Below, one piece after another: positions 1 to 32,000 of a DNA stretch of 32,000 nt; the first letter of the stretch is position 1, and each line of letters starts with the position of its first letter. The position numbers and the translations under genes are program-made. The stretch covers positions 2,220,001 through 2,252,000 of the forward strand of contig NZ_CP017260.1 in NCBI RefSeq assembly GCF_001735745.1, in the 5' to 3' direction. Source of the DNA: Formosa sp. Hel1_33_131. Its GTDB lineage: Bacteria > Bacteroidota > Bacteroidia > Flavobacteriales > Flavobacteriaceae. The notes under the pieces were generated by a model. It saw nothing but the letters and a program-made list of their open reading frames with translations, was not told the DNA's origin and searched no databases.

Positions 1-145
1 TAATTTTGTTGCTCTTAACGGCACCCGCTTCTTGAATCGCCCCTCCAAAAAGAAGTAGTTTTTCAGTCAGGGTTGTTTTTCCCGCATCGGGATGCGAGAC
101 AATACCAAAAGTACGGCGGCGTTCAATTTCACTTAAAAAAGACAT
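1..145 (-). CDS. prfC: peptide chain release factor 3 (RF3), first 48 codons only; the gene continues past the window start
   Basis: Reverse complement of 1..145 translates [48 protein letters not shown]. This is a translational-GTPase P-loop (SHPDAGKTT) in the RF3-type N-terminal context. The ATG is at 145..143. It is absent from the ORF track because it runs off the window. Confidence 0.85.
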
Positions 146-161
146 AAAAAGATAATTTTGG

Positions 162-169
162 CAAAGATA
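162..169 (-). promoter_or_regulatory. candidate Bacteroidota sigma-A -7 box (TAnnTTTG) for prfC
   Basis: Reverse complement of 162..169 is TATCTTTG, 16 nt upstream of the prfC ATG. Confidence 0.45.
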
Positions 170-290
170 CCATTATTCCCTAAAAAATAGAGTAGGGCAC
201 TCTAAAGATATAAGGAGCTCCCATAAAAATTCTACAGCATAAAAAAAGGCACAAAATGAATTATACCCTTTTAATGGAATCTTTTTAAAA

Positions 291-650
291 TTAAACGCCT
301 AACACAATAGAAGCCTCTATCCCTAATTTTTTACTGATGGTTCTAGCGACTTTCAAAGTAGGCTCACTTTTTCCTGTCAGATATTCACTGACTCTTGAGG
401 TACTGACTCCTAAAAGTTCTGATAACAATTTTTGATTTAAACCTCTTTCGGTCATTCGTAATTTGACGACTTCTGTAAGCGACGGTTTTTTTACGGGATA
501 ATTCTCTTCTTCGTAGGCAGCAACAAGGTCGGACAATAAATTAAGTTCTAAATATCCTTTAGCATTTTGATTTTCGATGTTGTCAGAAACCAGTAATAGC
601 TCTTCTACACGCTCTAAAATGGCTTTATATTGTGGTTCAGTATGTATCAT
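291..650 (-). CDS. higA: HigA-family antitoxin, XRE-type helix-turn-helix protein
   Basis: 119-aa ORF with a C-terminal HTH (LNQKLLSELLGVSTSRVSEYLTGKSEPTLKVARTISKKLGI). It starts 2 nt after the stop of the upstream HigB-like toxin gene, giving the toxin-first order typical of higBA. Confidence 0.8.
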   Translation of the reverse strand: MIHTEPQYKAILERVEELLLVSDNIENQNAKGYLELNLLSDLVAAYEEENYPVKKPSLTEVVKLRMTERGLNQKLLSELLGVSTSRVSEYLTGKSEPTLKVARTISKKLGIEASIVLGV

Positions 651-652
651 CT

Positions 653-949
653 TTATATAGTTTTAATATCCTTAATTTTATCATTTGCTGCGTGTGTACC
701 AATAAAACGGATATACACCTTTTGAGCATTAAATGATATGATTGCAATTAACCTATAAGCGTTTCCTTTAACGTTAAACACATATCTATGATTTCCTACA
801 TAATCTACGCTATTAAAGTCATTCTTAATATCTGTAAGATTTTGCCAAGATTTTGCTGTTATTGTATGATACCAAACATTTAAAGGTGCTTGTGTATCTG
901 GATGTTTTGTCGCAAATTCTTGGATTCGTTTGTAGGTCACAATACGCAT
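653..949 (-). CDS. higB: HigB-family (RelE-superfamily) mRNA interferase toxin
   Basis: MRIVTYKRIQEFATKHPDTQAPLNVWYHTITAKSWQNLTDIKNDFNSVDYVGNHRYVFNVKGNAYRLIAIISFNAQKVYIRFIGTHAANDKI matches the HigB toxin pattern (N..R.I. ... V.I..IGTH..YDK). I prefer the ATG at 949 over the TTG at 973 in the ORF track, because the TTG lies inside the candidate -7 box. Confidence 0.8.
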   Translation of the reverse strand: MRIVTYKRIQEFATKHPDTQAPLNVWYHTITAKSWQNLTDIKNDFNSVDYVGNHRYVFNVKGNAYRLIAIISFNAQKVYIRFIGTHAANDKIKDIKTI

Positions 950-970
950 GAGCTCCTTTTTTAAACAATA

Positions 971-978
971 CAAAGATA
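971..978 (-). promoter_or_regulatory. candidate -7 box (TAnnTTTG) for higBA
   Basis: Reverse complement of 971..978 is TATCTTTG, 21 nt upstream of the ATG at 949. Confidence 0.45.
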
Positions 979-1060
979 GTATTAAATTTTGTTTTTCAAA
1001 ATAATATCACAAAAAACAAAATAATTTTACACAAAAAACAGATACTTAATCAGGCTGTAC

Positions 1061-1975
1061 CTAAACCGTTAACGTATCACTTTCACTCCCTTTAAGCGTT
1101 TTAGCATCAAAATAAAAATCTATTTTCCCGAGGTAGAGTCCATAACATCCCACTTGATTGACAAGCACAGATTTCCCAACCGCATTGGTTTCTACAGTGG
1201 GTTTGTCTAAAAAAGTATGGGTGTGACCACCAATAATCAAATCGATGTCTTGAGTTGCTTTGGCCAATTTTATATCCGATATTTTAGAAGGTGATTTTTT
1301 ATATTCGTAACCAAGGTGCGACAGGCAAATGATTAAATCACAAGCTTCCTCAGTCTTTAAAATACGGCTCATATCTTGAGCAATTTCAATCGGGTCTAAA
1401 TAGTTAGTTTCTTTATAAGCTTCTTTATTGACCAGTCCATCAAGTTCAATCCCCAATCCAAAAACGCCAATTTTAATTCCATCTTTTACAAACGTTTTAT
1501 AAGGTTTGACATGCGTATCCATCACCGTATTTGAGAAATCGTAATTCGCAGAAATGAAATCAAATTTTGCGTGTGGAAGTTGTGCGTAAAGCCCGTTAAT
1601 TCCATTGTCAAAATCATGATTACCGATGGTTGCAACATCGTACTTTAACATACTCATCAGTTTGAATTCGAGTTCGCCTCCATAAAAGTTAAAATAGGGA
1701 GTCCCTTGAAAAATATCTCCAGCATCCAAAAGTAAGGTATTTGGATTTTCGTTTCTTAAGTTTTCCACAAGCGTTGCACGTCGAGCAACGCCCCCTTTGT
1801 TCGCGTTTCGTCCGTCGTTGGGACCAAAAGCCTCAATATGACTGTGCACATCATTCGTGTGAAGAATGGTGATTTTGGTCGCTTTCGCTTCTGAACAAGA
1901 TGCCAATCCCAAACCACTTAAAGATATAAATGCTGTGGAAGCAGCTGTTTTTTGAATAAAATTTCTACGTTTCAT
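1061..1975 (-). CDS. metallophosphoesterase half of a split UshA-like 5'-nucleotidase; Tat-type lipoprotein signal
   Basis: 304 aa. The N-terminus MKRRNFIQKTAASTAFISLSGLGLASCS carries a twin-arginine motif plus a lipobox Cys. Calcineurin-like phosphoesterase motifs are present (ILHTNDVHSH, DAGD, GNHDFD, GGHTH). Confidence 0.85.
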   Translation of the reverse strand: MKRRNFIQKTAASTAFISLSGLGLASCSEAKATKITILHTNDVHSHIEAFGPNDGRNANKGGVARRATLVENLRNENPNTLLLDAGDIFQGTPYFNFYGGELEFKLMSMLKYDVATIGNHDFDNGINGLYAQLPHAKFDFISANYDFSNTVMDTHVKPYKTFVKDGIKIGVFGLGIELDGLVNKEAYKETNYLDPIEIAQDMSRILKTEEACDLIICLSHLGYEYKKSPSKISDIKLAKATQDIDLIIGGHTHTFLDKPTVETNAVGKSVLVNQVGCYGLYLGKIDFYFDAKTLKGSESDTLTV

Positions 1976-2070
1976 GCGTCTATAGTTATTTGTTTTTTAA
2001 CGGTCACATGTGTTCGCAATAGATCATTCTCTTAGGAGATTCTATTTTTAACATGCTCGTTTCATGTGTG

Positions 2071-2829
2071 TTAATTTTCAAGCTTTATAAATCGTAGGTC
2101 TTTTTTAGGATTGAGGGTATCGTACTTTGTGAAATAATCAATGAGGACATTTCGGATTTTATAATTCATATCATAGAGGGTGTCACTTTTTTTTAAGAAA
2201 TCCATGCGATCGCCTCCATTGTATAAATAATCGTTGGTCGCTACATAGTAAGTTTTTTCGAGGTCTACTGGGTTGCCGTCGACTAAAATTTTACGATAGT
2301 TATTACCTGCATTTAACACCAATTCAAGTCCAGAAATGGGATGGGCTTTATTAAATTCTTTCAGGTAAGTGGTCATTTCCATAATGACAGACCCTTTCAG
2401 CGGTACCACCACCACACTATTTTCAAACGGCATCAGACTGTAAGCGGATTTTGTAGTGACTTCTCCTTTGGGTAAAATAGATCGAATCCCACCGTGATTC
2501 AACAGCACAATGTCGAGGTCATAGCCCGTACGACTTTTAAGTATGGGAGCAGAAAGTTCAAAAACAGCATCTGCCATTAGATTTCCAATGGCGGTGTTGT
2601 AGTCACCATCATTTTTAGAATACGTGTCCACAGCATAACTGAGTACCTCATTCATGGATTTGTCCAGATTTATTTTATAAGGATCAATAACCGCCTCAAT
2701 GGCTTTGTCAGACGGCATCTCTTTAGAAATGGAAATATTTTCACCTTTGGTATTTACAAGTTGTTTTGAATTATCACAAGATAAAAACAAGGAAAGAATC
2801 CCAATAATTTGAACGCATTTATACATCAT
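2071..2829 (-). CDS. 5'-nucleotidase C-terminal (substrate-binding) domain protein; Sec lipoprotein
   Basis: 252 aa. The signal ends in a lipobox (LSLFLSC). The body resembles the UshA C-terminal domain (GNLMADA, LNHGGIR, TNDYLYNGGD). It lies directly upstream of the metallophosphoesterase half. Confidence 0.8.
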   Translation of the reverse strand: MMYKCVQIIGILSLFLSCDNSKQLVNTKGENISISKEMPSDKAIEAVIDPYKINLDKSMNEVLSYAVDTYSKNDGDYNTAIGNLMADAVFELSAPILKSRTGYDLDIVLLNHGGIRSILPKGEVTTKSAYSLMPFENSVVVVPLKGSVIMEMTTYLKEFNKAHPISGLELVLNAGNNYRKILVDGNPVDLEKTYYVATNDYLYNGGDRMDFLKKSDTLYDMNYKIRNVLIDYFTKYDTLNPKKDLRFIKLEN

Positions 2830-2835
2830 TTATGT

Positions 2836-2843
2836 TACATTTG
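2836..2843 (+). promoter_or_regulatory. candidate -7 box (TACATTTG) for the 2863 gene and dapA
   Basis: Exact TAnnTTTG match 19 nt upstream of the ATG at 2863. Confidence 0.45.
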
Positions 2844-2862
2844 TAGTTGACAATAAAGGTAA

Positions 2863-3381
2863 ATGTTTTTCAAACAATTTCGAACGCTATCGCTTCAAAA
2901 AAATATCACTTTAATTCTTAAATCTCGAATCAAGAATTTTCAAAGTGGTAAAGTCAATTCTATTGGTGTTATTTTTGATTACGATGCGTACTATGACTAT
3001 GATTTTTTTCGAAATCTCATTAAAGATTTAGGGGTTATGGACACTAAAGTTCGCTTTATTGCCAAGGTTGATTTGGAAAAAAACAAGCCAAACAGCTGGG
3101 ATTCCTTTTTTAGTTTAGATAATTTTGATTGGTTAGGACGCCCCAAAAGTGTTGAGATTGAAGAATTTGTAGAACAGCCATTTGATGTGTTGATTAGCTA
3201 TTACAAGACCAATCAATTAGAGCTTAATTTGGTCACAGCACGTTCCAAAGCAAATTTCAAAATTGGGATTACCAACGAAGATTCGCGTTTACACGATTTA
3301 ACCATTGACGTTGAGCCCGCAGATACAGATATTTTTAAGATAGAATTAATTAAATATTTAACCCAACTAAATAGGTTGTAA
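2863..3381 (+). CDS. conserved hypothetical protein, translationally coupled to dapA
   Basis: 172-aa ORF. Its stop at 3379..3381 is 1 nt before the dapA ATG. I recognise no catalytic motif. Confidence 0.6.
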   Translation: MFFKQFRTLSLQKNITLILKSRIKNFQSGKVNSIGVIFDYDAYYDYDFFRNLIKDLGVMDTKVRFIAKVDLEKNKPNSWDSFFSLDNFDWLGRPKSVEIEEFVEQPFDVLISYYKTNQLELNLVTARSKANFKIGITNEDSRLHDLTIDVEPADTDIFKIELIKYLTQLNRL

Positions 3382-3382
3382 A

Positions 3383-4258
3383 ATGAATGCATTCATTGGG
3401 ACTGGAGTTGCCCTTATCACTCCATTTAAAGCAGATTTAAGTATCGACCACCAAGCCTTAGCAGCGGTTGTAGAATTTAACATCTCAAACGGTGTTAATT
3501 ATCTAGTCATTAGTGGAACCACAGGAGAAAGTGCGACCATCACGGCGAAAGAGAAAAAAGAAATTTCAGCGACAATTATCAAAGCGAACAAAGGCCGTGT
3601 GCCTTTGGTCATCGGAATTGGTGGAAACAACACAGCAGCAGTGGTCGAGGAATTACAGTCCACAGATCTTTCCCCGTTTGCAGCCATTTTGTCCGTAGCG
3701 CCTTACTACAGCAAACCCACTCAAGAAGGGTTTTATCAGCATTTTAAAGCCATCGCAGAAGCATCCAAAATACCAGTAGTTTTGTACAATGTGCCAGGCC
3801 GAACGGCTAAAAATATGGAAGCCTCCACAATTTTGCGACTCGCCACTGACTTCAAATCCATTGTTGCGGTGAAAGAAGCCGGAAATAATAGGGAACAATA
3901 TTTAGAACTCATAAAAAATAAACCAGCCGATTTCTTAGTGATTTCTGGCGATGATGATTTAGTGCTAGGCGTGACCTTAGCAGGAGGTTCTGGAGTCATT
4001 TCAGTGATTGGACAAGCCTTTCCAAAAGAATTCTCTCAGATGATTCAATGGGGATTAGAAGGGAATACGGAAGATTCTCGTAAGCTAGAAGCTCGTTTAA
4101 TGCCGATCATCAATTTGATATTTGAAGAAAACAATCCAGCAGGCATCAAAGCAGTCTTCAAAAAAATGGGGTATTGTGAGGACGCCGTGCGTTTGCCGCT
4201 TGTCCCTGCAACCGAAGCCTTACAGTCAAAAATAGCAGCCTTTATAGCACAGTTTTAG
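3383..4258 (+). CDS. dapA: 4-hydroxy-tetrahydrodipicolinate synthase
   Basis: 291 aa with DapA/NAL-family signatures (GTTGESATIT, YNVPGRT, and the catalytic Lys context VAVKEA). Confidence 0.93.
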   Translation: MNAFIGTGVALITPFKADLSIDHQALAAVVEFNISNGVNYLVISGTTGESATITAKEKKEISATIIKANKGRVPLVIGIGGNNTAAVVEELQSTDLSPFAAILSVAPYYSKPTQEGFYQHFKAIAEASKIPVVLYNVPGRTAKNMEASTILRLATDFKSIVAVKEAGNNREQYLELIKNKPADFLVISGDDDLVLGVTLAGGSGVISVIGQAFPKEFSQMIQWGLEGNTEDSRKLEARLMPIINLIFEENNPAGIKAVFKKMGYCEDAVRLPLVPATEALQSKIAAFIAQF

Positions 4259-4344
4259 TTAAATATTACTTAAACCCTTAGTATGGAAAATGAAACCTAT
4301 TAATTTAGCTAAAATAATAGTTTTTTAAATCCGTTATAAATCCG

Positions 4345-4352
4345 TAATTTTG
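4345..4352 (+). promoter_or_regulatory. candidate -7 box (TAATTTTG) for bamD
   Basis: Exact TAnnTTTG match 20 nt upstream of the ATG at 4373. Confidence 0.5.
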
Positions 4353-4372
4353 CCCACATTCTTAAAATATTT

Positions 4373-5188
4373 ATGAAGAATTTTATATACATCTTAATTA
4401 TAGCATTTTCATTGAACTCCTGTAGTGAATACCAGAAGGTTTTGAAAAATGAAGACATTGCTGCTAAGTTTAAATTAGGTACTGAGCTTTTTGAAGAAGG
4501 CAAGTTTGCCAAAGCAAACCGCCTATTCGTGCAAATTGTTCCTAAATACAGAGGGAAACCACAAGCGCAGAAGTTGATGTATATGTACTGTAAAACCTAC
4601 TACGAAACTAGAGATTATTACACGGCCAACTACCAGATGGAACGCTTTGTAAATGCATATCCAAAAAGCGAAAAAATTCAAGAAATAGCTTTTTTAGCAG
4701 CCAAAAGTTACTACAAACTTTCGCCACTGTTTTCTAAAGATCAAACCGAAACCGTCGAAGCGGTAGATAAACTTCAAATGTTTATCAACACCTATCCTTT
4801 ATCGGAGTACTTGGATCAAGCCAGTACCTTGGTAAGAGAACTAGATTATAAACTAGAAAAAAAAGCATTTAACATTGCTTTGCAATACAACCAGACAGGG
4901 CCGTATCACAGAGATTATAATTCTGCAATCACCGCCTTAGATAATTTCCTCATTGAATTTCCAGGCTCCTCTTTCAAAGAACAGGCCATGTATTATAAAT
5001 TTGATTCCGCCTATGAATTGGCTATGAATAGTGTGGAATGGAAACAACCGGAGCGTGTTGAAAAAGCATTGACTTTTTACAATTCTCTGTTATATGTGTT
5101 TCCGGAGACCCAAAACAATGAAGACATTCAGAAGATGCTCGAAGCCTTAAAATCAATTCAAACTAATTCACCAACGACTAAAAGTTAA
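4373..5188 (+). CDS. bamD: outer membrane protein assembly factor BamD (TPR lipoprotein)
   Basis: 271 aa with a lipoprotein signal (FSLNSC) and a TPR-like helical repeat body. Its position ahead of rpoZ-coaBC is typical of Flavobacteriia. Confidence 0.8.
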   Translation: MKNFIYILIIAFSLNSCSEYQKVLKNEDIAAKFKLGTELFEEGKFAKANRLFVQIVPKYRGKPQAQKLMYMYCKTYYETRDYYTANYQMERFVNAYPKSEKIQEIAFLAAKSYYKLSPLFSKDQTETVEAVDKLQMFINTYPLSEYLDQASTLVRELDYKLEKKAFNIALQYNQTGPYHRDYNSAITALDNFLIEFPGSSFKEQAMYYKFDSAYELAMNSVEWKQPERVEKALTFYNSLLYVFPETQNNEDIQKMLEALKSIQTNSPTTKS

Positions 5189-5196
5189 TATTCATT

Positions 5197-5529
5197 ATGG
5201 ACTTAAAAAAAGTAAATGCACCCGTTAATACAGAAACTTACGATCGAAATAAAGTAGATGCGCCAACGCAAAATATCTACGAAGCGATTTCTGTAATTTC
5301 TCGTAGAGCAGAGCAAATCAACACCGACATCAGAAGAGAGTTGATTGACAAGCTTGAAGAATTTGCAACTTTTAACGATAGCTTAGAAGAAGTGTTTGAA
5401 AACAAAGAACAAATTGAAGTCTCTAAGTTTTACGAGCGTCTTCCAAAGCCACACGCTTTAGCCGTTCAAGAATGGTTAAACGACAAAATCTACTACCGTA
5501 GTGTAGAAGAAGATTCTGAAGAAAAATAA
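5197..5529 (+). CDS. rpoZ: DNA-directed RNA polymerase subunit omega (long Bacteroidota form)
   Basis: 110 aa. The NIYEAISVISRRAEQIN segment matches the omega/Rpb6 core. The bamD-rpoZ-coaBC context is conserved, which I recall from memory and did not verify by search. Confidence 0.65.
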   Translation: MDLKKVNAPVNTETYDRNKVDAPTQNIYEAISVISRRAEQINTDIRRELIDKLEEFATFNDSLEEVFENKEQIEVSKFYERLPKPHALAVQEWLNDKIYYRSVEEDSEEK

Positions 5530-5532
5530 AAG

Positions 5533-6744
5533 ATGTCTATTTTACGCGGTAAACATATTCTTTTAGGAATTACTGCCGGTATTGCTGCGTACAAAACAGC
5601 ATCCCTTGTAAGATTATTTATCAAAGCTGGTGCCGACGTCAAAGTCATAATGACGCCAGCTGCGAAAGATTTTATTACTCCGCTTACGCTTTCAACCCTT
5701 TCTAAAAACCCAGTCATTTCTTCGTTTACTGAAGAAACTGATGAGAATGCGGTGTGGAACAACCACGTCGATTTGGGATTGTGGGCAGACTTATTTATTG
5801 TCGCGCCAGTCACGGCAAACACCCTTTCTAAAATGGCAGCCGGAAGCAGCGATAATTTTCTGGTAGCGACTTATCTTTCTGCCAAATGTCCTGTCTATTT
5901 TGCACCCGCCATGGATTTGGACATGTACAAACATCCTTCCACAAAAGCTTCTTTAGAAACCCTTCAATCTTTTGGAAACATCATGATTCCAGCAACCGCA
6001 GGCGAATTGGCAAGTGGCTTGGTTGGAGAAGGAAGAATGGCAGAGCCAGAAGCCATTGTAAACCATATAGAGTCTCATATTTTAGAAACAATGCCCTTGT
6101 ACGGAAAAACCGTATTGGTCACTGCAGGCCCTACCTATGAAGCCATCGACCCCGTTCGTTTTATTGGAAACCATTCTAGCGGACTCATGGGATTTGAAAT
6201 TGCCAACCACGCGGCACAACTAGGAGCAGAGGTCATTTACATTACGGGGCCCACACATTACAAAACTGACCATTCTCGCATCAAAACCATTCCCGTTGTG
6301 AGTGCAGAGGAAATGTACACACAAGTACATGCCAATTTTCAATCTGTTGACATCGCAATCTTGTCTGCAGCAGTCGCCGATTATAAACCAAAAACGACCG
6401 CCACTTCCAAAATAAAAAAGGCCTCCCCAACGTTATCCTTAGAATTAGAAAAAACAAAAGATATTTTGGCATCGCTAGGAGCTATCAAATCCCACCAACT
6501 TCTTGTCGGTTTCGCATTAGAAACCAATGATGAGGTTGCCAATGCGATAAAAAAGCTAAAATCTAAAAATTTAGATTTAATTGTGTTAAATTCGTTAAAT
6601 GATGCAGGTGCCGGATTTGGAGGAACCACCAATAAAGTCACCCTTATCGATAAAAATTTAGTCCAAACAGAATTCCCTCTAAAATCAAAAGCTGAAGTTG
6701 CTATTGATATTATGAATGAACTTTTAAAACAATTCAATGCGTAG
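5533..6744 (+). CDS. coaBC: bifunctional phosphopantothenoylcysteine decarboxylase / phosphopantothenate-cysteine ligase
   Basis: 403 aa with an N-terminal flavoprotein domain (GKHILLGITAGIAAYK, PAMD..M) and a C-terminal CoaB domain (GPT.E.IDPVRFI.N.SSG, AAVADY). Confidence 0.93.
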   Translation: MSILRGKHILLGITAGIAAYKTASLVRLFIKAGADVKVIMTPAAKDFITPLTLSTLSKNPVISSFTEETDENAVWNNHVDLGLWADLFIVAPVTANTLSKMAAGSSDNFLVATYLSAKCPVYFAPAMDLDMYKHPSTKASLETLQSFGNIMIPATAGELASGLVGEGRMAEPEAIVNHIESHILETMPLYGKTVLVTAGPTYEAIDPVRFIGNHSSGLMGFEIANHAAQLGAEVIYITGPTHYKTDHSRIKTIPVVSAEEMYTQVHANFQSVDIAILSAAVADYKPKTTATSKIKKASPTLSLELEKTKDILASLGAIKSHQLLVGFALETNDEVANAIKKLKSKNLDLIVLNSLNDAGAGFGGTTNKVTLIDKNLVQTEFPLKSKAEVAIDIMNELLKQFNA

Positions 6745-7627
6745 ATTAATTCTTTTAGTTGCTATTTTCACTTCGATGTATGGAAGTTCGCAAGAGCTGA
6801 ATTGCACGGTCGTTGTCAATGCACAGCAAACAGGTAATGAGAATGTTCAGGTGTTTAAAACCCTAGAGAAACAACTCAATGAATTTGTAAACAACACCCG
6901 TTGGACTGATAAAACCTTCAAACCCCAAGAGCACATTGAGTGCAGCATGGTCATTACCGTTCAAGATTACCAATCGGATACCTTTCAAGCGTCTATTCAA
7001 ATTCAGTCCGCACGCCCAGTGCATAACGCGTCTTATGCCAGTTCGGTTTACAATTTCAATGACAAAGATTTTACATTCAAGTATTTAGAATATCAGAATC
7101 TAAATTTCAGTGCCAATCAATTTGAATCCAATCTAGTCTCAGTCATCGCATTTCATGTCTATATGATTTTAGGAATGGATGCCGACACCTTTGAGCTCAA
7201 TGGCGGCGATGAATATTACAAACAAGCCCGTGATATTGTCAGCTACTCACAGCAAACCAACTCTAAAGGTTGGGCGCCACCATCGGGAGGCGATCAAACC
7301 CGAAATGTATTAATCACCAACATCTTATCGCCAACCTTCAAAGAATTTCGTTCCGTCTTGTTTGACTACCACTTAAAAGGGATGGATTTGATGGCAGACA
7401 ATGTAAAAGACGGCAAGACAGCAGTTGCGACCGCCTTGTCTCAATTGGAAAACTTACACAACAGACGTCCAAACTCCTTTTTGCTTCGTGTCTTTTTTGA
7501 TGCAAAAGCAGATGAGATTTCAGATGTCTTTTCAGATGGACCTGCTGTGAACATTGCAAATTTAGTTTCAACACTTTCCAGAATTGCACCCATGTATTCT
7601 AGGAAATGGCGAAATATAAAATTTTAA
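6737..7627 (+). CDS. DUF4835-family secreted protein (PorD-like T9SS-associated family)
   Basis: 296 aa with a signal peptide followed by QELNCTVVVNAQQ...VFKTLEKQLNEFVNNTRWT, the characteristic DUF4835 start. It overlaps the coaBC stop by 8 nt. The PorD equivalence is from memory. Confidence 0.7.
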   Translation: MRRLILLVAIFTSMYGSSQELNCTVVVNAQQTGNENVQVFKTLEKQLNEFVNNTRWTDKTFKPQEHIECSMVITVQDYQSDTFQASIQIQSARPVHNASYASSVYNFNDKDFTFKYLEYQNLNFSANQFESNLVSVIAFHVYMILGMDADTFELNGGDEYYKQARDIVSYSQQTNSKGWAPPSGGDQTRNVLITNILSPTFKEFRSVLFDYHLKGMDLMADNVKDGKTAVATALSQLENLHNRRPNSFLLRVFFDAKADEISDVFSDGPAVNIANLVSTLSRIAPMYSRKWRNIKF

Positions 7628-7695
7628 AGTTTTTCGATTTCATTTCAAATTAGTTTCATAGATAGTTTATCTTGTTCCTAAAATAAATAAAAACC

Positions 7696-9348
7696 TTGCT
7701 TTCAGAACTCACCATAAAAAATTACGCTCTAATTGACACCCTTCAGGTTCAATTTGATTCTGGTTTTACCAGCATCACGGGGGAGACAGGCGCGGGTAAA
7801 TCTATTTTATTAGGCGGTTTGGCATTGGTACTTGGAAAGCGTGCCGATTTATCAAACATCAATGACCCCACTCAAAAATGTATAATTGAAGCAACATTCA
7901 ATATTGAGAATTTTAACCTCCAACCCTTTTTTGAGGAGCAGGATCTCGATTTTGAATCTCATACTATCTTGCGAAGAGAGATTTTACCTTCTGGAAAATC
8001 CAGGGCATTTGTAAACGACTCACCAGTAAACCTTGCAATTTTAGCCGAACTCGGTGGGCAATTGATAGACATCCATTCGCAACAACAAACTCAGGAATTG
8101 ACCAATGATGATTTTCAATTTCAAATCATTGATGCCTTGGCAAAAAATAGCACAGCGGTGGAGACCTACCAACAGTTGTTGAAATCTTACAAAGCAACCC
8201 AAAAACAACTCAGGGAATTAAGCGAATCCAAATTACAATCTGAAAAAGAACAAGACTACCAGTCTTTTTTATTAAACGAATTAACCGAAGCAAAGCTTCA
8301 AGGCATCCATTTAGAAGCCTTAGAACTCGAATACAATACCTTGAACAATGTGGAGTCCATTCAAACCGAACTCGCTTTGGCCAATCAAATTATAAGTACC
8401 GAAGATTTAGGCGTCGCCTCCAATCTGAGAACCCTCAAACAAGTAGTTCATAAACTCTCCGAAATTTCATCTGTTTACAGTTCGTTATCCGAACGCATTG
8501 AAAGTGTTGCGATTGAATTGGACGATGTGTTCAGTGAGATAGAATCCGAACAAACCAAGCTAGAAGTCAACCCCACACGACTGAGTGAAATTGATGCGAT
8601 GCTTCAAGTCATACATAACTTGTTTACGAAACACAATGTAAACTCTGTAGAAGCACTTATAGATATAGAAACTGATTTATCCACCCAATTAGACACTTTA
8701 GCCTCTTTGGACGACACCATATCCACCCTTGAAAACACACTGGAATCACTGGTTAAAAAACTAGACAAACAAGCTGCAACTATACACAAACAACGGCAAC
8801 AGGTATTACCAGATTTAATCCATCAGTTAGAAACCATTCTGACGGATTTGGGAATGCCCAATGCGCGTTTTAAATTATTGTTAAATCCATCCGAAACCTA
8901 TTTGTATAACGGAAAAGATCAGTTAGAATTTTTATTCACCGCCAACAAAGGAGGGCAGTTTTTACCCCTTAAAAAAGCAGCGTCTGGAGGTGAGCTTTCT
9001 CGAATTATGTTGGCAATCAAATCCGTCTTATCTAAATACCAGCAATTGCCAACCATTATGTTTGATGAAATTGACACCGGTGTTTCAGGTGAAATTGCCC
9101 ACAAAATGGGGGACATCATGAATCAGATGAGTGCCTATATGCAAGTCTTTTCAATTACCCACCTCCCACAAATTGCAGCCAAAGGGCAGTCGCATTTTAA
9201 AGTTTTTAAGCAAGACACACAAAACACAACAGTGACGTCTCTTAAAAAACTAACAACACAGGAGCGTGTCGAAGAAATTGCGCAAATGCTAGGCGGCAAA
9301 GAATTATCTGCATCCGCAATCGCACATGCAAATCAGTTATTGAATTAA
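7696..9348 (+). CDS. recN: DNA repair protein RecN
   Basis: 550 aa with a TTG start, an SMC-like Walker A (GETGAGKSIL), a long coiled-coil middle, and a signature/Walker B end (ASGGELSRIMLAIK, MFDEIDTGVSG). Confidence 0.93.
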   Translation: MLSELTIKNYALIDTLQVQFDSGFTSITGETGAGKSILLGGLALVLGKRADLSNINDPTQKCIIEATFNIENFNLQPFFEEQDLDFESHTILRREILPSGKSRAFVNDSPVNLAILAELGGQLIDIHSQQQTQELTNDDFQFQIIDALAKNSTAVETYQQLLKSYKATQKQLRELSESKLQSEKEQDYQSFLLNELTEAKLQGIHLEALELEYNTLNNVESIQTELALANQIISTEDLGVASNLRTLKQVVHKLSEISSVYSSLSERIESVAIELDDVFSEIESEQTKLEVNPTRLSEIDAMLQVIHNLFTKHNVNSVEALIDIETDLSTQLDTLASLDDTISTLENTLESLVKKLDKQAATIHKQRQQVLPDLIHQLETILTDLGMPNARFKLLLNPSETYLYNGKDQLEFLFTANKGGQFLPLKKAASGGELSRIMLAIKSVLSKYQQLPTIMFDEIDTGVSGEIAHKMGDIMNQMSAYMQVFSITHLPQIAAKGQSHFKVFKQDTQNTTVTSLKKLTTQERVEEIAQMLGGKELSASAIAHANQLLN

Positions 9349-9351
9349 TGT

Positions 9352-9359
9352 TATATTTG
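9352..9359 (+). promoter_or_regulatory. candidate -7 box (TATATTTG) for fabI
   Basis: Exact TAnnTTTG match in the 52-bp recN-fabI gap, 41 nt upstream of the ATG at 9401. Confidence 0.4.
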
Positions 9360-9400
9360 CCCCAGAAATTAAATAAATATCGATACTTAAATATATAATT

Positions 9401-10222
9401 ATGTCTTACAATTTACTAAAAGGAAAACGCGGAATTATTTTTGGAGCTTTAGATCCCAATTCAATTGCATGGATCACAGCCGAACGTGTTCATGAAGAAG
9501 GCGGTACCTTTGTATTGTCCAACGCACCGATCGCAATGCGAATGGGGCAGATTGACGAATTGGCCAAAAAAACAGGCTCGCAAGTGATTGCAGCAGATGC
9601 TACTTCTGTTGAAGATTTAGAAAATTTAGTACAACAAGCTACGGAGATTTTAGGCGGCAAGCTCGATTTTGTATTGCACTCTATTGGGATGTCTGTCAAT
9701 GTAAGAAAAGGCCGTGCCTATACCGATCAAAAATACGATTGGACTCAAAAAGGAACCGATGTTTCTGCGATGTCTTTTCACAAAGTGATGCAAACGCTTT
9801 ACAAGCACGATGCGATGAACGAATGGGGGAGTATTGTAGCGCTTACCTATATGGCAGCACAACGCGTGTTTCCGGATTATAACGACATGGCAGATAACAA
9901 AGCCTATTTAGAAAGTATTGCCAGAAGTTTCGGATACTTTTTTGGACGCGACAAAAACGTGCGTGTCAATACCATCTCACAATCGCCAACACCCACCACT
10001 GCCGGTAAAGGAGTGAAAGGATTTGATGGCTTTATTGCTTATGCCGATAAAATGTCGCCTTTAGGAAATGCAACCGCTCTGGATTGTGCTAATTATACTG
10101 TTTCGTTGTTTAGTGATTTAACCAAACGTGTCACACTTCAAAACCTATTTAACGATGGTGGTTTTAGCAATATGGGTGTCAGTGACGCCGTCATGGATAC
10201 CTTTACGGAAGACGATGCATAA
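9401..10222 (+). CDS. fabI: enoyl-[acyl-carrier-protein] reductase (NADH), SDR family
   Basis: 273 aa with a FabI-type N-terminus (LKGKRGIIFGALDPNSIAW), Y/K active-site regions (LTYMAAQRV..YN.MA..KA.LE) and the ISQSP motif. Confidence 0.85.
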   Translation: MSYNLLKGKRGIIFGALDPNSIAWITAERVHEEGGTFVLSNAPIAMRMGQIDELAKKTGSQVIAADATSVEDLENLVQQATEILGGKLDFVLHSIGMSVNVRKGRAYTDQKYDWTQKGTDVSAMSFHKVMQTLYKHDAMNEWGSIVALTYMAAQRVFPDYNDMADNKAYLESIARSFGYFFGRDKNVRVNTISQSPTPTTAGKGVKGFDGFIAYADKMSPLGNATALDCANYTVSLFSDLTKRVTLQNLFNDGGFSNMGVSDAVMDTFTEDDA

Positions 10223-10245
10223 ACACTAATTACCATATACACTTT

Positions 10246-10276
10246 AAACCCATAGCTAAGCTATGGGTTTTTTTTA
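10246..10276 (+). terminator. rho-independent terminator of fabI
   Basis: Perfect 8-bp stem CCCATAGC (10249..10256) / GCTATGGG (10260..10267) with a 3-nt loop, followed by a run of eight T (10268..10275). Confidence 0.85.
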
Positions 10277-10445
10277 TTTCAGCCCTAGATATTAGGGATC
10301 TCATAATTTTTTAAAGACTTTATTGTGTTATAGTGAGTTGTTTGTCATCATAATTTAACCGTTCATCGGATTTATATTGTTTAATTTTTTAAGTTAAATA
10401 CTAAACAATATATTAGAACTTTAATTAACCAATTTAAATTTTATT

Positions 10446-13400
10446 ATGAAAAAGATTTACTATTTATTATTAACACTTGCGATTTCTTCGCTGTCTTTTG
10501 GGCAAGTTGAAGTTTTTAATTTAGCAGGTGGTGGTGCATTTCCAGACGGATGGACCGCAACAAACAATGTAGCAACCAATGATATTGACAAAGGTTCTTA
10601 CTTTTTGTTAGATTCCGGAGGCCCATCTGATATTATTGTATCAGCGGTCTATGATCTAAGTGCATACAGTTCTGCTGAATTCAGTTTGGACGTAGCCACT
10701 TTTGGTTCGGGAGATAACAATTCGGCTACCATCGAATTTTCTTATGATGGAGGTACTACTTACACTTCATCTGGAACCACAGCTGTTCCGACTTCATCTT
10801 CTTACATAGCTGGAGGAACCTTTACGGTAACGCCTTCCGCTCAAGTGGTGATTAAATTGACGAACACAGGAGTTGCTGGAAGAGGAAATAGATTAAAGAA
10901 CTTAATTCTGACTGGAGTGTCATCTCCATCAGCACCTGTAACAAATGCACCAACCCCTGATGCACGTGAAGCAGGAGATGTCATCTCTATTTATAGTGAT
11001 GCATACTCAAACATTACTGTCTCTGATTTCAATCCAAATTGGGGTCAGACAGGATTCACTACGGTTGATATAGCTTACGATCCAACAGGAGAAGGAAACA
11101 ACTCCGTTATAGCATACACAAACTTCAATTACCAAGGAACTGAATTTGATGCTCAAGATGCATCTTCAATGGAGTATTTGCATGTTGATGTTTGGACAGC
11201 GACCGCTGGAGCAGTTTTACAGGTTACACCAATAAACAGTGGTACAGGAGCTGCCGAGGTTCTAACAACTGTTACTTTAGTCGATGCAGGTTGGAGCAGT
11301 GTAGATCTTCCAAAAGCATCATTTACAGGGATGATCTGGGACAGTGTTTTACAATTAAAATTTGATGGACAAACAGGGACAAACCCTTCAGATGTCTATA
11401 TCGATAATATATACTTCTGGAAAGCAGCAGTAGCGCCTTTAACAGCGCCTGTAACAAATGCACCAACCCCTGATGCACGTGAAGCAGGAGATGTCATCTC
11501 TATTTATAGTGATGCATACTCAAACATTACTGTCTCTGATTTCAATCCAAATTGGGGTCAGACAGGATTCACTACGGTTGATATAGCTTACGATCCAACA
11601 GGAGAAGGAAACAACACCGTTATAGCATACACAAACTTCAATTACCAAGGAACTGAATTTGATGCTCAAGATGCATCTTCAATGGAGTATTTGCATGTTG
11701 ATGTTTGGACAGCGACCGCTGGAGCAGTTTTACAGGTTACACCAATAAACAATGGTACAGGAGTTGCCGAGGTTCTAACAACTGTTACTTTAGTCGATGC
11801 AGGTTGGAGCAGTGTAGATCTTCCAAAAGCATCATTTACAGGGATGATCTGGGACAGTGTTTTACAATTAAAATTTGATGGACAAACAGGGACAAACCCT
11901 TCAGATGTCTATATCGATAATATATACTTCTGGAAAACAGCAGATACAACTGCACCAGTTATAGAGCTAATAGGTGCTAATCCACAGGAATTAGCAGTAG
12001 GCGATGCTTACGTTGAATTAAATGCTACAGCAACAGATGATACGGATGATGATACAGCTTTGTCAGCCGCTATTTTAATAGACGCAACAGCAGTAGATAC
12101 AGCAACAGCTGGATCTTACTCAGTGACCTATAATGTATCGGATGCCGCCGGAAACGCAGCAACCGAAGTTGTAAGAACCGTAACCGTTGAAGCGGCTGGG
12201 GCTTGTGATGGAGCTACGGCGTTGACGATTGGCACACAACAATGTGGCAATACTAACGAGTTTGGAGACCTATTTGATGACAGTGTGTGTCTAGGTAATT
12301 ATGACGGTGGAGATGACTATATATTTTCTTACACTGCTACAAATACAGGGGATAAGTTAGATTTAACGATTACTGGACAACTTGGATATACAGGTTTTGC
12401 AATGTCTCAGGGATGTCCTGAAGGGGGTGCTGGTACTTGTGTAGGAGTACAAACGAGTTCTGGTTCAGGGGCTTTAAATTTTGAATCGGATGCCTTAATA
12501 GCTGGTGAAGTTTATTACATTCAAATCTCAACGTATCCTTTTCCACAATCCACCGATTTTTGTTTAGATGCTGTTTTAGTTCCTGCTCCTTCGTGTTTTG
12601 TACCTACTGATTTAGAGGTCGCTGCAGTTACTGTAACATCAGCAAACCTAACTTGGACTGTAAGTGCTTCAAACGAATCAGCATGGAATATTGAATATGG
12701 TGCTGATGGTTTTACACAAGGTGATGGTTCAGGAACTACGGTTGCCGTAACAGCAAATCCGTATGCGTTTACTGCACTAACAGCAAACACCAGTTATGAT
12801 GTTTATTTACAAGCCAATTGTGGTGCTGGTGATACAAGTGTATGGGTGGGGCCTTTAAGCTTTACAACGTTATGTGCTACTGAAATACCAGATTACACAC
12901 AAGGGTTTGATCCTTATACAGGAATTTGTTGGACAGAAGCAACAGGACCTATTGCAGGGCCAACTGCAGGTACAACAAGTTCTATTTGGTTTCAAGATGA
13001 ATTTGCAAATACAGATGCTTTAGGGCAATCTGCGGGAATCAATATATACGGTACGGGAGATGAATCTTGGTTGATCTCACCGACTTTTGACTTAAGTTCA
13101 GGAGGCTATGAAGTAAACTTAGATGTTGCGTTAACGGATTACGCAGCAGCAACGTTATCAGAAACAATTCGTGCTGATGATGCTGTATATGTAATGCAAT
13201 CAATTGATGGAGGTACTACGTGGACTACTATTTATACATGGGATGCTAATAACTCACCATCAAATACAGGAGATAATGTTACAATAGATGTTTCTACAGT
13301 AACAAGTGTAACCGTTCAATTTGCAGTATTTGCACTTGAAGGAAGTACTTCTGGAGGTGATTTAGACTTCTTTATCGATAATTTTGCAGTAAGAACACCA

Positions 13401-15164
13401 CCATCTTGTTTTGCGCCAGCCGCTAACTCTATGGCAGCCTCTCTTATCACGACTACATCAGCAAATTTGAGCTGGACAGCGGGAGCTACAGAAGCAGCTT
13501 GGAACATAGAATATGGCGCTACAGGCTTCGCTCTAGGCGCAGGAACTACGGTTGCTGTAACAGCAAATTCTTACGCACTTATGGGGCTCACAGCCAATAC
13601 GAGCTACGATTTTTATGTACAAGCCGACTGTGGAGGAAATGGAACGAGTGCATGGGTAGGGCCTTTTACCTTTACAACCCTTTGTGATGCGGTAACAACA
13701 TTCCCATGGACTGAGGATTTTGAAGGGATTACAACACCAAGCTTACCATCCTGTTGGTCTGAAAACGATAACAATGCTGATACCGATTTTTGGAAAACAT
13801 ATGATACTTACGGAGTTGCTAGTAGCAATGCGGCAGGTATGTATACAGATTATAATATCGATGGTTCTTGGTCTGGCCCAGGTACTAATAATGATGACTA
13901 TTTAATACTCCCTCAATTTGCGTTAACAGGAAATGAGCGTTTAAAATTTAGTGTGAGATCTAGATCTTCTGGAGAGCCAAATGACTATAAAGTTGTACTG
14001 TCAACTTCTAGTAATGACCCAACAGATTTTACGACAGATCTAATGGCTTTAACAGTATCGACTGCAACCCATACAGAACAGGTAATCGATTTAAGTGCCT
14101 ATTCTGGGAATGTTTACATTGCAATTCATGTTCCAGCTGATGGTCTTGATGGTTATTATTTATACGTTGATGATTTCACTGTTGAAGCGATTCCATCCTG
14201 TTTAGAAGTTACCGATTTAGCAGTAACCAACCTCACGACTACATCAGCAGATTTGAGCTGGACAGCGGGAGCTACAGAAACAGCTTGGAACCTAGAATAT
14301 GGCGCTACAGGCTTTGTACAAGGCGCTGGAACTACGGTTGCTGTAACAGCAAATTCTTACGCACTCACGGGGCTCGCAGCCAATACAAGCTATGACGTCT
14401 ATGTGCAAGCGGATTGCGGTGCTGGAGATACCAGTACATGGGTAGGGCCAATAACTATTTTTACAGGGTATTGTGTACCCTCATCATCTAGTTCTTCTAC
14501 TTTTATCGATAGTGTAACTTCAACTGGAGCATTTTCAGATTTGAATAATGGTGCTGATGGATACTCTGAGACTGGTTATGCCAATTACTTTAGTACGTAT
14601 GCTATACAATCTTTAGCAGGAGCTTCGTTTGATTTAACTGCAACTATTGTTGGAGGAACAGCTGGATTTGCAGTGTGGATTGATTATAATAATGATTTAA
14701 CATTTGACTCAACTGAAGTTGTTTTCAATACCACAAGTTATGCAAATGGACCGTTTACGGCAACAATAGCATTACCGGAAACACTTGCAGATGGTGATTA
14801 TAGAATGCGACTAATGGTTGATTATAATGATTCAAACCCTAATGATGATGCTTGTGCTTTCAATGGTACGAGAGCAGAAGCTGAAGATTATAAAATCACT
14901 ATAGATTCTTCTTTAGGAATGGATACCGTATCAAAATCTAACTTCACCTATTTCCCGAACCCAGTAAACAATGTATTGTCTATCAAAGCGCAAGCAAGTA
15001 TTGACAGTATTACCGTTTACAATATGTTAGGGCAAACGGTTGTGAGATCGACACCAAACACTACGACAACTACTGTTGACATGTCTGGATTACAGACAGG
15101 TGCTTACTTTGTTCAAGTAGCCATCAACAACAGTATAGAAACTGTACGAGTGATTAAAAATTAA
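10446..15164 (+). CDS. 1572-aa multidomain cell-surface (adhesin or glycan-binding-like) protein, T9SS cargo
   Basis: The order is a signal peptide (to SFG/Q), a MAM/choice-of-anchor-J-like N-domain, two copies of a 171-aa beta-sandwich-like module, and an Ig-like DUF5011-type domain ([12 protein letters not shown]...[13 protein letters not shown]). Next come a Cys-rich PPC-like domain and three [FN3 + choice-of-anchor-J/cleaved-adhesin-like] supermodules. The protein ends with a GEVED domain (YCVPS...[11 protein letters not shown]) and a T9SS type-A C-terminal domain ([15 protein letters not shown]...[21 protein letters not shown]). Domain names are recognised by motif only. Confidence 0.9.
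10935..11937 (+). repeat. intragenic tandem duplication, 2 x 513 bp (171 codons), nearly identical
   Basis: Copy 1 (10935..11447) and copy 2 (11448..about 11937) align base for base. By eye there are only 3 substitutions over about 490 nt (ACTCC/ACACC; CAGTGG/CAATGG; GAGCTG/GAGTTG). The copies diverge after TTCTGGAAA. Confidence 0.9.
12588..14473 (+). repeat. three FN3-like modules, each starting a 265-270-aa supermodule (intragenic repeats)
   Basis: The FN3-like units lie at 12588..12876, 13398..13686 and 14193..14473 (PSCF/PSCL...ANLTW/ADLSW...WN[IL][18 protein letters not shown]...L.ANTSYD.Y.QA.CG....S.WVGP). Units 2 and 3 share long stretches of near-identical DNA. Confidence 0.8.
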
Positions 15165-15184
15165 ATTAGATTTCATTATCTATA

Positions 15185-15322
15185 AGAGAGGGTCTAAAAA
15201 GTAAATATATCTGTCATTCTGAATTTATTTCAGAATCTAAAATTATTGAAATTCAATAACAATGAGAAGCTGAAACGAGTTCAGCTTGACAATAAAAAGA
15301 CTTTTTAGCCCCTCTCTTTTTT
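15185..15322. repeat. nested-palindrome intergenic element, copy 1 (two-hairpin form); probable terminator of the giant gene
   Basis: Outer arms AGAGAGGGTCTAAAAAG (15185..15201) and CTTTTTAGCCCCTCTCT (15301..15317) pair 16/17 and are followed by a T-run. Inner hairpin 1 is ATTCTGAA-tttat-TTCAGAAT (15216..15236). Inner hairpin 2 is AAGCTGAA-acgag-TTCAGCTT (15267..15287). The 32-bp core 15211..15242 is identical to 20323..20354. Confidence 0.8.
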
Positions 15323-15359
15323 ATACAACAACAACTCACTTCAATTCAAACACTTTGTG

Positions 15360-15367
15360 TAACTTTG
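15360..15367 (+). promoter_or_regulatory. candidate -7 box (TAACTTTG) for the GT2/YbbR-like/coaE operon
   Basis: Exact TAnnTTTG match ending 5 nt before the ATG at 15373. Confidence 0.5.
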
Positions 15368-15372
15368 TGTCT

Positions 15373-16383
15373 ATGATTGCAAGTGATTTTTCATTTATCA
15401 TTCCTGTTTTTAACCGACCTGAAGAAATTAGAGAACTTCTTGAAAGTTTTTGTGCCTTAGAATCGCCCAAGACGTTTGAAATTGTCATCATTGAAGACGG
15501 CTCTACTTTAGACTCTAAACTCATTGTCGATCATTTTCAAGACCGTCTTAAAATCAGCTATTACGCCAAAGAAAACACAGGGCCTGGACATTCCAGAAAC
15601 TACGGTATGGAACGCGCTAAAGGCCGTTATTTTATTATTTTAGATTCGGATTGCATTCTCCCACCACCATATCTAGAAGCCGTTATTTCTAAATTAAACA
15701 CCCAGTATGTAGATGGATTTGGAGGGCCAGATGCTGCCAAAGACACTTTTACAGACCTCCAAAAAGCCATTAATTTCTCGATGACTTCTTATATGACTAC
15801 CGGAGGTATTCGTGGCGGTAAAATCCCCGTTGACAATTACGAACCCCGAAGTTTTAATATGGGAATTTCTAAAGAAGCCTTTCAAGCCACAGGCGGTTTT
15901 GGACGCATACACCCTGGAGAAGACCCTGATTTGTCCATCCGACTCAAAGAAATGGGCTACCACCTTCATCTCATCCCCGAAGCGTTTGTGTTTCATAAAC
16001 GCCGCATATCCCTAGAAAGTTTTTACACACAAGTCAATAAATTTGGGCAAGCCCGCCCCATTCTCAATAAATGGCACCCCCAATCCAAACGGTTGACCTA
16101 TTGGTTTCCAACATTGTTCACTCTCGGTTTTGTGGTAAGCAGCCTATTTGCTCTCATTGGTTTTTATGGGTTTCTGATCATGTATGCACTCTATTTTTTA
16201 GCAGCTATGATCGGCGCTTTTCGTGCCACTAACAACATCATAGTCGCCTTTTTAGTACTGCCCGCCATTGCCATTCAGTTTTTTGGCTATGGGTTTGGAT
16301 TTCTCAAAGCCACCCTAAAGTTGGGGCTTTCGAGAAAAGATGAAACCCTCCTGTTTCCTAATTTATTTTTCAGAGCCCAATGA
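15373..16383 (+). CDS. family 2 glycosyltransferase with a C-terminal membrane domain
   Basis: The GT-A fold start is FSFIIPVFNRPEEI, with a DxD region (ILDSDC) and three to four hydrophobic helices at the C-terminus. I chose the ATG at 15373. The TTG at 15286 in the ORF track would translate the palindromic terminator element. Confidence 0.85.
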   Translation: MIASDFSFIIPVFNRPEEIRELLESFCALESPKTFEIVIIEDGSTLDSKLIVDHFQDRLKISYYAKENTGPGHSRNYGMERAKGRYFIILDSDCILPPPYLEAVISKLNTQYVDGFGGPDAAKDTFTDLQKAINFSMTSYMTTGGIRGGKIPVDNYEPRSFNMGISKEAFQATGGFGRIHPGEDPDLSIRLKEMGYHLHLIPEAFVFHKRRISLESFYTQVNKFGQARPILNKWHPQSKRLTYWFPTLFTLGFVVSSLFALIGFYGFLIMYALYFLAAMIGAFRATNNIIVAFLVLPAIAIQFFGYGFGFLKATLKLGLSRKDETLLFPNLFFRAQ

Positions 16384-17351
16384 TCAAAAAAATTAAACAT
16401 ATAAAATCCAATTTAGTGCAAGGCAAACGTTTGAACGTATTTGTGTTGTTTCTATTTTTGTCGTTTTTGATTTCATTACTCTCAAAATTGTCAAACACCT
16501 ATACCCAAACACTTCAATTTGAGCTGCAGCCCACACAGCTAAAATCGAACGAAGTACTGGTTTCAAAGGATGCTAAAACAATCAACGTCACCATTTCAGG
16601 CAAAGGATTTGCGCTCCTAAAATACTATATAGAAACTCCAACTATTGACGTTGATTTCTCGGAATTAAACAAAAACAAAGCCCATTATTTCTGGACAGAA
16701 CGCAGCCAGCTTGAAAAAATCATCAATCATTTTGATTCAAAAATCACGGTAAAATCGATCAACCCCGACACCCTTTTATTTCCCTACGACCGACAGTTTA
16801 TTAAAAAAATTCCCGTAGAAGTTTTGGTAAACGCAAGTTTTGCAGTCGGATTTGATTTGGTCAACCCCTTTCGTGCGGTTCCCGATTCAATTACCCTTAT
16901 GGGACCTGAATCTCTCGTAAAAACAATTTCATCCATTAAAACAAAACCCCTAGATTTAACAGATGTCAACGCCAATATTGATAGGGTAGTAGCTTTGGAT
17001 ATTCCCACCACTTCAGATCAGCTCAGCTATTCTGAGCAAACCGTTTCAGTAAGAGGAGAGGTTGAGAAATTTACAGAAGGCAGCGTCAATGTACCCGTCA
17101 CCATTGTGAATGTACCGGACAATCTTACACTTAATTTTTTCCCCAAAGAAATAACCGTCATATTCTATGCGTCTCTCAAAGCTTATAACAGCATTGATGC
17201 CAGAGATTTTTCTGTTGAATGTGATTTTAATACCTTAACGGCCGAAAATAGTTATCTAAATCCTGTGTTGGTCAAGCAACCTACAACAGTGAAAACGGCT
17301 GCATTAAAAGGCACTGAATTTGAATATGTAATCACGCCAAAAAATGACTAA
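16380..17351 (+). CDS. YbbR-like (CdaR-like) repeat domain protein, N-terminal membrane anchor
   Basis: 323 aa with one TM helix followed by repeated beta-rich YbbR-type segments. It overlaps the GT2 stop (ATGA) and the coaE start, so the three genes are translationally coupled. Confidence 0.6.
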   Translation: MIKKIKHIKSNLVQGKRLNVFVLFLFLSFLISLLSKLSNTYTQTLQFELQPTQLKSNEVLVSKDAKTINVTISGKGFALLKYYIETPTIDVDFSELNKNKAHYFWTERSQLEKIINHFDSKITVKSINPDTLLFPYDRQFIKKIPVEVLVNASFAVGFDLVNPFRAVPDSITLMGPESLVKTISSIKTKPLDLTDVNANIDRVVALDIPTTSDQLSYSEQTVSVRGEVEKFTEGSVNVPVTIVNVPDNLTLNFFPKEITVIFYASLKAYNSIDARDFSVECDFNTLTAENSYLNPVLVKQPTTVKTAALKGTEFEYVITPKND

Positions 17352-17940
17352 AATTGTAGGACTTACCGGCGGTATTGGCAGTGGGAAAACCACCGTGGCT
17401 CAAATGTTTAAAGCTTTGGGTGTTCCTGTTTACAATGCAGACGACGAAGCGAAAGCCTTGATGCAAAGCTCTGAAATCCTAAAACGAGAATTGATACAAT
17501 TACTCGGGGTTAACTGTTATCAAAACGAACAGTTGAACCGTTCTTTTATTGCTTCTAAAGTATTTGCGGATAAAGCGTTGTTAGAAAAAATAAACGCCAT
17601 CGTTCACCCAAAAGTAGCGGCTCATTTTGAAGCCTGGCATGCCAAACAAAACACTCCTTATGTAATCAAAGAAGTCGCCATCCTTTTTGAAACGGGATCT
17701 CAACATCTTTTTGATTTTATTCTGACGGTCACAGCTCCTGTGGAAACACGCATCCAACGGGTGATGGATAGAGATCAAAAAACAAAATCGGATGTCGAAT
17801 TGGTGATTAAAAACCAATTATCGGAGGATGAAAAAATAAATCAATCACATTTTGTGATTTTTAATAACACAATTTTAGAAACACAGCGGAAAGTGCAAGA
17901 AATTCACAATGAAATTCTAAAATTGATTGAGAATTCCTAA
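17344..17940 (+). CDS. coaE: dephospho-CoA kinase
   Basis: 198 aa with the P-loop GLTGGIGSGKTTVA and CoaE-length architecture. Confidence 0.9.
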   Translation: MTKIVGLTGGIGSGKTTVAQMFKALGVPVYNADDEAKALMQSSEILKRELIQLLGVNCYQNEQLNRSFIASKVFADKALLEKINAIVHPKVAAHFEAWHAKQNTPYVIKEVAILFETGSQHLFDFILTVTAPVETRIQRVMDRDQKTKSDVELVIKNQLSEDEKINQSHFVIFNNTILETQRKVQEIHNEILKLIENS

Positions 17941-17998
17941 AAATTTAACATTCGTGTTAACTTGAGGTTAAAAGAAATTTTAACATAATTTAAAACCT

Positions 17999-18006
17999 TA
18001 ATTTTG
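17999..18006 (+). promoter_or_regulatory. candidate -7 box (TAATTTTG) for the two-component operon
   Basis: Exact TAnnTTTG match ending 4 nt before the ATG at 18011. Confidence 0.4.
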
Positions 18007-18010
18007 GCTG

Positions 18011-19579
18011 ATGAATAAAAAATTGTTCACTTTATTGGTCATTCTGATGAGTTTATCACTTATCGGAATTATTTTTGTCCAAGCCTATTATATCAATAAT
18101 TCGCTTGAAACAAAAGAAGAACAATTTACGTTCAACGTAAAAAAGGCTTTGACTTATACCACCAACCAAGTGGCAGACATTGAGTATAAAAAATATGTCA
18201 AGGCACTCAATAAAATTATTTCTGAAGGAAAAGAGCCGGACACTACTGCCATTCGTAATATCACCGTTTACAAGCAGGACAACAACACCAATCAAATTAT
18301 TATCTACAATACCGGAATTCTCGAAGAGAACTTTAAAGTGCCCTCACTTATTGATCTCAATGTCGACAGTTTAGGTTTGAGTAGTTTTAGAGGAAAAACG
18401 ACCACCAAAATTTATGAAAATAATGTTTTTGGAGGGGATCTCATCTCGACCACAGAGGAGTCTTTTGAGAAAGTTCTGAATATGGACAAATTACAAAAAG
18501 CTACTTTTGAATCGCAATACAAATCAGAAATCAAAAACACTCCAATCCATCAACGTGTTTCGCCTTATGGAATTCAAAAATTATTAGTCAAAAAGTTAAG
18601 AGAAGACAACATCGGTATTGGTTTTGAATTTGCAATTTTTCACAATGACCTTGGCACTAAAATTCAATCTAAAAATTTTGACCAATCTTTGGCTCCTACC
18701 ATTGGCGCCCCTATTTTTTTAGATGATAATGACGAGAGTGATTTTAAACTTTACATCAATTTTCCTGAACGTAAAAAATTCATTATTTCTTCAATTATTG
18801 GGGTCACATTGTTATCGGTATTATTTACCTTGATTATCATTATTGCTTATACCAGTGCTTTGTACCAACTGATCAAACAGCGTAAAATTTCGCAAATGAA
18901 ATCTGATTTCATTAACAATATGACGCACGAATTTAAAACACCCATCGCTACCATCAATCTAGCGTTGGATGCCATTAGAAACCCACAAATCATTAACGAT
19001 CAAGAAAAGGTGAAACGCTACCTTCGAATGATTAAGGAAGAAAATAAGCGTATGAATGCGCAGGTTGAAAATGTATTACGAATTTCTCAGCTTCAGAAAA
19101 AGCAACTCAATATTAGCAAAGACCGTCTAAAATTACACGATTTAATAGAAGATGCCGTAACGCATGTGGAGCTCATTGTAGAAGATCGGAAAGGCTATAT
19201 CAAAACACATTTCAAGGCTGCTAAATCGTCTATATTGGCGAATGAAACCTACTTTACGAATGTGATCGTAAACATATTAGACAATGCCATAAAATACTCC
19301 CCAGAGGCACCTAAAATTGATGTCTTCACTGAAAATGTAGGGAACAACATTTTGTTGAGTGTCAAAGATCAGGGGATGGGAATGAATAAAGCCGTACAAA
19401 AACGTATATTTGAAGAGTTCTATAGAGAATATACGGGCAATGTGCACAACGTTAAAGGCCATGGATTGGGCTTAGCAAATGTCAAACGAATTGTAGAAAA
19501 TCATCAAGGAACCGTTTCTGTCGAAAGTGAAAAAGGCAGAGGAAGTACCTTCACTATAAAATTACCATTAATCGCATAA
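18011..19579 (+). CDS. sensor histidine kinase (two TM helices flanking a periplasmic sensor domain of about 230 aa)
   Basis: 522 aa with the HisKA H-box SDFINNMTHEFKTPIATI and HATPase_c N/G boxes (ILDNAIKYS, DQGMGM, GHGLGL). Confidence 0.9.
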   Translation: MNKKLFTLLVILMSLSLIGIIFVQAYYINNSLETKEEQFTFNVKKALTYTTNQVADIEYKKYVKALNKIISEGKEPDTTAIRNITVYKQDNNTNQIIIYNTGILEENFKVPSLIDLNVDSLGLSSFRGKTTTKIYENNVFGGDLISTTEESFEKVLNMDKLQKATFESQYKSEIKNTPIHQRVSPYGIQKLLVKKLREDNIGIGFEFAIFHNDLGTKIQSKNFDQSLAPTIGAPIFLDDNDESDFKLYINFPERKKFIISSIIGVTLLSVLFTLIIIIAYTSALYQLIKQRKISQMKSDFINNMTHEFKTPIATINLALDAIRNPQIINDQEKVKRYLRMIKEENKRMNAQVENVLRISQLQKKQLNISKDRLKLHDLIEDAVTHVELIVEDRKGYIKTHFKAAKSSILANETYFTNVIVNILDNAIKYSPEAPKIDVFTENVGNNILLSVKDQGMGMNKAVQKRIFEEFYREYTGNVHNVKGHGLGLANVKRIVENHQGTVSVESEKGRGSTFTIKLPLIA

Positions 19580-19583
19580 TATC

Positions 19584-20288
19584 ATGGAAGAAAGTTTAAA
19601 AAAAATATTACTAGTCGAAGACGATCCAAATTTCGGAACCGTCCTAAAAGAATATCTGACTCTCAATGGTTATGAAGTTGTTCATGCCAAAAATGGAATG
19701 GAAGGCTTTGAGAAATTCAAAAAAACAGATTACCATTTATGTATTTTAGATGTGATGATGCCCTATAAAGATGGGTTTACCCTCGCCAAAGAAATACGTG
19801 AAAAAAACACAGAAATTCCAATCATTTTCCTCACCGCCAAAGCGCTGAAAGAAGATGTTTTAAAAGGTTATAAAGTGGGTGCAGATGATTACCTGAACAA
19901 GCCTTTTGACAGTGAAGTTCTTTTGATGAAAATCAAAGCGATCATCCAACGAAAAACCGTGGATACGCTCGCAGATAGCAAACAATTTGAATTTACTATT
20001 GGCGAATTCAGTCTGAACTCTAAGTTGAGATTCTTAAGCCATAAAGGTGAAAAACCAGCTAAGTTATCACCCAAAGAAAATGAATTGCTTCGCTTGTTAA
20101 TTTTACACGAAGACGATTTGATGCCTCGCGAAATTGCGTTGACAAAAATATGGAGAGATGATAATTATTTCACATCGCGAAGTATGGACGTTTACATTGC
20201 CAAATTAAGAAAGTATTTGAAGCTCGATCCGAAAGTAGAAATCCTCAATATTCACGGGGAAGGTTTTCGATTGGTGGTCAATAAATAA
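19584..20288 (+). CDS. OmpR/PhoB-family response regulator (REC + winged-helix)
   Basis: 234 aa with the receiver motifs LLVEDD, the phospho-acceptor context LCILDVMMP and LTAK. The C-terminal trans_reg_C domain shows LSPKENELLRLL...YIAKLRKYL. Confidence 0.9.
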   Translation: MEESLKKILLVEDDPNFGTVLKEYLTLNGYEVVHAKNGMEGFEKFKKTDYHLCILDVMMPYKDGFTLAKEIREKNTEIPIIFLTAKALKEDVLKGYKVGADDYLNKPFDSEVLLMKIKAIIQRKTVDTLADSKQFEFTIGEFSLNSKLRFLSHKGEKPAKLSPKENELLRLLILHEDDLMPREIALTKIWRDDNYFTSRSMDVYIAKLRKYLKLDPKVEILNIHGEGFRLVVNK

Positions 20289-20294
20289 CAGTTT

Positions 20295-20391
20295 AAAGAG
20301 GGGATCTTAAAAGTAAGTAAAGCTGTCATTCTGAATTTATTTCAGAATCTAAAAGCATTGCAAATCAATAACTTTTTAGATCTCTTTTTTT
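20295..20391. repeat. nested-palindrome intergenic element, copy 2 (one-hairpin form); probable bidirectional terminator between the regulator gene and miaA
   Basis: Outer arms are AAAGAGGGGATCTTAAAAGT (20295..20314) and ACTTTTTAGATCTCTTT (20371..20387), followed by a T-run. The inner hairpin is ATTCTGAA-tttat-TTCAGAAT (20328..20348). The 32-bp core 20323..20354 is identical to copy 1. The right arm overlaps the last codons and stop of miaA. Confidence 0.8.
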
Positions 20392-21293
20392 AGCTCTTTA
20401 TCTAAGTAATCTATAATATCTTGCAACTCGGTATCGTATTCAAACCACTGCGTTTCGGGGTACTTTTGGAACCATGTCATCTGACGTTTGGCAAATCGTC
20501 TCGTGTTTTTCTTAATTTCTGAAATCGCAAAATCAAGCGTCCACTGTCCGTCAAAATAATGAAACAATTCTTTATACCCCACAGTATTGAGTGCGTTTAA
20601 GTCTCTGTGTTCAAACACTGTTTTGGCTTCTTCCAACAAACCGTTTTCGATCATTTGATCGACCCGATTGTTAATCCGTTCATAAATCAAGGGGCGTTCT
20701 GCTTTTAAACCAATTAAAATCGTTTTAAAATTTCTTTGTCCTTTATTTTTGTTTAAAAAAGACGCATAAGGCTTTCCTGTGCCTCTACAAATTTCAAGCG
20801 CTCGAATGACCCGATGCGGATTTTGGAGTGCAATGGTTCCGTAGCTTTTAGGGTCCAGTCGCTTTAATTCCTCTTGAAGAACCTCCAACCCTTTTGATTC
20901 CAATTCCGAGTTGAGTTCTGCTCTAATTTCCGGTGTAATATCAGGGAATTCGTCAAAGCCTTTAAGCACGGCATTGACATACAATCCAGAGCCGCCAACC
21001 ATCACCACAACAGCGTTGGATGCATGTAGTAATTCAAGTTTTTCAAGGGCCTCTTTTTCAAAAGCACCCACACTATATGACTCTTCAATCGATTTGTGAT
21101 GGATAAAATGATGGGGTGCAACCGCTAATTCGTCAGGAGTCGGTGCTGCTGTTCCAATGGGAATTTCTTTGTAAAACTGACGTGAATCTGCCGAAATAAT
21201 GTCTGTATTGAACTGCGAAGCCAGCTTCAAACTAAGGGCTGTTTTGCCGATGCCTGTAGGGCCTACAATCGAAATAAGATACTTATTCATCAT
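20376..21293 (-). CDS. miaA: tRNA dimethylallyltransferase
   Basis: P-loop IVGPTGIGKT plus the MiaA body (SADSRQFYKE..IGTA.P). I prefer the start at the MMNKY methionines (21293 or 21290). The ORF-track start at 21329 would overlap the upstream channel gene by 47 nt. Confidence 0.9.
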   Translation of the reverse strand: MMNKYLISIVGPTGIGKTALSLKLASQFNTDIISADSRQFYKEIPIGTAAPTPDELAVAPHHFIHHKSIEESYSVGAFEKEALEKLELLHASNAVVVMVGGSGLYVNAVLKGFDEFPDITPEIRAELNSELESKGLEVLQEELKRLDPKSYGTIALQNPHRVIRALEICRGTGKPYASFLNKNKGQRNFKTILIGLKAERPLIYERINNRVDQMIENGLLEEAKTVFEHRDLNALNTVGYKELFHYFDGQWTLDFAISEIKKNTRRFAKRQMTWFQKYPETQWFEYDTELQDIIDYLDKELKKEI

Positions 21294-22119
21294 GAATTTT
21301 ATAACCACATTTGTGGCAGTATTCGGCATCGTCTTGGTGGTAGGTTTCGTTACAGTTTGAACAAGCCTGTGTATTGTGTGGAATCAGTTTTTCTTCTGTT
21401 TTGGTCATTTCTGAGGTCACGATCCCCGTAGGAATTGCTATAATTCCATATCCTAAAATCATGATTAAAGAGGCGATAAACTGCCCCAAAGCGGTAATAG
21501 GAGCAATGTCTCCATAACCAACTGTGGTCAGTGTGACAACCGCCCAATAGACGCTGCGCGGAATGCTTGAGAAACCACTGTCTTGTTCGCTTTCTACCAA
21601 GTACATCACGGTGCCTAAAATGACACATAGCACGATGACAAACGAAAGAAACACCGCTATTTTTACCCGACTTCGCTTCAGGGCTTTTCCGAAATTAGCA
21701 GTTTCACCAATGAAACGGGTAAGCTTTAAAATTCTAAATACTCGCATCAATCGCAAGGCTCTTAAAGCGATCAAAGAGTGCGTGCCTACAAAAAATAGAG
21801 AAAGATATTTAGGAATGGTTGAGAGTAAGTCGATGATGCCATAAAAACTAAAAATATAGGCTCTCGGTTTTTTAACAATGATGATACGAACGATGTATTC
21901 CAAACTAAATAAAATCGTAATGACCCATTCTGAAGTGTTCAGAATTGCTGAATATTCAGCCTCAATACTTTCGACACTTTCGAGCATCACTAGCAAGATG
22001 CTAATGAGAATGACAATTAAAAGAAGAACATCAAATAATTTACCTGCTGGAGTGTCCGCTTCATAAATAATTTCATGAACCTTTTCTCTCCAACTTTTTG
22101 ATTGATTTGATTTAGACAT
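21283..22119 (-). CDS. voltage-gated-type (6TM) potassium channel with a C-terminal zinc ribbon
   Basis: 278 aa with an S4-like segment carrying a basic residue at every third position (RALRLMRVFRILKLTRF), the K+ selectivity filter TTVGYGD, and a C-terminal CSNC-x11-CHKC motif. Confidence 0.85.
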   Translation of the reverse strand: MSKSNQSKSWREKVHEIIYEADTPAGKLFDVLLLIVILISILLVMLESVESIEAEYSAILNTSEWVITILFSLEYIVRIIIVKKPRAYIFSFYGIIDLLSTIPKYLSLFFVGTHSLIALRALRLMRVFRILKLTRFIGETANFGKALKRSRVKIAVFLSFVIVLCVILGTVMYLVESEQDSGFSSIPRSVYWAVVTLTTVGYGDIAPITALGQFIASLIMILGYGIIAIPTGIVTSEMTKTEEKLIPHNTQACSNCNETYHQDDAEYCHKCGYKIHDE

Positions 22120-22123
22120 ATTT

Positions 22124-22131
22124 CAAAAATA
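22124..22131 (-). promoter_or_regulatory. candidate -7 box (TATTTTTG) for the K+ channel gene
   Basis: Reverse complement of 22124..22131 is TATTTTTG, ending 4 nt before the ATG at 22119. Confidence 0.4.
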
Positions 22132-22141
22132 CTAAAAAAGT

Positions 22142-23509
22142 TTAGTCTTGAAGTTTAATTATTTTTAATCTTTTGTGACGGCGCATAAAACTTTGAATGA
22201 TATGCTGCGCATCTTTATTGTGTTCCATCGGAGTTAAAATCGATTTTAACACCGCGGTCGTATGAATTTGAAAGTTTAAATTATAGTAGGCATATCCTCT
22301 AAAAACACCGTTTTCAATCAGGATTGCACTGCGTTCATCCACTTCACGACCATCATCGATGAGAATCATGTTTTGATCCTTAAAGGTATGGGATTCAATA
22401 AGGTTTAACACTCTTTTATTGTAAGCCTCGGCGGGCTCTTCTGAAATACAGGCGCCAGCACAACTTTTAATATCGTATCCAAAACAGGAATTGGCAGTTT
22501 TATAGAGCCCACAAAGTTTTTGACACAATTGATTTTGTTCTACAATTTTAGTCATAAAACTTTTTCCACTGTCATGATTTGAGAAGGTGGTGATGGGTTT
22601 TTGATTCCCTTTTATTTTCTCTACTTTTAAATTGATATAGCCCTCAGCATCTCTAAAACTAAACAATCCATGGGTAAAAATGGTACGTCGAAGTGCCCGA
22701 TTGAATTTGGGCTTGTTGCGTTTTATTTCTTCACTTTCTTTGAGCAAGGCAACCAATTCACTGCCCGTTTCATCATAAGTAACTGTGGCGACTGCGAGCT
22801 GAATTTTTTTTGATTTCGGTGTCTGGCCTGTAAAATGCTGATTGATTCTACTTTTAATATTTTTACTTTTGCCAATATATACAATCTCACCATCGGCTTG
22901 ATGCACATAATACACGCCAGTAACGGATGGTAATTTAGAAATGATATCGGTTAATTTCGGTTCCATCTGATGTTTTGGATCCAGACGAATGGCGGCTTTG
23001 ATAATAGTTTTCTCAACATCCTTGTCCAGTAGCATCTTAAACAGTTTGACGGTTGCTGTTGCATCGCCCGCAGCACGGTGCCGATCGCTCACGGGAATGC
23101 CTAAAGACCGCACGAGTTTTCCCAAGCTGTAGGAGGGAAGGTCAGGAATTAGTTGTTTAGAAAGCTCAACCGTACATAAATTTTCGCGTTCAAAATCAAA
23201 ACCAAGACGTCTAAACTCCGTCTTTAAAATTCGATAATCAAACTGGGCATTGTGAGCGACCAAAATACAATCCTTAGTAATTTCTACAATCCGTTTGGCA
23301 ACTTCGTAAAACTTGGGAGCAGAGCGCAGCATTTTACTGTTGATTCCCGTCAGATTCACCACAAACGGTTGGATGTCGCGTTCGGGGTTCACAAGGCTGA
23401 TAAATTGATCTACAATTTTATGACCGTCAAATTTATAGATGGCAATTTCCGTAATGCCTTCTTCATTAAATTTTCCTCCGGTGGTTTCTATGTCTAAGAC
23501 TACGTAGAT
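22142..23509 (-). CDS. DnaQ-like 3'-5' exonuclease fused to a GIY-YIG nuclease domain; 5' end uncertain (no canonical start)
   Basis: The ORF track starts at the GTG at 23392 (MNPERD...). The same frame stays open up to the yggS stop and encodes IYVVLDIETTGGKFNEEGITEIAIYKFDGHKIVDQFISL, which is the Exo I motif. ExoII/III (VAHNAQFDYRIL, HRAAGDA) and GIY-YIG (VYYVHQADGEIVYIGKSKNIKSRINQH) lie downstream. The 5' end is set at the ATC codon 23509..23507. Confidence 0.7.
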   Translation of the reverse strand: MYVVLDIETTGGKFNEEGITEIAIYKFDGHKIVDQFISLVNPERDIQPFVVNLTGINSKMLRSAPKFYEVAKRIVEITKDCILVAHNAQFDYRILKTEFRRLGFDFERENLCTVELSKQLIPDLPSYSLGKLVRSLGIPVSDRHRAAGDATATVKLFKMLLDKDVEKTIIKAAIRLDPKHQMEPKLTDIISKLPSVTGVYYVHQADGEIVYIGKSKNIKSRINQHFTGQTPKSKKIQLAVATVTYDETGSELVALLKESEEIKRNKPKFNRALRRTIFTHGLFSFRDAEGYINLKVEKIKGNQKPITTFSNHDSGKSFMTKIVEQNQLCQKLCGLYKTANSCFGYDIKSCAGACISEEPAEAYNKRVLNLIESHTFKDQNMILIDDGREVDERSAILIENGVFRGYAYYNLNFQIHTTAVLKSILTPMEHNKDAQHIIQSFMRRHKRLKIIKLQD

Positions 23510-23518
23510 AGTGCTGTT

Positions 23519-24181
23519 TTAAATGGCATAATTTCTCGCTCCAAAGATACGACTTCCAACGCGAACCATGGTACTTCCGCAGTCAATAGCTAAAGGATAG
23601 TCGCCACTCATTCCCATCGAAATTATTTCAAGTTCTGGGCTTATTTTTTTTAAGCTCTCAAAAGTACTTTTAAGCGTTGTAAATTCTTCTTTAATTTGAG
23701 CGCTGTTCTCCGTAAAACTAGCCATTCCCATCACGCCCACAATCGCTATATTTTTTAAACTTTTAAAATGATCGGACTCCAATAAAGTATGGGCTGCTTC
23801 CGCGGTCATTCCAAATTTGGTGTCTTCTTGAGCAATTTTCAGTTGTAACAGACAGTTGATGGTACGCTGGTGTTTTTCCGCTTGCTTATTAATTTCATTG
23901 AGTAATTTCTCGGAGTCCACCCCGTGAATCAAATCAACAAATTCAGCCATGTATTTGACTTTATTGCGCTGTACATTCCCAATCATGTGCCACTGAATAT
24001 CTTTAGGCATTTGTTGGTGTTTATCCGCCATTTCTTGAATTTTATTTTCTCCAAAAATGCGTTGCCCAGATTCGTAGGCTTCCATCAAATCTTCCACGGG
24101 TTTTGTTTTAGACACCGCCACCAAGCTTACATGACTCGGAAGTTGAGATTGAATTTCAGATAAATTGGTTTTTATAGACAT
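23519..24181 (-). CDS. yggS: YggS-family pyridoxal-phosphate homeostasis protein
   Basis: 220 aa with the PLP-Lys context LVAVSKTKP, HMIGNVQRNK and the C-terminal VRVGSRIFG. Confidence 0.9.
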   Translation of the reverse strand: MSIKTNLSEIQSQLPSHVSLVAVSKTKPVEDLMEAYESGQRIFGENKIQEMADKHQQMPKDIQWHMIGNVQRNKVKYMAEFVDLIHGVDSEKLLNEINKQAEKHQRTINCLLQLKIAQEDTKFGMTAEAAHTLLESDHFKSLKNIAIVGVMGMASFTENSAQIKEEFTTLKSTFESLKKISPELEIISMGMSGDYPLAIDCGSTMVRVGSRIFGARNYAI

Positions 24182-24183
24182 AA

Positions 24184-25419
24184 TTAAAACTCGTATATAG
24201 TGATTCCACTTCTTAATTTTGGATAAATGTAGGTGCTTTTTGGAGGCATCACAGCATCCGAATCTGCGATGGCCATTAATTCTTTGGCTTCAATAGGAAA
24301 CAGCCCAAACCCTACAGCATGATCTCCACGATCCACTGTTGTTTTGATCTGCTCCATACTGTCAGAATCATAAACATACCCAATACGTAAATTGGTACGA
24401 ACGTTGGTAATTCCTAAAATAGGTTCCAACAGATGCGTTTGTAAAATGTGGGTGTCGAGTTGATCGATAGCGGACTGATTGTTTTGCTTTGTTGTACGTA
24501 AAGATAAGGAATAAAATGTTCCCTCTAAATACATGGAAATATCGTGTCGTTTCGAACTTTTATAAGGTTTTGAGCCTTTATTTTCGAGCTTAAAATCAAC
24601 ACTGATTTTTTCTAAAAAAGCATCGGTGCTTAATCCGTTCAAGTCTTTAATCACTCTGTTATAATCGTATATTTTGAGTTGGCTTTCCGGAATTAAATAG
24701 CTTAAAAAATGATTGTAAGAAGCCTCAGTTGTAGGGTGTTCCTCTAATTTTAGTTCGCGAGCCAAAAGTGCCGATGATGCGGAACGGTGGTGTCCATCAG
24801 CGATGTAAAGCGAGGGGATGTTTTGAAACGCTTTTTGAATAAAAATAACATCTTCTGGATCATCGACACACCAAAGTTTATGGGTTTCATTTTCAGTTGC
24901 CCAAGAGTTAAACTCAGATGCCTTTTTTTTGGCATTTTGAATGCCTGTTTCCAACGTCAAATCGTCCGGATAGGTGAGTAGCACGGGTGCAGCATTGAAA
25001 CGAACCGTTTCTAAATAATTTTTAAACGTATTTTCGCGTTTCGATATAGTTGCTTCATGTTTTTTGATGACGTGAGTGTCATAATCTTCTACGTGGGCAG
25101 TGGCAATGACCCCACAAAACAAGTGTCCGTTTGCTTGTGTTGTTTCATAAATATAATAGGATGGAGCAGTGTCTGTGATGAGAATATTTGAAGCTTTAAA
25201 TGCTTCAAACTTTTCTTTCACCAATTCATAGCGTTTAGGTTTTTCGATTTCTAAACTGGGGTTTTTCTTTATATTAATAATACTCAAAAAAGAAGTGGGA
25301 TGTTTTTTTAATTCTTCTTCTAATTCGTTTTTAGAGTACGTTTTAAAGGATTTTGAGCTAAAATTCTGAACGTTCGTTTTTGAAGGACGAACTCCTTTAA
25401 AGGGATTGATTTTTGCCAT
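24184..25419 (-). CDS. DUF1015 family protein
   Basis: 411 aa. The N-terminus MAKINPFKGVRP and the internal YIADGHHR motif are hallmarks of DUF1015, which I recall from memory. Confidence 0.7.
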   Translation of the reverse strand: MAKINPFKGVRPSKTNVQNFSSKSFKTYSKNELEEELKKHPTSFLSIINIKKNPSLEIEKPKRYELVKEKFEAFKASNILITDTAPSYYIYETTQANGHLFCGVIATAHVEDYDTHVIKKHEATISKRENTFKNYLETVRFNAAPVLLTYPDDLTLETGIQNAKKKASEFNSWATENETHKLWCVDDPEDVIFIQKAFQNIPSLYIADGHHRSASSALLARELKLEEHPTTEASYNHFLSYLIPESQLKIYDYNRVIKDLNGLSTDAFLEKISVDFKLENKGSKPYKSSKRHDISMYLEGTFYSLSLRTTKQNNQSAIDQLDTHILQTHLLEPILGITNVRTNLRIGYVYDSDSMEQIKTTVDRGDHAVGFGLFPIEAKELMAIADSDAVMPPKSTYIYPKLRSGITIYEF

Positions 25420-25460
25420 TTTTTATGGGGATGAATTTAGGATATATTTGCGATGAATTT

Positions 25461-26348
25461 TTAAGAAAATTGAGCAGCAACGATGACTGCTTTGCGTTCT
25501 GTTGAATAATCGTAAAAACCTTCGCCAGTTTTAACTCCATATTTCCCGGCACGCACCATGTTGACTAAGAGTGGGTTTGGAGCGTATTTCGGGTTTTTAA
25601 AGCCGTCATACATCACTTCTAAAATAGATAAACAAACGTCGAGTCCAATAAAATCGGCTAATTCCAGAGGTCCCATAGGATGGCCCATTCCAAGTTTCAT
25701 CACCGTATCAATTTCTTTAACTCCTGCAACTCCTGAAAACAAGGTTTCGATGGCTTCATTAAGCATGGGCATTAAAATACGGTTGGCCACAAATCCGGGG
25801 TAATCATTTACAATGACGGGAGTTTTACGAATTTTTTCAGTCAGATTTACGATGAAATCGATGACTGTTTTAGATGTACTATAGCCTGCAATAATCTCCA
25901 CTAACTTCATAAGAGGTACAGGGTTCATAAAATGCATTCCAATCACACGCTCTGGATTTGAGATTTTCGCGGCAATTTGTGTAATAGAAATAGAGGACGT
26001 ATTGGTGGCTAGGATAGTGTCTTCTGAGCAAGTTTTATCTAGTTGTTTAAAGATTTGAAGTTTTAAGTCCACATTCTCTGTAGCTGCTTCAATGACCAGA
26101 CTTGTGTTTTGTACCCCTTCAGCAATTGTGGTGAAGGTTGAAATATTAGCCAATGTTTTAACTTTGTCGGATGCTGCTATTTTTTCTTTAGCGATTAGAC
26201 GGTCTAAGTTTTTAGAAATCGTCGCCATCGCGCTTGTCAGCGCTGTTTCATTCACATCGATTAATTGAACTTTAAAGCCTGCTTGCGCAAACGTGTGAGC
26301 AATACCATTACCCATGGTTCCGGCTCCAATAACTGCAATGTTCTTCAT
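25461..26348 (-). CDS. 3-hydroxyacyl/3-hydroxybutyryl-CoA dehydrogenase (NAD-binding)
   Basis: 295 aa with the Rossmann start IAVIGAGTMGNGIA, plus NTSS and the HFMNPVP motif of the 3HCDH family. Confidence 0.9.
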   Translation of the reverse strand: MKNIAVIGAGTMGNGIAHTFAQAGFKVQLIDVNETALTSAMATISKNLDRLIAKEKIAASDKVKTLANISTFTTIAEGVQNTSLVIEAATENVDLKLQIFKQLDKTCSEDTILATNTSSISITQIAAKISNPERVIGMHFMNPVPLMKLVEIIAGYSTSKTVIDFIVNLTEKIRKTPVIVNDYPGFVANRILMPMLNEAIETLFSGVAGVKEIDTVMKLGMGHPMGPLELADFIGLDVCLSILEVMYDGFKNPKYAPNPLLVNMVRAGKYGVKTGEGFYDYSTERKAVIVAAQFS

Positions 26349-26358
26349 AAGTATATAT

Positions 26359-27321
26359 TTAAAAACAATCTATAATTTGATACGCGACTCTCAAGGCATC
26401 TACGCCATCTCTGAGTGTCACAACAGGTGTAGTGTTGTTGTTTATCGCGTCAGCAAAACTTTCTAGTTCATCTAAAATAGCGTTATTTGGCGTAATTTCG
26501 GGGTTTTCAAAATAGATTTGTTTTTTAACGCCTTCGGCATTTTGTAATACCATATCAAAATCTCCTGGGGTTTCTGGAGCATCTTTCATTTTTACGACCT
26601 CCACTTGTTTCTCTAAAAAGTCAACACTGATATAAGCATCCTTTTGGAAAAAGCGACTTTTTCGCATATTCTTCATAGAAATACGACTCGCTGTCAGGTT
26701 AGCAACACAGCCATTTTCAAACTCAATCCGTGCATTGGCAATATCGGGTGTTTCGCTGATTACAGAGACGCCACTCGCAGTAATGTTTTTTACTGGTGAT
26801 TTGACGACACTTAATATAATGTCAATATCATGAATCATTAAATCCAAAACCACAGGAACATCGGTTCCACGCGGATTGAATTCAGCCAAACGATGTGTTT
26901 CAATAAACATAGGCGATTGGATGTCGTTTTTAACGGCTTTAAATGCGGGGTTAAAACGTTCTACGTGTCCAACTTGTCCTCTAAGGTTGTTTTCAGAAAC
27001 CAACAAACGAATGTGTTCGGCTTCTTCGATCGTATTTGTAATCGGCTTTTCAATAAAAAGATGCTTTCCTTTAGTGATGGCTTTGATGGCGCACGTATAA
27101 TGAGAAAGTGTGGGGGTTACAATGTCAACCACATCCACAGCACTTATAAGTGCTTCTAAGGAGTTGAAAAACTTGTATCCAAATTCACTTTCAACTTTTT
27201 GTCCATTGGATGCATCTGGGTCATAAAACCCTACAAGTTCATATTTTTCAGATTGCTGAAGGAGTTTAAGATGTATTTTTCCGAGATGACCAGCCCCTAA
27301 GACGCCTGCTTTTAGCTTCAT
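26359..27321 (-). CDS. Gfo/Idh/MocA-family NAD(P)-dependent oxidoreductase
   Basis: 320 aa with an N-terminal Rossmann fold (KAGVLGAGHLGKIH) and the EKP motif (HLFIEKP) typical of the family. Confidence 0.85.
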   Translation of the reverse strand: MKLKAGVLGAGHLGKIHLKLLQQSEKYELVGFYDPDASNGQKVESEFGYKFFNSLEALISAVDVVDIVTPTLSHYTCAIKAITKGKHLFIEKPITNTIEEAEHIRLLVSENNLRGQVGHVERFNPAFKAVKNDIQSPMFIETHRLAEFNPRGTDVPVVLDLMIHDIDIILSVVKSPVKNITASGVSVISETPDIANARIEFENGCVANLTASRISMKNMRKSRFFQKDAYISVDFLEKQVEVVKMKDAPETPGDFDMVLQNAEGVKKQIYFENPEITPNNAILDELESFADAINNNTTPVVTLRDGVDALRVAYQIIDCF

Positions 27322-27580
27322 AATATGAGTTTTTTTGTAAAATTATGATTTTTTTACAGCATATCTAATATCCTAACAAAATTTTATCAAAAATCAGTTG
27401 ATTTACTGCTTACTGAAAGTTTTTGAAAACCAACCGTTACGTAGTGAGTGTTTATTGTTATTTTAAATAAAATAAACAATCGATTTTAGTTGCTTTTTCC
27501 GATTATTACAAGAAAACGCCCGCTTATTACGTAGATACGCCGTTCGTTACATGGCACTGTTAAAATGAAGTGTAGTGTAA

Positions 27581-27588
27581 TATATTTG
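27581..27588 (+). promoter_or_regulatory. candidate -7 box (TATATTTG) for the fibre locus
   Basis: Exact TAnnTTTG match ending 6 nt before the ATG at 27595. It lies downstream of the ORF-track ATG at 27565, which argues against that start. Confidence 0.45.
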
Positions 27589-27594
27589 TACTCA

Positions 27595-28188
27595 ATGAAA
27601 TCAATGAAATCAATTAACAAAATTACAATGACTTGTGGCATCCGTTATATTGCTGTTGCTTTTGTGATGTTTTCAGTAACGAATGTATTTTCTCAGGGAT
27701 TGATAAGTCAATCTCCTAAGTTGATAAAATCGGTACTAACCCATGCAGGTTCAAGTACTGTTTCGTATGAACATTCAGATGCATCAGGCATAACAAGAAC
27801 CACCAGTGTCCGGCAAAGTATTGGTCAACATGGAACGGTTGGATTATCAAACACCTCTCTAAGTTCTGTTCAGCAAGGATTTCTAAATCGTATAAATACA
27901 TTAAAGGTCGACAATACAAATTCTGAATTTGTTAAAACGTTCAATCTGTTATCTATTTTTCCAAACCCATTCAAAGCGTTTGTGAAAGTTAAATTTTCAA
28001 AACTGCCCGTACATCCAATATTTATAGAAGTGTTTGATGTGAGAGGGCGTTTGGTTTTAGATCAAGAATTTCAGCCCTCAGATATGATTACAGTACCAAC
28101 AGAACGTTTAGAAGACGCCAGTTATATGATCCGAGTTTCAAGTGGAAGTCAGGAGTATCTTAAAAAGTTAATTAAAGGAATCAATTAA
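27595..28188 (+). CDS. miniature T9SS cargo protein (passenger of about 90 aa + type-A C-terminal sorting domain)
   Basis: The signal peptide ends at VTNVFSQ. The short passenger carries SIGQ...VQQGF motifs. The C-terminal 80 aa, LSIFPNPFKAFVKVKF...IEVFDVRGRLV...ASYMIRVSSGSQEYLKKLIK, is a T9SS CTD. The start could be 27565, 27595, 27604 or 27628. Confidence 0.8.
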   Translation: MKSMKSINKITMTCGIRYIAVAFVMFSVTNVFSQGLISQSPKLIKSVLTHAGSSTVSYEHSDASGITRTTSVRQSIGQHGTVGLSNTSLSSVQQGFLNRINTLKVDNTNSEFVKTFNLLSIFPNPFKAFVKVKFSKLPVHPIFIEVFDVRGRLVLDQEFQPSDMITVPTERLEDASYMIRVSSGSQEYLKKLIKGIN

Positions 28189-28197
28189 ACGAGTTAT

Positions 28198-28836
28198 ATG
28201 AATTTGACTGTTTTTAAATATGTTGTATTTTTAGTAGGTGTCTCCGTGAGTTATGCGCAAGATATTTATGTAGAAACGTCTCTTTCAAGTGCTTCGTTTG
28301 ACGATTTTAAAAGCGATGATGGTGTTAACACGCTTGATAATAAGTATTCGAGGCCCGTTGAATTTGGAATTGGCGTCGGTGCGATTTTGAATGTCACAGA
28401 CAACAATCGTTTAAAATGGGATTTGGGCTTGAATTTCAATAAATATAAAATCAATACCAGTTTAAATACTTCCATTCCAACGGAGTATAATCTCAACTAT
28501 GTGTCTTTGAAAACAGGGCCTTATTTTTCATTGATCAATCATTCAAGAGTTAAATTACAGCTTCATGCACACAGTTCTCTAGATCATTTAATTTTCGGAT
28601 CGAATCAGTATAGCGATGTATATGATGATTTATTGGAGGGGAAAAACTTTAGTAAACTAGTGATGAATTACCATTACGGGGTTGCTGTCGAAATCACGTT
28701 AAGTAATTCGAGTTCATTATATATGAGCTATGATTCTAAAAATGGACTTACAAATAGCATTGATGGCGACGAATCCTACCGATTAAATGCAACGTCTATT
28801 TTGATGGGATTCCGTTTTAAATTAAATAAACTCTAG
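28198..28836 (+). CDS. small (about 8-stranded) outer-membrane beta-barrel protein
   Basis: 212 aa with a signal peptide (VSVSYAQ), about eight alternating-hydrophobicity strands, and the terminal strand SILMGFRFKL with an aromatic residue near the C-terminus. It starts 9 nt after the preceding stop. Confidence 0.7.
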   Translation: MNLTVFKYVVFLVGVSVSYAQDIYVETSLSSASFDDFKSDDGVNTLDNKYSRPVEFGIGVGAILNVTDNNRLKWDLGLNFNKYKINTSLNTSIPTEYNLNYVSLKTGPYFSLINHSRVKLQLHAHSSLDHLIFGSNQYSDVYDDLLEGKNFSKLVMNYHYGVAVEITLSNSSSLYMSYDSKNGLTNSIDGDESYRLNATSILMGFRFKLNKL

Positions 28837-28876
28837 ATGTTTAGCAAACTTTATAAAAAACAATAATTAAAGACTA

Positions 28877-30046
28877 ATGATGAAAATTCTAAAACAAATA
28901 GTAATAGTTTCGATATTCATTTTTATGAGTAAAGGGTTATTCGCTCAGTCTGCAGGAATTAATTACCAAGCATTAATTCTCAATTCTGAAGTCATTCAAA
29001 TTCCTGGTGCGGATGTTGAGGAAAACCAAGTCGCTTTAGGTCTCGAAGATGTTTCATTTCGTTTTACGATATCAGATGAAACATTTCAAGATTTGTATAT
29101 TGAAGAACAATCGATTACCACAGATGAAAATGGGATGGTCTCTTTAATAGTTGGTAGTGGAACCCCTTTATTCTCAACTTTTGATGCCATTGTGTGGAAT
29201 GGAACTCTAAAATATTTGAATATTGAAATTGATATTCACAGTCAAAACCAAGGCTATGTTTTTCTGGATATTCAAAAAATATTGTATTTGCCTCAAAGTG
29301 GTACAGGCTCCACAATTGATATTGTAAACGACATGACCAATGTTCCAATGGCTGATAATGATGTTGGGGATATTATTTGGATACTAGATGCGGACGGTCT
29401 TGGAAATTCTTCATTAATGGTTTGAGACGGTAATCAATGGCGTCCTGCACAAATGGATTTTGATCCTGAAAACGAATTTGCACTTGTAGTAGCCTTAGAC
29501 AATAACAATCGAGACCTTCAATTTCCCACGCCCAATACTGGTGAACAAGTTTGGAATCAAGCTTGTGATTGTATTCAAGTTTATGATGGTAATACTTGGA
29601 CGGATATCAGTTCTTTAGGGGCTATTTCGGCGACTAACGGAATCAATATCGGCGCAAATACGACTATCAAATTTGGAGGCGCACTTGTAGAGCCAACCAA
29701 ATTGACGACAGATGCCACCAATACACTTTCCATTGACGGATTGCAAGAAACAACGTCGACTATTGATAAAAACATAGTATTGATAGACACAAATTCTGGA
29801 GTCATTTCTAGGACGCCTTTAGGCAATGTTTTTCAAGAAGAAGTCACATTAACCATTGCGGCAAATGATGGACAAAATCAGTTTGCAACCCCTTCACCAA
29901 TAACAGACGATAAAAAAATTAATATTTACCGCAATGGCGTTCGTATAGGGTTTACGGTAGTCAATAACAATACAATGGTAGAGTTAGAACCTGCTGCTGT
30001 TTGCTATGCAGGAGATGAAATAAGAATCATACAATTTACTAATTAA
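28877..30046 (+). pseudogene. tail-fibre-like secreted protein A; one 389-codon reading frame interrupted by an in-frame TGA at 29423..29425
   Basis: ORFs 28877..29425 and 29453..30046 are in the same frame and separated by a single TGA. The text across it reads GDIIWILDADGLGNSSLMV*DGNQWRPA. Placing W at the stop recreates the GDxxW...WDGxxW motif seen at 29528..29604 and in gene C. There is a signal peptide (KGLFAQ) but no lipobox or T9SS CTD. Confidence 0.7.
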
Positions 30047-30054
30047 TAATCTTT

Positions 30055-30080
30055 AATAACAATAATAACAATAATAACAA
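30055..30080. repeat. 9-bp tandem repeat (AATAACAAT x about 2.9) in the A-B intergenic region
   Basis: AATAACAAT AATAACAAT AATAACAA read directly from the sequence. It sits 12 nt upstream of the first ATG of gene B. Confidence 0.85.
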
Positions 30081-30091
30081 ATCTAAACATT

Positions 30092-31053
30092 ATGAGAACA
30101 CAAAAACCAAACATTATGAAAAACAAATATTTAAAAGGGGGCATACTAGCCCTGATGATGATCGCAGGAACTGCGCTGCAAGCGCAGACGACTGCAACTA
30201 CAGACGCAGGTCTTGTTAAAGGAGCTGGAGCAGGAGTGTCCGTCAAATTGATAGACAACAAGGGAACTTCAAATACCTACAAACTAACAATGGTATTACA
30301 TCCATTACCTCTACTACAGCGGGTAGTGCAACTACAACTACTTGGCAATTAGGTGGTAGCTTAGTAGATGACACCTATATTGATGTATCTGGTAAAGTCT
30401 TTGGTCTTGATAGGATTGAATTAGTTAATATTGCAACTTCTCAAGCTTCTACAAATGCCACAAATAAATCTGTTCATGGAGGAACAGGGTCAGGTTGGAC
30501 ATTGCTTGTAAGAGATGAATCAACAGGAGATATTAAAAAGTTAAAAGCTACGGATTTGATTGTAAGTGGCTTTGTAGATTACACAGCTGATGCGACAGAT
30601 GAAGGTAATGGATTTAAAGCGATAACGGCTACTGGAATTCCAGCAACAGCTACGGATAGAGCTAAAATATGGGTGTATCGCAATGGTGCTAAGTTAATTT
30701 ACGGCGTGGACTTTACTGTTGCGGCTGATGAAGTTACCGTAACGGAAAAATCACCTACTACCGCTGGTAGTGCTGCAACTATATCGATTGCTGGTACTGC
30801 TTTTACAGCAAATAATATTGTTCCTACAACAATTGTTGCTGGGACTAGTGTAATTGGAAGCATTGTCGATGGAACGGCGTCAACAAAAGCTACAGTTACT
30901 GTAGATGGGTTTTCTTTCACGGCAAATGCCGTTGGAGTAACCACAATAGTAGCAGGAAGTACTATTACTGCTATAGTTGATGGAGTTGGAACATCGACGG
31001 ATGGTTGGCAATTATATACTGATGATATTTTTGAAATACAGTGGATTAAATAA
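30092..31053 (+). pseudogene. tail-fibre-like secreted protein B; the reading frame is broken by a -1 shift near 30289
   Basis: ORF 30092..30352 encodes a signal peptide (ILALMMIAGTALQAQ) and VKLIDNKGT, then decays into junk. The frame of ORF 30502..31053 is open from 30220. From about 30289 it encodes NNGITSITSTTAGSATTTTWQLGGSLVDDT...GWTLLVRDESTGDIKK, homologous to ATNGINIGANTTIKFGGALVEPT...NIVLIDTNSGVISR of gene A, well upstream of the TTG at 30502. Confidence 0.65.
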
Positions 31054-31113
31054 CCCCACACAACTATTTTCTACAACTTAACACAAGTTGTTAATACAAT
31101 TTTTATATTATAT

Positions 31114-31154
31114 CTCAGCTGCTTTTTATACCAAAAGGAGCAGTTGAGTTTATT
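31114..31154 (+). terminator. probable rho-independent terminator after gene B
   Basis: A 10-bp stem CTCAGCTGCT (31114..31123) / AGCAGTTGAG (31139..31148) with one G-U pair, extendable by TTTT/AAAA, followed by TTTATT. Confidence 0.55.
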
Positions 31155-31235
31155 AAGAGTTCTACATTTATTTAATACCACTCCCATTTTAAGGGAGAAT
31201 AGCAGATATCAACAGCCATTTTTAACTTATAAACT

Positions 31236-32000
31236 ATGAAAATTACCTTCACTCTAAACAAATCTAGACGCTATATCATCACACTTTTGGTGGTAGGTTT
31301 ATTGAGCTTTCAATCGCAGGCTCAAGTTGTTAAGGTCATTGACAGAAAAGGAACTATTACTGATGTCAACAATAATCAAGTAACCACATCGCTCGCTACT
31401 GCGAAGCCTACGAATCCAGTAATAGGAGATGTTTGGTTTGAAACTGATACATTGATATCTGAAATTTGGGATGGTACAAACTGGGTAAAAATAAATACAT
31501 GGCTTGGGTACAAAACTATCCATCATAACCACGCCACAATGCCTCTTGCCATCACACATGCACTTCATAACAATGCAGATATCCATATTGAAGGTGTGGC
31601 AGGGCTATCAATTACGAATACAGCTGTAAATGACGGCACAAACTTTTACATAACAAATACAACAGGGGCAGATAAAGCTTTATCTTTTGCAGGATTTACA
31701 GGAGCCTTTCTAAGGAATGGAGGTGCGGAAGCAGACCGATCTGTTTACGGTTTAACCCTAAAACCCAATACCCGTTATTTGTGCCATATTACAGAAAATT
31801 CAGGATTTTATTTTAACGCAACTGAGGCAGGGGGAAGTGGAGACATTGTGCCACTGTGGAAATCTGATACAAATGGAGGTGATTATGCTATAAACGATAT
31901 TATTAATTATGATGGTAATTTATACAAAAACCTCACGGGAGATAATTTTGATACCTTGCCAAATGCGGATGCCGCCAATTGGGAGGTTTTTGCAGGTGGT
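31236..32000 (+). CDS. tail-fibre-like secreted protein C (partial; continues beyond the window end)
   Basis: This ORF is open from the ATG at 31236 to the window end (255 codons) and is missing from the ORF track because it has no stop. It has a signal peptide (LLVVGLLSFQSQAQ), then VKVIDRKGT and PTNPVIGDVWFETDTLISEIWDGTNWVKI. Near the end there is a CBM5/12-like GDYAINDIINYDGNLYKNLTG...ADAANWEV. Confidence 0.8.
   Translation, partial: MKITFTLNKSRRYIITLLVVGLLSFQSQAQVVKVIDRKGTITDVNNNQVTTSLATAKPTNPVIGDVWFETDTLISEIWDGTNWVKINTWLGYKTIHHNHATMPLAITHALHNNADIHIEGVAGLSITNTAVNDGTNFYITNTTGADKALSFAGFTGAFLRNGGAEADRSVYGLTLKPNTRYLCHITENSGFYFNATEAGGSGDIVPLWKSDTNGGDYAINDIINYDGNLYKNLTGDNFDTLPNADAANWEVFAGG

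What the first reader, a model, noticed from the sequence alone, without database searches (positions are those of the whole stretch)
27565..32000. Uncharacterised surface-fibre locus: mini T9SS cargo + small OM barrel + three mosaic tail-fibre-like paralogs
After a 270-bp regulatory gap, five co-directional, tightly spaced genes form a unit that I cannot assign to any described system. (1) A protein of about 200 aa is almost entirely signal peptide plus T9SS type-A CTD, with a passenger of only about 90 aa (SIGQ...VQQGF). (2) A 212-aa, roughly 8-stranded OM beta-barrel starts 9 nt later. (3-5) Three secreted proteins (A, B, C) have Sec signal peptides but no lipobox, no CTD and no enzymatic motif. 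They are built from shuffled shared modules. The first is [PN]-x-G-[DE]-x-[VI]-W ... [VI]-[WY]-D-G-x-x-W, present twice in A and once in C. The second is VK[LV]ID[NR]KGT directly after the signal peptide in B and C. The third is NGI[NT]...[FL]GG[AS]LV[ED]xT...GL...[LV][IV]xDxx[ST]GxI in A and B. The fourth is a C-terminal I-x-[IV]-YRNG ... D[ED]I-x-I-Q-[FW] domain in A and B. C additionally ends (within the window) in a CBM5/12-like aromatic motif. A begins with an INYQA...FRFTI...Y.E...TTD.NG...IG.G...F..I.W...L.IE.D module that I recall from other Bacteroidota surface proteins. The GDxW...WDGxxW motif is one I know from phage minor-tail and tail-fibre proteins, yet no phage structural, integrase or lysis genes are present. 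Hypothesis: this is a host-encoded fibre, adhesin or receptor-binding array whose anchoring or export uses the barrel and the T9SS mini-cargo. How CTD-less, non-lipoprotein fibres would reach the surface is unexplained.
Basis: partly seen in the sequence, partly recalled or inferred. Interest (0 to 1): 0.8.

Follow-up and report, generated by a model that had tools for sequence, protein, structure and literature searches.

The report
Host-encoded modular tail-fibre-like cassette
Marine flavobacteria carry a conserved, unstudied gene set that appears to build a cell-surface fibre the way phages build tail fibres (base, connector, swappable tips), alongside a small secreted protein and a small outer-membrane barrel; in this genome two of the genes are broken.

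Summary
In this window gene A carries an in-frame TGA (29423-29425). Gene B carries a 1-nt deletion after 30268. Both genes are intact in at least 10 near-identical metagenome contigs. Gene C runs off the window. In the same species it is 1368-1838 aa and ends in a glycine-rich domain plus a Peptidase_S74 intramolecular chaperone.

This is not a prophage. No phage genes flank it, and A and B have no relatives in two phage collections. The cassette sits in different chromosomal contexts in 79 Flavobacteriaceae species. Its grammar is fixed: one A (base), one B (connector), then 0-4 variable tips. 88 of 95 tips share a VRVIDNKGT-type N-terminal module. A and B end in a domain that resembles the particle-docking N-terminus of T7-like tail fibres.

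A T9SS substrate usually rides along. In 24 loci it is the mini cargo plus an OmpA-like barrel, and only these loci have A's N-terminal domain. In 45 loci it is a type-B CTD protein.

The closest known system is the Bdellovibrio MAT fibres. My best reading is a segmented surface fibre or adhesin anchored through T9SS-delivered partners. Export and anchoring are inferred, not shown.

The parts
27322..27594 (.). Divergent intergenic region upstream of the cassette
   Evidence: The gap is 243-273 nt, depending on the start codon chosen. No Rfam match or tRNA lies here. The sigma-70-type scan is not informative for Bacteroidota.
27565..28188 (+). Mini T9SS cargo. It is 207 aa from the first ATG, or 197 aa from 27595 as gene callers start it. 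It consists of a signal peptide, a passenger of about 65-90 aa and a type-A CTD.
   Evidence: PF18962 E 5.3e-10 and TIGR04183 E 3.3e-9. 53 homologues were found, all about 185 aa and all carrying PF18962. The passenger motif KSxLTxxGS...QSIGQxGxVG...VQQGFLN is invariant, yet AF2 gives the passenger pLDDT 40-59.
27955..28173 (+). T9SS type-A C-terminal sorting domain of the mini cargo
   Evidence: The Pfam match covers residues 131-203. AF2 pLDDT is 85-93 here. There is a weak fold match to the NucA CTD in the T9SS complex 8glk_D.
28198..28836 (+). Small OmpA-like outer-membrane beta-barrel (212 aa)
   Evidence: This protein alone scores E 5e-3 against PF13568. In its family, 17 of 24 members hit PF13505 and 7 hit OmpA_membrane. 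It is always adjacent to the mini cargo in class-1 loci.
28880..29425 (+). Gene A, 5' part, ending at the premature TGA. It holds the signal peptide, the MAT_N-like N-terminal domain (28949-29299) and the first GDxW...WDGxxW unit.
   Evidence: NF053851 Bdello_MAT_N hits A at E 1.7e-4, and 24 of 33 homologues also hit it. AF2 pLDDT for this domain is about 80-90.
29423..29425 (+). Nonsense codon TGA in gene A (TGG in relatives)
   Evidence: The window has A at 29425 where six same-species contigs have G. The aligned column is W, Y or F in 33 homologues.
29426..30046 (+). Gene A, 3' part. It holds the second GDxW...WDGxxW unit, the helix module shared with B, and the C-terminal docking-like domain (29831-30043).
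   Evidence: A and B align by BLASTP at E 4.9e-5. The C-terminal domain matches the N-terminal domain of podophage tail fibres: 9efk_AE at E 8e-4 and rmsd 2.8 A, plus 8es4_F, 8vbx_S, 8i4m_M and 7rfv. A sequence profile hits the same region of 9efk at E 0.064.
30092..30268 (+). Gene B, 5' part. It holds the signal peptide and the VKLIDNKGT motif (30242-30268). The 1-nt deletion lies immediately after base 30268.
   Evidence: All six relatives have an extra A at this point.
30271..31053 (+). Gene B, 3' part, in the shifted frame. It holds the TWQLGG helix module and the C-terminal YRNG...EIQW domain, which carries an insertion of about 80 aa specific to this clade.
   Evidence: The B family has at least 1261 clusters at 90% identity, all named 'hypothetical protein'.
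31114..31148 (+). Terminator-like hairpin between B and C (14-bp stem followed by TTTATT)
31236..32000 (+). Gene C, the variable tip protein, cut by the window end. It holds the signal peptide, the conserved tip N-module (31326-31490), the first repeat module and a CBM5/12-like motif (31875-31928).
   Evidence: Full-length C in the same species is 1368 or 1838 aa and carries CBM_5_12 x3, Gly_rich_2 and Peptidase_S74. An SDERVK motif is present. The window allele diverges from all relatives after base 31868.

Best explanation
The locus is a chromosomal cassette of Flavobacteriaceae. It encodes a segmented fibre built on phage tail-fibre principles.

PROPOSED MECHANISM
- All three fibre proteins are exported by Sec.
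- A is the base. After the signal peptide it has an N-terminal beta-sandwich domain distantly similar to the conserved N-domain of Bdellovibrio MAT fibres. It ends in a small domain that looks like the particle-docking N-terminus of T7-like tail fibres.
- B is the connector. It starts with the VRVIDNKGT motif and ends in the same docking-like domain.
- One to four tip proteins (C here) start with the same motif inside a conserved module of about 60 aa. They then diverge completely. They are the exchangeable binding ends.
- Here the tip has CBM5/12-like repeats and a glycine-rich domain. It also has a Peptidase_S74 chaperone, which would drive trimer folding and then cut itself off.
- I propose serial docking: the A C-domain holds the B N-motif, and the B C-domain holds the tip N-module.
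- I also propose that the base is held at the cell surface by the T9SS-secreted mini protein together with the small outer-membrane barrel. In other genera a type-B CTD protein would play this part.
- The likely job is adhesion to glycans, particles or other cells.
- In this window's strain A and B are knocked out, so the fibre is probably not made.

SHOWN VERSUS INFERRED
Shown by computation: gene content, lesions, conservation, grammar, domain similarities and absence from phages. Inferred: trimeric state, docking order, surface location, T9SS dependence and ligand.
For: - **Not phage.** Downstream of C in the same species lie an ISL3 fragment, PCMT and DUF5686. The cassette sits in unrelated housekeeping contexts in Polaribacter, Urechidicola and Tenacibaculum. 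A and B have no relatives in IMG/VR or INPHARED.
- **Fibre-like.** C carries Peptidase_S74 (42 bits against a cut-off of 22), an SDxxxK motif and a match to MYRF 7dc3. The AF2 model of A has 75 BFVD hits at E<=1e-3, many of them tail fibres, depolymerases or S74 proteins. A's C-domain matches podophage fibre N-termini.
- **Grammar.** The order A, B, tips holds in essentially all 87 loci, with one A and one B per cassette. 88 of 95 distinct tips carry the N-motif.
- **Tip hypervariability within one species**.
- **Link to MAT fibres.** NF053851 is the only NCBIfam hit for 24 of 33 A homologues. The MAT paper describes Sec-exported trimeric fibres, with or without S74, that share a conserved N-domain.
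- **Link to the anchor.** Mini plus barrel occur in 24 of 79 species loci, and only those loci have A_Ndom. 45 of 79 instead have a CHU_C type-B CTD protein. Mini plus barrel also precede a 978-aa Confluentibacter protein that shares only A_Ndom, and a barrel precedes a 2013-aa one.
Against: - No experiment bears on location or function.
- The NF053851 scores (about 21 bits) are far below the curated cut-off of 60.
- The docking-domain similarity is modest (Foldseek E 8e-4, TM to target 0.32). The domain sits at the opposite end of the protein compared with phage fibres.
- The AF2 models are monomers with pLDDT 68-69. The putative helix region of A is unmodelled, so trimerisation was not tested.
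- The mini passenger has no confident fold.
- Ten of 79 loci show no adjacent T9SS partner, five of them on full-length loci. Zobellia and Flavobacterium daemonense also show none.
- An 8-stranded barrel cannot itself pass a folded trimer, so the export route stays unexplained.
- Class 1 and class 2 largely follow phylogeny, so co-occurrence could partly reflect shared ancestry.
Confidence: 0.5

Rival explanations
1. The proteins form a secreted or vesicle-borne glycan-binding or depolymerase complex, not a cell-anchored fibre. They would use tailspike-like architecture to capture or cut algal or chitin polysaccharides. They would be released into the medium or loaded on outer-membrane vesicles. 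The mini cargo and barrel would play no anchoring role.
For: The tip has CBM5/12-like repeats. BFVD hits include capsule depolymerases and a ChiA1-BD-binding domain protein. Another tip gives a weak K1-lyase rider match, and a class-2 protein gives a weak ArabFuran-catal match. From knowledge of the system, type-A T9SS cargo in flavobacteria is often released rather than anchored. The hosts are marine polysaccharide degraders.
Against: No catalytic domain passes threshold in A, B or most tips. The cassettes lie in housekeeping contexts rather than beside SusC/SusD or CAZyme clusters, apart from stray neighbours. The fixed base and connector plus variable tips fit an attachment organelle better.
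Confidence: 0.2
2. The fibres are real, but the mini cargo and barrel (and the class-2 CHU_C protein) are merely conserved neighbours with an independent function. The fibres would reach their site by an unrelated route.
For: Ten of 79 loci lack an adjacent T9SS partner, and so do Zobellia and F. daemonense. T9SS cargo genes are numerous in these genomes, and another one lies in this same window. Only the CTD, not the passenger, aligns credibly between the class-1 and class-2 partners.
Against: There is a strict one-to-one association of mini plus barrel with A_Ndom across genera. It recurs in front of non-A proteins that share only that domain. The spacers are 9 nt and 43 nt, and a terminator-like hairpin comes only after B.
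Confidence: 0.15
3. The locus is a prophage remnant, or the tail-fibre module of a tailocin or extracellular contractile injection system encoded elsewhere.
For: The folds are tail-fibre-like and an S74 chaperone is present. There are weak PHROG hits. In Zobellia two Phage_T4_gp19 tube-like genes follow the cassette. An ISL3 fragment lies next to C.
Against: A, B and C all have Sec signal peptides, whereas phage tails and contractile injection systems assemble in the cytoplasm. No phage or injection-system genes lie within 8-10 kb in 87 loci. No relatives occur in phage collections. The locus is stably syntenic across species.
Confidence: 0.04
4. The stop codon and the frameshift are sequencing or assembly errors, and the cassette is intact in the source organism.
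For: All Illumina-type same-species contigs have intact A and B. Some long-read assemblies of this species show many spurious frameshifts (L002, L003, L093).
Against: Neither lesion lies in a homopolymer. All other 26 ORFs of at least 120 aa in the window look intact. Two lesions confined to 2.1 kb of a 32-kb window would be unlikely if errors were spread evenly.
Confidence: 0.25

Closest known systems
Bdellovibrio bacteriovorus mosaic adhesive trimer (MAT) fibres (Caulton et al. 2024, PMC10769870)
   Same: Both are host-encoded rather than phage-encoded, and both are Sec-exported. Both have a conserved beta-rich N-terminal domain directly after the signal peptide. Both have phage-fibre-like bodies and mosaic, swappable C-terminal tips, some ending in a Peptidase_S74 chaperone-protease. 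In both, the cell-surface anchor and the outer-membrane crossing are unknown. A's N-domain gives NF053851 as its only NCBIfam hit.
   Different: MATs are single long polypeptides encoded by 21 dispersed paralogs. Here the fibre is split into base, connector and tip genes in one cassette, and the tip with S74 lacks the MAT-like N-domain. The similarity to NF053851 is far below the family cut-off. The hosts here are non-predatory Flavobacteriaceae. Dedicated T9SS cargo and barrel partners are present.
Phage tail fibres and tailspikes with a C-terminal intramolecular chaperone (Peptidase_S74: K1F endosialidase, T5 pb1)
   Same: The C-terminal S74 domain has the SDxxxK motif and follows a fibre body. 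The N-terminal attachment module is conserved and the distal part is variable.
   Different: The proteins have signal peptides, there is no virion, and no homologues occur in phage collections.
N-terminal particle-docking domain of T7-like podophage tail fibres (LME-1 orf22 9EFK; also HRP29, PhiM1, P-SCSP1u; CBA120 TSP4 N-terminus)
   Same: The last 75 aa or so of A, and by homology of B, have this fold. In phages this domain joins the fibre to another structural protein.
   Different: The domain sits at the C-terminus instead of the N-terminus. The similarity is modest (E 8e-4). The binding partner is unknown.
Segmented T4 long tail fibre (gp34-gp35-gp36-gp37), cited from general knowledge
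   Same: A fibre is assembled end to end from several gene products encoded in order, with the receptor-binding piece last.
   Different: No sequence relationship was found. Serial assembly here is only inferred from complementary module distribution.
T9SS type-B CTD cargo held on the surface by PorP/SprF-type barrels (SprB/SprF, PG1035/PorP), cited from general knowledge
   Same: A T9SS substrate gene is paired with an adjacent outer-membrane barrel gene. Class-2 cassettes carry a type-B (CHU_C) protein.
   Different: In this window the CTD is type A. The barrel is a small OmpA-like one and not PorP/SprF. The large fibre proteins themselves have no CTD.

Membership tests
T9SS type-A CTD cargo (gene 1) | C-terminal sorting domain matching PF18962 / TIGR04183 above the curated cut-off | tested here: met
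   PF18962 scores 39.9 bits against 27, and TIGR04183 scores 36.6 against 23. All 53 homologues carry PF18962.
T9SS type-A CTD cargo (gene 1) | N-terminal Sec signal peptide and a host that has a T9SS | tested here: met
   A hydrophobic leader ends ...VFSQ. A second Por_Secre_tail cargo of 1572 aa lies in the same window. T9SS core genes themselves were not looked for.
OmpA-like / OMP_b-brl small outer-membrane barrel (gene 2) | Match to PF13505, PF13568 or PF01389 above cut-off | tested here: inconclusive
   The window protein scores 17.3 bits, below 27. Family members do better: 17 of 24 hit PF13505 (best E 2.3e-9) and 7 hit OmpA_membrane. No structure model was made.
Peptidase_S74 intramolecular-chaperone fibre proteins (gene C) | C-terminal PF13884 domain with the catalytic SDxxxK motif | tested here: met
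   This was met in full-length C of same-species contigs: 42.3 bits against 22, motif FSDERVKENI, and a match to MYRF 7dc3 at E 7e-5. The domain lies beyond the window end, and the window allele diverges after 31868, so its own C-terminus is unseen.
Peptidase_S74 intramolecular-chaperone fibre proteins (gene C) | Trimerisation and autocleavage | not testable with these tools
   This needs expression of C with an S-to-A mutant, or a multimer model.
Bdellovibrio MAT superfamily | Conserved beta-rich N-terminal domain of about 130 aa directly after the signal peptide (NF053851) | tested here: inconclusive
   A has a domain of about 115 aa in that position. NF053851 is its only hit, at E 1.7e-4, and 24 of 33 homologues hit it (best 3.5e-5). 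All scores are about 21 bits against a cut-off of 60.
Bdellovibrio MAT superfamily | One polypeptide running from the N-domain through a trimeric beta-helix or prism to an adhesive tip (S74 or non-S74) | tested here: not met
   Here the N-domain (A) and the S74 tip (C) are on separate proteins. B and C lack the N-domain.
Bdellovibrio MAT superfamily | Surface localisation and glycan binding | not testable with these tools
   No experimental data exist for these proteins.
Prophage tail-fibre module | Adjacent phage head, tail, terminase, integrase or lysis genes | tested here: not met
   None occur in the window or within 8-10 kb in same-species and related loci.
Prophage tail-fibre module | Homologues in phage genomes | tested here: not met
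   There were no hits for B in IMG/VR or for A and B in INPHARED. PHROG matches are only weak and short.
Tail fibres of extracellular contractile injection systems or tailocins | Linked sheath, tube and baseplate genes, and cytoplasmic assembly (no signal peptide) | tested here: not met
   A, B and all tips have signal peptides. gp19-like tube genes occur only next to the Zobellia cassette and in none of the other 87 loci.
T7-like tail-fibre N-terminal docking domain | Fold match, and location at the fibre N-terminus contacting adaptor or nozzle | tested here: inconclusive
   The fold match is E 8e-4, prob 1.0, rmsd 2.8 A over 77 columns, and a sequence profile gives E 0.064. The position is C-terminal, so this is a resemblance and not membership.

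The most novel reading that the evidence does not exclude
The cassette reveals a previously unrecognised way of putting CTD-less proteins on the Bacteroidota surface. Sec-exported fibre subunits would fold and trimerise in the periplasm, helped by S74. They would then be carried out through, or captured at, the T9SS by a dedicated mini cargo and small-barrel pair that recognises the fibre's N-terminal domain. In other genera a type-B CTD protein would do this. That would also identify the kind of surface element that anchors MAT-type fibres, which is still unknown in Bdellovibrio.
Probability: 0.25. Interest if true: 0.85.

Novelty: new variant of a known kind. Interest (0 to 1): 0.62.

Why it matters
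**Scale.** The connector protein B alone has at least 1261 clusters at 90% identity, all annotated 'hypothetical protein'. A's modules hit 9871 clusters at 50% identity. The cassette occurs in ecologically important genera and in fish pathogens: Polaribacter, Formosa-like clades, Tenacibaculum, Zobellia, Maribacter, Winogradskyella and Flavobacterium.

**If it is a surface fibre with swappable tips**, it is a strong candidate for several roles. These include attachment to algae, particles or hosts, a phage or grazer target, and a source of strain-level surface diversity. The tip allele changes abruptly within one species.

**Broader questions.**
- It extends the recently described idea of host-owned, phage-like adhesive fibres (the MAT family) from a predator to free-living Bacteroidota.
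- Its tight genetic link to T9SS partners gives a tractable handle on an open question: how such fibres are exported and anchored.
- The two inactivating lesions in this strain hint at selection for, or tolerance of, loss.

Tried and rejected
- **Genetic code 4 or recoding of the TGA in A.** Rejected. Neighbouring genes use TGA-free frames normally and close relatives have TGG.
- **Programmed frameshift in B.** Rejected. Relatives simply have one more base.
- **Homology between the mini passenger and the class-2 CHU_C protein.** An iterated search merged them. Inspection showed that only the CTD aligns credibly, so I do not claim it.
- **Solved-structure relatives for B and for the barrel.** The hits (titin Ig, thermitase, 8vcb) are chance-level or generic.
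- **Fold search with the mini-cargo model.** Nothing reached E<=1e-3.
- **Structure prediction of B.** Not done.
- **Pfam PF26696 'PTL_trimer'.** It is precomputed on some A homologues. It is not in the local Pfam copy and I found no paper naming it.
- **Literature searches.** I searched for T9SS with tail fibre, for Peptidase_S74 with Bacteroidetes, and for T9SS piggy-back export. None gave anything relevant.
- **Source species.** It was not in the species-representative genome scan at more than 72% identity. The window's own sequence beyond 32000 could therefore not be read.
- **Exact lookup of the 1572-aa window protein.** It failed.
- **Rfam, tRNA and repeat scans of the locus.** All were empty or trivial.
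- **gp19-like tube genes next to the cassette.** They are specific to Zobellia.

Full report
**What is in the window**

Five ORFs on the + strand follow a divergent gap of 243-273 nt. The spacers between them are 9, 43, 45 and 182 nt.

- **Gene 1 (27565/27595-28188)** is a genuine T9SS type-A cargo. PF18962 scores 39.9 bits against a cut-off of 27, and TIGR04183 scores 36.6 against 23. Almost nothing lies between its signal peptide and its sorting domain.
- **Gene 2 (28198-28836)** is by itself only a weak barrel match. Its family, however, is an OmpA-like or OMP_b-brl barrel: 17 of 24 members hit PF13505 with a best E of 2.3e-9.
- **'Protein A' is interrupted.** An in-frame TGA at 29423-29425 takes the place of the aromatic residue in the first [VI]-[WY]-D-G-x-x-W motif.
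- **'Protein B' is frameshifted.** One base is missing directly after the VKLIDNKGT motif, after base 30268.
- **Gene C (from 31236)** runs off the window.

**Are the lesions real features of the species?** No. Exact look-up of the barrel and mini-cargo proteins returned more than ten metagenome contigs that are 98-99% identical to the window over 13.7 kb.

- In these contigs A is 388 aa and B is 320 aa. The short-read assemblies all have both genes intact.
- The window has A at 29425 where all six aligned contigs have G (TGG). It also lacks an A that all six have.
- Neither site is a homopolymer, and every other large ORF in the window is intact.
- I therefore lean towards real inactivation in this strain. 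Only the reads can decide.

**The rest of gene C**

In the same species C is 1368 aa or 1838 aa. It contains the following:
- repeats of about 170 aa, each ending in a CBM5/12-like motif that passes Pfam's cut-off in the full protein;
- a Gly_rich_2 domain;
- a C-terminal Peptidase_S74 intramolecular chaperone with the catalytic-type motif FSDERVKENI;
- a final coiled-coil tail.

The S74 part also matches MYRF (7dc3). Downstream of C lie an ISL3 transposase fragment, a small ORF, PCMT and DUF5686, and no phage genes.

The window's C allele is about 99% identical to the others up to base 31868. It then falls to at most 77% identity to any module. The tip is therefore hypervariable within one species.

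**Not a prophage, and widely conserved**

A has 149 hits at 45-99% identity. All are about 385 aa and all are 'hypothetical'.

The unit of mini cargo, barrel, A, a B-like protein and variable proteins recurs in Polaribacter staleyi and Urechidicola vernalis, in unrelated neighbourhoods. A scan of one genome per species found 79 loci across Polaribacter, a Formosa Hel1_33_131-like MAG, Tenacibaculum, Algibacter, Winogradskyella, Lutibacter, Flavobacterium and others. The Formosa-like MAG shares the window's left-flank synteny.

B, searched as a profile, has at least 1261 clusters at 90% identity, again all hypothetical. These also include Zobellia, Maribacter and Muricauda. Neither A nor B has a relative in IMG/VR (B only) or in INPHARED phage genomes.

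**Grammar of the cassette**

I built HMMs for the modules and scanned every ORF of 87 loci.

- Each cassette has exactly one A-type protein: mid region, helix module and C-terminal domain.
- Each has exactly one B-type protein: N-motif VRVIDNKGTIKYLQ, the TWQLGG helix module and the same kind of C-terminal domain.
- These are followed by 0-4 tip proteins.
- 88 of 95 distinct tips begin, right after the signal peptide, with the V-x-V-I-D-x-K-G-T motif. Three more have obvious variants of it.
- The motif usually sits inside a longer conserved module: EVRVIDNKGTI..V.NNQVTTS..AP..P.EGDVWFDT....K.YDG..W.
- After this module the tips are unrelated to each other. Some end in S74; others have recurrent endings such as VVLYTAYK, HLTGDLKR or INVVFVVK.
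- The order A, B, tips does not vary.

**Structure-level evidence**

The AF2 model of A has mean pLDDT 69. It is confident for the N-domain and for the last 70 residues or so, and poor for residues 247-310.

Against the PDB, the best low-rmsd matches are all the N-terminal, particle-proximal domains of podophage tail fibres:
- LME-1 9efk_AE, at E 8e-4 and 2.8 A;
- HRP29, PhiM1 and P-SCSP1u;
- the N-terminal hub of CBA120 TSP4.

A sequence profile of the A family independently picks the same residues of 9efk (E 0.064). In LME-1 this chain is the tail fibre, whose proximal end contacts the adaptor and nozzle. Against BFVD the model has 75 hits at E<=1e-3. Many are tail fibres, capsule depolymerases and S74-containing proteins, although with high rmsd, as expected for extended monomer models.

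**The link to T9SS partners**

Among the 79 species loci:
- 24 have the mini cargo and/or the barrel upstream (class 1);
- 45 instead have, at the downstream end, a protein of about 385 aa with a CHU_C type-B T9SS sorting domain (83-87 bits; class 2);
- 10 show neither, and 5 of those are on truncated contigs;
- no locus has both.

A's N-terminal domain occurs only in class 1. Class-2 A proteins start with a different module.

An exhaustive profile search gave an independent test. A's N-domain also heads other, longer proteins. In Confluentibacter sediminis a 978-aa 'beta strand repeat-containing protein' shares only this domain with A. It is again directly preceded by a mini cargo (E 8e-26 to my family HMM) and a barrel (E 4e-28). 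A 2013-aa example is preceded by a barrel. The pairing of mini cargo and barrel with this N-domain is therefore not just inherited along with B and the tips.

The mini passenger has invariant motifs but no confident fold of its own. That is what one would expect of a segment that folds on a partner.

**Closest known system**

The only NCBIfam hit of A is NF053851, the N-terminal domain of the Bdellovibrio mosaic adhesive trimer (MAT) fibres. 24 of 33 homologues also hit it, but always far below its cut-off.

The MAT paper (PMC10769870) describes 21 fibres with these properties:
- host-encoded, Sec-exported and trimeric;
- 13 with an S74 domain and 8 without;
- a conserved beta-rich N-domain right after the signal peptide;
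- variable adhesive tips;
- demonstrated surface location;
- an N-domain that 'would presumably tightly bind a surface element' still to be identified.

The present cassette works like this family on every point I could compare. It fails the single-polypeptide architecture, because the N-domain and the S74 tip are on different proteins. I therefore do not file it as a member.

**How it most likely works (inference)**

The modules are distributed in a complementary way:
- A has a C-domain but no N-motif.
- B has both.
- The tips have the N-motif but no C-domain.

This suggests end-to-end assembly, A to B to tip, much as the T4 long tail fibre is joined from successive gene products. Several tips per locus would give alternative or branched ends.

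S74 implies trimer folding followed by self-cleavage, which would expose the tip. The CBM5/12-like repeats suggest a glycan or chitin ligand in this species.

The base would be held at the surface through its N-domain by the T9SS-secreted mini protein and the small barrel. How the CTD-less trimers cross the outer membrane is not explained by anything I found. A carrier role for the T9SS partner is the most interesting possibility, and I found no precedent for it in the searchable literature.

A terminator-like hairpin after B (31114-31148) suggests that the mini cargo, barrel, A and B form one transcription unit. The variable tip would then be expressed separately or by read-through.

**Rivals**

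- *Prophage, tailocin or contractile-injection-system fibre module.* This is essentially excluded by the signal peptides, the contexts and the absence from phage collections. The pair of gp19-like tube genes after the Zobellia cassette is unique to that locus.
- *Released glycan-binding or depolymerase complex.* This remains possible (about 0.2).
- *T9SS partners are bystanders.* This is possible (about 0.15), but the N-domain co-occurrence argues against it.
- *The two lesions are errors.* I put this at about 0.25. It affects only whether this strain makes the fibre.

**Verdict**

This is a new variant of a known kind: host-owned, phage-like adhesive fibres. It is widespread, wholly unannotated, and has an unusual multi-gene, T9SS-linked organisation.

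Noticed in passing
window 10446-15164 (+): A 1572-aa T9SS type-A cargo with a bacterial surface Ig-like domain, two fn3 domains, a GEVED domain and Por_Secre_tail. It is unrelated to the cassette, but it shows that the organism uses T9SS for large surface proteins.
   Followed up: partly
window 31868-32000, and L001/L003/L090 gene C: The tip gene is hypervariable within one species. Alleles of 1368 and 1838 aa exist. The window allele drops abruptly from about 99% to at most 77% nucleotide identity, consistent with recombination among repeated modules or tip swapping.
   Followed up: partly
window 31114-31148: A terminator-like hairpin with a 14-bp stem lies between B and C. This suggests that the tip gene is transcribed separately or by read-through.
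   Followed up: no
window 30054-30080: A short tandem TAATAACAA x3 lies in the A-B spacer.
   Followed up: no
L098 10384-11261 (Zobellia roscoffensis): Two Phage_T4_gp19 tail-tube-like genes (143 and 148 aa) lie 555 bp after the A-B-tip cassette, and no T9SS partner is adjacent. No such genes occur in the other 87 loci.
   Followed up: partly
L100 4743-8937 (Confluentibacter sediminis); L101 2820-9602: The mini cargo and barrel (barrel only in L101) also precede much longer proteins of 978 and 2013 aa. These share only A's N-terminal domain. The anchor-like trio therefore serves more than one kind of fibre.
   Followed up: yes
P0296 (3949 aa), P0307 (2121 aa): The 'helix' module of A (profile positions 242-315) is repeated up to 33 times in giant uncharacterised proteins. 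A's modules hit 9871 clusters at 50% identity overall.
   Followed up: no
L098 7028-7954, and several A homologues: Part of A is already catalogued as Pfam PF26696, named 'PTL_trimer' in the precomputed table. The local Pfam copy lacks it and I could not find what the name refers to.
   Followed up: partly
L001 17361-17627: A DDE_Tnp_ISL3 transposase fragment lies immediately downstream of gene C in the same species. It is the only mobile-element trace near the cassette.
   Followed up: no
L002, L003, L089, L091, L093 (ERZ106466xx assemblies): These same-species contigs carry many split housekeeping genes, so they look like error-prone long-read assemblies. I did not use them as evidence for or against gene integrity.
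   Followed up: no
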